Shown: positions 1-64,000 of the stretch, in pieces | How the letters are laid out: each line of letters opens with the position of its first letter | Numbering within the stretch: the stretch's first letter is position 1 | IMG/VR virus record: IMGVR_UViG_3300026078_000023 | Coordinates: 1-64,000 of that record | Length of the DNA stretch: 64,000 nucleotides | Origin: a virus | Reading direction: 5' to 3' (one strand) | Translations under genes and position numbers: made by a program | Notes under the pieces: generated by a model | The model's database searches: none | What the model was told of the DNA's origin: nothing | What the model saw: the letters and a program-made list of their open reading frames with translations, nothing else

Positions 1-8355: not shown

Positions 8356-9053
8356 CTGACCCCAATGTACTTGTGGACCTGGACGGACAGGTAGTAACCG
8401 CGGCTCATGCACCACGCGAGGCAGCGCGCCGTGGCGGCCGGGTGCTGGGACAGGGGTTGCAGCCACACCGGGGTGCCCGGCTGGTGCCAGCCGCGCGCGA
8501 GCAGCTCCTCGAGGTCGGCCAGGTGGCGCTCGGTCGACGTCGGGTGCTTGATCTCGTCGGCCCTGGCCACCACCTCCTCGAGGACCTCGAGGCCGCCGGC
8601 CTGGCGGATCTTCGGGCTGAGCGTCACCCAGGTCCCCGGGGCCACGCGGAGCGGGCTCGTCCCGCTGGTCTCCACCTGCACCGCGAACCCGTCGTCCTGG
8701 AGCAGGCGGGAGATCGGGCGCAGGTCGTGGTCGGCCGGCTCGCCGCCCGTCAGGACCACCAGGCGCGCGCCGCCGGCCACCCGCCGCACCTCCGCGGCGA
8801 GCTCGGCCGCCGAGAGCCTGGCGTGCGTCGGGGCGTCGGACGCCTTCTTGACCAGGCTCGAGAGCGGGACCAGGTCGGCCTCGTCGGTCCTCCAGGTGTG
8901 CTTCGTGTCGCAGAAGGCGCAGCCGACGCGGCAGCCCTGGAGGCGGACGAACACCGCCGGCCTGCCGGCGTTGGTGGCCTCGCCCTGGACGGTCGCGAAC
9001 ACCTCGTTGACGAGGTACTCGGCCGGGCCTACCGGAAGAACGCAGCCCGGCAC
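8352..9053 (-). CDS. queE: 7-carboxy-7-deazaguanine synthase (radical SAM)
   Basis: NEVFATVQGE, FVRLQGCRVGCAFCDTK, LTGGEP, VETSGT, SPK, LSVQVHKY. Confidence 0.95.
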   Translation of the reverse strand: MPGCVLPVGPAEYLVNEVFATVQGEATNAGRPAVFVRLQGCRVGCAFCDTKHTWRTDEADLVPLSSLVKKASDAPTHARLSAAELAAEVRRVAGGARLVVLTGGEPADHDLRPISRLLQDDGFAVQVETSGTSPLRVAPGTWVTLSPKIRQAGGLEVLEEVVARADEIKHPTSTERHLADLEELLARGWHQPGTPVWLQPLSQHPAATARCLAWCMSRGYYLSVQVHKYIGVR

Positions 9054-9448
9054 TTGCGGGTCTCCTCGACGACCACGGCCTGCAGGACGACGCCCGTGCC
9101 GCGCAGCTGCTGGGGCCCCACGACCTCCACCAGGTACTGGGCCACGTTCTCGGCCGTCGGGTTGAACGGGACGACGACGACGGTCTCGTCCAGATTAGTG
9201 AGGTGCTCGCGCAACGGGTCGTCGCCCCACACCAGGAACCGGTGATCCCAGTGGTCCTCGAGCCACTGGCAGAGCGCCGTCTTCACCACCGAGAAGTCGA
9301 GCACGCGCCCGACCTCGTCGAGGATCGCCGAGCCCACCGTGAAGCGGACGCGGTAGTTGTGCCCGTGCAGGTTGCGGCACTTGCCCTCGTGCCCGACCAC
9401 GCGGTGGCCGACCGAGATGTCGTGGTAGCGCTCGATCGCGTACCCCAT
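9029..9448 (-). CDS. queD: 6-carboxytetrahydropterin synthase
   Basis: GHRVVGHEGKCRNLHGHNY, DF, WDHRFL, NPTAEN, EET; ATG at 9448. Confidence 0.95.
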   Translation of the reverse strand: MGYAIERYHDISVGHRVVGHEGKCRNLHGHNYRVRFTVGSAILDEVGRVLDFSVVKTALCQWLEDHWDHRFLVWGDDPLREHLTNLDETVVVVPFNPTAENVAQYLVEVVGPQQLRGTGVVLQAVVVEETRKCRAAFFR

Positions 9449-10110
9449 CACCTGCCCCCGTTGACGATGGTCATGAACTCGGCCCTGGCCTCCGGCTTGT
9501 TGAGCATCACCCCGCGGAGCACGCTGGTGGTCATCTCCGTCTCGTTGTCGCAGACGCCGCGCCAGCTGGTGCACATGTGCCCGGCGCGCACCAGGACCGC
9601 CAGGCCGCGCGGCTCGATGAGCCGCTCGAGGAGGTCGGCGAGCTGGACGGTGGCCTCCTCCTGGATCTGCGGGCGGGCCATCACCCAGGCCGCCAGGCGG
9701 GCGAACTTCGACAGGCCGATCACCCGCTCGCCGGGGACCACGCCGAACCAGGCCCGGCCGACGATGGGGACCAGGTGGTGAGAGCACATGGACCTGACCG
9801 ACACCGGGCCCACCGCGTAGAGCTCGTCGAGCTTCCTGGCGTTCGGGAAATCGGTCACCTTCGGCTGCGGCTCGTACCGCCCGCGCATGGCCTCCCTGAC
9901 CAGCATCTTGGCCACCCGGCGGGGCGTGTCCTCGGTGTTGTGGTCCCGCCCGATGACCAGGGCGTCGAGCAGGCCCCGCACGGCGACCTCCACGCCGGCC
10001 TGCAGCCGGTCGAGGTCGCCGTCCACCAGGTGGGCGGCGATGCTGTCGTTCGCCCCGCACGGGGCGCCGGCCTCGGCCAGGCGCCCGCGGAGCTCGTCGG
10101 CGAACTTCAC
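9448..10110 (-). CDS. folE: GTP cyclohydrolase I
   Basis: DTPRRVAK, SMCSHHLVP, GLSKFARL, RPQIQEE, HMCTSWRG, TTS. Confidence 0.95.
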   Translation of the reverse strand: MKFADELRGRLAEAGAPCGANDSIAAHLVDGDLDRLQAGVEVAVRGLLDALVIGRDHNTEDTPRRVAKMLVREAMRGRYEPQPKVTDFPNARKLDELYAVGPVSVRSMCSHHLVPIVGRAWFGVVPGERVIGLSKFARLAAWVMARPQIQEEATVQLADLLERLIEPRGLAVLVRAGHMCTSWRGVCDNETEMTTSVLRGVMLNKPEARAEFMTIVNGGR

Positions 10111-10775
10111 GCTGCGTACGCCAGCGGGTCAATCCCCCCCGCGCGCTCGAAGGCCTCCAGGCGCTCGCGGCACGAGCCGCACTTCCCGCAGGCCAGCTGC
10201 CCGCCCTCGTAGCAGGTCCAGGTGCTGGCGAACGGGACGCCGATCTCAAGCCCGCGGGCGACGATCTGGACCTTGGTCATTTCGGAGAACGGCGCCAGGA
10301 GGGCCATGTTCTCCTTGCGGTGCCCGATGGTCCCGAGGCGGAGCGCCTTCTCGAGGCTGTTCACGTATTCGGGCCGGCAGTCCGGGTAGATGAAGTGGTC
10401 GCCGGCGTGGACGCCGAGCGCGACCGCGTCGCACATCTCCGAGCAGGCGACGCCCCAGGCGATGGACAGCATGATCGTGTTCCGGTTGGGGACGACCGTC
10501 TGCCGCATGGTCTCGGCCTCGTAGTGCCCGTGCGGGACGGCGACGGCCGCATCCGTGAGCGCCGATCCCTTGAGCAGCGCCCCCAGCCACGACACGTCCA
10601 CCACCTGGTGGGGCATCTTCAGCGCGCGCGCGATCGCCGCGGCCGCCACGAGCTCGCGCTTGTGGCGCTGGCCGTAATCGAACGAGAGGGCTGACAGCTG
10701 GTGCCCCTCCCCGGTCAGGTGGTAGGCGAGCGTTGCGCTGTCGGCGCCGCCCGAGAGAATCACCATGGTCTTCAT
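10107..10775 (-). CDS. queC: 7-cyano-7-deazaguanine synthase
   Basis: SGGADS, FDYGQRH, VPNRN, YPDCR, TWTCY, CGKCGSCRER. Confidence 0.97.
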   Translation of the reverse strand: MKTMVILSGGADSATLAYHLTGEGHQLSALSFDYGQRHKRELVAAAAIARALKMPHQVVDVSWLGALLKGSALTDAAVAVPHGHYEAETMRQTVVPNRNTIMLSIAWGVACSEMCDAVALGVHAGDHFIYPDCRPEYVNSLEKALRLGTIGHRKENMALLAPFSEMTKVQIVARGLEIGVPFASTWTCYEGGQLACGKCGSCRERLEAFERAGGIDPLAYAA

Positions 10776-11259
10776 CGCGTCGTCCCCCTCTTAATTGCCG
10801 AGTCTAAACCCGTCGGCACCACGCCGTGGTTCCTCTTGAGCCAGTGCCGCTGCCAGCCGATGCCCCGCCCGGGGGTGTCCATGGCGCGGTTCAGCCACAG
10901 GAGGCCCGGGACGGCCTCGCGCAGGACGTCCGCGTAGGCCACGGGTCCGTAGAACACCACCAGGCCGGCGTCGACCAGGCCGAGCGCACGCGCCTGAGCG
11001 CGCACGCGGTCGAGGGTGACGGTGCCGCCCCCCCCCCCATGACCACGTCGTAGCGCCGGATGCGGTCTGTGCACCGGATCAGGCCGTATTTCGCGGACAG
11101 GATGAACACGCGGCCCTGCGGCGCCACCGACTTCGCCCACGCGAGCGACATGGTGAACATCGACCCCCGGTAGAGCTGCCACGCCGGCACCGGAGCCGGG
11201 CCAGGGAGCTTCTTCTTCCCGCAGGCCAGGACCACCGACACCGGCGCACCCTCAGGCAC
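10772..11259 (-). pseudogene. DUF6884/YaaA-like gene frameshifted at a G11 tract (11028-11038); possibly phase-variable
   Basis: 5' frame has VVLACGKKK, LYRGSMF, ILSAKYGLI, RYDVVM. A second frame continues GTVTL...GRGIGWQRHWL and its TGA overlaps the queC ATG. G12 or G9 would fuse them (about 162 aa). Confidence 0.75.
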
Positions 11260-12091
11260 GCCGCTCGTCCTCGTACCCGGCGAGCAGGAGCGTCAAGACG
11301 TCCTCGGACCCGGCCGCATTGAACATGAGGGTGCCGAGGTTGCTCGAGATCTGATCCGACAGGCGGACGGCGCTCCGCGCGCTGAGCGCGCGGGCCAGGC
11401 ACCGTTGCCCCGGCTGCCAGGCGGCCTCCTTGGCCAGGGCGCGCGGGTCGACGCCGTAGGATTCGATCGCGTCGTGCAGGGCCGCCGGGACCTTCTTCGC
11501 GAAGGTCTCCTTCTTGAACTGTCGGACGCGCCCGCGCCCGAGGTACAGGGTCAGGACGCAGTAGCGGGGGACGTTGTCCCACGTCGAGCTGTCGCACATG
11601 TACGGGCGGTAGTGCTTGAGGAACTCGACGTCGGTGAACCCCAGCCAGTGGACCCGGCGCTTGCCGACGTGCTTCATGATCCCGTTCACGAAGCCGCGGT
11701 TCCCTGGCGTCCCGACGAGCCCGCCCACGCCGACGACGTCGCTGGTCCGGTAGTAGTCCTCGAGGACCGACAGGTCCTCGCCGCGCGTGAAGATGGGGAC
11801 CGGCTTGAACCCGCGCTTGAGCATGAGCTCGTAGTTGCGGAGCGTCCCCTTCGGGTCGCCGACGACGTCGAGGGCGAAGTATCGCCAGGGCGGGAACGGC
11901 ATGCCCTCGATGAACCGGCAGTAGTCGTCGACGGCGATCTTCTTGCCGGCCTTCCAGGCGGTGAAGGCCCCCGAATCGAGGAGGAACCTGACCTTCTCTC
12001 GGTTGGCGGCGACCAACTCGGTCACCGCCTTGGTCATGTACGGGTAGGCGACCAGCAGGTTGAGGAGCGGGGCTGAATCCCGCTGGCTCAA
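11252..12091 (-). CDS. dpdA: DpdA-like DNA 7-deazaguanine transglycosylase (TGT fold)
   Basis: FLLDSGAFTAW, ALDVVGDP, PVPIF, GVGGLV, VHWLGFT, CDSSTW; adjacent to preQ0 synthesis genes. Confidence 0.85.
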   Translation of the reverse strand: MSQRDSAPLLNLLVAYPYMTKAVTELVAANREKVRFLLDSGAFTAWKAGKKIAVDDYCRFIEGMPFPPWRYFALDVVGDPKGTLRNYELMLKRGFKPVPIFTRGEDLSVLEDYYRTSDVVGVGGLVGTPGNRGFVNGIMKHVGKRRVHWLGFTDVEFLKHYRPYMCDSSTWDNVPRYCVLTLYLGRGRVRQFKKETFAKKVPAALHDAIESYGVDPRALAKEAAWQPGQRCLARALSARSAVRLSDQISSNLGTLMFNAAGSEDVLTLLLAGYEDERRA

Positions 12092-12735
12092 CCGACCCGC
12101 ACCTTCGGGAATTTCGCGACCGCCGCCTCGACCGCCTTCAGGACCTTGGCCTTGGCCGACTGGGGGCAGAACACGACGACCCGGGCGAGGATGCCGTCCG
12201 TGTTCGAACCGTGGCCCCGGATCGCCGTGATGTCGCTGTCCCAGCCGCGCGCCAGCGCCGCGGCGTCGTCCGCGCTCCAGCCGACCGCCAGCAGGGCGTC
12301 GTCCCCGCCCTTGGCGATCCCGGCCAGCATCGGACCCAGGACCGAGTCATCCCAGCCGCCGAGCTCGACCAGGCGGTTGTCGGCGAGCAGGTACGCCTCC
12401 GCCTCCTCTTCGCTGTCGAAGGCCATCCCGACCACGACCGGGATCTTCCACTCACCGTCAGGGTCGACGACGATCCCGCGGGGGACCTTACCCGGCGTCT
12501 CGGACTTGATGAGCTCGACGGCCTCCTTGCGGCCGTGGCCGGCGGCGATCCGGCCGGTGGCGGCGTCCTCGAGCGGCGGGGCCCGGAACCCCCACCGGCG
12601 GATGCTGGCCATGAGGGCGGGGACGTCGTGGAGCTTCGGGTTGCGCCTGGCCGGCTTGATGTCCGGAAGGCGCTTGTACTCGATCCTGGCCTGCTGGTCA
12701 GCCGCCGGAGCGGCCGCGGTCTTCGCCTTCGCCAT
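12088..12735 (-). CDS. ParB/Srx-like N-terminal domain protein
   Basis: RNPKLHD, SIRRWGF, IAAGHGR.EA, YLLADNRL; ATG at 12735. Confidence 0.8.
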   Translation of the reverse strand: MAKAKTAAAPAADQQARIEYKRLPDIKPARRNPKLHDVPALMASIRRWGFRAPPLEDAATGRIAAGHGRKEAVELIKSETPGKVPRGIVVDPDGEWKIPVVVGMAFDSEEEAEAYLLADNRLVELGGWDDSVLGPMLAGIAKGGDDALLAVGWSADDAAALARGWDSDITAIRGHGSNTDGILARVVVFCPQSAKAKVLKAVEAAVAKFPKVRVG

Positions 12736-13009
12736 GGGATGAGACGGTATCACGACCTGACAGCTTCCCGCCGGTTCGGGCGGTGAACAGCACCGCGCCT
12801 CGTTCCGGAACATTCGCGATCGCCATCGAGACGTCGTAGTACCCGCCTTTCGCCGACTCCTGAACCTGAAACGTCAGCCGCCCACCTCCCTCGAGGTAGA
12901 TCTCCACGTCCTGGAGCGGCGCGCCTCCGGCGGACCGGCCGCCCGAGTGCAGGTCGACGCTGACGATCACCTGACCGTTCAAGATGTTCGAGACCTCGCG
13001 GCTGGTCAC
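12698..13009 (-). CDS. hypothetical protein
   Basis: GTG start overlapping the upstream TGA. Confidence 0.5.
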   Translation of the reverse strand: MTSREVSNILNGQVIVSVDLHSGGRSAGGAPLQDVEIYLEGGGRLTFQVQESAKGGYYDVSMAIANVPERGAVLFTARTGGKLSGRDTVSSHGEGEDRGRSGG

Positions 13010-13335
13010 GTCGCCCTCGCCACGCGCACGGCCAGGTGGTACAGGCGATGGTGACCGAAGTCGCCGACGTCGCACTCGCTGGCGTGTTTCCCGCGGATGT
13101 CGAGGCGCGCGTCGACCAGCTCGCCGGCCACGAGCTCGCTCCCGCTGACCTTCACGTCTTCCGCGCTGTTCACCCGGACGTGGACCCAGTATTCACCGTC
13201 GGTGGTGCGGACCACGTCGACGTCGCCGCCCGGGAAGGCGATCCGGACGTGCTCCGGCTCGGGGTTGCGCTTGTCTCCGCGCAGGCGGATCCCCTGGACC
13301 ACGTCACCCATGTGCTCGATCTTCAGCGTCTTCAT
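13006..13335 (-). CDS. hypothetical protein
   Basis: MKTLKIEH start with AGGAG RBS. Confidence 0.65.
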   Translation of the reverse strand: MKTLKIEHMGDVVQGIRLRGDKRNPEPEHVRIAFPGGDVDVVRTTDGEYWVHVRVNSAEDVKVSGSELVAGELVDARLDIRGKHASECDVGDFGHHRLYHLAVRVARAT

Positions 13336-13345
13336 TGGTTGGCTC

Positions 13346-13972
13346 CTAAAAGGGGATGTCCCCGAGGTCGTCGTCGATCCCGTTGCTCGGATCAGGGTCC
13401 GGGACATCGCGCTTGTTGTCCTGGGCGAACGACTCGTAGTCGACGGCGTCGCCGCGGTACCCGGAGCGCGCGTCGTCCCCGATCCTGGGGCCGCGCTCTC
13501 GCCCCGCCGGCGCCCGAGCGGCGTCCTGCCTGCCTCCGACGCGCTCGCCAGACCAGCCCTTGGCCTCGGCGATCCACTTGCGCAACCACAGGTCGCCGCG
13601 GTCGCCGTCGCCCTGGACCGGGCTGCCCGGGGCGATCCCGCGCAGCGGCACCCACTCCACCTTGCCGTCTGGCAGGCGCACCTGGATCGCCTTGGCGCTC
13701 GACCGGAGGACGACGGCGTCGCGCATGACGACGTGCTCCTCCGCAGGTTCCGACGCCCACCTGTCGGCGAGCCAGGCGGTGATCTCGAGGGTGAACGGCG
13801 TCTCGTCGTCTGGGAAGTCCTGCCAGGGCGGCACCTGCTGCCGGCTGACGAACTTCTCGCGCCCGTCCGGCAGGCGGCAGAGCACGCTGACCTCCTGCTT
13901 CTCCAGCGGGCGCTTGTCGATGGCGACCACGCCCTCGAACGTCACCAGCTCGTCTCCGTCTCGGTATGCCAT
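13346..13972 (-). CDS. two-repeat beta-domain protein with an SSB-like acidic tail
   Basis: RLPDGREKFV...LEITAWLAD and RLPDGKVEWV...LWLRKWIAE repeats; ends DDDLGDIPF. Confidence 0.65.
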   Translation of the reverse strand: MAYRDGDELVTFEGVVAIDKRPLEKQEVSVLCRLPDGREKFVSRQQVPPWQDFPDDETPFTLEITAWLADRWASEPAEEHVVMRDAVVLRSSAKAIQVRLPDGKVEWVPLRGIAPGSPVQGDGDRGDLWLRKWIAEAKGWSGERVGGRQDAARAPAGRERGPRIGDDARSGYRGDAVDYESFAQDNKRDVPDPDPSNGIDDDLGDIPF

Positions 13973-13979
13973 CTGTCGT

Positions 13980-14216
13980 TCACCTCGTGAGTGCGATCTT
14001 GCGCAGGACAGCCCGGCGCGCGCGGCCGCGGCAGTCGCCGCAGGCCCACGTCATGCCGAGGAAGGAGACAGGGTCGGCTGCCCGGTGCTCTGGGTCCTCG
14101 ACACCGCAGGCGGCGATCCCGGAGAACACGAAAGGCGTCCAGTGCGCCCGCGGCTGCTCGGACGGAGGCGGGGGCGGCGGCGCGCGCCGGAACAGCTTCT
14201 TGAGCCAGGCGACCAC
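13980..14216 (-). CDS. hypothetical protein
   Basis: VVAWLKKLFRR...CGDC; GGAGAGG RBS. Confidence 0.5.
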   Translation of the reverse strand: MVAWLKKLFRRAPPPPPPSEQPRAHWTPFVFSGIAACGVEDPEHRAADPVSFLGMTWACGDCRGRARRAVLRKIALTR

Positions 14217-14217
14217 G

Positions 14218-14487
14218 TCACCTCTCCGTCGTGACGAGCACGTGCCCGCACTTGCAGCTGTAGCCGGTGATGAACACGTCGCCGGTGTCGCCGACGTACG
14301 CGCCGTTTTCCCCCAGGTCGACGTCGTCACCCGAGAACGTCACGAGCTGCATCGCGCCGATGACCTCGTGCTCGCGCAGCGTGGTCTGGTTGCCGGCGCC
14401 GCCGATCTTCCCCTCGCACCCTGGGCACTCCCCCGGCAGGTCGACCTCGACCTCCTCGAAGACCAACTTCTCGATTTTGACCTTCAT
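14218..14487 (-). CDS. Zn-ribbon hypothetical protein
   Basis: CPGC...CKCG. Confidence 0.65.
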   Translation of the reverse strand: MKVKIEKLVFEEVEVDLPGECPGCEGKIGGAGNQTTLREHEVIGAMQLVTFSGDDVDLGENGAYVGDTGDVFITGYSCKCGHVLVTTER

Positions 14488-14505
14488 GACCTACGTGTTG
14501 GCCGG
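14488..14505 (-). promoter_or_regulatory. CCGGCCAACA motif, copy 3 (leaderless)
   Basis: CCGGCCAACA-CGTAGGTC-ATG(14487). Confidence 0.7.
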
Positions 14506-14805
14506 CGGGAGCGGCTCCCCGGTCGCGGCCACCTCCTCGACGACGTACTCGCCGCCGAGCGGCGGGATGCTCTGCCGGCGCCAGTCCCCGTTGTAGTGCA
14601 GCTTGTGCTCGTCGTGCCAGCGCTTGTAGACCGCTTCCGCGGTGTCTCCGGGCGACACCCAGATCATGATCGCGTTCCACAGGAACAAGACGCGTCCGCC
14701 GGTCCGACTGGCCACCCGCACGACCACGTCGCACTGGAGATCGAGCGTGTGGAAGCTGGTCGGTTCGTAGATGGGTACGCGGTGGAGATCGCCTTCTTTT
14801 TCCAT
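14491..14805 (-). CDS. hypothetical protein
   Basis: MEKEGDLHRV start with GAGGGGG RBS. Confidence 0.55.
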   Translation of the reverse strand: MEKEGDLHRVPIYEPTSFHTLDLQCDVVVRVASRTGGRVLFLWNAIMIWVSPGDTAEAVYKRWHDEHKLHYNGDWRRQSIPPLGGEYVVEEVAATGEPLPPANT

Positions 14806-14823
14806 GGATGCCCCCTCGGGTGG

Positions 14824-14834
14824 GTGTTGGCCGG
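14824..14834 (-). promoter_or_regulatory. CCGGCCAACA motif, copy 4
   Basis: TGA-CCGGCCAACACCCACCCGAGGGGGCATCC-ATG, directly after the methylase stop. Confidence 0.65.
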
Positions 14835-15497
14835 TCAGTCGAACAGGCTGGTCTGTGCCGGCAGGAGCAGGGGCCCCCTCTGCAGCCACTTGCGCGACCG
14901 CTCCTCCTTGGGGGTCGACGCGAGGATGTAGTTGTCTCCGCGCGTCCGCTCGCCTGGGTGCCAGACCATCCAGGCGTTCCCCTCGCTGTCGCCGTTGCCG
15001 GCGTAGAACGACACCCGGTTGGGGATGACGTAGACGTCCGGGACGTGCCTGTACATGAAGTCCCAGCGCTTGTCGGACGCCATGAACCCGAGCTGCATCA
15101 GGAACGCGACCTGCGCCATCGGGTAGAGCTCGCGCGCGCGCACCAAGATCTCGAACGCCTCGTCGTACGCAGGGTTCCCCAGGACCAGGCCGACGTCGTG
15201 GCGCGGCTGGAGCAGCCACTCGTCCAGGAAGTCCCCGATCACCACCTCGGCGCCGGTGGCCTCCAGGCTCTCGCGCTCCTCGCCGCGGACCTCCACCGCC
15301 AGCCACCGGTAGCCCGGGAGGTACGGCTGGGCCGCGCGGATGATCATCCCGCGGCCGGCGCCGGGCTCGACGATGAGCCCCTGCTGCGGCGTGCACGCCG
15401 GCCGGTACACCTCGAGGAACCGGTCGACGGTCCACTTCGGCGATTCGTAGAAGTCCTCCGGGCCGCCGAGGCGTGGTCCGCGTCCGGTCGCGCTCAC
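14835..15497 (-). CDS. phage DNA amino-methyltransferase (N6-A/N4-C type)
   Basis: EDFYESP.W, VEPGAGRG (SAM binding), GDFL, GNPAY (NPPY variant), RVSF, AWMVW. Confidence 0.75.
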   Translation of the reverse strand: MSATGRGPRLGGPEDFYESPKWTVDRFLEVYRPACTPQQGLIVEPGAGRGMIIRAAQPYLPGYRWLAVEVRGEERESLEATGAEVVIGDFLDEWLLQPRHDVGLVLGNPAYDEAFEILVRARELYPMAQVAFLMQLGFMASDKRWDFMYRHVPDVYVIPNRVSFYAGNGDSEGNAWMVWHPGERTRGDNYILASTPKEERSRKWLQRGPLLLPAQTSLFD

Positions 15498-16483
15498 GCG
15501 TCCAGTCCGATCGTGAACTTGATCCGGTCGACGGCCACGTTCACGGCCTTGAGGACCTCGACGTCGCCGCCGCGGTCCGGGTGATTCTCCAGCGCGATCC
15601 GCCGGTGGGCCGCTTTCACCGCCTCGAACGAGGCCCCCGGCTGGAGGCCGAGCTTCGCGTAATCAGCCGCCGACGCCACCTCCTGGCGGACCCGCCTCGC
15701 CTGCCGCGGCTCCTCACCCCTGAAGTCGAAGCGGAACCCGGGGGCGAACCCGCCGCCCTTTGTGAAGCGGACCCGGTGGGCGCGGAAGAAATCCTCGAAC
15801 CCATTGAACCGTGGCCCGGGGGGCTCCTGGACCGGGTTGCGCGGGCACCCGTCGGCGTGCTGGTTCTTGTCGCGCCGCCACTGCTCGCACTTGCACCTCA
15901 GGGCGCACTTCGGCTCGCACGGCTCGGTCCGCGGCTTCAGGCACCCCTGGCACGCCCAGCCCCCGAATACGCGGGCGGCGTACGCGTACCTGGGGCAGGC
16001 TCCGCGGTGGACCATGCCCGGGGACCACTCCCCGCACGCGCACGCCGGGGGGTCGAACTGCGGCCGCGGGACCGCGCCGTTTGCCCCAGGCGCGGCGTTC
16101 TCTCCCCGGCCGGAAGACGGTCCCGCCGCCGGCGCCCGCGCCCCGCCTGGGGCGTCTCCTGCGGCGTGGGGGCCTGGTCCGCCGAAGGTCTTCGGCCAGG
16201 CGGTCCCGACGCCGGTCCGCCAGGCGTCGGCGATCCGGCGCCCGAGGGCGGCGTCCCGGCGGACCTGGACGACGTGCCCCCCGGACGACGTCTCCAGGCG
16301 GGCGACCAGCTCGTCGACCTTGTTCGACTCGACGAACCAGACCTTCAGCTCCTTGTCCCACCAGCGCGCCCGCGCCGGCTGCGTGGCCTTGATCTCGGCG
16401 ACCAGGCCGGGGTTGTAGTCGAAGGAGAACGCGCCGGCCGTGACGCCGTTGCGCCGGACCAGGGACAGCCTGACGGTGACCAT
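15494..16483 (-). CDS. J-domain (DnaJ-like) protein with a HARP-like N-terminus and Cys-rich middle
   Basis: C-term YAKLGL...VKAAHRRIALENHPDRGG...AVN.A; N-term FDYNPGLVAEIK...RWWDKELKVW. Confidence 0.75.
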   Translation of the reverse strand: MVTVRLSLVRRNGVTAGAFSFDYNPGLVAEIKATQPARARWWDKELKVWFVESNKVDELVARLETSSGGHVVQVRRDAALGRRIADAWRTGVGTAWPKTFGGPGPHAAGDAPGGARAPAAGPSSGRGENAAPGANGAVPRPQFDPPACACGEWSPGMVHRGACPRYAYAARVFGGWACQGCLKPRTEPCEPKCALRCKCEQWRRDKNQHADGCPRNPVQEPPGPRFNGFEDFFRAHRVRFTKGGGFAPGFRFDFRGEEPRQARRVRQEVASAADYAKLGLQPGASFEAVKAAHRRIALENHPDRGGDVEVLKAVNVAVDRIKFTIGLDA

Positions 16484-16947
16484 CACCCGACCGCTGCCGC
16501 GCGCACGAGCCGCTCGAACCGGTGCCGGTCGGTCTCGACCAGGCGCCAGGCGCGGTCCGACACGAGGACCATGGCCCCGACCGCGTCGGCCGTGAGGCCG
16601 CGCCGGGCGCACAGCTCGGCCAGGGACTGGAAGTCGACCAGCACCGCCTCGTCCTCGTCGGTCGGGCACTGCTCGAGCTCGTGGTCCACCAGGGACGTGG
16701 CGGTGGCGTCGTCCAGGGCGGTCGCCACCAGGACGCCGGCCCGGAAGGCGCGCAGGACGTGGTCTCTCCCGCAGCGCACCGTGACGCCGCGGTAGGTGAC
16801 GCGCTCGCCCGGCATCAGCGCGGACGACGGCGCCGGCGGGGTCTCCGGGGCGCCCATTTCGGCCGCGACGTGCAACTCGGCGCGTTCGACCGCGCGCTGC
16901 GCGTCGGCGTTGTCCTCGGCGATCCGGTCGCGGTCCCAGGGGTTCAC
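16483..16947 (-). CDS. hypothetical protein
   Basis: GTG start overlapping the upstream TGA. Confidence 0.55.
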   Translation of the reverse strand: MNPWDRDRIAEDNADAQRAVERAELHVAAEMGAPETPPAPSSALMPGERVTYRGVTVRCGRDHVLRAFRAGVLVATALDDATATSLVDHELEQCPTDEDEAVLVDFQSLAELCARRGLTADAVGAMVLVSDRAWRLVETDRHRFERLVRAAAVG

Positions 16948-17033
16948 GGCGAGCACCCGAAGATCCCGAGCGCCCCGGCCAGGAGCACGACGGCGGCCCA
17001 GATGAAGTTCGCTCTGCTGTCCTCTCGGAACAT
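16944..17033 (-). CDS. 29-aa membrane peptide
   Basis: MFREDSRANFIWAAVVLLAGALGIFGCSP; strong GGGAGG RBS. Confidence 0.5.
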   Translation of the reverse strand: MFREDSRANFIWAAVVLLAGALGIFGCSP

Positions 17034-17097
17034 GGTGGTCCTCCCTTGGTCTGTCGCGCCCCGGTAGTCGATCGAGCGCCGGGGCCCCGCCCGTGGG

Positions 17098-17141
17098 GTG
17101 TTGGCCTCCGGATCGTACCGTAACGAAACGCTGGCGCAAAT
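17098..17141 (-). promoter_or_regulatory. sigma70-like promoter with TTTCGTTACGGTA box, plus a degenerate GGCCAACAC copy
   Basis: TTTGCG-17-TACGAT; box at 17116-17128 shared with 43245 and 44506; GAGGCCAACAC at 17098-17108. Confidence 0.65.
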
Positions 17142-17304
17142 TACCGCTTGGTCCGGCGGCCGGGAGCGCGGGGCGGGAACTCCTCGGCGACCAGCCGGTC
17201 GCGCTCCCTGGCCTCGGCGGCGGTCAACGGGCGGGCGAGCCGGCCGAGCTCGCGCAGGCGCCGCGCCCGCGGCGTCCCCAGGGACGACCTGGCGATCAGG
17301 TCGT

Positions 17305-18252
17305 CTATCGATCGCTCGGCCACTCGTCCCCCGGGAACATCCGGATCCGCATCTCCTCGGGCCACTCGGCGAGGTCCCCGCCCTTCGGCTTGCGCAGGCG
17401 GAGTCGCACGAGCGCGCCCTGGTAATCATCGCGGACCCCGTCGACGTCGTGCTCGACGCGGTCGCCGTCAGCCACCCCCGGCCAGAACCCAGGCTCACCC
17501 TCGATCGTGAGGTTGTCGTCGTTGCGCGTGACGAGGTTGTCGCCCAGCTGCTTGATGAACACCGGGACGTGGGATTCCCGGCAATCGGCGATCAGGTCCC
17601 AGGCCCAGCGCGCGTTGAACCGGCGCGCGCCGTGGCCACTCTCGCCGCCGACGATCACCCAGTTGATCCCCTGCTGGATGCGCGCGTCCTGCGGGAGCAC
17701 GCCCCGGATGGACACCTCCTCGAGGAGGGGCTCCATCGACAAGAACAGGACCTTCGCCGGCACGCCGAGCAGGTGCTTGCCCCGGACGTCGCGCCGCCTG
17801 CGGTCCTCCACCGTCGTCCCCGCCCATGCGTTTTCGGGCCAGACGGAGCGCCAGCGCTCCGGAGCAAGGAACGTCATGTTCTCCGGGCGCTTGGTGAGGA
17901 GCTGCCAGTCAAGGTTTGGGGTCTCCTCGATGAGCTTGAACAGGCGCTCGCGCGGCTCGTCGAGGTCCTGGCGGGCCTCGAACACGTCGGCCATCGAGGC
18001 GCAGAACACCCGGCGCCGGACGCCGGCGGCGCGCGCGGCGGCTTCCCATTTGAGCGGCTCGGCCCAGTGCTTGTCGCCGAACAGGCGCCGCTCGGACTTG
18101 GCGCCCCAGATCGCCCCCTTCGTCGTCCCGAATCCCAGGCGCTTCGAGAACGTCTCGGCGTAGCAGTTTTCGCACCCCGGAGAGACGCGCTGACATCCCC
18201 ACCAGGGGTTGAACGTATGGTCCGTCCAGGCGATCTCTGTGCTCTCACCCAC
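17305..18252 (-). CDS. phage Gp37/Gp68 family (DUF5131) protein
   Basis: TEIAWTDHTFNPWWGCQRVSPGCENCYA, VFCASMADVF, LLTKRPEN, FLSMEPLL, WVIVGGESG, PVFIKQLG. Confidence 0.9.
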   Translation of the reverse strand: MGESTEIAWTDHTFNPWWGCQRVSPGCENCYAETFSKRLGFGTTKGAIWGAKSERRLFGDKHWAEPLKWEAAARAAGVRRRVFCASMADVFEARQDLDEPRERLFKLIEETPNLDWQLLTKRPENMTFLAPERWRSVWPENAWAGTTVEDRRRRDVRGKHLLGVPAKVLFLSMEPLLEEVSIRGVLPQDARIQQGINWVIVGGESGHGARRFNARWAWDLIADCRESHVPVFIKQLGDNLVTRNDDNLTIEGEPGFWPGVADGDRVEHDVDGVRDDYQGALVRLRLRKPKGGDLAEWPEEMRIRMFPGDEWPSDR

Positions 18253-18460
18253 GGTCGACCTCCTCCGCTTTCATCGCCGCCGCGTGCGCCTCCTCGGCCA
18301 CGCGCTCCACCGCGCCCACCAGATCCAGGAGCTGGCTACGGCGCGGGTTCGACAGACCTCTGGCGATGGACATGGCGACGTCGCTGACCCCGCGCATCCA
18401 CGCGCCGACGTCGGCGACCGTAGCGCCGCCCACGTCGATCACCAGCGACGTCACCGCCAT
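18245..18460 (-). CDS. hypothetical protein
   Basis: MAVTSLVIDV, coupled to neighbours. Confidence 0.5.
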   Translation of the reverse strand: MAVTSLVIDVGGATVADVGAWMRGVSDVAMSIARGLSNPRRSQLLDLVGAVERVAEEAHAAAMKAEEVDRG

Positions 18461-18462
18461 GG

Positions 18463-18918
18463 TCAGACCCCGTCCTCGAGCGCGTCGTCCTTTTTGCGGG
18501 AGGCGCGCTTCTTCGCCTTCTCGGGCTTGTGGTCGGTCACGCGCGACTCGCCGCCGTTGACGACGGAGATCATCTCCTGGCGCTCCTCCGGGGACATGGG
18601 GCGCGTCGACTCGACCTCCTCGGTGTCGAGGCGGATCACGCGCACCTCGTTGCGCTTGAAGTGCTTCTCCTCGACGCACTTGACCTCGCGCATGTCGCCG
18701 CCGGCGTCCAGGTCGTCGAGCACGGCGTCGAGGCGGCCCTGCGCGTCCGTCAGCTCCTCCTTGAATTCGTCCTTCGCCGCCTTCTGCTTCGCCTTGATCT
18801 CCTGGACCTTCTTCTTCAGGTGCCCGGCGAGCTTGCCCTTCTTGCGCGCCTCGTCGTCGCTCATCGGCACGCGGAGCTTCTGCTTGAACTCTTTACCTCG
18901 GACCACGTCTTCGCCCAT
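18463..18918 (-). CDS. charged hypothetical protein
   Basis: 151 aa, GGGAG RBS. Confidence 0.7.
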   Translation of the reverse strand: MGEDVVRGKEFKQKLRVPMSDDEARKKGKLAGHLKKKVQEIKAKQKAAKDEFKEELTDAQGRLDAVLDDLDAGGDMREVKCVEEKHFKRNEVRVIRLDTEEVESTRPMSPEERQEMISVVNGGESRVTDHKPEKAKKRASRKKDDALEDGV

Positions 18919-18940
18919 CTGCGTCTCCCTTCGGTTGTGA

Positions 18941-19411
18941 CTACGTTCTGCTGCTCGGCACGGTCGCAGTCTCGCCCGCGGCGAGCCACTCGTCGATGTG
19001 CAGGAGCCATTTCAGGACCATGGCGCCGCACTGGACCAACTCCTTGCGCAGGTCAGCGAGCGACCGCGCGTCGAGCGCCTCCGCGACCTCCTCCTCGAAC
19101 ACGTCGGCGTGCGTGAGGATCCCTTCTCGGTCCGCGCGGTCACACCAGGACTGCGCCATCTTCCGGTACGTCTCGCGCGAGTGCGACGTGGCGACCCCGT
19201 CCGGGAGGCGCATGCTGTTCGGGTGCAGCCCCTTGGCCCGATCGAGCTCCGCGACGATGTCCCGGACGATCTCGGCCTGGGAGGTGGTCACCATGGAGCG
19301 ACCGTTGCGGCCGCCGGCCCCGCAGATGACGTCCCCCGTCCCCTCTTCGACCATCACCCAGTGCTGCCCAGCTGGGCCACCGCAGCCGGCGCAGACATCT
19401 CCGCCGCTCAC
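18941..19411 (-). CDS. MazG-like all-alpha NTP pyrophosphohydrolase domain protein
   Basis: FEEEVAEA...LRKELVQCGAMVLKWL. Confidence 0.55.
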   Translation of the reverse strand: MSGGDVCAGCGGPAGQHWVMVEEGTGDVICGAGGRNGRSMVTTSQAEIVRDIVAELDRAKGLHPNSMRLPDGVATSHSRETYRKMAQSWCDRADREGILTHADVFEEEVAEALDARSLADLRKELVQCGAMVLKWLLHIDEWLAAGETATVPSSRT

Positions 19412-19773
19412 GACAGCGTCGCCTTCGCGGCCGCCTCGACCGCCTTCTGGACGTTCTCCGCCATGCGCTCGGTGGCGTAGTCGCCGACCAGCTTGCCGGC
19501 CCTGAACAGGCGCCCGCGGATGTCCTCGTCCACGTGCCCCTCGCAGATGGCCGCGAGCGCCCCCTGGACCATCACCGACGCGACCGCCGACGCGTCCAGG
19601 CTGCGCTTCTGGATCTTGAAGTGCTCCTCCGTCTCCTTGGTCAGCTCCATGGCCTGGTGCAGGACCGGGTCGATGAAGGCTCGGACCTGCTCCTCGGTCA
19701 ACTCGGGCAGCAGCTTCCCGACATCCTGGGCCAGGCGGTGCGCCCGCTCGGCCCTCGTCTCTTGTTCTCCCAT
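19408..19773 (-). CDS. hypothetical protein
   Basis: 121 aa, leaderless start after the motif. Confidence 0.65.
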   Translation of the reverse strand: MGEQETRAERAHRLAQDVGKLLPELTEEQVRAFIDPVLHQAMELTKETEEHFKIQKRSLDASAVASVMVQGALAAICEGHVDEDIRGRLFRAGKLVGDYATERMAENVQKAVEAAAKATLS

Positions 19774-19792
19774 GCCCGACGTGTTGGCCGGG
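19774..19792 (-). promoter_or_regulatory. CCGGCCAACA motif (leaderless)
   Basis: CCGGCCAACA-CGTCGGGC-ATG(19773), right after the terL ATPase stop. Confidence 0.7.
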
Positions 19793-19801
19793 CCCCCGAC
19801 C

Positions 19802-20623
19802 TCAGGGGTCGGCCAGCATCTCGGCCACGTCCCGGGAGCACTCCTCGAGGTAGTCCCGGCCGACGTTGTGGGCGTCCTGCTCGTACCCCGAGAGGTCCTC
19901 CTTGACCCGCTGCTCGAGCCAGCAGAAGTCGGGCCGGGCGCGCATCTTGTAGGAGGCGTCGTCGCCGTCCCATGGGGTGGCGATCCAGACCACCTTCCCG
20001 CCGGGCTCGAGGCGGCTGAGCCACTTCACCTCGACCAGCCAGGTGGTGTGGTTGCGCTTCTCCTCGGTGGTGCTGTTCTCGGCGTCGACCACGTCGTCGA
20101 AGATCATCGTGGTCGCGCGCGATCCGGTGCCCATCGTCTTCACGCCGCGCGCCTCGACGGTCGGGTCTACGGCGTGCCCGACGCGCTCGACGAGCAGCTT
20201 GTGGTCGGTCCACAGGTTGCCCGGGACCACCTCCGGGAACACGAGGTTGTAGAGCGGCGACTCCATCACCCGCTTCGAGGCCTGCATGCGCAGCTTCGCC
20301 GCGTCATCACCGGAGCAGATCACCTTGATGCGCTCCTGCTGGTTGATGCCGGTCAGGTACGCGGCGAGGGGGACGATGAGCGAGGACGTCTTGCCGTGAC
20401 CGAACGGAGCGAAGATCCCCGCGTGCATGCCGCGCGACCAGGCGTAGTTGATGTGAGCGATCCACCACAGGTGCACGTGGTGGTAGCGCATCGGGTTACC
20501 GACGTCGTCGCGCACGGCGAACGCGCCGAACTTGTGGAAGTGCTCGCGCGCGCCGCGGACGAGCCTCTCGCGCGCGGCCCACAGGACGCGCTCCTGGCTG
20601 ACGACTGCGGCTTGGGCGCCCAC
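19802..20623 (-). CDS. terL: terminase large subunit, stand-alone N-terminal ATPase half
   Basis: Walker A FAPFGHGKTS, TGSRA, Walker B MIFDDVVD, motif III IATPWD; stops before any nuclease domain. Confidence 0.85.
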   Translation of the reverse strand: MGAQAAVVSQERVLWAARERLVRGAREHFHKFGAFAVRDDVGNPMRYHHVHLWWIAHINYAWSRGMHAGIFAPFGHGKTSSLIVPLAAYLTGINQQERIKVICSGDDAAKLRMQASKRVMESPLYNLVFPEVVPGNLWTDHKLLVERVGHAVDPTVEARGVKTMGTGSRATTMIFDDVVDAENSTTEEKRNHTTWLVEVKWLSRLEPGGKVVWIATPWDGDDASYKMRARPDFCWLEQRVKEDLSGYEQDAHNVGRDYLEECSRDVAEMLADP

Positions 20624-20627
20624 GGCG

Positions 20628-21269
20628 TCAGGTGGTGACCGGCGGCGCGCCGGCCTCGATCATCCCGGCCGCCCACGCGTTGCGCAGGCGGGCGTGCTCG
20701 GTGGTCTGCACCCGGTGCGAGGCCAGGGCCGCCAGCTTGTAGTCCGGCGGGGTCGCCGCCAGCGCCGCGCGCAGGTTGCGGAAGGCCCGGATCCCCCTGC
20801 CCTTGTCGTCGCCGACCGGGTCGCGCCCGATCCCCACGTTCCAGGCGACGTCGACCAGGCCGCGCCGGACGGCCAGCGGTAACGACCCCCAGGCCGGGAA
20901 CACCCGGCGCAGGGCCGGCAGGAACTCCGCCTCGAGGAGGCGCCGGGCGGCGGCCTCGGCCTCCCCGTCCAGCAGTTCGACGATGGGCGCCGAGCCGCCG
21001 CCGGTGTTCCGGTACCAGCCGGCCTGGTGCCCCTGGGCCAGCGCCTGTACGCGCCGGAACTCGGCCGCCACCTCCTCGCGCTGGGCCATCCGGCCGGCGG
21101 TGTAGTTCCAGAAGGCGAGCGGGATGGCGGCGTCGGGCGAGTCGAGCTTCACCCCGATCCCGCAGGTGACGTACCCGGCCGGCGCCGAGTCGCGGTACAT
21201 GTGCTTGGTCATGCCCTCGGACCGCGGGTCCGCCAGGTCGGCCACGTACTGCGCGACGTCGTCGTCCAT
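20628..21269 (-). CDS. lysozyme (GH24-like) endolysin
   Basis: SEG...MYRD....VTCGIG catalytic E/D/T pattern; LVDVAWNVG; ATG at 21269. Confidence 0.75.
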   Translation of the reverse strand: MDDDVAQYVADLADPRSEGMTKHMYRDSAPAGYVTCGIGVKLDSPDAAIPLAFWNYTAGRMAQREEVAAEFRRVQALAQGHQAGWYRNTGGGSAPIVELLDGEAEAAARRLLEAEFLPALRRVFPAWGSLPLAVRRGLVDVAWNVGIGRDPVGDDKGRGIRAFRNLRAALAATPPDYKLAALASHRVQTTEHARLRNAWAAGMIEAGAPPVTT

Positions 21270-21282
21270 GCTGGAGACGATA

Positions 21283-21576
21283 TCAGAGCGGGCGCTTGGT
21301 CGTCCTCGGTATGGACCCGGGGGACTCGGGGCCGGGTGGCGGACCGGCCACGGCGGGCGGCAGCTCGGGCGGCTCCTCGTCCGGGCACTCCTGGCAGAAG
21401 TAGGCGCCGCCGACCGCGGCCTCCTCGACGGCGGCGTGGAACGTCTCGAGGCCGATGTCTTTGACATCGCGCTGCGACGAGAGCTCGTGGCCGCAGTGCA
21501 GGACCTTCGTGACGTGGGCGACCCTCAGGCCGCCCGTGTAGTGGACTCGCACCGACCGGCAGGCGCGGACCCTCAC
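21283..21576 (-). CDS. hypothetical protein with Cys/His motifs
   Basis: LHCGH...CQEC; GTGA overlap. Confidence 0.45.
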   Translation of the reverse strand: MRVRACRSVRVHYTGGLRVAHVTKVLHCGHELSSQRDVKDIGLETFHAAVEEAAVGGAYFCQECPDEEPPELPPAVAGPPPGPESPGSIPRTTKRPL

Positions 21577-21822
21577 CGGCGCGCCTCCCTGCAGGCGTCC
21601 TCGAGGCGGCGCATCGCGCGCCCATCGATCGCCGCGGACCCGCGGATGACCAACCATTCGCCAGCCAGGAGACCGGCGGCGGCCACGATCCAGAACCCGA
21701 TGACCACGCGCTTACGCATCACCACCCCCTCCTCGCGGCCCACCGGTCCAGGCGGTCGAGGAGCGGCCCCAGGGCCAGCCCGACGACCACCCCGGTGAGG
21801 CCGCTCATCGCGCACCAGAAGG

Positions 21823-22134
21823 TCACCCCTCCCCCGATCCGACGGCGATCTTGAGGGGCCAGTAGACGCCGAGCAGGTCGCCCTCGCGGACGACGATCAC
21901 GTCCGGATTCGCGCGCATGAAGCGCTTGGTCGCGCACGCGCAGGCCACCCGCCCGACCACGCCGCGGCCGCCGCACTTGCCGTGCCCAGAGAGCGCGTAG
22001 GCCTGCACCTCGGAGACCGTGACGTCGCGGCCGCGGGGGACGTGCGCGTTGCGCTCGGTCAGCTCGGCGGCGCGCGCCTTCTCGGCCGCGGTGGCGCGGG
22101 CCCGGTTCCTGGTCTTGTAGTCCGACCGGCTCAC
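21823..22134 (-). CDS. hypothetical protein
   Basis: 103 aa, CGGRG..CAC. Confidence 0.55.
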   Translation of the reverse strand: MSRSDYKTRNRARATAAEKARAAELTERNAHVPRGRDVTVSEVQAYALSGHGKCGGRGVVGRVACACATKRFMRANPDVIVVREGDLLGVYWPLKIAVGSGEG

Positions 22135-23672
22135 TTGACGCGCCTGATGTTCTTCTTCATGCCGGGGACGGCGAGGTACCCGTCGCCCTCCCTGGTGAGG
22201 AACCCCATGGCGGCGAGGTTACCGCACTCGGTGTAGACGTTCGGCTTCGACGTCTTGAACGCCACCCGCTGGAGCTCCACGAACGCGGCGTACGCCTTCT
22301 TGTGGGTGTCGAAGAACCCGTCCGCGATCAGCATGGCCAGGCGACCGCGCAGCGTGTCGCCGTCGACGTCGACGGCGACCTCGTGGACGGTCACGTCGAT
22401 CCGCGGCTCCCTCGCGAGGACCTTCATCAGCGTCGCCCTGTCGTCCACCAGGAGCCGCCTCTTGATCTCCTGGTACAGCGCCTCGACGTCAGTCGGTGCA
22501 GCCGACCCTGAGGTGACAGGGGCCGGCTCGCGCGGGACGGTGTTCTCCGCCGCGGCGCGGGCCACGCGCAGGAGCTGGTCCAGCTTGCCGTCGATCAGGT
22601 CCAGTCTCTCTTTGCTCACGTCGTCCTCCTCTTGGTTCAGCTCCTGCTCCACCGCCTCGGTTACCGGCGCCATGACTTCCAGCGCCCGGGCGAGCATGGC
22701 GCCCTCCGGGGACGCCTGACCGCACGCCACCGCCTGCGCGTCCTCCTCGCTCATCCACGCCGGCTGGACGTACACCTTGACCACGTGGCGGTCCCAGCAG
22801 GCCCAGAACTCGCCGCGCTGGAGCGACGCCACTTCGTCGGCGCGCGGCTTCTTGATGCCCGCCGGGATGTGCGCCAGCGCGCGCTTGACCTCGTTCACCT
22901 CGCGCTGCACGCCGAGCAGCCACACGCGCGCCTGGCGGACGGCGTCCTTGGCGACGCCGGCGAGGTCCTGACTGTCCAGCCAGGCGAAGTTCCCGACCGC
23001 GGCGCCCTTGCGCACCAGGGCCTGGACGGCGAGCTTCACGGGCGACCCGCGGCTCTCCGGCACGAATTCCCACGCCTCCGGGACCACGACGATGACGCCG
23101 CTCTCGCGGTCGTTGACCCAGTCGATCGTCGACTGGATCACCAGCATCTGGAGCTCGAGCGGGAGCGCGGTCAGGTCCATGGCGTGCGTGCCTGTGCGGC
23201 GCAGGTCGACGCTGGTCGCGAAATCCGCCGCCTCGATCGCCGGGACGACGCGGAGGAGATACTCGCCGAGCATCATGTAGATGTCGGCGTCCATCCCACG
23301 CGTCGCCTTCGCCTGCATCTTGCGCACGTTCGCGAGCACGTCCGCCAGCGATTTCGCCCCCTTCACCGCGCGCATCACCCACGCGCGCTCGAAGCGCATC
23401 TTCTGGCGCATCGTCGACTCGAGCACCGACTCGACGAACTCCCAGTCGGCGCGCTCGCGGAAGAACGGGCGGATGCGGCGCGCGTTCTTGAACGCGCCCT
23501 CGCCGCGCTTCGTGATGAACGTCAGCGCGCGGGCGCCGCTGCGGTGCAGGAGCGCCTCCATGGTGGTCGTCTTGCCGGCGCGCTGCGACTGCCCGGCGAC
23601 CACCATGTGGCCGATCGGGATCTCCACCCGCAGGCCGCGCGGGACCTCGAACCCGAGTAGGACGTCGCTCAC
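22131..23672 (-). CDS. HerA/FtsK-like P-loop ATPase with a C-terminal winged-helix-like region
   Basis: HMVVAGQSQRAGKTT, VVVPEAWEFVP, RKGA, LDSQ, LGVQ; GTG start at 23672. Confidence 0.7.
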   Translation of the reverse strand: MSDVLLGFEVPRGLRVEIPIGHMVVAGQSQRAGKTTTMEALLHRSGARALTFITKRGEGAFKNARRIRPFFRERADWEFVESVLESTMRQKMRFERAWVMRAVKGAKSLADVLANVRKMQAKATRGMDADIYMMLGEYLLRVVPAIEAADFATSVDLRRTGTHAMDLTALPLELQMLVIQSTIDWVNDRESGVIVVVPEAWEFVPESRGSPVKLAVQALVRKGAAVGNFAWLDSQDLAGVAKDAVRQARVWLLGVQREVNEVKRALAHIPAGIKKPRADEVASLQRGEFWACWDRHVVKVYVQPAWMSEEDAQAVACGQASPEGAMLARALEVMAPVTEAVEQELNQEEDDVSKERLDLIDGKLDQLLRVARAAAENTVPREPAPVTSGSAAPTDVEALYQEIKRRLLVDDRATLMKVLAREPRIDVTVHEVAVDVDGDTLRGRLAMLIADGFFDTHKKAYAAFVELQRVAFKTSKPNVYTECGNLAAMGFLTREGDGYLAVPGMKKNIRRVK

Positions 23673-23878
23673 TCCGGCACCGGGCCGATCCCCGGGTCGC
23701 CGGCCAGCGGCGCCAGGTCCAGGCCCTGGGAGGCGAGGTTCCCGATCTGCGCCAGGTCGTCCGCCATCGGCTGGTCCGTCACCTCGGTCGCGATGCGCTC
23801 GATCTTCCGGAGCGCCGCGCGCAGGTGCACCGACTCCGGGCACGAGCACTTTTCGATCTTCGGCTTCTTCTTCCCCAT
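23669..23878 (-). CDS. hypothetical protein
   Basis: 69 aa, leaderless start after the motif. Confidence 0.6.
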   Translation of the reverse strand: MGKKKPKIEKCSCPESVHLRAALRKIERIATEVTDQPMADDLAQIGNLASQGLDLAPLAGDPGIGPVPE

Positions 23879-23896
23879 GCCCGGTATGTTGACCGG
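23879..23896 (-). promoter_or_regulatory. CCGGTCAACA motif variant (leaderless)
   Basis: CCGGTCAACA-TACCGGGC-ATG(23878). Confidence 0.65.
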
Positions 23897-23899
23897 GCC

Positions 23900-24643
23900 T
23901 CAGAGCTCGCCGAGCATCTCCGGCGTCACGCCCGGCGGGAGGCGCCCACCGTTGGCCAGGATGAACGCGACCTGTTCATCGGAGACGCGCTGCCTCTTCC
24001 CCCCGGTGTCACCCGGCGGCTTGGCCATGAGCTGCCCGAGCTCGCCCTCGCCGATGCGCTGGAGCGCGCCGGACATCTGGTTGAGGGCCTGGGCCACGTC
24101 GAACACGGACGGCATCACCTGGACGTCGACCGTGATGGTCCTGGGGATCCGCCGGATCACCTTCCCCTTGGCGTCCATGACCTCCTCGTAGTGGACCTGG
24201 CGCTGGGGGCGGACCGTGGTGGCGACCGAGCGGTCGATGTTCGCGTTCAAGACGGTGAGGGCCCGCGCGAGGCCGGCGCGGACGCCGCCGGCGATGAGCA
24301 GGTAGTCGCGCCTCATCTCGAGCCAGGAGCGCGCCCGCTCGGCGCGCGCCGGGTCGGCCGTGTTCGCCTCGTGCTGGCGGGCCCGGTCGTGGAGCTGGGC
24401 GCGGTCCTTGAGGGGGGGCCAGTGGTGCTCTGGCCATCCGACCTCGATCGCCTTCTTGGCCGTCTTCCAGCTGATGGACACCCCGTACTGCTTCCTCAGC
24501 GCGGCGACCACGCCTCGGATCGTGCGGGCCCCGGCGAAGTAGGCGTTCGCCATCTGCTCGTAGCGCTCGTGGGTGGTGGGCGCCTGGATGGGCTTCTTCC
24601 CGCCGACCACGTGCAGGTCCGGGGGGTCCTTCTCGTCTGCCAT
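23900..24643 (-). CDS. putative terminase small subunit / HTH DNA-binding protein
   Basis: N-terminal HTH-like RTIRGVVAAL...GVSISWKTAKKAI..GW then helical body; upstream of the terL ATPase; TACACT promoter. Confidence 0.45.
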   Translation of the reverse strand: MADEKDPPDLHVVGGKKPIQAPTTHERYEQMANAYFAGARTIRGVVAALRKQYGVSISWKTAKKAIEVGWPEHHWPPLKDRAQLHDRARQHEANTADPARAERARSWLEMRRDYLLIAGGVRAGLARALTVLNANIDRSVATTVRPQRQVHYEEVMDAKGKVIRRIPRTITVDVQVMPSVFDVAQALNQMSGALQRIGEGELGQLMAKPPGDTGGKRQRVSDEQVAFILANGGRLPPGVTPEMLGEL

Positions 24644-24756
24644 CGTGGCGATCGAGTGTACACCGCGCGTTTCAGACCGGTGCCGAGCGTGCCGTCCGCG
24701 TAACCGATCGCGCGCGGAAGGCCTGAATTCATGGGGTCCGCGATGCGGCACCGACA

Positions 24757-24978
24757 TTGCGTCCCAAAGTGGGCATGCCCCACCAGAAGACACGAACAGC
24801 CTTGTTTCGCCCGCGCCCGAGCGATCGGCCGCTCTACCCCGTCATGCTGGTCCGGGACTCGGACGACAAGCCGCCCTCCGAGGTGGTCCGGTACGGCGGG
24901 ATCCCGTTCGTCAAGACCGACGACGGCTGGGCCATGGTCGACTCTCCCGACCTGCGCGGCGTGGTCGAACTCGACTAG
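24757..24978 (+). CDS. small hypothetical protein; the only credible plus-strand gene (start may be 24775)
   Basis: High GC3 in this frame; fills a gap on the minus strand; TAG overlaps the convergent gene's TAG (CTAG). Confidence 0.55.
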   Translation: MRPKVGMPHQKTRTALFRPRPSDRPLYPVMLVRDSDDKPPSEVVRYGGIPFVKTDDGWAMVDSPDLRGVVELD

Positions 24979-25619
24979 GCGAAGTCGGCGTCGTCCGGGA
25001 ACACGCACCGGAACGCTGGCGAAACCTGCCCGCGGTGCCACAGGTTCGTCGTGACCACCCGGCGCCCGTCGCGCCAGACGATTTCGAACCGACGTCCGCC
25101 GTGACCGAGCCCACTCCGTTCGGAGCCCGGAGCCGGCTCCGGTCCGACCTGGTACACGCACCCCTTCACCACGGCGAAGATCCCAGGAGACGCCGCGCGC
25201 TGCGCCACGACGCGGCGCCAGAAGTCGCACTCGTGGCACGACTGCTCGGAGCGCAGCCGGAGGCCATCCAGTTGGTGCCACCCGTCTCCCGTGAGGCACC
25301 CGCAGGTCCTGCACCGGTACCAGTCGCGCAGCGCCCCGAACAGGTGGTCCTCCACGAACTCCTCGGCGACCTCCCGGCTGGTGAGACCGCCGCCGGCGTT
25401 GCTGGTGCTCTGGCCCCCCGAGGTCTCGTTGCGGACCAGGACCCCCCAGAATTCCTCGCTGGCGAACAAGTCGTCCGTGGACCGGCGCCGGTAGATCCTG
25501 GCCACCACCTGGCCGAGACCGATCGTCCCGACGGACACGCACGCGCCGTCGTAGGTGAAGTTCCACCGGTCCCCCGGGGTGGGGTCGGACCACGAGAACC
25601 CGAGCGCTGTCTCTTCCAT
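24975..25619 (-). CDS. hypothetical protein with two CxxC motifs
   Basis: MEETALGF...CRTCG...CHECDFW...TTNLWHRGQV; GAGGGG RBS. Confidence 0.6.
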   Translation of the reverse strand: MEETALGFSWSDPTPGDRWNFTYDGACVSVGTIGLGQVVARIYRRRSTDDLFASEEFWGVLVRNETSGGQSTSNAGGGLTSREVAEEFVEDHLFGALRDWYRCRTCGCLTGDGWHQLDGLRLRSEQSCHECDFWRRVVAQRAASPGIFAVVKGCVYQVGPEPAPGSERSGLGHGGRRFEIVWRDGRRVVTTNLWHRGQVSPAFRCVFPDDADFA

Positions 25620-26215
25620 CACGTCCCCTCTCCTTCGTGGTCGATGCACCACCGGCAGTCGCACGGGACACCCCGGGGCCGGCGCGGCGGGTTGCTGTCG
25701 GAGTGCGGCCAGGAGAGTTGCCACCGCTCGGCGGCCTCGGCCGCCCGCACGCCGCGCGCCACGCAGCAGCAGGCGCCGCCGGACGGGCCCGGGCGGATCG
25801 GGCAGACCTTCGCCCCGCAACCCGAGACCGCCCCCCCCAGCGCAGCCAGGGCCGCCAGGAGCGCTATCGGGTGGGCCGGCTCGGCGGCGTTCGCCACGGC
25901 GAGCAGGGTGGCGGCGTGGCACCGGTCCGGCTGGCCTTCCGGGGGCAGGGGGCACCAGCAGGCCAGGTTGTAGCCGCGGAGGTGGACCACCGCGGCCCCG
26001 CGCCGCAGGTACGCCTGCGGGGTGTCCATCGTCAACCAGTGCCGGTGGGCGGACCACGCCTTGCGCAGGTCGCCCTGCCCCGCCGGCCGGAACGGGTTCC
26101 CCCACCTGGTGGTCCGGTCGACTTTGAGAGCCGGCAGGCCGTTCGTCATGCGGCTCGTGCGCTGCATGTCGGCCCCGCGGGTGCGGCGCAGCTGGAGCCG
26201 GACCGGCCTAACCAC
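25619..26215 (-). CDS. DUF4326-like protein with a Cys-rich C-terminal extension
   Basis: VDRTTRWGNPF, LRGYNLACWCPL, CHAATLL. Confidence 0.7.
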   Translation of the reverse strand: MVRPVRLQLRRTRGADMQRTSRMTNGLPALKVDRTTRWGNPFRPAGQGDLRKAWSAHRHWLTMDTPQAYLRRGAAVVHLRGYNLACWCPLPPEGQPDRCHAATLLAVANAAEPAHPIALLAALAALGGAVSGCGAKVCPIRPGPSGGACCCVARGVRAAEAAERWQLSWPHSDSNPPRRPRGVPCDCRWCIDHEGEGT

Positions 26216-27866
26216 CGGCCGCCACCGAGGACGCGCCGCCCTGCTTCGAGACGCGCCAGGTGAGGGCGGCCGGGAGGATCGCCCGCAGCCGCTCGTTGTG
26301 GGTGGTGACGATGACCTGGCGGTCCTTGGCCATGTCCTGGAGCAGCTCGGCGACGCGCTCCACCCCCTCGTCGTCCAGCGGGTCGAACACCTCGTCGAAC
26401 ACCAGGACGCCGCGGGCGCCGGCGACCCGGGCCAGGCCGAGCAAGATCGCCACGTCGATCCGGGCGCGCTCGCCGTCGGACGCCCCCAGGTACCGGCCGG
26501 CCCCGGCCCCCTCGACCTCGACCGACACCTCGTCGGACTCCTCCCCCGACGCGTTGGTCTTGGTGCCGGTGATCCGGACGCGGATGCCTAGCCCGAGCTT
26601 GGCCAGGACCTGGGCGACCTCCGCGTTGATGGCGCCCATGGCGCGAGAGAACACGCGCAGGCGGGCCCCCCGCGGCCCCAGGGCCTCGCACGCCGCCTCG
26701 ACGACCCGCAGGTCCCGGTTCGCCTTGGCGAGCTCCAGCTGCGTCCTGTCGACGCGCTTCGTGTCGACCTCCACCATGCGCCGGGCCCGCTCCTCCTGCT
26801 CGGCCACGCCCTCGGCCCGGGCGATCTCCTTCTCGATCCCGGAGCGCTCGGACCTGTAGTCGCTGCCCGGGGCCGACCGCTCCTCCTTGAGGACGCGGAG
26901 CACGTCCTCCTGCTCCAGGAGCTCCTCCTTCGCGGACTCCATGATCTCCTCGTCGCGCCGGGCCGCGAACATCACCTTCTCGGCGCGCTCGGCCTGGGCG
27001 ACGTTGGCGGCCTCCACCACCTGCGGCGTCAGCGGGCGCTCGCACGTCGGGCACGGCCCGCCGGCGACGAGTGACCTGCGTCCGTCCCGGGCCTGCTGGC
27101 GGGAGGCCTCCGCCTTGGCCTTGGCCGCCACCCACGACTCGCGGGCCGACCTGACGACGGCCTCCATGCGCTCGATCTTGGCGGCGAGCGCCGCCGCGCT
27201 GTCGGTGGCGGCCTTCTCCCGGACCCCGATCCGCTCCAGCTCCCGCCGGAGCGCGGCGACGTCCACCTGGGGCGCGGCGTTGGCGGCGGCCTGCTGGGAC
27301 CTCTCGAGCGCGGCGCGTGCCTCGCGCACCTGGCCCTCGGCGACCAGCGCCGCCGACCTGCGCAGCGCCAGCGCGCCGCGGGCGAACTTCTCCGACCGCG
27401 TGAACCGCTCCAGGCCGAGCACCGACTCGAGGAGCTTGCCGCGGTCCCGGTTGGCGGCGTTCGAGAACCTGGACAGCAGGGCGCGCGAGAACACGCGGGT
27501 GGACGAGAACAGGCGCCAGTCGCCGACCAGGGCGTCGATCTTGGCCTGGGTCTCGGTGTGCGTCTGGCCGTTGGTGGCGACCCCGTCGACGGCCAGGGCC
27601 AACCCCGCGAGCCGGTTGCCGGACCGGCTGCGCCGGACGGAGACCGATCGCCCGCCGTTCAGCACCGTCATGGATGCGTCCCCGTCCGGCACCGGGTCGG
27701 CGCCGCGCGCGGTCTTCCCCCACAGGACCCAGCACACCACCTCGACCGCCAGCGCCGTCTTCCCCGACCCGTTGGGGCCGACCAGCATCGTCAGGCCCTC
27801 GTCGAAGTCGACCTTCGCGCCCTTGAACGTGAAGAAGTCCGGCAGGTCTGCGCCGACGAAGATCAT
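26208..27866 (-). CDS. SbcC/Rad50 (T4 gp46-like) ATPase
   Basis: GPNGSGKT, coiled coils, CPTC hook, SDGERARI, VFDEVFDPLD, VTTH. Confidence 0.9.
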   Translation of the reverse strand: MIFVGADLPDFFTFKGAKVDFDEGLTMLVGPNGSGKTALAVEVVCWVLWGKTARGADPVPDGDASMTVLNGGRSVSVRRSRSGNRLAGLALAVDGVATNGQTHTETQAKIDALVGDWRLFSSTRVFSRALLSRFSNAANRDRGKLLESVLGLERFTRSEKFARGALALRRSAALVAEGQVREARAALERSQQAAANAAPQVDVAALRRELERIGVREKAATDSAAALAAKIERMEAVVRSARESWVAAKAKAEASRQQARDGRRSLVAGGPCPTCERPLTPQVVEAANVAQAERAEKVMFAARRDEEIMESAKEELLEQEDVLRVLKEERSAPGSDYRSERSGIEKEIARAEGVAEQEERARRMVEVDTKRVDRTQLELAKANRDLRVVEAACEALGPRGARLRVFSRAMGAINAEVAQVLAKLGLGIRVRITGTKTNASGEESDEVSVEVEGAGAGRYLGASDGERARIDVAILLGLARVAGARGVLVFDEVFDPLDDEGVERVAELLQDMAKDRQVIVTTHNERLRAILPAALTWRVSKQGGASSVAAGG

Positions 27867-28225
27867 CGCCGCCCCCCCGGGTAGCAGGCGGCGCAATTGA
27901 ACCCGCGCCCGTGCGGGCACTGCGGAGGACTACCAGGGCCAGCAGCGCGAGCCCGCAGGCGCTTGGCCACCTCGGGGACGATGCGGCGGACCATGGCGTC
28001 GTCGTACGTCCCGTGTCGCGGGAACATATTCTTCGCGTAGTGCTCGGCGACGTGCGCCAGCGCCTCGTCGTCAAGCGCCGGGATGATCGCCTCCCAGTCG
28101 GCCGTCGACCCGCTCAAGGACTGGTACTCGGCGACGGTCACATTGCCGCGGGCGATCAGCGCCTGGAACTCCGGCTTGACCGGCGGCGGCGGGTTCTTCA
28201 TCAGCTTCCTGAAGTCGATCGACAT
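27863..28225 (-). CDS. hypothetical protein
   Basis: 120 aa, coupled on both sides. Confidence 0.6.
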   Translation of the reverse strand: MSIDFRKLMKNPPPPVKPEFQALIARGNVTVAEYQSLSGSTADWEAIIPALDDEALAHVAEHYAKNMFPRHGTYDDAMVRRIVPEVAKRLRARAAGPGSPPQCPHGRGFNCAACYPGGRR

Positions 28226-28226
28226 C

Positions 28227-29369
28227 TCAGGCCCCCTTCTTCCAACAGTCGGCGACGAAGGCGGCGACGGCGCCGCGCTCGACGTCCTCCGGCAGGTTCA
28301 TCTGCTCGACGTAGGCGGCGAGCTCCGCCGCCGGATCGCTGCCGGCCACCGCCGACGCGGCGCCGGCGGCGCCGGCAACCTCCGTGACCTCGGGTCCGAC
28401 GTGGTCGACACCGCCCAGCTTGGAGACCAGGCCGAGCGGGATCTCCACCTCGCGCGAGACGCGGACGAACGTCCGCTCGAGCAGCCGGTCGCTCATCGAC
28501 GACAGATCGGCGACCTGCCGCGGGGTCTCGATGTCCAGGAACCTCGGCCCCGGGACGGTGACGAACGAGACGCCGCCGTTCTGGTAGATCGCCATCAGGC
28601 CGCGGTCCACGGTGCCGGTCTCCGAGAACGAGACCGGGCACAGGGCCCCGACCTGGAAGACCCGCCGGACTCCGTTTTCGACGTCGGTCCACCGGTGGTG
28701 GTCGTGGTAGTTGCCGACGAACGCGGTCTCGATCCCGGCGTCCTCGATGAGCCCCAGGAGGAAGCCGGCCTCGATCGCGTCCTTGGCTCGCTTCTGCCAC
28801 GGGGTGGCCGACAGGAGGTCGTAGACGCCCACGTGCGTGATGAGCAAGCTCGGCTTGCCTTCGCCGTCGAACTCCTTCGGCTCCTTGTGACCGTAGGCGG
28901 ACAGGACTTCGCCGAGGTGCTGGGACATGGGGGCGCGGGATTGGAACGGGACCACCAAGACCGGGTAGCCGCCGATCCGCCACCACCCCTCGTGGTCCGG
29001 GACCTGGGCCACCTGCCACAGCGGCGCGCAGGTCGTGTTGCCACCGGACGCGTCGGCGTCGAGCAGGTCGTGGTTGCCGGGGACGGCCACCACCACCAGG
29101 CCGCGCTCTCGCGCATCGGCGAACACGTGCTGAACGGCGGCCACGACCGCCGGCTCCGGGCGCCGGTTGTCGAACAGGTCTCCGGCCACCACGAAGTGCT
29201 CGCACCCGCGGAGGTCGGCGATGGTGACGGCCTCCCGGAGCGCCTCGATCGTGAACCGGCCGCGCGCGTTGAGGCCGTCCTCCTCGCGCCCGCCGAACCT
29301 CGCGTGGTTGGCCACGTGGACGTCCGCCACCACGGCGAACCCTGACCGCTGCTTCTTCTTGGCCGCCAT
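28227..29369 (-). CDS. SbcD/Mre11 (T4 gp47-like) metallophosphoesterase nuclease
   Basis: ADVH, AGDLFD, PGNHD, ITH, GNYH. Confidence 0.9.
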   Translation of the reverse strand: MAAKKKQRSGFAVVADVHVANHARFGGREEDGLNARGRFTIEALREAVTIADLRGCEHFVVAGDLFDNRRPEPAVVAAVQHVFADARERGLVVVAVPGNHDLLDADASGGNTTCAPLWQVAQVPDHEGWWRIGGYPVLVVPFQSRAPMSQHLGEVLSAYGHKEPKEFDGEGKPSLLITHVGVYDLLSATPWQKRAKDAIEAGFLLGLIEDAGIETAFVGNYHDHHRWTDVENGVRRVFQVGALCPVSFSETGTVDRGLMAIYQNGGVSFVTVPGPRFLDIETPRQVADLSSMSDRLLERTFVRVSREVEIPLGLVSKLGGVDHVGPEVTEVAGAAGAASAVAGSDPAAELAAYVEQMNLPEDVERGAVAAFVADCWKKGA

Positions 29370-29371
29370 GG

Positions 29372-30400
29372 TCACTCCTTCTCCGGTTCTTCACCGAGGT
29401 CCACCTGGACGTCGGGGGCGTCCGGGTTCACCTCCCACCCGAGCGCTACCCGGGCCTCCTTGAGGGACCGGCACCCCTTGTCGACGCACCCGACCTCGCG
29501 GGCGAACCGCATGGTCGACCGCTGGTCGTCCCACCCGCGCTCGAAGTCGAGCAGGGCGTGCGCGCTGTTGTTGCCCGAGATGAGGTGGTTCTTGTTCGCG
29601 CGGAATTTGACCCACTTGCCGACGGTGGCCTTGCCGCTCTTGAAGGGGCCGCCGTGCGTGAGGCCGATCCGCAGGGACGCGTACTGCTTGATGGCGCGCC
29701 CGCCGGCCGTCTCCTCGGTGGGCCCGTACATGACCCCGATCTTCGACCGGAGCTGGTTGACCAGGATGACGATCGCCAGGCGCTCGGACACTAGCTTGTT
29801 CACCCGGCGCAGGCCGCGCGACCAGCTGGACGCCATCGCCCCGGGGATCTCCGAGTCGCGCAGGTCCTCGTCGAGGGCCTTCTTCGGGGTCGTGCTCGGG
29901 ACCGAGTCGAGGATGAACACCAGCTTGTTGCGCGCGCCGAACTTGGTCAGCGTCAGCGCCACCGAGGAGAGCCACTCCTCGACCGTGTTGCTGGGCAGCA
30001 GGAGGACGTCGTCCCGCTTCACCTGGAACACATCGACCCAGTTCGGTTGGACCTTCCGTTCGCTGTCTCCGAGCGACGCCGTGGCGCCGTCGCGCTGGGC
30101 GGCGGCGATCAGGCCGTTGACGAACGACGACTTACCGGCGTCCTCGAGCCCGGAGATCTCGACGACGCGCCCGTAGGGCAGGCCGCCGATCCCGAAGACG
30201 TGGCGGTCGAGCACCTCGATCCCGGTGGGCAGGACCTCCTTGACCGCCGAGTAGCCGCCCGTGCCGAGCGTGTCGGCGGCGTGCTCGTCCTTGAAGTGCG
30301 CCCGCACCGTGTCGCGCATCTTCTCGGTGAGGGTGCGGTTGTCCTGCTTCTTCTGGCGCGGCTTCGCCGGCGCCCGCTTCCGCTTCGTGTTCTTGGGCAT
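29372..30400 (-). CDS. recA: RecA/UvsX-like recombinase
   Basis: PTGIEVLD, GGLPYGRVVEISGLEDAGKS, ILDSV, VNQLRSKIGVMYG..EETAGGRAIK.YASLRI. Confidence 0.9.
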   Translation of the reverse strand: MPKNTKRKRAPAKPRQKKQDNRTLTEKMRDTVRAHFKDEHAADTLGTGGYSAVKEVLPTGIEVLDRHVFGIGGLPYGRVVEISGLEDAGKSSFVNGLIAAAQRDGATASLGDSERKVQPNWVDVFQVKRDDVLLLPSNTVEEWLSSVALTLTKFGARNKLVFILDSVPSTTPKKALDEDLRDSEIPGAMASSWSRGLRRVNKLVSERLAIVILVNQLRSKIGVMYGPTEETAGGRAIKQYASLRIGLTHGGPFKSGKATVGKWVKFRANKNHLISGNNSAHALLDFERGWDDQRSTMRFAREVGCVDKGCRSLKEARVALGWEVNPDAPDVQVDLGEEPEKE

Positions 30401-30429
30401 CAGGAGTTTCCTAAAAATTTCCCGACCAG

Positions 30430-30531
30430 GCGCGCGCCACCCCCTGGGGCGAACCGCGGAGATCGCCCGGACCATGGCTTGGGAGGCAGGGATTGGGGCG
30501 ACCCCCGGGACGACCCGGCGGTGGCGCGCGC
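30430..30531 (-). ncRNA. candidate structured intergenic RNA element
   Basis: Perfect 12-bp closing stem (30430-30441 / 30520-30531) enclosing several further hairpins. Confidence 0.45.
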
Positions 30532-30549
30532 GCTGAGCGGAAAGCTAGG

Positions 30550-31659
30550 TCAGACCCGGCGCCCCGCGGCGCGGTGGTCGCGCCGGTAGCCCCACACCCC
30601 GTCCACCTCGATCCAGTCCTCCTCTTTGCCGCCGGAGGCGGGCGGGAGCTGGCGGTTGGCAGGCGCGGCGGCGTACGGGTCGTTCGGACCGTCGACGGCC
30701 GGGCGCTCGCCGGAGCCCTCGACGATGCCGCGCATGGCGGTGTCGTCGGGCATGTCACGGAATTTGGTCAGGTCGTGCATCTGCTTCAGCCAGCCCATGT
30801 TGGCGAGCTTGGTCCGGGCGCGACCGGGGGAGACCTCGTAGGTGGTCTTGTCGACCATCTTGTCCCCGATCTTGACCTTGTTCTTCTGGTCGACGGTGCG
30901 GTCGATCACCAGGTTGAAGCCGGTCTCCGGGTGGGAGAAGTCGCCGCCGAGCTGCTCGTCGGTCTCCGGCTGGGCGAATATCCGGTTGATCTTCTCGAAC
31001 AGGGTCATCGTCACCTGGAGCCCGCGCGGGCCGCGCTCCATCTCCTCGGGCTTGTCCAGACGAACCGCGTTCATGAAGATCTCCTCCTTGGAGGAGAGGT
31101 CCTTGGCGATGAACTCCGCCGATTTCAGCGCCGCGGACGCGCGGGCGATCTTGAACAGGACCGACACGAGCTTGCACGTGAAGCAAGGCTCGTCGTTCAT
31201 CTTCGACAGGCACACCGTCGCCTTGAACCCCTTGCCGAGGCTCGAGGCCTCGATGTCCATCACGCCGAGCTCGTCGGAGATCTGCTTCTTGGCGTCCTCA
31301 GGCAGGGCGGCGAGGATCCGGGTGGCGTCGTTCAGGCGCTCGTTGTTCACGCTGTGCGTCCACACGCGGTACCACAGGCGCCGGGTGCCCCGGATGGGGG
31401 GCAGCACGCGCCAGGTGGACTTGCCCTCCGGCGGCTTGACGACGGCGCCGGCGCGGCGCCGCTCCTCGGCGTCCTCCTCGTACTGGCCGTAGTCCTCGCG
31501 GACCCAATCCGGGTCGGCAGGTTCCCAGTCGGTCTCGCCAGTCGTCTCGACCGCGCCCTGGGCCTCCTGCTGGGCCCGGGCGACGTCCTTCGTCTCCCCG
31601 GCCCCCGCCGCCGCCGTCCCCTGCTCGGTCTCCGCTGCCTTCGTTCCCTTGCGTGCCAT
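30550..31659 (-). CDS. T4 gp32-like single-stranded DNA-binding protein
   Basis: WRVLPP, H...CLSK...PCFTC, FSHPETGFNLVIDRT, TYEV; next to UvsX- and UvsY-like genes. Confidence 0.75.
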   Translation of the reverse strand: MARKGTKAAETEQGTAAAGAGETKDVARAQQEAQGAVETTGETDWEPADPDWVREDYGQYEEDAEERRRAGAVVKPPEGKSTWRVLPPIRGTRRLWYRVWTHSVNNERLNDATRILAALPEDAKKQISDELGVMDIEASSLGKGFKATVCLSKMNDEPCFTCKLVSVLFKIARASAALKSAEFIAKDLSSKEEIFMNAVRLDKPEEMERGPRGLQVTMTLFEKINRIFAQPETDEQLGGDFSHPETGFNLVIDRTVDQKNKVKIGDKMVDKTTYEVSPGRARTKLANMGWLKQMHDLTKFRDMPDDTAMRGIVEGSGERPAVDGPNDPYAAAPANRQLPPASGGKEEDWIEVDGVWGYRRDHRAAGRRV

Positions 31660-31710
31660 GTGCTTGTCTCCGTTCGCGTGGTTGGTGAGGTGGTGTCTTC
31701 GTGTCGTTCG

Positions 31711-31722
31711 TGTGTTGGCCGG
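31711..31722 (-). promoter_or_regulatory. CCGGCCAACA motif upstream of ssb
   Basis: CCGGCCAACACA followed by an A/C-rich leader and GGAG RBS. Confidence 0.7.
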
Positions 31723-31727
31723 AGGTT

Positions 31728-32207
31728 CTACCTCGGCCGCCGGTCTCGGATCGACGGGTCGTTCTCGGCCTGCACCCGGAGGTCGGCCCCCAGGGAGACC
31801 AGCATCTCGCGCTTGGCGTTCACGGCGTCGACCATGTCCTGGGCCCGGGACTTGTTCGCCGCCACCTCCGCCACCTTCCGGCGAGCCCCCTGGTACTCCT
31901 CGTCGAGCACCAAGGCGTCGGCCGCCTGGTCCTCGGTCAGCGGCTTGATCTTCGTCCCGGCGCCGGCCGTTTCGATCTCCTCGAGCCGGGCCTTGCGGAC
32001 GGCGGTCTTCACCCGCGCCTCCACCACCTCGAGGTCGAGCTCGGCGACCCGGAGCGCGAAGGCCGCCTCCGTGCGCTCGCTCAGCCAGCGGTGCAGCGTG
32101 GACGGGAGCTGGACGTACTCCTCCTGGATGGCCCCCGGCCGGATGGAGACGGCCCGCCGGATCTCCGCGGCGGTCTCTTGCCCCTGGGGCTTGACTGGCG
32201 CCGCCAT
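31728..32207 (-). CDS. UvsY-like recombination mediator
   Basis: Helical 159 aa; KPLTEDQ..DAL..DEEY...KREMLVSLGADLR; adjacent to ssb. Confidence 0.6.
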   Translation of the reverse strand: MAAPVKPQGQETAAEIRRAVSIRPGAIQEEYVQLPSTLHRWLSERTEAAFALRVAELDLEVVEARVKTAVRKARLEEIETAGAGTKIKPLTEDQAADALVLDEEYQGARRKVAEVAANKSRAQDMVDAVNAKREMLVSLGADLRVQAENDPSIRDRRPR

Positions 32208-32758
32208 CAGCGCGCCAGCGCCTGCTTGAGGGCCTCGGTGAGTTTGCCGGCCAAGACGGCGTCGACCTGCGCCTTGACCGAGGTGCGCGCCTCGTCGACG
32301 ACCTTGGTCATTTCCCTGGAGAACACCTCCTGCACGGCGGTGTGGATCATGCTCTGGAGCAGCGTCTTGTTGCTGCTCCGGTCGCCGCTCGGTGAGTTGA
32401 GGGACGTCACCACCAGCTCGGCGATGGTCCTGCGCTTCAGCTCCTTGCCCGAGTACACCTCGTGCTCGGGGATGCCCTCGGCGATCACGCGCGCCACCTC
32501 GGCGCCGACCAGGTCGCGCACGACCTCCGGGGTGATGGTGTTGACCGCCTCCTGAGCGCGCCGCTGGATCTCCTTCTGCGCCTGCTCCTTCCAGCCGCGC
32601 GCCACGATGATGCTCTCGAGCGCGCCGGTCATGACGTGCTCGAGCGCCGACACTGGGATCCCGCCGATCATCACGGTCGTCGCCTGCGACGCCGCCTGGT
32701 TCGCGCGCGCCTCCTCGTACTCCCGCTCGTCTGGTTCTTCCGATCCGAATTCGCTCAT
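32207..32758 (-). CDS. hypothetical protein
   Basis: 183 aa; GAGGAG RBS. Confidence 0.65.
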   Translation of the reverse strand: MSEFGSEEPDEREYEEARANQAASQATTVMIGGIPVSALEHVMTGALESIIVARGWKEQAQKEIQRRAQEAVNTITPEVVRDLVGAEVARVIAEGIPEHEVYSGKELKRRTIAELVVTSLNSPSGDRSSNKTLLQSMIHTAVQEVFSREMTKVVDEARTSVKAQVDAVLAGKLTEALKQALAR

Positions 32759-32789
32759 CTCGATCTCCTCTCGCGTTCGTCGTCTTCGT

Positions 32790-33365
32790 TCAGAGCAGGT
32801 CCTCGCAGGTGGCCTCGACGCGCTCGCGGAGCACGTCGGGCGGGACCACCTCGAGCACCGGGACGGCTCCGGCTGCCTGGAGCTGGGCGCAGGCGCGGTA
32901 GGCCTCCTCGGCCGTCTCGCACCCCTGCCGGCGGAGGGCCAGGACGAGCTGGCGCATGGTCTTCACCTTCGCGAGCGCCCCGACGTCCAGCCCCGATCCA
33001 CCAGCAGGAGCGGCACCTCCGGCGGGTCCCGGCGGAACAGCGGCGACAGGTCCACCTGCCCGCCGTGGGACAGGGCCAGGAGCATCCGGTCCTGAACCGG
33101 CAGTACCACCAGTGGCGGCAGGGACGGGACCACCATCGGTGGCCGCGCCCGCTCCGCCTCGAACCACCTCCGGAGTTTCCGCCGGCCGAGCCGGTTGAGA
33201 CGCCCCCGGTGCACCAGGAGCACCTGCTTTCGCCGCCGAGCCCTTCGCTTCGATGCCATGCGCTTCCCCCTCCTTCGCCGGACCCAGTGCGTTGCGGAAC
33301 GCGAGGAGCGTGTCCAGGAACACCTGCTCCGACGAGTCACCTTCGATCTCGATCTTGATCCTCAT
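32790..33365 (-). CDS. hypothetical protein with a low-complexity linker
   Basis: MRIKIEIEGD start, leaderless. Confidence 0.6.
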   Translation of the reverse strand: MRIKIEIEGDSSEQVFLDTLLAFRNALGPAKEGEAHGIEAKGSAAKAGAPGAPGASQPARPAETPEVVRGGAGAATDGGPVPAATGGTAGSGPDAPGPVPRRAGGPVAAVPPGPAGGAAPAGGSGLDVGALAKVKTMRQLVLALRRQGCETAEEAYRACAQLQAAGAVPVLEVVPPDVLRERVEATCEDLL

Positions 33366-33658
33366 GCCCGACGTGTTGGCCGGGGCAGGACGGTCCCGCA
33401 CTCGCGGCACACGTGGACCACGTCTCCGAGGCCGATCCCGATGGTCGAGCAGACCACATCGAGGACGCTCATCCGGACGCGCAGCCGCCTCCCTCGCTCC
33501 AACCTGGACACGAACATGACGCTCCTGCCGAGTGCGGCGGCGACGTCTTCCTGCCTGACGCCGATTCGCTCGCGGGCCAATCTCAGCGCCGCGCCGATCC
33601 CGGGCGTCGCCGACACCCAGACCTCCTTCTTCGCCCGCGGCCTGCGGAGGTCAGGCAT
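33362..33658 (-). CDS. XRE-family HTH regulator
   Basis: IGAALRLARERIGVRQEDVAAALGRSVMFVSRLERG. Confidence 0.8.
   Translation of the reverse strand: MPDLRRPRAKKEVWVSATPGIGAALRLARERIGVRQEDVAAALGRSVMFVSRLERGRRLRVRMSVLDVVCSTIGIGLGDVVHVCRECGTVLPRPTRRA
33366..33383 (-). promoter_or_regulatory. CCGGCCAACA motif (leaderless)
   Basis: CCGGCCAACA-CGTCGGGC-ATG(33365); identical to the 19774 copy over 22 nt. Confidence 0.7.
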
Positions 33659-35040
33659 CACGGACCCGGGTCGTCTGGGGCGTCATAAAAGGCGGTGTAG
33701 CGCCCGTCCCACTGGACCGGGACCTGGCCCTCCACGTCGTCGCGGAACTTCGCGACGATGAGGGTCGCGTCCACCGGACCGCCGTTCCCCCGGTCGGCCT
33801 GGTCGCGCCACGGGAACATGACCACGTCGGCGTCCTGCTCGAGGGCGCCCGACTCGCGGAGGTCTGAGATGCGCGGGGGGCGCGGCTTCTTGTCCTTGGT
33901 CGCTTCGCGCGACAGGTGGACGATGAGGACGATCGTGATGCCGGTCGACTCGGCCAGCTTCTTGAGCGTCCTGGACATCATGTCGACGTCGGCCTTGCGG
34001 TCGCGCCCCGGATCCTCGGGGACCGTGAGGGACATCGAGTCGATCGCGACGACCTTCTTCGGCACCTCCCCCTCGCCGCGCGCAGCCGCGGCGCTGTTCA
34101 CCGCGTAGGCCCACCGCCTGATCTCGGCGATCATGAGCTCGAACGTCAGGTCGTTCCGGTCGTCGATGGTGAGCGGAGCGGGGTCGAGCCTCTTGCCGGC
34201 CTCGTTGATCTGCCACCACTCGTCCTTGTTGAGCCGCGCGTGCTTGATCTTGCGCGCCTCCACCTTCGCGATGAACGAGATCATCTTCTCGACGATGCGC
34301 TGCTCGCCCATCTCCTGGCTGAAGAACAGCGAGTGGGCGGCGTCCGAGAGCGCGACCCGGACGAGCGTCGTGAGCACGTAGCTCGTCTTCGCGGCGCCGG
34401 GGCGACCGGCGACGATCACGTAGCCGCCGACCGGCCACCCGCCGAACTTGTCGTCGAAGGCGCGGATGCCGGTCGGGATCGCCACCGCGTGCTTCTTGCC
34501 CTCGCGCGCCTCCACCCGCTCGAGCACGCGCCCGACCACCTTGCCGACGCGCCGGGGTCCGTTCTCGCGCGCGTACGATCCGATCTGCTCGAGGTGACGC
34601 AGGTACTCGCCGGCCAGCTCCTCGGCGCTGGCGGCGGCGCCGTACGCGCGCCCGACCATCTCGCTTCCGTACGCGATCAGCTTCCGGAGCTCGGATTTCT
34701 CGCGCACGATGCGCGCGTAGTGCATCACAGCCTCCGACGTCGGGACGATGTTCGAGAGCTTGAGCAGGTACATCTCCCCGTCGGGGAGCCCTGACATCCG
34801 GTGCTTGTCGCGCAGGCGAGACGCGATCGTGATGACGTCGACCGAACTGCCGGACGCCTCCACCTCCTCGATCGCCTCCCAGATCTCCCGGTGCATCGGG
34901 AGCAGGAAGTCCTCCGTGCCGACCACCGCGCGCACGGCTGCCAGCCGCCCGGGCGCCTGTAGGATCGCGCCCAGCACCGCCATCTCGGCGTTCGGGTCAC
35001 CGGGCGTCTTCCGCGTCCGGCCGTCAGTGGGCAGCGCCAT
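33658..35040 (-). CDS. dnaB: replicative DNA helicase
   Basis: AEMAVLGAIL, AGRPGAAKT, FSQEM, HLSR, PRISDLRESGALEQDAD, IVAKFR. Confidence 0.95.
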   Translation of the reverse strand: MALPTDGRTRKTPGDPNAEMAVLGAILQAPGRLAAVRAVVGTEDFLLPMHREIWEAIEEVEASGSSVDVITIASRLRDKHRMSGLPDGEMYLLKLSNIVPTSEAVMHYARIVREKSELRKLIAYGSEMVGRAYGAAASAEELAGEYLRHLEQIGSYARENGPRRVGKVVGRVLERVEAREGKKHAVAIPTGIRAFDDKFGGWPVGGYVIVAGRPGAAKTSYVLTTLVRVALSDAAHSLFFSQEMGEQRIVEKMISFIAKVEARKIKHARLNKDEWWQINEAGKRLDPAPLTIDDRNDLTFELMIAEIRRWAYAVNSAAAARGEGEVPKKVVAIDSMSLTVPEDPGRDRKADVDMMSRTLKKLAESTGITIVLIVHLSREATKDKKPRPPRISDLRESGALEQDADVVMFPWRDQADRGNGGPVDATLIVAKFRDDVEGQVPVQWDGRYTAFYDAPDDPGP

Positions 35041-35520
35041 CTACCGCACCAGGCGCTGATCGCACGCGATGGCGTCGAGGACGATCCGCGGGCGCGGAAG
35101 GATGCAGACCACCCCGGGCGGCAGTCCGTTCGTCACCTGGATGAGGACGCCCTCGCCGCCGTTCACCTTGGCGCGCGGGTTCCGGCACGCGAGGCCGGCG
35201 CGGTGCTCGCACGGGCCGCAGAGCCGCGGGAAGGAGCCGGGGACCCCGGTCTCCCGCGCGTAGAGGCGCGGGTGCGCCGTCACCGCCCGGGAGCACCGCT
35301 CGTGGTCGCGCGCCACGAACACTAACGCCGCGTCGCCGGCGATCGGCCAATCACGCTCGTCGTGCTCGCGGAAGACCACCAGGTCCTCCGGGCTTCCGGG
35401 CGGGAGACCGCACAGGTTGCAGGCGGAGAGCGGGTCGCTCGGCCTTCGCGGGTGCCGGCTGAGCGGGACCGACTGCTGGATCGCCTTCGGGTCGTACTTC
35501 GGCTGGGGAGCTCGTCGCAT
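35041..35520 (-). CDS. Cys-rich hypothetical protein
   Basis: CNLCG...CGPC..C; abuts the dnaB start. Confidence 0.5.
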   Translation of the reverse strand: MRRAPQPKYDPKAIQQSVPLSRHPRRPSDPLSACNLCGLPPGSPEDLVVFREHDERDWPIAGDAALVFVARDHERCSRAVTAHPRLYARETGVPGSFPRLCGPCEHRAGLACRNPRAKVNGGEGVLIQVTNGLPPGVVCILPRPRIVLDAIACDQRLVR

Positions 35521-35721
35521 GCTTGAACCTCGCCTCGATGTTGGCCTGACGCTCCGGGTGCGCCGTGAACCGCATGCAGGGTTGCTCGACGGCTGGCTGG
35601 TTCTTGGCCAATTTGACCTGCCACCCGCGGCGCCGGAACCGGGTGACGCACGCCGCGCACATGATCTCGTGGCTGTCCCACTCGCGCTTGATCTCGTAGA
35701 CCAGCCCGCGCGCCAGCGCGC

Positions 35722-36387
35722 TCACGAGACGCGCCGCCCGCGCAGGCTCTCGCCTTCGAATTGGATGAAGGCGCCGAGGGAGCGGACGCGCTCGGCCACC
35801 CGCTCGAAGCGGTACCGCGCCCGCACGTCGTCGACGAGGAGGTTCGTCGTCACGATCGTCAGGCGATGGTCCTCTGCGCGGCTGACGGTGACCTCCTCGA
35901 ACAGCGTCCAGAACGACCCGCGCTCGTCGTTGAACTCGCTGCCCAGGTCGTCGACCACCAGCACCTGCGGCGAGAGCAGCCGGTCCACCTCGTCGGCGTC
36001 GTAGCGGTTCCAGCGCGCCAGCTGCATCGAGCGCACGAACAGCGCGCTCGAGACCCCCGGCCGCGTCGCCGCCCAGCACGCCGCCACCGACTTCCCGGTC
36101 CCGACCCTCCCGGCCAAGAACACCAGGCTCTCGTGCGGGGCGAGCGAGCGCACCGCCGCCATCGGTTCCGTCAGGGTCGTCCCGGACTCCGCGAGCAGGA
36201 CGTCCGCGATCACCCGCGGGACCCCGACCTCGTCCCGCATCCACCGCGCCTCCGCCGCGCGCCGCTCGGCTGCCTCCTCCCGCTCGGCCGCCGCCGCCGC
36301 CGCGATACCCTCGTCCGTCTTCGACCACGCCTCGAGGCGCGGCAGGTAGTCGCCGAACGTCTCGCCCTTCGCGCGCACCGGCTTCAC
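35722..36387 (-). CDS. DnaC/IstB-like helicase loader
   Basis: GRVGTGKS, LVVDDLGSE, TIVTTNL, ERVAER; GTG at 36387. Confidence 0.85.
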   Translation of the reverse strand: MKPVRAKGETFGDYLPRLEAWSKTDEGIAAAAAAEREEAAERRAAEARWMRDEVGVPRVIADVLLAESGTTLTEPMAAVRSLAPHESLVFLAGRVGTGKSVAACWAATRPGVSSALFVRSMQLARWNRYDADEVDRLLSPQVLVVDDLGSEFNDERGSFWTLFEEVTVSRAEDHRLTIVTTNLLVDDVRARYRFERVAERVRSLGAFIQFEGESLRGRRVS

Positions 36388-37298
36388 AGCCCGACCCTCC
36401 CGGCCTTGAACGCGCCGCTCGAGACACCCGCGTAGCCGACGCCGTTCGACCTGGCCGCCCCGTTCCGCGGCCTGGCAGGCAGCCACTCCTGGTTGTGGCA
36501 CTTGCCGTTGAACCACGTGGACAGGTCCTTCACGAACCCGGCCGCCGGCCGGTCCGAGAGCATGTACGCCGACCAGCTGGCGGCGACCAGGTCGAGCGGC
36601 GGCCGGCCGACCTTCACCCACGCGCGGTGGGCGGCGTCCTTCCCACCGCGCCGGCCGGTGACCGCCCAGATCGCCTCGAAGACCTCCGTGTAGCGCGGGG
36701 GGCGCGGCGGCGCGGCGGCGGCGCGCGGAACCTCCGGGTCTGCCTCTCCCGGAAGAGGCACAGAGACCAGACCAGGGATCACCGCTTGGTTCCCGGGGTT
36801 AGTTTTCGTTTTCGGCTCGGGCACATTTGTTTGTTCCGATCCGAAGGATCGGATGGAGGGAACGGGAAGGGGGGGAGAGGAGGGGAGAGGAAGGGAAGGG
36901 GGTTTCGCTTCGGTTTCCGTCCGCTTAACCGACCGGTTTACCGGTAGGTTTTCAGGTTCGGAAATCGCAGGCTTTTTTGGCCTACCCTTGCTTTTCGCAC
37001 CGTTCGCGCGCTTGGACTCGACCAGGCGCTGGCCGTGGTAGTCGTAGGCCTCGACGAAGAGGCCCCCGTCGACCCACTTGCAGAGGGACGCCTCGGTCGC
37101 CGCCTCGACGTCTTCTTGGGTCACGCCGGCGCACAGCATCAGCGCCCGGGCGCTGGACAGGCGAGTGAGCGGGAGCGTGTCCGTCTCGGCCTTCGCCGCG
37201 GCCGCCGCCAGCCTGAGCCAGACCCCGACGGCCGCGTGGGGGGCGTCGGCGAAGGGTGGGCGGTTGAGGACCTCCTGGTAGACCGCCGCGAACTTCAC
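36384..37298 (-). CDS. phage replication initiator protein
   Basis: Upstream of the loader and helicase; NGAKSKGRP, Pro/Ser linker, FEAIW....RRGGKDAA..AW...KDLSTWFN. Confidence 0.75.
   Translation of the reverse strand: MKFAAVYQEVLNRPPFADAPHAAVGVWLRLAAAAAKAETDTLPLTRLSSARALMLCAGVTQEDVEAATEASLCKWVDGGLFVEAYDYHGQRLVESKRANGAKSKGRPKKPAISEPENLPVNRSVKRTETEAKPPSLPLPSSPPLPVPSIRSFGSEQTNVPEPKTKTNPGNQAVIPGLVSVPLPGEADPEVPRAAAAPPRPPRYTEVFEAIWAVTGRRGGKDAAHRAWVKVGRPPLDLVAASWSAYMLSDRPAAGFVKDLSTWFNGKCHNQEWLPARPRNGAARSNGVGYAGVSSGAFKAGRVGL
36790..36995. other. putative replication origin inside the initiator gene
   Basis: Local GC drop, purine tract at about 36850-36902, degenerate GGTTT repeats at 11-12 nt spacing (36901, 36912, 36923, 36935, 36947). 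Confidence 0.5.
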
Positions 37299-37299
37299 C

Positions 37300-37427
37300 G
37301 GCGACCCCCGCGTGTCGCCTGAACAACCCGTCCCGTCTCGCGGAGCCCCCCCGGTGACCCTTGCCTAGGGGGCCACATGGTTGGACGAGCGCAACGGGTT
37401 GACCAGGGGACACGCGAGGATGTCGCC
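37300..37427 (-). ncRNA. long hairpin leader over the initiator RBS
   Basis: Imperfect inverted repeat, arms 37300-37331 and 37394-37427, ending 1 nt before the GTG start. Confidence 0.55.
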
Positions 37428-37523
37428 ATCGGGGGAAGCTCCTTAGTTTTGGGGACCGGAAGAGGAACCCGGGTCGGCGATTTTCGCCGGCACGGTAGGC
37501 AGGCGGAACGATACCCGATTTTG

Positions 37524-38099
37524 TTACAGACCGGAAACGCGACCCTCCCGGCCGACCAGGCGGGCGACCGCGGCGCGGGCGCGTTCGTACGCGCCTGGTT
37601 CGTTCCAGGCGCGGCAGAGGCCGCTCGGGTGGGGCAGGGACACGTACGGGACCGAGATCGCCTCGCCTTGCGCGAACCAGACCCCTTCCGCGAAGGGTTC
37701 GTATGGCACCCGGAACGCCTGGGCGACCCTGGCGCCCAGGAAGACCATGGGCAGCCGGCACGCCCGGAGGGCCTCGAGGCCGACCTCGGCGGCCCGCTCC
37801 CTGGCCTCCGCCAGGCGCCACGTCCGGCGGCACAGGTTCACCCGGCGGAAGTCCCGCACGTAGGTGCGGACGTCGACCCCCAGTACCAGCCGGCACAGGC
37901 GGTCCCCGGACGACCCGGCCGGCTTCGGGAAGAGGGCCATCTCCGGGCGGCCGCCGTAGGGGTTCGCCTCGCCGACCAGGACGGCGATGCGGGCGTCCTC
38001 GAGCAGCGGGTCGCGCCACCGGTGGCTCGGCAGGACGATCGCCGCCGCGATGTTGTCGACCAGGGCCTGGTCGATTTTGACCTTGGGTTTGTTTTTCAC
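37524..38099 (-). CDS. uracil-DNA glycosylase superfamily-like protein
   Basis: VLVGEANP, SSGDRL, VNLC, VFLGARVA, LPHPSG...WN. Confidence 0.7.
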   Translation of the reverse strand: MKNKPKVKIDQALVDNIAAAIVLPSHRWRDPLLEDARIAVLVGEANPYGGRPEMALFPKPAGSSGDRLCRLVLGVDVRTYVRDFRRVNLCRRTWRLAEARERAAEVGLEALRACRLPMVFLGARVAQAFRVPYEPFAEGVWFAQGEAISVPYVSLPHPSGLCRAWNEPGAYERARAAVARLVGREGRVSGL

Positions 38100-39508
38100 G
38101 TCACCCTCCCGATTGTCGCCGGTTCGACGATGCGGACGGTGTACCCGCGCGACCGCCAGGCCTCGACCCGGGCCCTGGCGTGGGCCTCGAGCCACTTGTT
38201 CCCCTGGTCGTAGATGTCCAGGAACGTCACCGTGCGCGGCTTGCCCTCGCAGACGCGCATGATGCGGCCGACCTTCTGGAGGGCGTCGATCCGGCTGGCG
38301 CCGGCGCCGGCGTTGACGGCGCCCTCGACCTCCGGGATGTCGATCCCCTTGTTGAACACCTTGCTCGTCACGAGGACATCGCGGAGGCCGACCTTGAGCT
38401 CGTGGATCGCGCGGTTGCGCTTGGCGGTGTTGCTGGCGCCCTCCACGAACGTCGTGCGGACGTACCCGTCGAGCATCCGCGTCAGCGCGCGCCCGTGCGG
38501 CAGCTTCGAGAAGAACACCATCGACGGGCGCGGGCACAGCTGGCGGTTGATGACCAGGCTCCGGACCAGCGCGTTCCTGGCCTCATTCAGCGTCACGCCG
38601 GCCTCGTACACGACCGGGAACGAGCCGGTCATCTTCCCGTGGCGGTGGCGCACGCAGAAGATCTGAGGGTCGCACAGCCACCCGGCGTCGATGAGCGGTC
38701 GCGGCTGCACGTCGTGGATGAGCGGCCCCAAGATCCCCACCGCGCGGTAGTCGGCCTCGTCAGACCGCTCGAACGGCGTCGCCGAGAACCCGAGCCGCCA
38801 CCAGGCGCGCTCGCAGGCCATGGCCACCTTCGAGAACTCGTCGGCCGACAGGACCTGCACCTCGTCCCCGATCACCCCTTCGGTCTCCTCGAGGAGCTGC
38901 CGGACGCGCGGTTCACCCATGTTCTTGTGCAGCGTCTGCAGGGTGGCGACCGTGTAGCGGCGCGGGTTCCACTCCCCGTCACCCGCCAGGCCGGCGACCT
39001 CGCCGGTGCACTGGTAGAACCGGTCCGCCGCCTGGTGCATGAGGTCCTTCGTGTCCACCAGGACGAGCCACCGGCACCGGACCGCGCTTCCGATCGCCGA
39101 GAAGCACTGGGTCTTCCCGCTGCCGGTCGGCATCGACACCACGCCGCGCCCGCGGCGGAGGATCGCCTCCACGGCGACGTGCTGGTAGTCGCGGAGCCAC
39201 CCGAACCCGGCAGCCCGCGCCATCGCCGCGTCCCGGTCCCCGCCCGGCGCCGGCGGGCGAGCGTCGACGAAATCGAGGGCGACCCCCGCCTCCCGCGCGC
39301 GCCCGGCCACCATGCGCGACAGGCCGGCCAGGAACCGGCTCTGCTTGCGCGAGAACAGGTGGACCGTCCCGTCCCACACCCCGGCCTCGTACGCCTCTGA
39401 GTACTCGGCGCCGGGGGGTTCGACCGTCAGGTAGCCGTCCAGCCAGTCGAGCTCGGCCGGCGTGGCGCCCTCGACGCGCGCCCACGTGTTGTCAGCGACG
39501 ACGCGCAT
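38096..39508 (-). CDS. SF2 helicase (UvsW-like)
   Basis: LRDYQ, MPTGSGKT, GDEVQ, FSATP, KGIDIP, QKVGRIMR. Confidence 0.9.
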   Translation of the reverse strand: MRVVADNTWARVEGATPAELDWLDGYLTVEPPGAEYSEAYEAGVWDGTVHLFSRKQSRFLAGLSRMVAGRAREAGVALDFVDARPPAPGGDRDAAMARAAGFGWLRDYQHVAVEAILRRGRGVVSMPTGSGKTQCFSAIGSAVRCRWLVLVDTKDLMHQAADRFYQCTGEVAGLAGDGEWNPRRYTVATLQTLHKNMGEPRVRQLLEETEGVIGDEVQVLSADEFSKVAMACERAWWRLGFSATPFERSDEADYRAVGILGPLIHDVQPRPLIDAGWLCDPQIFCVRHRHGKMTGSFPVVYEAGVTLNEARNALVRSLVINRQLCPRPSMVFFSKLPHGRALTRMLDGYVRTTFVEGASNTAKRNRAIHELKVGLRDVLVTSKVFNKGIDIPEVEGAVNAGAGASRIDALQKVGRIMRVCEGKPRTVTFLDIYDQGNKWLEAHARARVEAWRSRGYTVRIVEPATIGRVT

Positions 39509-39786
39509 CACGCAAATTTCTTACGGAGTCCCAGGTCGATGAGGAGCTTCTCGACCTGACGCCCGTCCATCACCAGCAGCGTGCCGGTCACCTCGAACGA
39601 CACGCCGCGCTCGTCGACGTCGTCCACCTTCCACCCGTCCGGGAGCGGGTGCAGGAGGTCGTTCTCGTCGATCGCCTCGAGCTTGGCCGCCAGCTCCGGT
39701 CCAGGGTCGGCGTGGATCTCGAACTCGACCACCAGGTGGTCCCACGGCGTCCCCGGTTCGCCGTACTTGTTCCGCCTCACGGTCAC
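39508..39786 (-). CDS. hypothetical protein
   Basis: GTGA-coupled. Confidence 0.55.
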   Translation of the reverse strand: MTVRRNKYGEPGTPWDHLVVEFEIHADPGPELAAKLEAIDENDLLHPLPDGWKVDDVDERGVSFEVTGTLLVMDGRQVEKLLIDLGLRKKFA

Positions 39787-40094
39787 GCCGCCCTGCGCTT
39801 CCTGGGCCGCTGGGCCGGCGCCGGCTGCTTCTTCGGCTGCCCCTGGAACGCCTCCGGGACCTTGCGCTTCAGGTCCGCCAGGCTCGCGTAGACGCTCATC
39901 CGCCCGGCCCCCCATTTCCGCTTGCGGACCTCCCCCAGGCGGATCCAGTGGTAGATGTTCGACCGGACGACCTTCGCAAGCTCGGCCGCCTCTTCGATGG
40001 GGACGAACGGCCCGCCGTCCGCCGCGGGGACCGAGTACATCACGGCGTTCCTGGCCTCGAGCATCGCCTTCTTCTTCGGGTCTTGGATCTTCAC
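39783..40094 (-). CDS. excisionase/MerR-like HTH DNA-binding protein
   Basis: IEEAAELAKVVRSNIYHWIRLGEV. Confidence 0.65.
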   Translation of the reverse strand: MKIQDPKKKAMLEARNAVMYSVPAADGGPFVPIEEAAELAKVVRSNIYHWIRLGEVRKRKWGAGRMSVYASLADLKRKVPEAFQGQPKKQPAPAQRPRKRRAA

Positions 40095-40267
40095 GGTTGC
40101 CTCTCGTGTTGGGGGTTGTTGGTCATCGAGGCGCGCACCTTCTCGAGCGCCTCGAGGAACGTCGGGATCTTGGCCGTCTCCATCAGCTCGGCCGCCAGCT
40201 CGCGCTCCAGCTCCTCGCGGGTCAGGCCCGGCCGCGTCGTCTCCTGGTCGAACCCGTCGCTCGTCAC
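40091..40267 (-). CDS. small hypothetical protein
   Basis: GTGA overlaps at both ends. Confidence 0.5.
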   Translation of the reverse strand: MTSDGFDQETTRPGLTREELERELAAELMETAKIPTFLEALEKVRASMTNNPQHERQP

Positions 40268-40890
40268 GGCAGGACCGCCTCGGCCTCCTGCAGGGCCTCC
40301 CACAGCACGCCGGCGCGGGACGACGAGAGCGCGTGCCGAACGCGGAGGGCGGCGCGCTGCACCTGGTCCCGCCACAGGCCGGTCGCCTTGACGATCTCGG
40401 TGGTGTCCATCGCCGGCCCCTCGAGGCCGACCATGAGCGCGCCCACCTGCCGCGCGTCGTTCGGGAGCCGGCGGAGCGCCCGCTCCACCTCGCGCCGCCA
40501 GCGCACCCGCGCCGCCGCCGCCTTCAGGCGCGCCTCCGGGAGGCCCTCCACCTCGAGGGCGGCGTCCTCCGGGCTCTCCACCGGGAAGATGACCTTCTCG
40601 GCCGGGACGCGGATCTGCAGCCGGCCGGCGAGCCCGGCCTTGGCCACGGCGCGGGAGATCGAGGTCGCGCTCAGCCACTTGTGCACGAGCGCCCCGACCG
40701 CGGTGACCATGCCGCGGTAGTAGTACGGCTCGGCCCTGCCGCGGCTGGGCTTGTAGTAGTTGGCCATCTCGAGGCCGACGAGCAGGGACTCCTGCAGGAT
40801 GTCGTCGCGCATGTGGGGTGGGAAGTGCTGGCCGAGGTGGCGGGTTACGGCCTGGGCGGCGCGCTCGATGGGGGCGTGGTCGACGGACAT
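40264..40890 (-). CDS. phage-encoded sigma70-family sigma factor (regions 2 and 4)
   Basis: Region 2 DDILQESLLVGLEMANYYKPSRG...YYY; region 4 LRRLPNDARQV...GLEG.AMDTTEIVKATGLWRDQVQR; AGGAGG RBS. Confidence 0.7.
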   Translation of the reverse strand: MSVDHAPIERAAQAVTRHLGQHFPPHMRDDILQESLLVGLEMANYYKPSRGRAEPYYYRGMVTAVGALVHKWLSATSISRAVAKAGLAGRLQIRVPAEKVIFPVESPEDAALEVEGLPEARLKAAAARVRWRREVERALRRLPNDARQVGALMVGLEGPAMDTTEIVKATGLWRDQVQRAALRVRHALSSSRAGVLWEALQEAEAVLP

Positions 40891-41024
40891 GGGATCCTCC
40901 TGGTTGATTCTGACGTGGGGTATCGGAGCCTTGACGATTGGCTGCTTGGGTCTCACTCTGTCGGGAGCAGGCGCGTTCCTCCCTGGTTCGTGCCGTGGGG
41001 CTAGGCGGCCTCCCCGGGTCCAGG

Positions 41025-41318
41025 TCAAGCGTCACTGGACCCGGGGGGCATCCTCAGCGGGTTCCGGTGAGTAAGCTCGCGGCGCACCACCCGGAGGACG
41101 ACGCCGTCGCCAGCCACCCGGAGTTCACCTTCCTTGGTCTCCGCCAGGCGCTGGCCGTAGGCCATCAGGAGCTCGTAGGGGTCCACCACGACCTCGACCG
41201 TTAGGTCCTCGATCCCGGTCACGACAGGACTCAGGAACCCCTTTCCGTCCGGCGCTAACACGGGCGCCTTGATCGCGTGGCGGATCCGCCCGGCGGGCAT
41301 GGTGAGTTTGACGCTCAC
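41025..41318 (-). CDS. hypothetical protein
   Basis: VSVKLTMPAG; GGAGG RBS. Confidence 0.55.
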   Translation of the reverse strand: MSVKLTMPAGRIRHAIKAPVLAPDGKGFLSPVVTGIEDLTVEVVVDPYELLMAYGQRLAETKEGELRVAGDGVVLRVVRRELTHRNPLRMPPGSSDA

Positions 41319-41884
41319 CGCGCCTCCAGGTGCTTGCCGTAACGGACGTGGAGCGACTCGGAGCCCTCGGGGTCGCGGCACAGGTACTCGCGGCCGCTGG
41401 GGGCGATCTTGTCGACCACCAACTCGGACAGGAACGCGGCGGCGTACAGGCCGGACCCGGTGTACTTGGGGAGGAACTTTTTGGCGACGCGGACGGCGTC
41501 GCCGACCTTGAAGCGCGGCGCCTTCGGAGGCCGCCCGGCGGGGACGCGCTCCGAGTCGATGACCTGCAGGTGCGGGACCGCGCCGGTGAACGATGCCGAC
41601 CCCAGCGCGCCCCTCGCGGCGAGGAGGGCGACCGAGGCGTCCGAACCCGGCTTCGCGCTCTCGTTCGCGATCGCAGCGGCCACCACAGCGACGGCCTTCT
41701 GGCGGACCACCTCGGCACGCTCGAGGGCGCGGGCGAATTTGTACCAGGCGGACGGTTTGCCGGAGCGGCGCGCGGCCCTGGGTTCGGCGGGTTTCTTCGC
41801 GCTCGCGGCAGCGAGCGCGGCGCCGCGGAGGGCGGGCGTGACGGAGGCGGTGTCGTTCGTCGACGGCTTCGTGGGCTTGGCCAT
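41315..41884 (-). CDS. hypothetical protein
   Basis: MAKPTKP; AGGAG RBS; C-terminal SH3/KOW-like RFKVGDAVRV. Confidence 0.65.
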   Translation of the reverse strand: MAKPTKPSTNDTASVTPALRGAALAAASAKKPAEPRAARRSGKPSAWYKFARALERAEVVRQKAVAVVAAAIANESAKPGSDASVALLAARGALGSASFTGAVPHLQVIDSERVPAGRPPKAPRFKVGDAVRVAKKFLPKYTGSGLYAAAFLSELVVDKIAPSGREYLCRDPEGSESLHVRYGKHLEAR

Positions 41885-42038
41885 GGTGGTCTCCTGGTTC
41901 GGTGGTTTCATGGGTTCGTGGGTTCGTGGTTGGCACCGCTGGCACGTGCGAGTCCGCCGCGGTGTCGTCCGGTTGCCTTTCCGGGGCGCCGCTGCAGCGG
42001 CGTTGTCCCGGCCCTCGCTTGCTGAACGGACCGTGCGA

Positions 42039-42060
42039 GCCCGGAGGCGACCCTCCGGGC
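42039..42060 (-). terminator. GC hairpin after the DUF932 gene
   Basis: GCCCGGAGG-CGAC-CCTCCGGGC, 9-bp stem; no clear U tract. Confidence 0.45.
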
Positions 42061-42074
42061 CCGAGGCGGTCAGC

Positions 42075-43172
42075 TCAGGCCGCCTTGAGTACGTCGCCGG
42101 CCAGCCGCTCGAGCTCCAGCTTCTTCTCGGGCTCGGCGGTGTTGCGGGCGACCAGGCTGATGGCGTTCGAGAAGCGCCACATGGTGTTCCCCGGGGGGAG
42201 CTCGACGACGTCGGGGGAGTTGAAGGCCTCGGCGATCTTCTCGGCGTCGCCCACCAGGACCTTCTTCTTCAGGCCGGCGAGGGTGACCTTGGGGTCGATG
42301 CCCTGGGCGTGGGCCGCGGTGATCTTCCCGGCGGTCTCGGCGATCTTGGCGTCGGACAAGAGCGCCCGGGCGGTGTCGCGCGCGGCCAGCGTGGCGACCC
42401 GGGTGTCGGCCTCGAGCGTCTGCCGCGACCACTGGATGTCCTCGGAGAGGGCGCGGCCGAGGTGGACCTGGCGGAGGTTCTGCTCCATGGTGGCGCCGTT
42501 GAAACAGGCCAGCCGGAAGGCGAAGGTGCGCAGGCTGTTGGCGCCGGCGCCGAAGTCGCTGTTCGACCAGGCGAACCCGAACACCATGAACTCGCCGGGC
42601 GCCGGCTCGATGATGCGGGGGACGATGAACTTCATCTCGCACCGGATGTCGGACATGACGCCGTCGACCACCACGGCGCCGACCCGCTGGGCCTCGCCGA
42701 CCAGGACGTCGAGGATGGGCCGCGCGTCGATGCGGCGGAACTTGTCGCTGAGGACCGCGCGGACGTTGCCGCCGGCCGCGCGCACCAGGTAGCGCGCCTT
42801 CGCGTTCCCGAAGTGCAGGCCGTCGGTCAGGTTGCGGGCCACCAGCTCGCGGCCCCACTCGCCCTGGCCGAGGAGGTGGTCGACGTACGCCATCGGCATG
42901 GACGCCTGAGAGGCGACGTTGCCGAGCGCGTGGCGGTGGAGCGGAGCCGCCACCGCGGTCCGCCCGTCCGCGGTGCCGACGTTGAGCACCAGGCGCCCGC
43001 CGTCAGCGTCAGAGACGGTCATCCGCGTGGCGGGCGAGATGTAGTCGGCCGGGACCTCGCGGGCCACGCGCTCCATGGTGGCGACGGCCCGGACCTGGCC
43101 CTCTTGGATGTAGCGGTCGAGGCGGCCGGTGGCGATGGACTTCTGCTCCGGGGTCGATGCGATCAGCGTCAT
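42075..43172 (-). CDS. DUF932-like protein
   Basis: VRAVLSDKFRRID, GFAWSNSDFGAGA, FRLACFNGA, TMWRFSNAIS; AAGGAG RBS. Confidence 0.75.
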   Translation of the reverse strand: MTLIASTPEQKSIATGRLDRYIQEGQVRAVATMERVAREVPADYISPATRMTVSDADGGRLVLNVGTADGRTAVAAPLHRHALGNVASQASMPMAYVDHLLGQGEWGRELVARNLTDGLHFGNAKARYLVRAAGGNVRAVLSDKFRRIDARPILDVLVGEAQRVGAVVVDGVMSDIRCEMKFIVPRIIEPAPGEFMVFGFAWSNSDFGAGANSLRTFAFRLACFNGATMEQNLRQVHLGRALSEDIQWSRQTLEADTRVATLAARDTARALLSDAKIAETAGKITAAHAQGIDPKVTLAGLKKKVLVGDAEKIAEAFNSPDVVELPPGNTMWRFSNAISLVARNTAEPEKKLELERLAGDVLKAA

Positions 43173-43239
43173 TTGTGGCTCCTTCGTTCGTGCGTTTGTG
43201 GGTTTGTGGCGCCGGGCCCAACCGCTGCCCGACGCAGAC

Positions 43240-43271
43240 ATGATTACCGTAATGAAAAACCGTTCGCAAAT
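43240..43271 (-). promoter_or_regulatory. sigma70-like promoter with TTTCATTACGGTA box
   Basis: TTGCGA-17-TAATCA; box at 43245-43257. Confidence 0.65.
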
Positions 43272-43272
43272 G

Positions 43273-43300
43273 AAAAGAGCCTGGGTCGGCTCTTTTTTTT
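43273..43300. terminator. bidirectional intrinsic terminator
   Basis: AAAAGAGCC-TGGGTC-GGCTCTTTTTTTT. Confidence 0.8.
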
Positions 43301-43312
43301 ACGGTGGGGCGA

Positions 43313-43906
43313 TCAGGCCTCGCCCGCGCGCTCGGCGGGGCGGACCTCGCGCAGGAGGTCGTAGATGCGGACGATCGGGGACGTGCCGAGGAGGGCTCCC
43401 CCGGTGGCGTACTGGGATTCAACGGCGGCGGCGGCGATCCCGGACGCCTTGGTAGCGGCCTCGACGATTCGCCGCAGGCGGGTGATCTCAGCCACGACCT
43501 GCTCGTGCTTCGCGCCCGGCATGCCGGCGGCGGCGGCCACCTCCACGGCCCGGGAGCCGGAGACCGAGTCCGACAGCATGGCGATGTCCGACAGCATGGC
43601 GATCTTGTCCTGCATGACCCGGGCGACCTGCTGGACGAGCGCCCGGGGGTCCACGGCGCGCGGGACGGCTGAGTCGTCCGGCAGGGTGACGAATCCCGGT
43701 AGGCCCGCCTGTTCGGCGTGCCACTGGGCGGCGTGCGCGTGGCAGGCGCCGTCCCCGTCGCAGGCGTCCTCGCACCCGATCGGGTCGAGGCACTCGTCGA
43801 CCGCGGCGCACAAGCCGGGGCACTTCTCGCCCGCCGGGGCGCCGTCGCGGTGGAAATCGCACCGGCCCTCGGTCGTGCAGATCAGGACCCCCTGCCCGGT
43901 GGTCAC
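43313..43906 (-). CDS. hypothetical protein with a Cys-rich N-terminus
   Basis: About 8 Cys in the first 60 aa; GTGA-coupled. Confidence 0.55.
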   Translation of the reverse strand: MTTGQGVLICTTEGRCDFHRDGAPAGEKCPGLCAAVDECLDPIGCEDACDGDGACHAHAAQWHAEQAGLPGFVTLPDDSAVPRAVDPRALVQQVARVMQDKIAMLSDIAMLSDSVSGSRAVEVAAAAGMPGAKHEQVVAEITRLRRIVEAATKASGIAAAAVESQYATGGALLGTSPIVRIYDLLREVRPAERAGEA

Positions 43907-44163
43907 GCGCGCACCGCCGTGATCCGAAGGACGGTGTCGTACAGGGTGTGGACGACGGACTGGAGGTCCTCGCCGGTGCGCGTGACCGACCACTTCGACG
44001 CGTGCTCGCCGAGGTCGTCGCTGTAGCTGTGAACCACCTTCCACGACACGTGAACGTGCCACTTTCCGAACACGCGGTACGTCTCCAGCACCGCGCTCGA
44101 TTTGTCCATCCACGCGACGAAATCGAGGACCTTGCGCGTAATGATCATCCCGTCGGGAGTCAC
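43903..44163 (-). CDS. hypothetical protein
   Basis: GTGA-coupled. Confidence 0.5.
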   Translation of the reverse strand: MTPDGMIITRKVLDFVAWMDKSSAVLETYRVFGKWHVHVSWKVVHSYSDDLGEHASKWSVTRTGEDLQSVVHTLYDTVLRITAVRA

Positions 44164-44435
44164 GCCGGCACCTGGCCGCTGCAGGAGGTGCATGTGGCGT
44201 CGACCACGCCGTTGAAGCCCTCGCACCCGTACGGGCACGCGTCGAAGCCGCGGTCCACCGCCACGGCCCCGGTGTCGTTGCAGACGCACGGGCCGGAGGC
44301 GAACTTGGCCAGGACCTCGCGCGCCACCCGGCGCGCCTCGTCCAGGTCCTGGGTGTCGGGGCGGGTGTACGGGGTGACGAGCTCGGCGATGACGGCTGAG
44401 ATCGGCGCGTCGGAACAGCTGGCGGTCTTTTCCAT
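44160..44435 (-). CDS. Zn-finger-like hypothetical protein
   Basis: CVCNDTG...CPYGC..G...CTSCSG; GGGAGG RBS. Confidence 0.6.
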   Translation of the reverse strand: MEKTASCSDAPISAVIAELVTPYTRPDTQDLDEARRVAREVLAKFASGPCVCNDTGAVAVDRGFDACPYGCEGFNGVVDATCTSCSGQVPA

Positions 44436-44501
44436 CTGGCTACCTCCCTGGGTTTCTGGCGGCGGGTCCCGTGGGGCGGGAACCCATCACCAATTCAGAT
44501 C

Positions 44502-44540
44502 GGTATACCGTAACGAAAACTTAAACGCCAAATAAAAATA
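44502..44540 (-). promoter_or_regulatory. sigma70-like promoter with TTTCGTTACGGTA box and AT-rich UP element
   Basis: TATTTTTATTTGGCG-18-TATACC; box at 44506-44518. Confidence 0.65.
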
Positions 44541-44575
44541 GTCGCCCGACGGTGGCGGGCGGGCCGGATCGGGAT

Positions 44576-44980
44576 CTACCGGCGGGAGGCCAGGGCGCGC
44601 AGGAACTCGGACCGGATGCGCCCCCGGAGCCACCGGTGGTGGGCGTAGTAGGCATCGATCAGCTCGTACCTCCGGGCGCGCATCTCTTCCAGGCGGAGGC
44701 GCTCCTCCTCGAGGTCGCGCTCCTCCGACCCGACGTCGCGCGCCTTGCGGCGCGGGAGCGACACGCCGCGCGCCGGATCGACGTCCACGAACCAGGTCAC
44801 GGCGTCGAACACGGTGCGCGCGTACACGAGCACGCGCCGCGTCTTCTTGGTGCACACGATGAAGGCGGGCGATCCGTCGATCCACATGGAGGACACGATG
44901 GTCCTGCGCCCGACCACCTCGCGCCCGCGGATCGCGTCGGCGCACAGCGCATGCACGCGCGCGGCGCGCGACTCGCTCAC
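44576..44980 (-). CDS. hypothetical protein
   Basis: GTGA-coupled. Confidence 0.5.
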   Translation of the reverse strand: MSESRAARVHALCADAIRGREVVGRRTIVSSMWIDGSPAFIVCTKKTRRVLVYARTVFDAVTWFVDVDPARGVSLPRRKARDVGSEERDLEEERLRLEEMRARRYELIDAYYAHHRWLRGRIRSEFLRALASRR

Positions 44981-45219
44981 GAGCTGCCACGCGGCTTCTC
45001 GTCGTGCGCGTGGCGGATCGTCGCGGTGCCTTCGTTCAATTGGTTCGCGACGTTCGCGCACAGGTTAGCCACCACCAGCGCGCTCGGAGCGTGCGATCCC
45101 GTGACGACGGCGTCGACGCCGTCCCACGCGATGACGACTACGGCGGTGAAGCCGAATTTCTCGGCGGCCTCCTGCGCGATCATTCGAACCGCCACCCCGA
45201 CCTCAGTGGTGATGATCAC
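44977..45219 (-). CDS. hypothetical protein
   Basis: GTGA-coupled to the resolvase gene. Confidence 0.5.
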   Translation of the reverse strand: MIITTEVGVAVRMIAQEAAEKFGFTAVVVIAWDGVDAVVTGSHAPSALVVANLCANVANQLNEGTATIRHAHDEKPRGSS

Positions 45220-45797
45220 CGGAGCCCCAGCTTGCCGAAGTGCGCGAGCAAGAGCGCGTCGGCGCGGTCGATGAGCAGCGCGCCCTTCGGCCCGCGCAAC
45301 ATGCCGGCGGCCTTCGGATAGAGGCGCTGCGCGAACGGGATCACCGCCTCCTTCGTCTTTGGCTCTCCGTGCATCAGGACCGATTTCCAATGCGACGAAT
45401 GGACCGCCTGGTAGGTCGACGTTCGCTCGCCTTCGACGCTGCAGACGGCGAGCAGCATCTGCCACAGGCCCCAGCCCTCACCGGACGCGAACGCGTAGAC
45501 CGCGCCCTGTCTCACCATACCGCCGCGGATCGCCGGCATCGGTTGCACCTTCTCGATCGTGAAGTGGTCGACGCGCGCGTCGCGGACCATGCGCAGCATC
45601 TCGATCGGTAGGTACACCCGGTGCTGTTTCTTGTTCCCGGCCTTCGTCTTGGTGGTCTTCTCCACCCAGGCCGTCGGGACGTCGTGGAACTCGACGTCGC
45701 CGCTGGGCCTGATGACGGCGAGGCACCCGTCCTTCCCGGGGTCGATCCCCCCGAACGAGCGCTGGTCTTGGGCCCCCGGTGCGGTCTGATTTTCCAT
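45216..45797 (-). CDS. RuvC-like Holliday junction resolvase
   Basis: GGIDPGKDG, TIEKV, WK..L, DRADALLLA. Confidence 0.85.
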   Translation of the reverse strand: MENQTAPGAQDQRSFGGIDPGKDGCLAVIRPSGDVEFHDVPTAWVEKTTKTKAGNKKQHRVYLPIEMLRMVRDARVDHFTIEKVQPMPAIRGGMVRQGAVYAFASGEGWGLWQMLLAVCSVEGERTSTYQAVHSSHWKSVLMHGEPKTKEAVIPFAQRLYPKAAGMLRGPKGALLIDRADALLLAHFGKLGLR

Positions 45798-45815
45798 GCC
45801 CCGGATGTTGGCCGG
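45798..45815 (-). promoter_or_regulatory. CCGGCCAACA motif (leaderless)
   Basis: CCGGCCAACA-TCCGGGGC-ATG(45797). Confidence 0.7.
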
Positions 45816-45830
45816 GGACGGCCGCGGCTG

Positions 45831-46109
45831 CTACCAGCAGGAGGCGGTGACGATGCCGTTCGAGCCGGTGACCATGCGGAACCACACCTTCTGGTACCGA
45901 GACCCCGGGCGCGAGGTCGACTTGAAGTTCGCGCTGTCGAGTCGGCCGTGGTCGTTCTTGCCGTCGAAGGAGAACGCGATCACGACCGTCGCCGTGGGGG
46001 TGAACATCTCGAGGCCGTTCCGGGGGACATACCCGAAGTCCACCTCCGGGGTGGCCGCGTAGGTGGTCGTGGACGTGATCGCCGCGGTGGTGACGCTGGA
46101 GGCAGCCAT
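45831..46109 (-). CDS. small beta-rich protein, possibly virion
   Basis: 92 aa; TTGACT-18-TAGGCT-6-ATG. Confidence 0.65.
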   Translation of the reverse strand: MAASSVTTAAITSTTTYAATPEVDFGYVPRNGLEMFTPTATVVIAFSFDGKNDHGRLDSANFKSTSRPGSRYQKVWFRMVTGSNGIVTASCW

Positions 46110-46148
46110 GCGGACAGCCTACGCGCCAGCGCGCGCGGCAGTCAAAGC

Positions 46149-46523
46149 TCAGTCCCCGGCGATCACGTACTCGATGCGGCCGGCGCCCGCCAGGCTGACC
46201 GAGGTGAGCGGGTCGCCGGCGCCGGGGGCGTGCAGGACGAGCAGGTCCGAGAACGGGATCCGCTGGTTCGCCCCGCCCGTCGCGCTGCTGACCACCGCCA
46301 CCATGGCCTGCCCGTCGAGGGCCCGGACCGCCAGGAAGCGGATCGCCGTCACGGCCCCGGGGGACAGCTGGGTCGTCCCGGAGACCGAGAACGCGCCGCC
46401 GTCCTGGGCGGCGTAGTTCCGGCCGGACACGTCCAGCGCGACCGTTGCGTGAGCTCCACCTGACCCGGTGGGCGACGACGGGGACAGCGTGACCTCACCG
46501 GAGACGACGAGCTTGCTGGACAT
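46149..46523 (-). CDS. small beta-rich protein, possibly virion
   Basis: 124 aa; TCGACG-18-TAAGAT-6-ATG. Confidence 0.65.
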   Translation of the reverse strand: MSSKLVVSGEVTLSPSSPTGSGGAHATVALDVSGRNYAAQDGGAFSVSGTTQLSPGAVTAIRFLAVRALDGQAMVAVVSSATGGANQRIPFSDLLVLHAPGAGDPLTSVSLAGAGRIEYVIAGD

Positions 46524-46532
46524 CGGGCCATC

Positions 46533-46910
46533 TTAGCGGCGGCCGCGCGCCGGCGTCGACTCGCGCGCCGAGGCCCTGCGGTCGGCGAACACGGCCTGGA
46601 TCCCCTCCCCGGGTAGGCCGAGGTACCCGACCGGGGCCTGGAGGACCGTGGGTTCGCGGCAGACGAACCACCTGGCGTTGCCGCGGCACCTGCCCGGGCC
46701 CTGCCCGCCGGCCGGCCCCAGGAACTCGCCGTAGCTGCCGGGCGGGTCGATGCTCTCGTCCACCAGGTCGATCGGCCCCGTGCACCCTGGGCACAGGCTC
46801 TTGACGACGGTGGGGACGTCGTCGAATGGCGCCGCGTCGATGTCTACCGACGGCGGGGTCGGCACCAGCCGCCTGGCGACCGCGGGGACCGGTGGCGGCA
46901 GCTTGGCCAT
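46533..46910 (-). CDS. hypothetical protein
   Basis: 125 aa, CPGC. Confidence 0.5.
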   Translation of the reverse strand: MAKLPPPVPAVARRLVPTPPSVDIDAAPFDDVPTVVKSLCPGCTGPIDLVDESIDPPGSYGEFLGPAGGQGPGRCRGNARWFVCREPTVLQAPVGYLGLPGEGIQAVFADRRASARESTPARGRR

Positions 46911-46915
46911 TGACC

Positions 46916-47311
46916 TTAGGACCTGCTCTTGCGGCCCGGCGACGAGCCGTCCCCGCGCTCGCGGATCAGGCGCCGGCGGGTCTCGCTCGTCTCCCCGGGC
47001 GCCGACGAGGCCGCGGGCGCCGCCATGGCCCGCTCGATCTCGCGCGCTTCGACGAGCGCGAGGTCGCCCTGTCGCAGCAGTTCCGGCGCGAATTCCCTTA
47101 CTGCGTCGTTGAAAAGCCGGAGAGCCTGGCTTTTGTGGACTCCGACAGCTCCGACAGCTCCTCCTTGAATCTCGAGTAGAGTGTCGAGAGCTCTCCGGAG
47201 TCGACGCCAGTGACGACGGCTCTCCTGGTCCTCCCGGAGACGACGGTTTGCTTCTTCGACACGCGCTGCCCTACCCACCCCCGCACTGCCGTTGCGATGT
47301 TCATCGGACAT
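46916..47311 (-). CDS. hypothetical protein
   Basis: 131 aa; GGGGGA RBS. Confidence 0.45.
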   Translation of the reverse strand: MSDEHRNGSAGVGRAARVEEANRRLREDQESRRHWRRLRRALDTLLEIQGGAVGAVGVHKSQALRLFNDAVREFAPELLRQGDLALVEAREIERAMAAPAASSAPGETSETRRRLIRERGDGSSPGRKSRS

Positions 47312-47344
47312 GTCCCCCGTCCATGTTGATGGGTGAAACGTAGA

Positions 47345-47992
47345 TCACTTGCCAGACGCTCCGCCGGAATTCGTCTGTGGCTGTTGAGGCGCCGGTGTCG
47401 GTGGAACTGGCACCACCTCGGGCGGCTTCGGCGGCGGTGCCGGCGGCGCTTCCTGGTTCTTCGGCGGCAGCGGCGGCGGCTCGAGCGGGATCGGCTTGAT
47501 GATCGCCGCCGGCCGCTTCACGCGCGCCGCGAGCTCGGCGGCGTTCTTCGCGGCATTCTCCTTGACCGCCTTCACCAGCCCCGGGTCGATGCGCCGCCGA
47601 GCTGGGCGACCCTCCACGACGAAGTCCTGGGCGACGATCACCGCGCTCTGCGCCTTCTGGGTCTTCTCGATGGCGGCCAGGCGATCGTCCATCGCCTTGA
47701 TGACCGGGCCCATCTTGTTCACGTCCTCGGCCAGGCTCATCCACCGCAGCCTGACCGCGCTCTCCGTCTCCTTCGTGACCTCGGCCGCCTTCTCGTCGAC
47801 CTTGGCCGTCGTCTTGAGGTGCGCGAAGGCCCCGCCCGCGAGCAACGTCAGCAGCGGCCACAGGCCGCGCTCGAGGAAGAGGTGGAACCCCTTGCTTTCG
47901 CGCAGCTGCGCCAGCCAGCCGTCGGAGCCGTCGTCCTCGACTGCGCGCGCCCGCATGGGGGACGGCGGGGTCTGGCGATCGTCGGTGTTCAC
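47345..47992 (-). CDS. membrane-anchored coiled-coil protein with a Pro-rich tail
   Basis: TM LWPLLTLLAGGAFA then coiled coil. Confidence 0.65.
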   Translation of the reverse strand: MNTDDRQTPPSPMRARAVEDDGSDGWLAQLRESKGFHLFLERGLWPLLTLLAGGAFAHLKTTAKVDEKAAEVTKETESAVRLRWMSLAEDVNKMGPVIKAMDDRLAAIEKTQKAQSAVIVAQDFVVEGRPARRRIDPGLVKAVKENAAKNAAELAARVKRPAAIIKPIPLEPPPLPPKNQEAPPAPPPKPPEVVPVPPTPAPQQPQTNSGGASGK

Positions 47993-48450
47993 GTGCTACC
48001 GGCGACGGGCGCCACGGGGACCGCGTTGGCAGCAGCCACGCGCGCCAGCTTCATCTGGTCGTAGGCCGATTCGATCTTGGCCAGCAGGTCAGACGTCACC
48101 GCCGCCGCGGTCATCGCCTTGAGCTTCTGCATGTCGTCGACGTCCTTGGCGGCGACCTGCCGGAGCTTCGCCAGGGCCGTGCTGCGCAGGGCCTCCTGGT
48201 CGGCGGAGTCGATCTTCCCGTCGCCGGCCCTGGCGGCGAGCTCCTTGTAGGTCGTCGCGGCCACCTCGCGGACGATCTCGGCGGCCGAGTCGGTCACGCG
48301 GTCGAGCACGCCCCGGAGCTGCTCGTTCTTCGTCTTCGCGGCGACCAGCTTCTTCACCTCGAGCACGATGAGCGGCATCAGGATGCCCATGACCGCGCCG
48401 AGCGCCGGGATGACCACCTCGACGATGAACTTCAAGACGGCCTGGTTCAT
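47989..48450 (-). CDS. holin-like membrane protein
   Basis: N-terminal TM then amphipathic helices (LL-H holin-like layout). Confidence 0.55.
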   Translation of the reverse strand: MNQAVLKFIVEVVIPALGAVMGILMPLIVLEVKKLVAAKTKNEQLRGVLDRVTDSAAEIVREVAATTYKELAARAGDGKIDSADQEALRSTALAKLRQVAAKDVDDMQKLKAMTAAAVTSDLLAKIESAYDQMKLARVAAANAVPVAPVAGST

Positions 48451-48497
48451 TCGCCCGATGATGGAGCACGCGGCCTGCGCCGCGCAAATTTCGCCGA

Positions 48498-48758
48498 CTA
48501 CTGCTGGCAGGCGTCCCACTGCGCGCAAGTCCGCGCCGCGGTGAGGCATCCGACGGGGTAAGTGAACACGCCGGAGGCGACCACGTTCTCGCACGCCTGG
48601 TCGCAGAGCGGGCCGACGTCCGGGCAGTGCATCGACTGGGCGTTCTGGCACGCGGTCGCGCACGTGGCGCCCTCGACGGGCGGGGGGAGCGGAGTCGGCG
48701 GCGGGACGACGGTGGCGCAGCCGGCGGCGAGGAAGACGAGGACGAGTAGCTTCGGCAT
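48498..48758 (-). CDS. Cys-rich lipoprotein
   Basis: MPKLLVLVFLAAGC lipobox, Pro linker, 8 further Cys. Confidence 0.65.
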   Translation of the reverse strand: MPKLLVLVFLAAGCATVVPPPTPLPPPVEGATCATACQNAQSMHCPDVGPLCDQACENVVASGVFTYPVGCLTAARTCAQWDACQQ

Positions 48759-49568
48759 CTAGAACCCCCTGTAACGCGGGACGCTGTACGCGACCCACAG
48801 GTCATCGGTCCGGTCGTCCTCGACGTAGTCCCAGCTCATGTCGAAGTACCCGCCCTGGAACACGCCGGGGCCCCAGGACGTCAGGGTCCGGACGGCCTCC
48901 GGGCTGTGCCCGCACCAGACCATGGCGTGGCCGCCGGCGATCTTGTCGGACGGTCCGGGCGGCTCGGCGATCCCGGACTTCCCCAGCTCGCCACCGCAGA
49001 ACGCCTCCGACACGTCGGTCCCGAACACCACCAGGTGGCCGGCGCCGAGGGAGCGCTTGACGTCGTCGACGCGCTGGCCGCCGGTGCTCAAGATCCGACG
49101 GTAGTCGACCTCCGGCCGCGGCCCATCGGCCACGCTCTGGGGGAAGGCCGCCTCCATGACCTGCAGCGGCGGGCGGCGCCTCCACCGGTCGTCGTCCGTC
49201 GTGTACGGCCACGCCGTCTCGGGGGCGAACCCGAACGTGTTCATCCCCTGGAACGCCAGGTGAATGAAGGCGCCGGCGTCCTCGTCCTGCTCGCCGGCGA
49301 TGGCGCGGGCGAGCCAGTAGATCGCCCACCGCGACGGCAGCGGCGTCGAGGCCGGCGCGCCGGCGACGAGCTGGCCGCCGCGGATCAGGTTGGCGGAGGA
49401 GTTGCCGACGCAGGACGAGTAGGGGCCCTGGTCGACGACCTCGGTCAGGGAAACCAGGGTGGACCGCTCGGGGACCTCCCCGCCGTTGAGCCTGTGCGCG
49501 GCGAAGGGCCGCGTCCTGTCCCCGCCGTTCGGCGGGCGCTTGTACCCGGTCTGTCGGATCGTCGTCAC
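48759..49568 (-). CDS. papain-like (C1A) cysteine protease
   Basis: VVDQGPYSSCVGN, ETAWPY, GGHAMV, TSWG...GGYF. Confidence 0.85.
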   Translation of the reverse strand: MTTIRQTGYKRPPNGGDRTRPFAAHRLNGGEVPERSTLVSLTEVVDQGPYSSCVGNSSANLIRGGQLVAGAPASTPLPSRWAIYWLARAIAGEQDEDAGAFIHLAFQGMNTFGFAPETAWPYTTDDDRWRRRPPLQVMEAAFPQSVADGPRPEVDYRRILSTGGQRVDDVKRSLGAGHLVVFGTDVSEAFCGGELGKSGIAEPPGPSDKIAGGHAMVWCGHSPEAVRTLTSWGPGVFQGGYFDMSWDYVEDDRTDDLWVAYSVPRYRGF

Positions 49569-49897
49569 GCGGACCCCCTCGCTGCCACGACCAGCTCGGC
49601 CGCGACGGTTGGTTCGATCTCGAATCGGAGCGCGGTCATCGCGACGGCCTCCGCCGCGTGCATGCGGGCGTGGGTCGCGACGGAGGCGCGCGCTGATGCC
49701 TCCCCGGCGGCCTCGGCGATCCGCCGCTGGACGAGGATCCGATTGGCCCCGCCGAGGAACACGTCGAACCCGAGCTCGACCAGGAGCTGGGCGCCGGCGG
49801 CCGTGAGCGACACGGCGGGGATCCCGAGGTGCTTGGCCACCTCGAGCGCGTCCTCGATCACCTTCTGGACGACGCGTGGGTCAGCCACCGGGGGCAC
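49565..49897 (-). CDS. hypothetical protein
   Basis: 110 aa, GTGA-coupled. Confidence 0.55.
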   Translation of the reverse strand: MPPVADPRVVQKVIEDALEVAKHLGIPAVSLTAAGAQLLVELGFDVFLGGANRILVQRRIAEAAGEASARASVATHARMHAAEAVAMTALRFEIEPTVAAELVVAARGSA

Positions 49898-50052
49898 CGG
49901 TGGTCTTCCAGATCACGAATCCCGTCCCGATGACGAACGCCACGAACGCGACCAACAGGACCACCTCGAACATGACCTGCGCGCGCGGGCTGACCCCGCA
50001 CTCGTGGTCAGGGGGGGACGAGACGTCGTAGTCGCGGTCGACGGGCACCTGG

Positions 50053-50526
50053 TCAGGCCCCGAAGACGAGCGGCTCGGGGACCACGAACCCGCCTGACGG
50101 TGCGGCCCCGGCCCTGCCCCCGGGCGTGGCGCGCCTGACGCCGTACGGTCCCAAGATCGCGAGGGCGTCGTTGTAGAGCCCCTTGAAGTCGCCGAACGCC
50201 AGGTCGACCTGGGCCCGCGTCAGCTCGGTGATCCCGTCGCACGTCCGGACGGCAGCGTCGATCGCCACCTTCGTCTTGGCGAACAGGGCGTCCAGGTCCT
50301 TTCGCTTGGCGGGGTCCAGGTTGATGGTCTGAGAGACCGACTCGAGCACGCCGACCACGAGGAGCGCGTCCTGGGCGTACTTCTGGACGTCGACCTTCGC
50401 GATGACGTCGGTCACCGGCTTGACAGTCGCGCAGCCGGGACTCGAGACGATCGAGGCGGTGCCGGCGACGGCGGCCATGGTGCCGATGATTGCGGCGGCG
50501 ATGACGGGGAAGCGCGGTGGTCTCAT
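50053..50526 (-). CDS. secreted or lipoprotein-like helical protein
   Basis: Signal-like N-terminus, SPGC; TTGACA-18-CAGCAT-7-ATG. Confidence 0.65.
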   Translation of the reverse strand: MRPPRFPVIAAAIIGTMAAVAGTASIVSSPGCATVKPVTDVIAKVDVQKYAQDALLVVGVLESVSQTINLDPAKRKDLDALFAKTKVAIDAAVRTCDGITELTRAQVDLAFGDFKGLYNDALAILGPYGVRRATPGGRAGAAPSGGFVVPEPLVFGA

Positions 50527-50578
50527 GCCGACGATGCTGCGCCGGCCGAGGCGCAGCTGTCAACGTCCGGCCGCGGCG

Positions 50579-51055
50579 CTACTCGTCGCCGGCCGGCTTG
50601 GAGTCGGACTTGCGGGCCTCGAGCACCTCGTCGATCGGGGGCAGTTCCTGCTGCTCGGAGGCCTTGGACGCGGCCACCTCGGCGGCTCGAGCGGCGGCTT
50701 GCTCGGCGTCCCTGGCGGCGGCGGCGATCTCGGCGTCGCGGGCGGCGACGGCGGCCGCGCGGGCGACGTCACCGGGGTGGTTGACGAGCTCGACGATCTC
50801 CCACTCCTTGGACTCGAACTCCGGCGCGGTGGCGTGCCAGTCGTGGAGCCGGTGGCCGGTGTCCGTGAAGACGCCGATCGTGTCGGCCCCGGCGGCGCCG
50901 GCGATCCCGACGTACCCCATTGCGATCGGGCCCGAGTACTGGCCGGCGGGCGTCTGCACGTTCGGGGCGGTCCAGTTGGCGTGCCGGGCGAACTTCCCGT
51001 TCTTGATTGCCTCCTGGACCTGCTTCCAGCCCTTGCCCTTCGCGATCGTCTTCAT
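50579..51055 (-). CDS. hypothetical protein
   Basis: 158 aa; TACACT-8-ATG. Confidence 0.65.
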   Translation of the reverse strand: MKTIAKGKGWKQVQEAIKNGKFARHANWTAPNVQTPAGQYSGPIAMGYVGIAGAAGADTIGVFTDTGHRLHDWHATAPEFESKEWEIVELVNHPGDVARAAAVAARDAEIAAAARDAEQAAARAAEVAASKASEQQELPPIDEVLEARKSDSKPAGDE

Positions 51056-51094
51056 GGCAACGGAGTGTAGTACAGGACCGGGCCCGCCGGATAT

Positions 51095-51763
51095 TCAGGC
51101 GAACGCCCGGCCGCCGCCCGCGGCCGGATCGTGGTCCTCGCGCCAGGAGCGCGACACGCGCCCCTCGAGACCCCCGTTGCCCACCGCGCTCGCGGCGCCG
51201 ACGTGCTGCACGAGGGAGGGCACCACGATCGCGTAGGACAGGCCCAGCGTCGCGCCCAGCAGGGCGAGCTGGTTGTCCGAGCCAACCCGGTCGAATGACG
51301 TGCAGCCCATGTAGCGCATGAGCCCGCACGTCCGCAGCGGGAACTTGATGGCCTGCGCGTAGACGAAGCCCTCCGGCCGCCGCGAGACCCACAGGCCGTG
51401 GGGCATCTCCCACGTGCTGCCGATGTCAAAGAGGCTCACCCAGGCGACGTCATGCGGGACCTGCAGTATCTCCGCGCAGCGCGCACCGTTGCGGCACCAG
51501 CGCACGTCGTCCTCGACGGCGATCAGATCTTCGCCGGCCTCGTAGGCGAGGCTGGCGGCGCGCCAGAGCGTCCACCGGTTGTCCGGCGTGGCGGTGGCCG
51601 GCCGCTCGAAGGCGTCGAGGGTCCAGCCCTTGGGCAGCTCGCCAACGGGGGACAGCGAGTCGCTCACGACCACGCGGCGGCCCTCGGCCGAGGCGTCCGT
51701 CGAGGCGAGCGTGGCTGCGAGGTACGAGGCTCCCGGGCGCGGGTGGGTGAGGACGGCGATCAC
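51095..51763 (-). CDS. GT-A fold glycosyltransferase
   Basis: IAVLTHPR...YL..TL.S, IAVEDDV, PSLVQHVG..S. Confidence 0.7.
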   Translation of the reverse strand: MIAVLTHPRPGASYLAATLASTDASAEGRRVVVSDSLSPVGELPKGWTLDAFERPATATPDNRWTLWRAASLAYEAGEDLIAVEDDVRWCRNGARCAEILQVPHDVAWVSLFDIGSTWEMPHGLWVSRRPEGFVYAQAIKFPLRTCGLMRYMGCTSFDRVGSDNQLALLGATLGLSYAIVVPSLVQHVGAASAVGNGGLEGRVSRSWREDHDPAAGGGRAFA

Positions 51764-53304
51764 TCCTGGAACCTCCCCGTGATGTACAGGCCGATGGCGC
51801 CGCTGTTGATCGTTCCGGAGGCGACGGAGATGCGGATCCCCACGATGTCGCCCGCGGAAAAGACTTGCGTCGACGTGGCAGTACCCCCCGCGGTCGAGCC
51901 GGCGAAGAACGTCCCCAGGGTAATGACGGGCGTTCCGTTGAGGACGACTTGGACGCTGTACGTGGGCGAGCCGGTGCCCGCCAGCGTGTTCAGCATGATG
52001 TCGAACGCCCAGTCCTGCGCGGTGCTGTCGTTGGGGACGCGGAAACCGAAGAACGACGTCGCAAACTCAGTGATGTAACCGACGCCGATGTAGAACGACG
52101 AGCTCGCAAGCGTGGTTCCGGGGAAGCCGCTGCGGCAGCCCCAGGTCAGGCTGTACTGCTTCCCCACCTTGAAGGTCGACGCCGAGAATTTCGCCGGCCC
52201 GGAGACGGTCAACTCCTGTATGGTCCCCGGACCGAGACTTCCGCTACCGAGCAGGACGTTCGCCGAGCTGGTCGTTTGGATCTTGGTGTAACTGACGGTG
52301 TTGTTGCCATACGCCCCCGTGGCCAATTGGCCGAACCCGAGGAAGCCACCGCTCTCGCGCAGCGCGAAACTTGTGCTCGAGCTCGTCGCGATGTCCGCCC
52401 TCGCGCCCGTTGAGCCGCCTGCCACGCCGAGCACGGAGAGGGCGGACCCGTTGGCGACGGCCACCGTGGGGTTCGCGGCGGTGCCACCGATGGTGATCTG
52501 AGAGCCCCCCGTCACCGACAGGACGCCGGTGTTGTTCACGACGGGGTTGGTCCCCGTGCCCGTGATCGAGATGCCGGTACCGGCCGTCACCGACGCCACG
52601 CCGGCCCCGGAGGTGAAGTCGACGAAGGCCGCGGTCCCGTTGTCGACGAGGGTGAACTTGTTCGAGAACTGCAGGTTCGTGTGGTGGGTGATCGGCGTCC
52701 CGGACGAGTCCCTGGTGTTGACCACGCCGCCGTTGATCACGACGGGCGACGCCGGGGATCCGGTGATCGAGATGCCGGACCCGGCGTTGACCAGCAGGAC
52801 GCCGGTGTTGTTGACGACCGGGTTGGTCCCCGTGCCCGTGATGCTGATGCCGGTACCGGCCGTCACCGACGCCACGCCTGTCGTCCCTGGGACTGCCGGG
52901 TAGTTCACCATCACCCAGGCCCCGGACGCCCCCAGCGAGGTGTCGTACCGGAACGTGTAGATCGTGTTCGCGGTCGTGGTGACGTTGGCGCCGCCGATGA
53001 GGAGCATCGGCCGCTCGCTGCCCGACGGGGCTGAGTTGTGGGTGAGGACCTTCGGGGCCTCGGTCAGGAAGTCGACGTGCTGACCGTCCGAGACGCCGCC
53101 GGCGTCGATCCGGAAGATCGTCGTCAGGCCGGCGCCCGTGATGTGGAAGTAGTCGCCCGGGTAGGACGGGATCAGCGCCGCCGACGCGGCGATGTCCGGG
53201 CCGCGCCGGAACTCGCCCTGGATGGTGAAGTCGGTCAAGGACTGCGACTTGGCGGTGTTGTTCTCGCCGTGCAGCCGGAGTCCCTGTGTCGTGATGAATC
53301 CCAT
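51760..53304 (-). CDS. tail fibre / receptor-binding protein 2
   Basis: G/T/S-rich with VxSVTAGTGISITGTxxNPVVNN repeats. Confidence 0.75.
   Translation of the reverse strand: MGFITTQGLRLHGENNTAKSQSLTDFTIQGEFRRGPDIAASAALIPSYPGDYFHITGAGLTTIFRIDAGGVSDGQHVDFLTEAPKVLTHNSAPSGSERPMLLIGGANVTTTANTIYTFRYDTSLGASGAWVMVNYPAVPGTTGVASVTAGTGISITGTGTNPVVNNTGVLLVNAGSGISITGSPASPVVINGGVVNTRDSSGTPITHHTNLQFSNKFTLVDNGTAAFVDFTSGAGVASVTAGTGISITGTGTNPVVNNTGVLSVTGGSQITIGGTAANPTVAVANGSALSVLGVAGGSTGARADIATSSSTSFALRESGGFLGFGQLATGAYGNNTVSYTKIQTTSSANVLLGSGSLGPGTIQELTVSGPAKFSASTFKVGKQYSLTWGCRSGFPGTTLASSSFYIGVGYITEFATSFFGFRVPNDSTAQDWAFDIMLNTLAGTGSPTYSVQVVLNGTPVITLGTFFAGSTAGGTATSTQVFSAGDIVGIRISVASGTINSGAIGLYITGRFQE
52519..52878. 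repeat. 84-bp near-identical direct repeat (52519-52602, 52795-52878); diverged third copy at 54779-54862
   Basis: Both copies encode GVASVTAGTGISITGTGTNPVVNNTGVL with only synonymous differences. Confidence 0.85.
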
Positions 53305-53311
53305 CGTCTAC

Positions 53312-55366
53312 TCAGTAGGAGGAGAACCCGGCGTTCTTGCCGACCTGCCAGATCGGCAGGTCCGACCAGTTGTAGTTGGTGCCCGTGACGAGGAGCTGAC
53401 TCGCGGCCGACGTCGTCGCCGTGAACGCGGTCGACGGCGAGGGATTCGACGACGAGAGCTTGGACCCCGGGTCGAGGATGTTCACGATGAAACCGGTGTT
53501 GCTGGACCCGAAGATCCCGTCCACCGACGCCTGCGCGCCGCCGATCACCTGGATCGCCGAGGCCGAGCAGTCGAACACGTAGAGCGTCCCCAGGCGACCG
53601 TTGCAGCCGACCAGGAGCTGGCAGCTGCCGGTCTTCGCGATCAGGTTAGTGTTCACCTGGAGGTTGCCGGTCCATGCCGACATGAACGCCGACGAGAGCC
53701 ACAGGCAACGGTTCGGGGCGGTGGTCCCGGAGAAGGTGAAGCTCCCGACGTTCACGCAGCCCTGGACCACGCAGCCGGACGGGACCGAGGCGCCCGACGC
53801 GCGCCACCCGCAGTGCCGGATCTGGGCCTGGCCGCCGGCGACCTTGTCCAGGTCCAGCAGGACCAGGTGGCAGTTCAGGGTCGTGACCCCAGCGTTGGAG
53901 ACCGGGAGGATGACGGACGGGAACTTCGGGAGCGAGAGGACCTCGTAGTTGTCCCCGCTCACGAACGACGCAGAGGCCGTGCCGGCGGCGGTCGTCGCCG
54001 GCCAGCCGTTCGTCGGGGAGATCTCCGCGGTCTTGGCCACGTTCTCGTAGCCCATCGCCGCGTACTTCAGCCCGTCCGTCCTCCTGATGATCCGCGACCC
54101 GGAAGAGGTGGACAGGCACCCGGACGCCGACCAGGACGTCGGCAGGGACGAGTCGGAGACGGTCCACGGCGCGTCGGCCGCGCCGGTCAGCGTCCCTGAC
54201 CGGACCACCGTCGGGACGCCCACGAACAGCAGGGGGTTCGCCGTGTATGACCCGACCTGTGTCCCGTGCATGATGGGGGTCAGGTTCAAGGAGGCGTGCG
54301 CCGTGTCGCTCATCCACCGGACGGTGGTGGCCTGGGCCAGGGCCACCCCTTTCACGCGGCGCACGAACTCGTCGGCGGTCCGGAGCGGGTGGGTGTCGTC
54401 GACCCCGGTCTGCTCGTCGGTGGCGACGCCCGAGACGTTGGCCTCGTCGATGCTCCACGTCGCCTGGGTCTGCCAGATCTGGCTCGGGAACCCGAGCCGG
54501 ATCCACCGGCCCAGGGCACCACCGTCTGCCAGGACCGTGATGCCGTCGACGATCGCCGACGAGCCGGGGACGAACACGAAGAAGTCGTGCAGCGTCAGGA
54601 CCTCGCAGATGTGGCAGTCGCTCGTCAGGAAGACCGACGTGTCGATCGCCACCATCCCGGTCAGGTTGGTGCGCCGGAACAGCGTGTTCGCTGCGCCGCC
54701 GCCACCGCCGCCGCTCGAGTTGATGATCGGGTTCTGGGCGGTGCCCGTGATGCTAATGTTCGTTCCGGCGCTGATGGTCAGGACGCCGGCGTTGTTGATG
54801 ACCGGGTTCGTCACGGTCCCGGTGACTGAGATCCCCGTGCCGGCCGTGACGGTGTCGACGCCGCCCCCGCCCCCGGCGTTCTGGCGGAAGTACTCCAGCC
54901 ACCGGATCGCCTGGGTCTTCCACCCCTGGCTGATGTTCGCCTTCTCGGTGTCCTCGGTGGACTCGAAGCCGCCCATCTTCCGGAGCGGCAGCGGCGTCCC
55001 GCCCGGACCCGTCACGAACAGGCCCGACAGGCGCGCCAGGAGCACCACCCGGCGGGTCTCGCCGGGAGACCCCGGGTTGATGACCGCCTCGAGGACGTAC
55101 GTCCCGTCCGTGTGGTAGACGCCGTCGTTCGCGTCGACCGTGAACGAGCACGACGAGGCGTAGGCCAGGGTGATCGGCTCCGGGCCGGCGCCGCCGACCA
55201 CCGACCCCTCGGGCCGACCCTTCAGGACCCACTTGACCGTGCTGACGCCGACCATCGAGGTCAGCGAGGCGGTCACCACGTCGCCGGCGGCGAGGTCCTC
55301 GCGGTACCCGATGACGGCGGGGCCGCCGTTCCTGGTGCTCTGTACCTGTACCGACTCGAAGGCCAT
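53312..55366 (-). CDS. tail fibre / tailspike protein 1
   Basis: Ig-like N-terminus, same repeat, poly-Gly hinges, beta-helix-like C-terminus. Confidence 0.75.
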   Translation of the reverse strand: MAFESVQVQSTRNGGPAVIGYREDLAAGDVVTASLTSMVGVSTVKWVLKGRPEGSVVGGAGPEPITLAYASSCSFTVDANDGVYHTDGTYVLEAVINPGSPGETRRVVLLARLSGLFVTGPGGTPLPLRKMGGFESTEDTEKANISQGWKTQAIRWLEYFRQNAGGGGGVDTVTAGTGISVTGTVTNPVINNAGVLTISAGTNISITGTAQNPIINSSGGGGGGAANTLFRRTNLTGMVAIDTSVFLTSDCHICEVLTLHDFFVFVPGSSAIVDGITVLADGGALGRWIRLGFPSQIWQTQATWSIDEANVSGVATDEQTGVDDTHPLRTADEFVRRVKGVALAQATTVRWMSDTAHASLNLTPIMHGTQVGSYTANPLLFVGVPTVVRSGTLTGAADAPWTVSDSSLPTSWSASGCLSTSSGSRIIRRTDGLKYAAMGYENVAKTAEISPTNGWPATTAAGTASASFVSGDNYEVLSLPKFPSVILPVSNAGVTTLNCHLVLLDLDKVAGGQAQIRHCGWRASGASVPSGCVVQGCVNVGSFTFSGTTAPNRCLWLSSAFMSAWTGNLQVNTNLIAKTGSCQLLVGCNGRLGTLYVFDCSASAIQVIGGAQASVDGIFGSSNTGFIVNILDPGSKLSSSNPSPSTAFTATTSAASQLLVTGTNYNWSDLPIWQVGKNAGFSSY

Positions 55367-55372
55367 CGCCGC

Positions 55373-56833
55373 TCAGACGAGGCCGCGGACCCCGTGTCCG
55401 TACGCCTTCACGTAGAGGTTGATGAGGGGGGACCCGGACGGAGTGTTCTGGATGATCACGTAGGCGAGGCCGTTCGACAGGTCGTCGAGGGGGACCGCCG
55501 CGGTGCCGCCGATGATGACCCCGCCCGTGCCGGCCGTGACCGCCAGGGAGGCGCAGGCGTCGTTGAAGCCGTTCGGCGGGCCCATCGACGACGGGTTGAG
55601 GTGCATGCTGATGTTCAGCGGCGACCCGGTGACCGATCCCGGGGACATGGTCACGACGACCTCGCGCTTGATGAGCGGCATCGACGCCAGGACGGCGGGG
55701 GACGCCGCGACCGTGAGCTGCTGCTCGAGGCCCCACTTGCCGTACGTGCGCTCGGCCGTCATCACGCAGGGCTGCCGGTTCGTGGTCCCCTTGTAGACGA
55801 ACCCGAGGCCGATGTAGAGGGCGCTGGTGCGCGCCACGCCGCGCGGGGTGTTGATGCTGGCGTTCGGGTGGCCCTCGCTGTCGGGCGGGGTCGTGCTCTC
55901 CACGATGACCGCGGGGATCCAGAACGGCGTCCCCAGGATGGTCTGGATCGACCCCTGCCCCTGGTCCGGCCGCCCGGCCACCAGGTAGATGTAGTAGGGC
56001 CTGGAGGAATTCGCCGGGGCAGCCGTCGCGAACGGGTTGGCCCCGGCGTCCTGGTACACCTGCGGCGACCCGGTGAACTCGATCAGCTCGCCGTTGATCA
56101 GCACGCGGTGCTTAACGCCGTTCAGGGTCAGGTCAGACGAGGCCGTCGTCGGGTCGGTGGCGTTCGACCACAGCAGCCGGCACCCGGCCAGGATGCGGCT
56201 CTCGAGCGCGCCGGGGGCGACCGTCTTGCGCCACAGCCGGCGCCGGAAGGTGAAGGCCCCGGCGTTCGCCGACGCCGCCGGCACGAACACCTCGTAGAGC
56301 GCGCACTTGTGCGCGGGGACCGCCGGCGGGACGGGCGTCGAGGACGGCGTCCCCGTGACCACCGAGAGCGTCGTGCTGGGATTCGTCGTCTTGTAGACGT
56401 TCTCCGGCGTGGTGTTGCGGGTCTGCGGGTCGAGCAGGATGTTCCGGCTCTGGAGGTCGGTGTCGACCGACGACGGATCGCCGACGATGAGGTCTACCCG
56501 GTGGTTCGTGAGGTCGGGGTTGCTGAACGACAGCGGCGTCGCCGGCCAGCGCATGACGATGTTCGAGCTGTCGTCGGCCGTCAGGTTCGGCATCGTCGGG
56601 TCCCAGAAGAAGCCGGAGCCCTTCGGGATCGTGGCCGTGTACCCGCTCGTGTCGCCGAACACGTCGTGGATCTCGATCGCCCCGGAGATCGGCGAGTCGT
56701 CGTCCGCGGTGCCACCCATGTAGGCGACCATGTCCTGCAGCTCGCGCGAGGACAGGCGCTGCAGGCGGTTCAGGTCGCCGGAGAGGAGCTGCTCGCGGGC
56801 GGCGAACCCGACGCGAGAGAAGCCTGCTGCCAT
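55373..56833 (-). CDS. baseplate / tail-fibre attachment protein
   Basis: REQLLSGDLNRLQ, NHRVDLIV, VTGTPSSTPVPPAVP; position in the tail module. Confidence 0.65.
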   Translation of the reverse strand: MAAGFSRVGFAAREQLLSGDLNRLQRLSSRELQDMVAYMGGTADDDSPISGAIEIHDVFGDTSGYTATIPKGSGFFWDPTMPNLTADDSSNIVMRWPATPLSFSNPDLTNHRVDLIVGDPSSVDTDLQSRNILLDPQTRNTTPENVYKTTNPSTTLSVVTGTPSSTPVPPAVPAHKCALYEVFVPAASANAGAFTFRRRLWRKTVAPGALESRILAGCRLLWSNATDPTTASSDLTLNGVKHRVLINGELIEFTGSPQVYQDAGANPFATAAPANSSRPYYIYLVAGRPDQGQGSIQTILGTPFWIPAVIVESTTPPDSEGHPNASINTPRGVARTSALYIGLGFVYKGTTNRQPCVMTAERTYGKWGLEQQLTVAASPAVLASMPLIKREVVVTMSPGSVTGSPLNISMHLNPSSMGPPNGFNDACASLAVTAGTGGVIIGGTAAVPLDDLSNGLAYVIIQNTPSGSPLINLYVKAYGHGVRGLV

Positions 56834-56873
56834 GTCGGCGAAGTTACACGAGCGCCGGAGGCGCTGTCAGTTT

Positions 56874-58283
56874 TTACGGCCAGGGCTGGATCAGGTGGAC
56901 CCACACCGTCCCCACGACGTTCAGGAAGTTCGTCCCGTCCGACCGGCCGCGCCCGTGGATCACCGTGACCGGGATCTGCGGGACCTTGACCGCGACCGTG
57001 TCGCGCGCGCTGCGCTCCGGGGTGTCGATGACCTGGCTGTCCCAGGTGACGAACCGCATGTGGCAGGTGGACCCGGGGATCGGGTTCGCGGAGGACATCC
57101 CCACCGTGCAGCCGACGATCATCCAGGCCGTGTTCGGAGGCGCCGAGATGACCCAGGCGTCGTTGTCCCCGGCCGACGTCGTCAGGCCCATCTCCGCGAT
57201 CACCGTCGGGCGCTGGAGGAACAGGTCGAAGTTGACCCCGCCCGCCTTGGCCTGCGAGACGTGCTGGTACACCGAGAGCAGCCCGGCCAGGACCCCCGGG
57301 GGGAGCGTCAGCCAGGCGTCCAGGTACCCCATCATGGGGTCGTCGGCGAAGCCTTCGTCCAGGAACATCGCCTGCGCTTCCCGGTCGCTCACGTAGTCCC
57401 CGGCCTGCACCTCGAAGTAGGCGCGGGCGACGCGCCGGTCGGAGAGCGTCGTCACCTCGTCGTCCAGGAAGTCGCCCCCCAGGCCGGGGACGTCCGTGGT
57501 CCCGGCGATCGCCGTGAACGAGTAGAGCCCGTCCGCCGCCTTCTTGGACGGGGTGGCGAGGTCCTGGAAGGGCTCGCCCACCAGGAACGGCGGCAGGCCG
57601 GTCCTCTGGGCGATGGACCTGACCAGCGCCGAGATCGCCTCGGGTGACACCAGATCGGCGATATTGCGGACCCGGGCCCGGAACTCGTCCTCCTGCTCCC
57701 CCGGCTGCTGCAGGAGCCCGCGCTCCCCGCCGTGCACCGCCAGCCAGTTCGCCGCCCCGCCCGTGATGAGCGTGCTCGAGGCGACCACGAACGTGTCATC
57801 GCCGTTCCCGGTCGTCCCGGCGGGGGCGATCAGGTTCTGCACGCCGGCCACGACCGGGGCGTCGGGGGCGACTTGGAACACGGCCTCGTCCTCCGTGTTC
57901 ACGAGCTCGGACCGGCGGTCCGTCTCCACCGGCACGGAGACTGTGATGGTCCCGGCCGAGACCGGCACGTCCGTCTGAGACCGGGCGAGGACGCCGCGCT
58001 CGTCGAGGAACCGGTAGCCGCGCGGGATGACCCCGCCGTAGAGCGCGGTGGTCCGGGTCAGGGTGATGACCGCCACCCCGCGCTGCCCGGCCGAGCTCGC
58101 CGAGATCGTCAGGGCGTCCCGGTTGTGGACGATGGCGGTCCCCAGGCGCGCCATCTGGGCCACCGTCGCCATGACGATCGCCGCCGAGTCCGGGTCGTCG
58201 AGGAGCGGCTGCAGCCACCCCCACTCGTCCGTGTTCGCGCGGAGCAGCTCGAGCAGCGTCTCCTGGGTCTCGGGCGTCGCCAC
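56874..58283 (-). CDS. baseplate wedge protein
   Basis: HGGERGL..QPGE..DEFRARV; follows the baseplate J gene. Confidence 0.65.
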   Translation of the reverse strand: MATPETQETLLELLRANTDEWGWLQPLLDDPDSAAIVMATVAQMARLGTAIVHNRDALTISASSAGQRGVAVITLTRTTALYGGVIPRGYRFLDERGVLARSQTDVPVSAGTITVSVPVETDRRSELVNTEDEAVFQVAPDAPVVAGVQNLIAPAGTTGNGDDTFVVASSTLITGGAANWLAVHGGERGLLQQPGEQEDEFRARVRNIADLVSPEAISALVRSIAQRTGLPPFLVGEPFQDLATPSKKAADGLYSFTAIAGTTDVPGLGGDFLDDEVTTLSDRRVARAYFEVQAGDYVSDREAQAMFLDEGFADDPMMGYLDAWLTLPPGVLAGLLSVYQHVSQAKAGGVNFDLFLQRPTVIAEMGLTTSAGDNDAWVISAPPNTAWMIVGCTVGMSSANPIPGSTCHMRFVTWDSQVIDTPERSARDTVAVKVPQIPVTVIHGRGRSDGTNFLNVVGTVWVHLIQPWP

Positions 58284-58286
58284 GGG

Positions 58287-58649
58287 TTACGTCACCACGC
58301 CGTTCGTGACGTGACCGTGCCAGCACCCGACGTCGATAGACGGGGACAGGGTCAGGTCGTGGAACCCGGTCCCGGACACCACCCACCTGGACGGCTTGCC
58401 GACCCGACCCTGGGACCCGGCGTCGTCCGGCACCGGCGCGCAGCCGCGCGGGTTCGCGAACGACACGCGCACGGCGTGCGGGCGACCGCCGTCGAGCGGG
58501 AACTCCGGCTTCCCGTACCCGCACGGGCACCAGAACTGGACGCCGTCGGCACCATCGATCGAGTCCGTGTAGGTGCAGCCGCGCGCGGTCGTGTCCTTCA
58601 CGAACTTGGCCTCGAACCACGGGTCATCAAAGCGAGCGATCATGTTCAC
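58287..58649 (-). CDS. DUF6527-like small Cys/His protein
   Basis: FWCPCG...H...W......LTLSPSI..GCWHGHVTNG. Confidence 0.65.
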   Translation of the reverse strand: MNMIARFDDPWFEAKFVKDTTARGCTYTDSIDGADGVQFWCPCGYGKPEFPLDGGRPHAVRVSFANPRGCAPVPDDAGSQGRVGKPSRWVVSGTGFHDLTLSPSIDVGCWHGHVTNGVVT

Positions 58650-59752
58650 TCGAAGCTGACGTCCTCCGCGCGGACGCGGATGATCGTCTGGTTGTCAGGG
58701 GGGACCACGTCGCCGGCCGGCTCCTGGACCGATGCCTCGGTGGCGATGACGCCCGGGACTGCGCGCGCGGCCGCGTAGACGTCCGAGCGCAACAGGGACT
58801 GGCCGGGGCGCAGGAACTGCGTCATGGCCACGATCGTCGAGCGGACCTCGTTGGTGGCCCGGACGGTGTCGATGCCGGTCGAGAACGACAGGCGGTACCG
58901 GACGTCCTCGAATGCCACCTGACCGCCTGACAGGAAGACGGGGATCCCGCAGGCCCGGAACTCGAGCAGGACGTCGCGCACGGCCTGGAGCACGAGGGAC
59001 GTCGCGTTGCCGTCTTCGTCCCCGACGATGAGCTCCACCGCGCCGGCCGGCAGCGCGGTCCCCGGGTTCACGATCTCGTAGGCGGTGGACACGGCCACGC
59101 CCGGGACGGTGGTCGCGGCGTACTGGATCGCGCCCAGCGTCGCCCGCCGCAGGGTGAGGAAGTAGGACCGGATCCGCCCGCGGAAGGCCGGGTCCGTCTC
59201 CTGGTTCGACCCGCCCGCCGCCGGGGTCGTGTTCGAGACGATGATCGTCGTGTCGAACGGGGCGTCCTGGAACGTCCACAGCGTGCCGGCGGTGACGTTC
59301 TGCTCCGGGCCCACCAGCTGGGCCACGCCGGTCGCCTTCAGCATCAGGTCCGAGGGGCCGAACACGACGTCCGTCTTGAGGGCGAAGACGTTCCCCCCCG
59401 GCGTGGAGATCCGAGTCCCGGCGTCGACCGTGCCGCCGCCGGCCGCCGCGGTCGGGCGCTGCATGAACCAGTCGACGGTCGCCGCCGCCGCCGGCTTGCG
59501 CGTGATGCCGAACCGGTCGAAGGCGATCCGGTCGAGCTCGGCGCCGCGCGCGCTGTCGACGAACATGGCGCGCATGCAGTTGGCCCAGCCGGCGGAGAGC
59601 GCTTCGCCCATGAGGGCGGACTGCCCGACCACCAGGTTGACGTCCGAGCCCTCGACGTCGACCACCTTCGGGTTGATGCGCGTGCCCGACGCCGTGACGA
59701 TGTACCGGCGCCCGACGCGGAACAGGGCGTCCCTGGTCAGCAAGTCAGCCAA
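58646..59752 (-). CDS. baseplate J / Mu gp47-like protein
   Basis: SARGAELDRIA..RFGITRKPA, GPEQNV.AG, AAGGSNQETD..FRGR, VPGV. Confidence 0.85.
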   Translation of the reverse strand: MADLLTRDALFRVGRRYIVTASGTRINPKVVDVEGSDVNLVVGQSALMGEALSAGWANCMRAMFVDSARGAELDRIAFDRFGITRKPAAAATVDWFMQRPTAAAGGGTVDAGTRISTPGGNVFALKTDVVFGPSDLMLKATGVAQLVGPEQNVTAGTLWTFQDAPFDTTIIVSNTTPAAGGSNQETDPAFRGRIRSYFLTLRRATLGAIQYAATTVPGVAVSTAYEIVNPGTALPAGAVELIVGDEDGNATSLVLQAVRDVLLEFRACGIPVFLSGGQVAFEDVRYRLSFSTGIDTVRATNEVRSTIVAMTQFLRPGQSLLRSDVYAAARAVPGVIATEASVQEPAGDVVPPDNQTIIRVRAEDVSFE

Positions 59753-60644
59753 GGCTCACCACCTCTCCGTTCTGGTCGACGACGAGCTTGGCCGGGACGG
59801 TCCCCGACCGGCGCGTCTTGATGCGGGCGTCCACCGTGGTCAGCCCCCCGCCGGTCACCGAGACCTTCGTCTCCACCGCCCTGGCCTCCGGTTCGCGCAG
59901 GAGCTGCGGCCGGGCCTCGTCGCGGAGCTGGGACATCTTGGCCGTGGTCGCCAGGCCCTTGAGCGGGATCGACAGGCCGTAGTCCGGCAGCCACGAGAAG
60001 GCCGCCTTCTGCGTCCCCAGGCGCCGGAGCGCGCGCTTGCGGATGCCCACGTCGGCCACCTTGGACTGCGGCGGCTCGGGGGCGATGTCCCCGCCGTCGA
60101 ACACCCACCGGCCCTCCCGGTTCCAGAAGTCGGTCAGGTCCTGGCTGCGCTCGGGACGCTTGGTCTCCTGGATCAGGGTGACCCCCGAGAGGTCGGCCGA
60201 GTACGGAGCGCCCAGGTCGCCGCCCGCCGCGGACACGAGCGCCTTGACGGTCACTCGGTACCTCACCCCCGCCACCAGCGCCCGGTCGACGTGGACGTCC
60301 ACGCCGCGCTCGTCGGACTGGATGTACAGGAAGTTCCCGCCCTCGTCGTAGACCGGGACCCCCCCGTTGCCGACGCCGTAGGCCGGCCAGGCGAGCGAGT
60401 CGTGGTCGACGCCCACGGGCACCGGGGCCTCAGCCACGCCGTCCACCACCGAGAACAGGTAGTTCGCGACGTTCAGGGCGTCGCGCGTGCCCGCCGGGGA
60501 CCAGCGCTGGGGGTCCTCCGTGAACACGACGCGGACCACCTGTCCGGCCACGGCCAGGGCCCGGACGACGGAGATCGGCCCGCCGGATCCGAATGGGTCG
60601 CCGTACGCCTCCGCGCCGAAGCCGCCGGGCTTGGTCTGTGGCAC
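59745..60644 (-). CDS. baseplate gp25/gp46-like protein with an N-terminal Ig-like domain
   Basis: C-term RRLGTQK..F.WLPDYG...QLLREPE. Confidence 0.65.
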   Translation of the reverse strand: MPQTKPGGFGAEAYGDPFGSGGPISVVRALAVAGQVVRVVFTEDPQRWSPAGTRDALNVANYLFSVVDGVAEAPVPVGVDHDSLAWPAYGVGNGGVPVYDEGGNFLYIQSDERGVDVHVDRALVAGVRYRVTVKALVSAAGGDLGAPYSADLSGVTLIQETKRPERSQDLTDFWNREGRWVFDGGDIAPEPPQSKVADVGIRKRALRRLGTQKAAFSWLPDYGLSIPLKGLATTAKMSQLRDEARPQLLREPEARAVETKVSVTGGGLTTVDARIKTRRSGTVPAKLVVDQNGEVVSLG

Positions 60645-60653
60645 GAGACCAGA

Positions 60654-61418
60654 CTACTCGCCGTTGATGACGTTCGACAAGAACGCGGCCGACTGGGCCT
60701 CGAACGCCTGGACGGCGAGCAGGGCGGCGTTGAGCCCCGGCGACAAGAGCGGCAGCGGCGTCACCGTGGCCGCCGCTATCAGCAACTGGAGCGCGGCCTC
60801 GAGCTGCTGGTGGAACTGCTGCTGCGCCTGGCGGTAGGTGGAGCCCTTCAGGTACGCCTCCGCCGCGCCGGCGCCGTGCAGGCGGACGGTGCCGTCCGGA
60901 TCGATCCGGACGGTCCCGCTGCCGTTCATGATCTGGACCCCGCCGTCCGCGTCGAGGAGGGCGCGCGCCCCGCCGTCCGTCCTGACGTCCACCGGGACCC
61001 CGCGGGCGTGCACGAGTAGCCGGTCGTTCTGGAACACCGGCAGGCCGTCGTCCCCCACCGGCAGCGGCCCGGACGCACCCGACACCGCCGCCAGGACCTG
61101 GGGGACCATCGAGGCGTCCCCGTCCGGGAAGCCCAAGATCACCTGGTCGCCGGGCTCGAGCGGGCAGTGCGCGGAGACGCGCCCGCCGCCCCAGCCCCAC
61201 CGCGCCGTCATCGGCTGCATGCTGGGCTCGAGGACGACGTCGACCTCCGCCCCGCTCGGGGTGATGACCACCGCGTTCCGGTTGCTGAAGTCCGGCTTGC
61301 CGGTCTCGTCGTCGACCACGGCCACGGTCGCGTAGGACATCCAGAAGCGCAGGTCCACGCCGGCGGTGCGGAGCCCCTGCGCGAACCTGGTCATGTCCAG
61401 CGCGCGCCGCGACGCCAT
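60654..61418 (-). CDS. baseplate spike (gpV/gp45-like)
   Basis: PLEPGDQVILGFPDGD OB-fold motif then beta repeats. Confidence 0.7.
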   Translation of the reverse strand: MASRRALDMTRFAQGLRTAGVDLRFWMSYATVAVVDDETGKPDFSNRNAVVITPSGAEVDVVLEPSMQPMTARWGWGGGRVSAHCPLEPGDQVILGFPDGDASMVPQVLAAVSGASGPLPVGDDGLPVFQNDRLLVHARGVPVDVRTDGGARALLDADGGVQIMNGSGTVRIDPDGTVRLHGAGAAEAYLKGSTYRQAQQQFHQQLEAALQLLIAAATVTPLPLLSPGLNAALLAVQAFEAQSAAFLSNVINGE

Positions 61419-61429
61419 CGACCTGGCCC

Positions 61430-63601
61430 TCACCCGCCACCTCCCGCCGCCCGCTCGGCCAGGCTCAGGAGGAGCGCGTCCTGGTTCGCCTGGAGGGCGG
61501 CCGCCCGCGCGTCCGGCTTCTTCCCGCTCACCTTCGCCTTGTAGTGGTCGTCGGCCGCCTTGTCCTGCGCGGAGAGCGACGCCGGGTTGTTCCGCGCCTC
61601 CTGGTACCCGGCCACCTCGACCGTCACCTGGAAGCCCTCCTGGGCGTCCCAGCGGTAGCAGACGGAGCGCACGTAGAACCAGTCGGTCAGCTTGGCCGAC
61701 TGGTAGGCGGCGTCGATCTTGGCCATGATGCGGTCGAGCTGGTCGCGCTTGCCGGCGGCCACCAGCGCCCGGGACGCCGGGTTCTCGAGCAGGGCCTTCC
61801 GGATGAACGCCGGGTTCGCGCGCCGGTCCATCAGCTGGGACAGGTTGTCGGTAGCCACGTCGTTCGAGGCCGGGTCCTCCACTTGGCGGGCGACCATGAT
61901 CCGGACGCATGCCCCCGGGCGCAGGCGCAGGAGGTCGGGGTTCTCGTTGTGGGTCTCGGGGCGGGTGGGGTCGAGGTAGCTCGACAGCTCGTCCGTCTCG
62001 ATGGTGGCGGTCACCTCGTGCTGGCTGATCGTGTGGTACAGGGCGACGGCGACCCGCTCCAGCTCGGCCTGGGTCCGCACCTCGCGGATCACGCGGACCA
62101 CCTCCTCCTCGATCGGTTGGTGGCCGCGCGCCGATCCGGCAGGCCCGGTGCCGGCGGCGCTGACGATGGTCGCGCGCGGCGTCTTGGGGAACACGGCCTC
62201 TAGGGTCCGCTCCCCCGGCCGGCCGTCGGGGTTGTGGGCGAGGACGCGCACGCGCGGGACGCGCTTCGTCCGGCCGTACTTGCGGGACACCTTGTACTTG
62301 CGGATGTTCTTCCCCCACACCAGCAGGCGGACCTGGGTGGTGATCTCGCGCGACCCGCCGATGGTCACCGTCCGCTCGAAGCCGTCCGCCGGCCCGCCGG
62401 GGATCGTGGTCCCGCCCTGGGGCGTCTCCTTCAGGTTCTGCGGCGGCACGATCAGGATGTTGTTCGCGCCGATCGGGTTGATGCGGCCGTCGGGCTCGCG
62501 CACGACCACGCTCGGGTCGTAGACCGGGATCATCCCGGCCAGGAGGCACGCGCGGGTGACCAGGTCCCACACCGTCACCTCGACCTGGGGGGCGATCGAC
62601 GGCATGCCCACGCCCGCCGGCACGCCGCCGCCCGGGTCGGCCGCCGGGTCGAGTCCCGGGGGGACGCCGGAGGCCTGGACCTGCCCGCCGGCCGCCGCGC
62701 GCGAGGACGCCGTCTGGAGCGAGCGCTTGAGGCGCTTGGCGTCGATCCGGGGGGCCTTGGCCGGGTCGACGTTGGGGAAGTACCGGACGCCGATGGCGTC
62801 GCCCAGGGTGCCGTTGAACTCCGGCACGGCGGCGATGATCTTGCGGACGTAGTCGGCCAGGTCCTCGCCCCCTTTCGCCACCCGGCGCGTCGGCGCGAAC
62901 GGGTCGAACTTCGCGTCGATGAGGCGCTTCTCCAGGCTGTACGCCTCGATCGTCAGGCGCAGGTCGTCGTCGGACGCCTCCAGGCTCTCCTCATCGGCGT
63001 AGCCGCGGAACACCGGCGCCGAGTGCATGACCTGGGGCACCCACACGCCTGGGTCCTGGTAGTCGTCGACCGCGACGGTCCCCCAGAACACCTCGACGAG
63101 CAGGGCCCGGACCACGTCCGGCAGGACTGGGAAGTCGGCGAGCGGCACCTCGACGGTGACCTTGTCGGCGGTCTTGAAGCCGTTGAGGTCGGCGCTGAGC
63201 CCCGTCGGGATCACCGCGATCTGCACCGTGAGGCCGTCCCCCGGCTTCCCGAGCGGCGCCGCCTCGTCGACGGCCCCCTTGCGGTCGCTGCGGCCGCGGC
63301 CCGCCCGCGCGCGCCCGGCGACCACCGCCGTGTCGGCTGCCAGGTCCCGCTCCCCGGAGGCCCGGCGGACTGCCTGGAGGTGGGCGTCGAACGCGGCGGT
63401 GGCGGCGGCGCGCGCGGCCGCCGTCTTGGCCGGGCGGCCCTCCTGCAGCGCGTCCGGCCCGTCGTCGTTCGAGAAGTCCTCGAGGCGGACGGTGAGCCGG
63501 ACGACCACCGCCGGCCGGTAGGTGTACTTCGCCGTCCGCGAGCGCACCAGGCGCTGCGCGGAGGCCACGCCGACCGGGGCTATCAGGTCGGAGATGCCCA
63601 C
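61430..63601 (-). CDS. baseplate hub (Mu gp44/gpD-like) protein
   Basis: Position upstream of the spike; VFRGYAD, LVWGKNI..YKVSRKY, LRPG, FYVRSV. Confidence 0.65.
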   Translation of the reverse strand: MGISDLIAPVGVASAQRLVRSRTAKYTYRPAVVVRLTVRLEDFSNDDGPDALQEGRPAKTAAARAAATAAFDAHLQAVRRASGERDLAADTAVVAGRARAGRGRSDRKGAVDEAAPLGKPGDGLTVQIAVIPTGLSADLNGFKTADKVTVEVPLADFPVLPDVVRALLVEVFWGTVAVDDYQDPGVWVPQVMHSAPVFRGYADEESLEASDDDLRLTIEAYSLEKRLIDAKFDPFAPTRRVAKGGEDLADYVRKIIAAVPEFNGTLGDAIGVRYFPNVDPAKAPRIDAKRLKRSLQTASSRAAAGGQVQASGVPPGLDPAADPGGGVPAGVGMPSIAPQVEVTVWDLVTRACLLAGMIPVYDPSVVVREPDGRINPIGANNILIVPPQNLKETPQGGTTIPGGPADGFERTVTIGGSREITTQVRLLVWGKNIRKYKVSRKYGRTKRVPRVRVLAHNPDGRPGERTLEAVFPKTPRATIVSAAGTGPAGSARGHQPIEEEVVRVIREVRTQAELERVAVALYHTISQHEVTATIETDELSSYLDPTRPETHNENPDLLRLRPGACVRIMVARQVEDPASNDVATDNLSQLMDRRANPAFIRKALLENPASRALVAAGKRDQLDRIMAKIDAAYQSAKLTDWFYVRSVCYRWDAQEGFQVTVEVAGYQEARNNPASLSAQDKAADDHYKAKVSGKKPDARAAALQANQDALLLSLAERAAGGGG

Positions 63602-63602
63602 G

Positions 63603-64000: not shown

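Follow-up and report, generated by a model that had tools for sequence, protein, structure and literature searches.

A frame break at a lineage-specific G11 tract in a minimal DpdC-like DUF6884 gene of a phage 7-deazaguanine operon

RESULTS

Organization of the operon

The window that we analyzed is the 64,000-nucleotide stretch that opens the 93,289-bp virus record IMGVR_UViG_3300026078_000023, and its minus strand carries a series of tightly overlapping genes in the order ParB-like, dpdA, DUF6884, queC, folE, queD, and queE. The gene for the DpdA-like DNA transglycosylase (11252..12091, minus strand) was recognized through PHROG 887/7068, with no Pfam match, and adjoins the DUF6884 gene directly. 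Its upstream neighbor (12088..12813, minus strand) is ParB-like by PHROG only and gave no Pfam DndB match; its product is a possible substitute for DpdB, the DndB-family ATPase of bacterial systems. The ParB-like gene holds the same position as gp1 of the phage Rosebush, overlaps the start of dpdA as that gene does, and encodes a weakly similar protein (27% identity over 130 aa). In an open reading frame that lies across its 5' end (12698-13075, minus strand), the coding signal ends at about 12812, at the called start of the ParB-like gene, and the frame stays open for 111 nt more; the alternatives are a ParB-like start located further downstream and a further change of frame.

Downstream of the DUF6884 gene, and likewise on the minus strand, are queC (10107..10775), which matches PF06508 over its full length and has its own GAGGGGG ribosome-binding site, folE, encoding GTP cyclohydrolase I (9448..10110), queD, encoding a PTPS protein (9029..9439), and queE, encoding a radical SAM protein (8352..9053). 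The last gene of the operon (7060-8466, minus strand) encodes a protein that matches the Peptidase_Mx zinc metallopeptidase family at residues 183 to 264 and the C-terminal domain of Fe/Mn superoxide dismutase at residues 370 to 457, an odd partner for queE. A first-pass annotation of this DNA had described a frameshifted DUF6884/YaaA-like gene between dpdA and queC, and both the family and the position are supported by our analysis.

The frame break and the G11 tract

The DUF6884 gene is divided between two reading frames. Its N-terminal half (11039..11259, minus strand; here termed frame A) could start at GTG 11259, overlapping the dpdA stop, or at GTG 11241, which is more likely to be used on the grounds that a GAGGG site precedes it and that the N termini of relatives agree with it. 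Frame A reads through CGKKK, LYRGSMF, and ILSAKYGLI up to a run of 11 G residues (11028..11038, minus strand), the first of which completes an ATG codon; the run encodes the glycines of a conserved [ML]-G-x-x-G-[SAC] loop. Past the tract, translation is out of frame as far as a premature stop (10891..10893, minus strand), giving a predicted product of 74 native and 48 out-of-frame residues. The C-terminal half (10772..11027, minus strand; frame B, -1 with respect to frame A) contains GIGWQRHWL, and its TGA stop (10774-10772) shares an ATGA with the queC start codon, ATG (10775-10773). The phase of third-position GC flips exactly at the tract, and frame B contains no further stops and keeps a high GC3. 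The gene is therefore not a single uninterrupted open reading frame, either here or in a second assembly, both of which are broken at G11. The two frames are joined by a tract of G9 or G12, the read-through equivalent to G9 (P0003) being 161 aa long, where a restored frame of about 162 aa had been anticipated. In these respects, namely, the motifs of the upstream frame, the tail in a different frame with its stop over the queC start, and the tract lengths that restore the gene, the first-pass description of the locus proved correct in every detail that could be checked. It had further suggested that slippage could alter translational coupling to queC; since queC has a strong and separate ribosome-binding site, any such polarity is probably mild and the effect on queC small.

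A GC hairpin with a perfect 10-bp stem and a UCAG loop (10984-11007, minus strand) begins 20 nt past the tract and contains the GTG from which gene callers start a 77-aa fragment; the local fold is no better than that of shuffled sequences.

G11 had been noted as the longest homopolymer of the window, and it is also the longest of the entire record. Across the 93,289 bp, G/C runs of 6, 7, 8, and 11 nt number 42, 10, 2, and 1, respectively, so that this tract is the only one longer than 8 nt in 93 kb, and extrapolation from the fall-off of about 0.2 per added base gives an expectation of about 0.03 runs of at least 11 nt. Dinucleotide shuffles yield long runs freely (mean of 3.6 G9 windows), indicating that the real genome is depleted of long runs and that G11 stands out against this background. 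Codon use reveals the same genome-wide avoidance of G runs: GGG-GGG accounts for 10 of the 242 Gly-Gly pairs, and GGC-GGG is used 64 times versus 15 for GGG-GGC. At 71% GC, a codon-usage frameshift scan was too noisy for breaks to be counted genome-wide, and coding phase was checked at each long run instead. The two runs of 8 nt (25831-25838 of the window and 73428-73435 of the genome) lie where coding phase is continuous and genes are unbroken. None of the 12 G/C runs of 7 to 8 nt breaks a gene, each being in frame or at a gene boundary or ribosome-binding site; the first-pass annotation had named in-frame examples in queC, baseplate J, and DUF4326.

Family assignment and comparison with DpdC

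The read-through protein matches DUF6884 (PF21818) over positions 3 to 135 of 135 at 53.5 bits, against a cutoff of 30, and the N-terminal half alone scores 47.1 bits. According to the authors of Pfam, DUF6884 proteins adopt a YaaA-like fold, contain CxxxK and LSAxxG motifs, and have a cleft that likely binds DNA and flips bases (PMC11701544); both motifs are present in frame A, as C13-G-K-K-K17 and L54-S-A-K-Y-G59. The fold was examined on an AlphaFold model of the nearest intact relative (P0004) in place of the window protein (pLDDT of 89.5 and pTM of 0.84). YaaA (PDB 5CAJ) was the top and only credible structural match to this model (probability of 1.00, E value of 2e-3, TMq of 0.47), indicating the YaaA-like alpha/beta fold in this relative. 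In the model, the conserved loop joins a strand to a helix as an ordered coil (pLDDT of >95). No PDB entry was retrieved with a sequence profile.

The first-pass annotation had noted that bacterial DpdC has a YaaA-like domain. A genome-mining study lists the DpdC domain as DUF6884 (PMC11888242), and the core residues of the phage proteins are common to a genuine DpdC. As a reference, we used the DpdC of a Spirillospora dpd island, encoded beside a DndB-family DpdB and FolE2 and carrying CANRK, CSAGYGL, and VGQEDSV. Past a 29-residue insertion, all of the invariant columns of the phage proteins line up with it (hhalign probability, 91%); the columns that are invariant when it is included are C, K, A, Y, A, S, A, G, L, and Y. 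The PADLOC DpdC model was matched only at positions 53 to 106 of 312, with an E value of 1e-4, and thus not at full length. With half the size of DpdC, a match to some 55 residues of the DpdC model, and a different neighbor, the predicted product of the phage gene is best classified, from its sequence, as a minimal DpdC-like DUF6884 protein and not as DpdC.

Relatives of the DUF6884 gene

The nearest protein, P0004, is intact, 155 aa long, and 65% identical to the read-through; its loop reads IGAQGS, and its gene has no G tract. All six IMG/VR loci with a relative (L002 to L007) have the DUF6884 gene directly beside queC, as do the metagenome contigs L020 to L022, L028, L033, and L041, often together with dpdA, folE, and queE. 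Examples in or beside DpdA/QueCDE/FolE clusters on uncultured contigs are L002:3946-4443, L003:3973-4413, and L021:1250-1660. Among cultured phages, Acinetobacter phage HD01 carries a DUF6884 gene, HD01_00030 (L101:2788-3246), at the head of a queE-queC-queD-folE-dpdA cluster.

Each of the 15 queC-linked relatives is a single open reading frame, and their loop, Y-D-x-x-[ML]-G-x-x-G-[SAC]-[IV], shows no length variation, with its two glycines being more than 90% conserved. It is exactly this loop that the tract encodes, the two variable positions, usually Q-P, being glycines here; consequently, a G9 protein would have the loop length of the family, and a G12 protein would have one additional glycine. 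Within the DUF6884 gene, no G/C run longer than 6 nt was present at any of 96 related loci. By these comparisons, the tract is specific to this lineage, and the conservation in homologous phages that had been put forward as a check on the first-pass proposal was not borne out. No close relatives in which tract conservation could be followed were found in IMG/VR, either by protein or by a pattern of exact flanks around a run of variable length, and alignment-based scans reached at most 44% identity in IMG/VR and metagenomes and at most 40% in genome contigs. A search with a terminase fragment for host assignment returned no match.

A search for fused or longer relatives found none. Separately, gene 64 of Streptomyces phage Ponzi (L102:4365-5852) encodes a 495-aa hypothetical protein with a DUF6884-like segment 37% identical to the L003 protein; to judge from this segment, fused forms of DUF6884 exist in cultured phages.

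DISCUSSION

What the assembled sequence itself shows is the tract and the broken frame, the family, the operon, and relatives that are intact; the first question that follows is whether the break is present in the DNA. We infer that it probably is and that G11 is the majority allele. Exact look-ups found the 77-aa call that starts at GTG 11005, just past the tract, on both the Logan/ENA contig (93,284 bp) and the JGI contigs (93,289 bp); an in-frame assembly would give a call of about 155 aa, and the second assembly must therefore be broken too. A word-seeded search of 5.8 billion representatives (about 15 billion proteins) returned no intact near-identical protein. Moreover, the integrity of genes at the 12 other long G/C runs shows that this is not an assembly ridden with homopolymer errors, which argues against an unpolished long-read consensus. 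It nevertheless has to be considered that the true tract is G12 or, with less likelihood, G9, that the gene is intact, and that the consensus dropped a single G. Metagenome-derived virus records can contain such errors, the tract is the single longest run of the genome, the remainder of the gene looks fully functional, and G12 requires just a one-base undercall, which might be systematic given that the two assemblies may share reads. We consider such an artifact unlikely, although by no means negligible, since the same truncated call occurs in two assemblies of differing length, no run of 7 to 8 nt was miscalled, and G12 would lengthen a loop that is invariant in 15 relatives, so that the simplest correction is not typical of the family. 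The intact state of the downstream half (no stops, high GC3, and 65% identity of the read-through to P0004) indicates that the break is either recent or apparent and not the product of old decay.

The explanation that we prefer, and to which we would give about an even chance, is that the locus holds a genuine slippage variant of an unstable, lineage-specific tract, an incidental and most likely recent and reversible loss. Under this explanation, the gene would encode a DUF6884 protein of about 155 to 161 aa, a minimal relative of the N-terminal catalytic core of bacterial DpdC that is built into a phage 7-deazaguanine DNA-modification operon, and the codons at the two variable positions of the Met-Gly-x-x-Gly loop would, in this lineage, have become glycine codons, thereby creating a long G run. 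Runs of the length of G11 slip readily in replication, and in-frame G12 or G9 variants would therefore be expected to coexist at some frequency with a dominant genotype that, in the sampled population, would be G11 and out of frame. RNA polymerase can also slip at G runs; the gene would be off, with at most some leakage when the ribosome or RNA polymerase occasionally slips by -1.

The first-pass annotation went further and proposed that the tract may be an evolved phase-variable switch, a contingency locus at which slippage toggles a DpdC-like tailoring enzyme, dividing the progeny between two 7-deazaguanine modifications (dPreQ0 and dADG, for instance) as a hedge against both ordinary and modification-dependent restriction. 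A long intragenic poly-G tract in a DNA-modification gene whose product has core residues in common with DpdC is suggestive in this respect, and there are precedents in the hypermutable polyG tracts of Campylobacter phage genes (Sorensen et al. 2021, Cell Rep 35:109214, as cited in PMC10877375) and in phase-variable bacterial methyltransferases (PMC4889913). We regard the proposal as improbable on present evidence: the tract is absent from P0004, with its IGAQGS loop, and from all 96 related loci, it is the only one of its kind in 93 kb, the Rosebush homologue goes with negligible dADG, and the regions matched by mycobacteriophage homologues have no annotated Que genes. A single nonconserved tract in a genome that otherwise avoids runs is more likely to be an accident than a device. 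Still more remote, and in our estimation very improbable, is programmed recoding, by which a full-length protein would be made through -1 frameshifting on G GGG GGG or through the addition of a G by RNA polymerase. The downstream frame is indeed -1, the run formally fits the X XXY YYZ heptamer, and some phage frameshifts function without stimulators (PMC5009743); set against this, folding is unremarkable on the downstream and upstream sides of the tract (z scores of -0.98 and -0.46, respectively), the sole clean hairpin begins as far as 20 nt past it, and every relative encodes one open reading frame, which leaves nothing conserved to program. The frameshift itself is probably an ordinary slippage allele, on the explanation that we prefer, or possibly an error.

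As for the chemistry, bacterial DpdC converts preQ0 in DNA to ADG, as established in Salmonella Montevideo (PMC10164549), and for a DpdC-like protein one would first think of a comparable reaction on modified DNA. By this analogy, the phage protein might catalyze the conversion of dPreQ0 to dADG on DNA, but we consider this doubtful. The cluster of Rosebush (ParB-like, DpdA, QueC, QueD, QueE, and FolE) is the counterpart of the operon described here, and a DUF6884 homologue with 30% identity, gp8 (L100:6038-6508), is encoded 4 kb from the Que cluster on the opposite strand, after the terminase gene; yet the DNA of this phage is reported to contain dPreQ0 at 28% of G and only 9 dADG per million nucleotides (PMC6884629). 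Close homologues also occur in many mycobacteriophage records in which the matched regions have no annotated Que genes, the neighborhood inspected being that of Cheetobro only. The negligible dADG of Rosebush in the presence of gp8 and these Que-free regions both speak against the reaction, and the dPreQ0/dADG toggle is further weakened by the half-size protein and the 55-residue match to the DpdC model. Alternative candidate roles are accessory DNA handling or base flipping on behalf of DpdA and action on abasic sites, YfjM having been recovered on abasic lesions (PMC11701544).

Of more interest than the frameshift, in our view, is the recurrence of small DUF6884 proteins with DpdC core residues in or beside phage 7-deazaguanine clusters. 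A search by term of the two principal phage deazaguanine surveys (PMC6884629 and PMC10516641) brought up nothing on a DUF6884 or YaaA-like protein, and the entries given there as "DUF" or "unknown function" are other proteins; within that compass, these mini-DpdC-like genes are apparently recurrent, undiscussed members of such clusters. Their function could add a step to the phage pathways, with nitrile hydration to dADG, assistance to DpdA in base flipping, and the handling of abasic intermediates as candidates, and a naturally broken allele beside intact relatives provides a ready comparison. Were the contingency reading to be true, one population would produce virions with two 7-deazaguanine chemistries, the first phase-variable hypermodification of viral DNA.

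Four known systems invite comparison. Fletchervirus phages of Campylobacter reportedly possess several conserved polyG tracts, in receptor-binding genes, that have been shown to vary; the present locus resembles them in having an intragenic poly-G tract in a phage gene with in-frame and out-of-frame variants, the former being expected here, and differs in that a single, nonconserved tract lies in a modification gene. With DUF6884 proteins such as Bacillus subtilis YfjM (PF21818) and with Escherichia coli YaaA (PF03883; 5CAJ), the predicted protein shares the full-length Pfam match, both motifs, and the modeled fold, whereas the gene is here part of a 7-deazaguanine operon and has its frame interrupted by a homopolymer. 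Rosebush gp8 and HD01_00030 are encoded, as in our virus, beside or near ParB-like/DpdA/QueCDE/FolE clusters, in these cases of cultured phages, but both are intact and without a G tract, and Rosebush DNA contains dPreQ0 with negligible dADG. Bacterial DpdC, at some 310 to 320 aa, is about twice as long as the 161-aa phage protein, which lacks the C-terminal extension, and it has the DndB-family DpdB as its neighbor in place of a protein that is ParB-like by PHROG. The two nevertheless have in common the C-x-x-x-K and [LC]-S-A-x-Y-G-L motifs, an A..Y.G block, the [MV]-G-Q-x-x-S loop, and a gene that adjoins dpdA.
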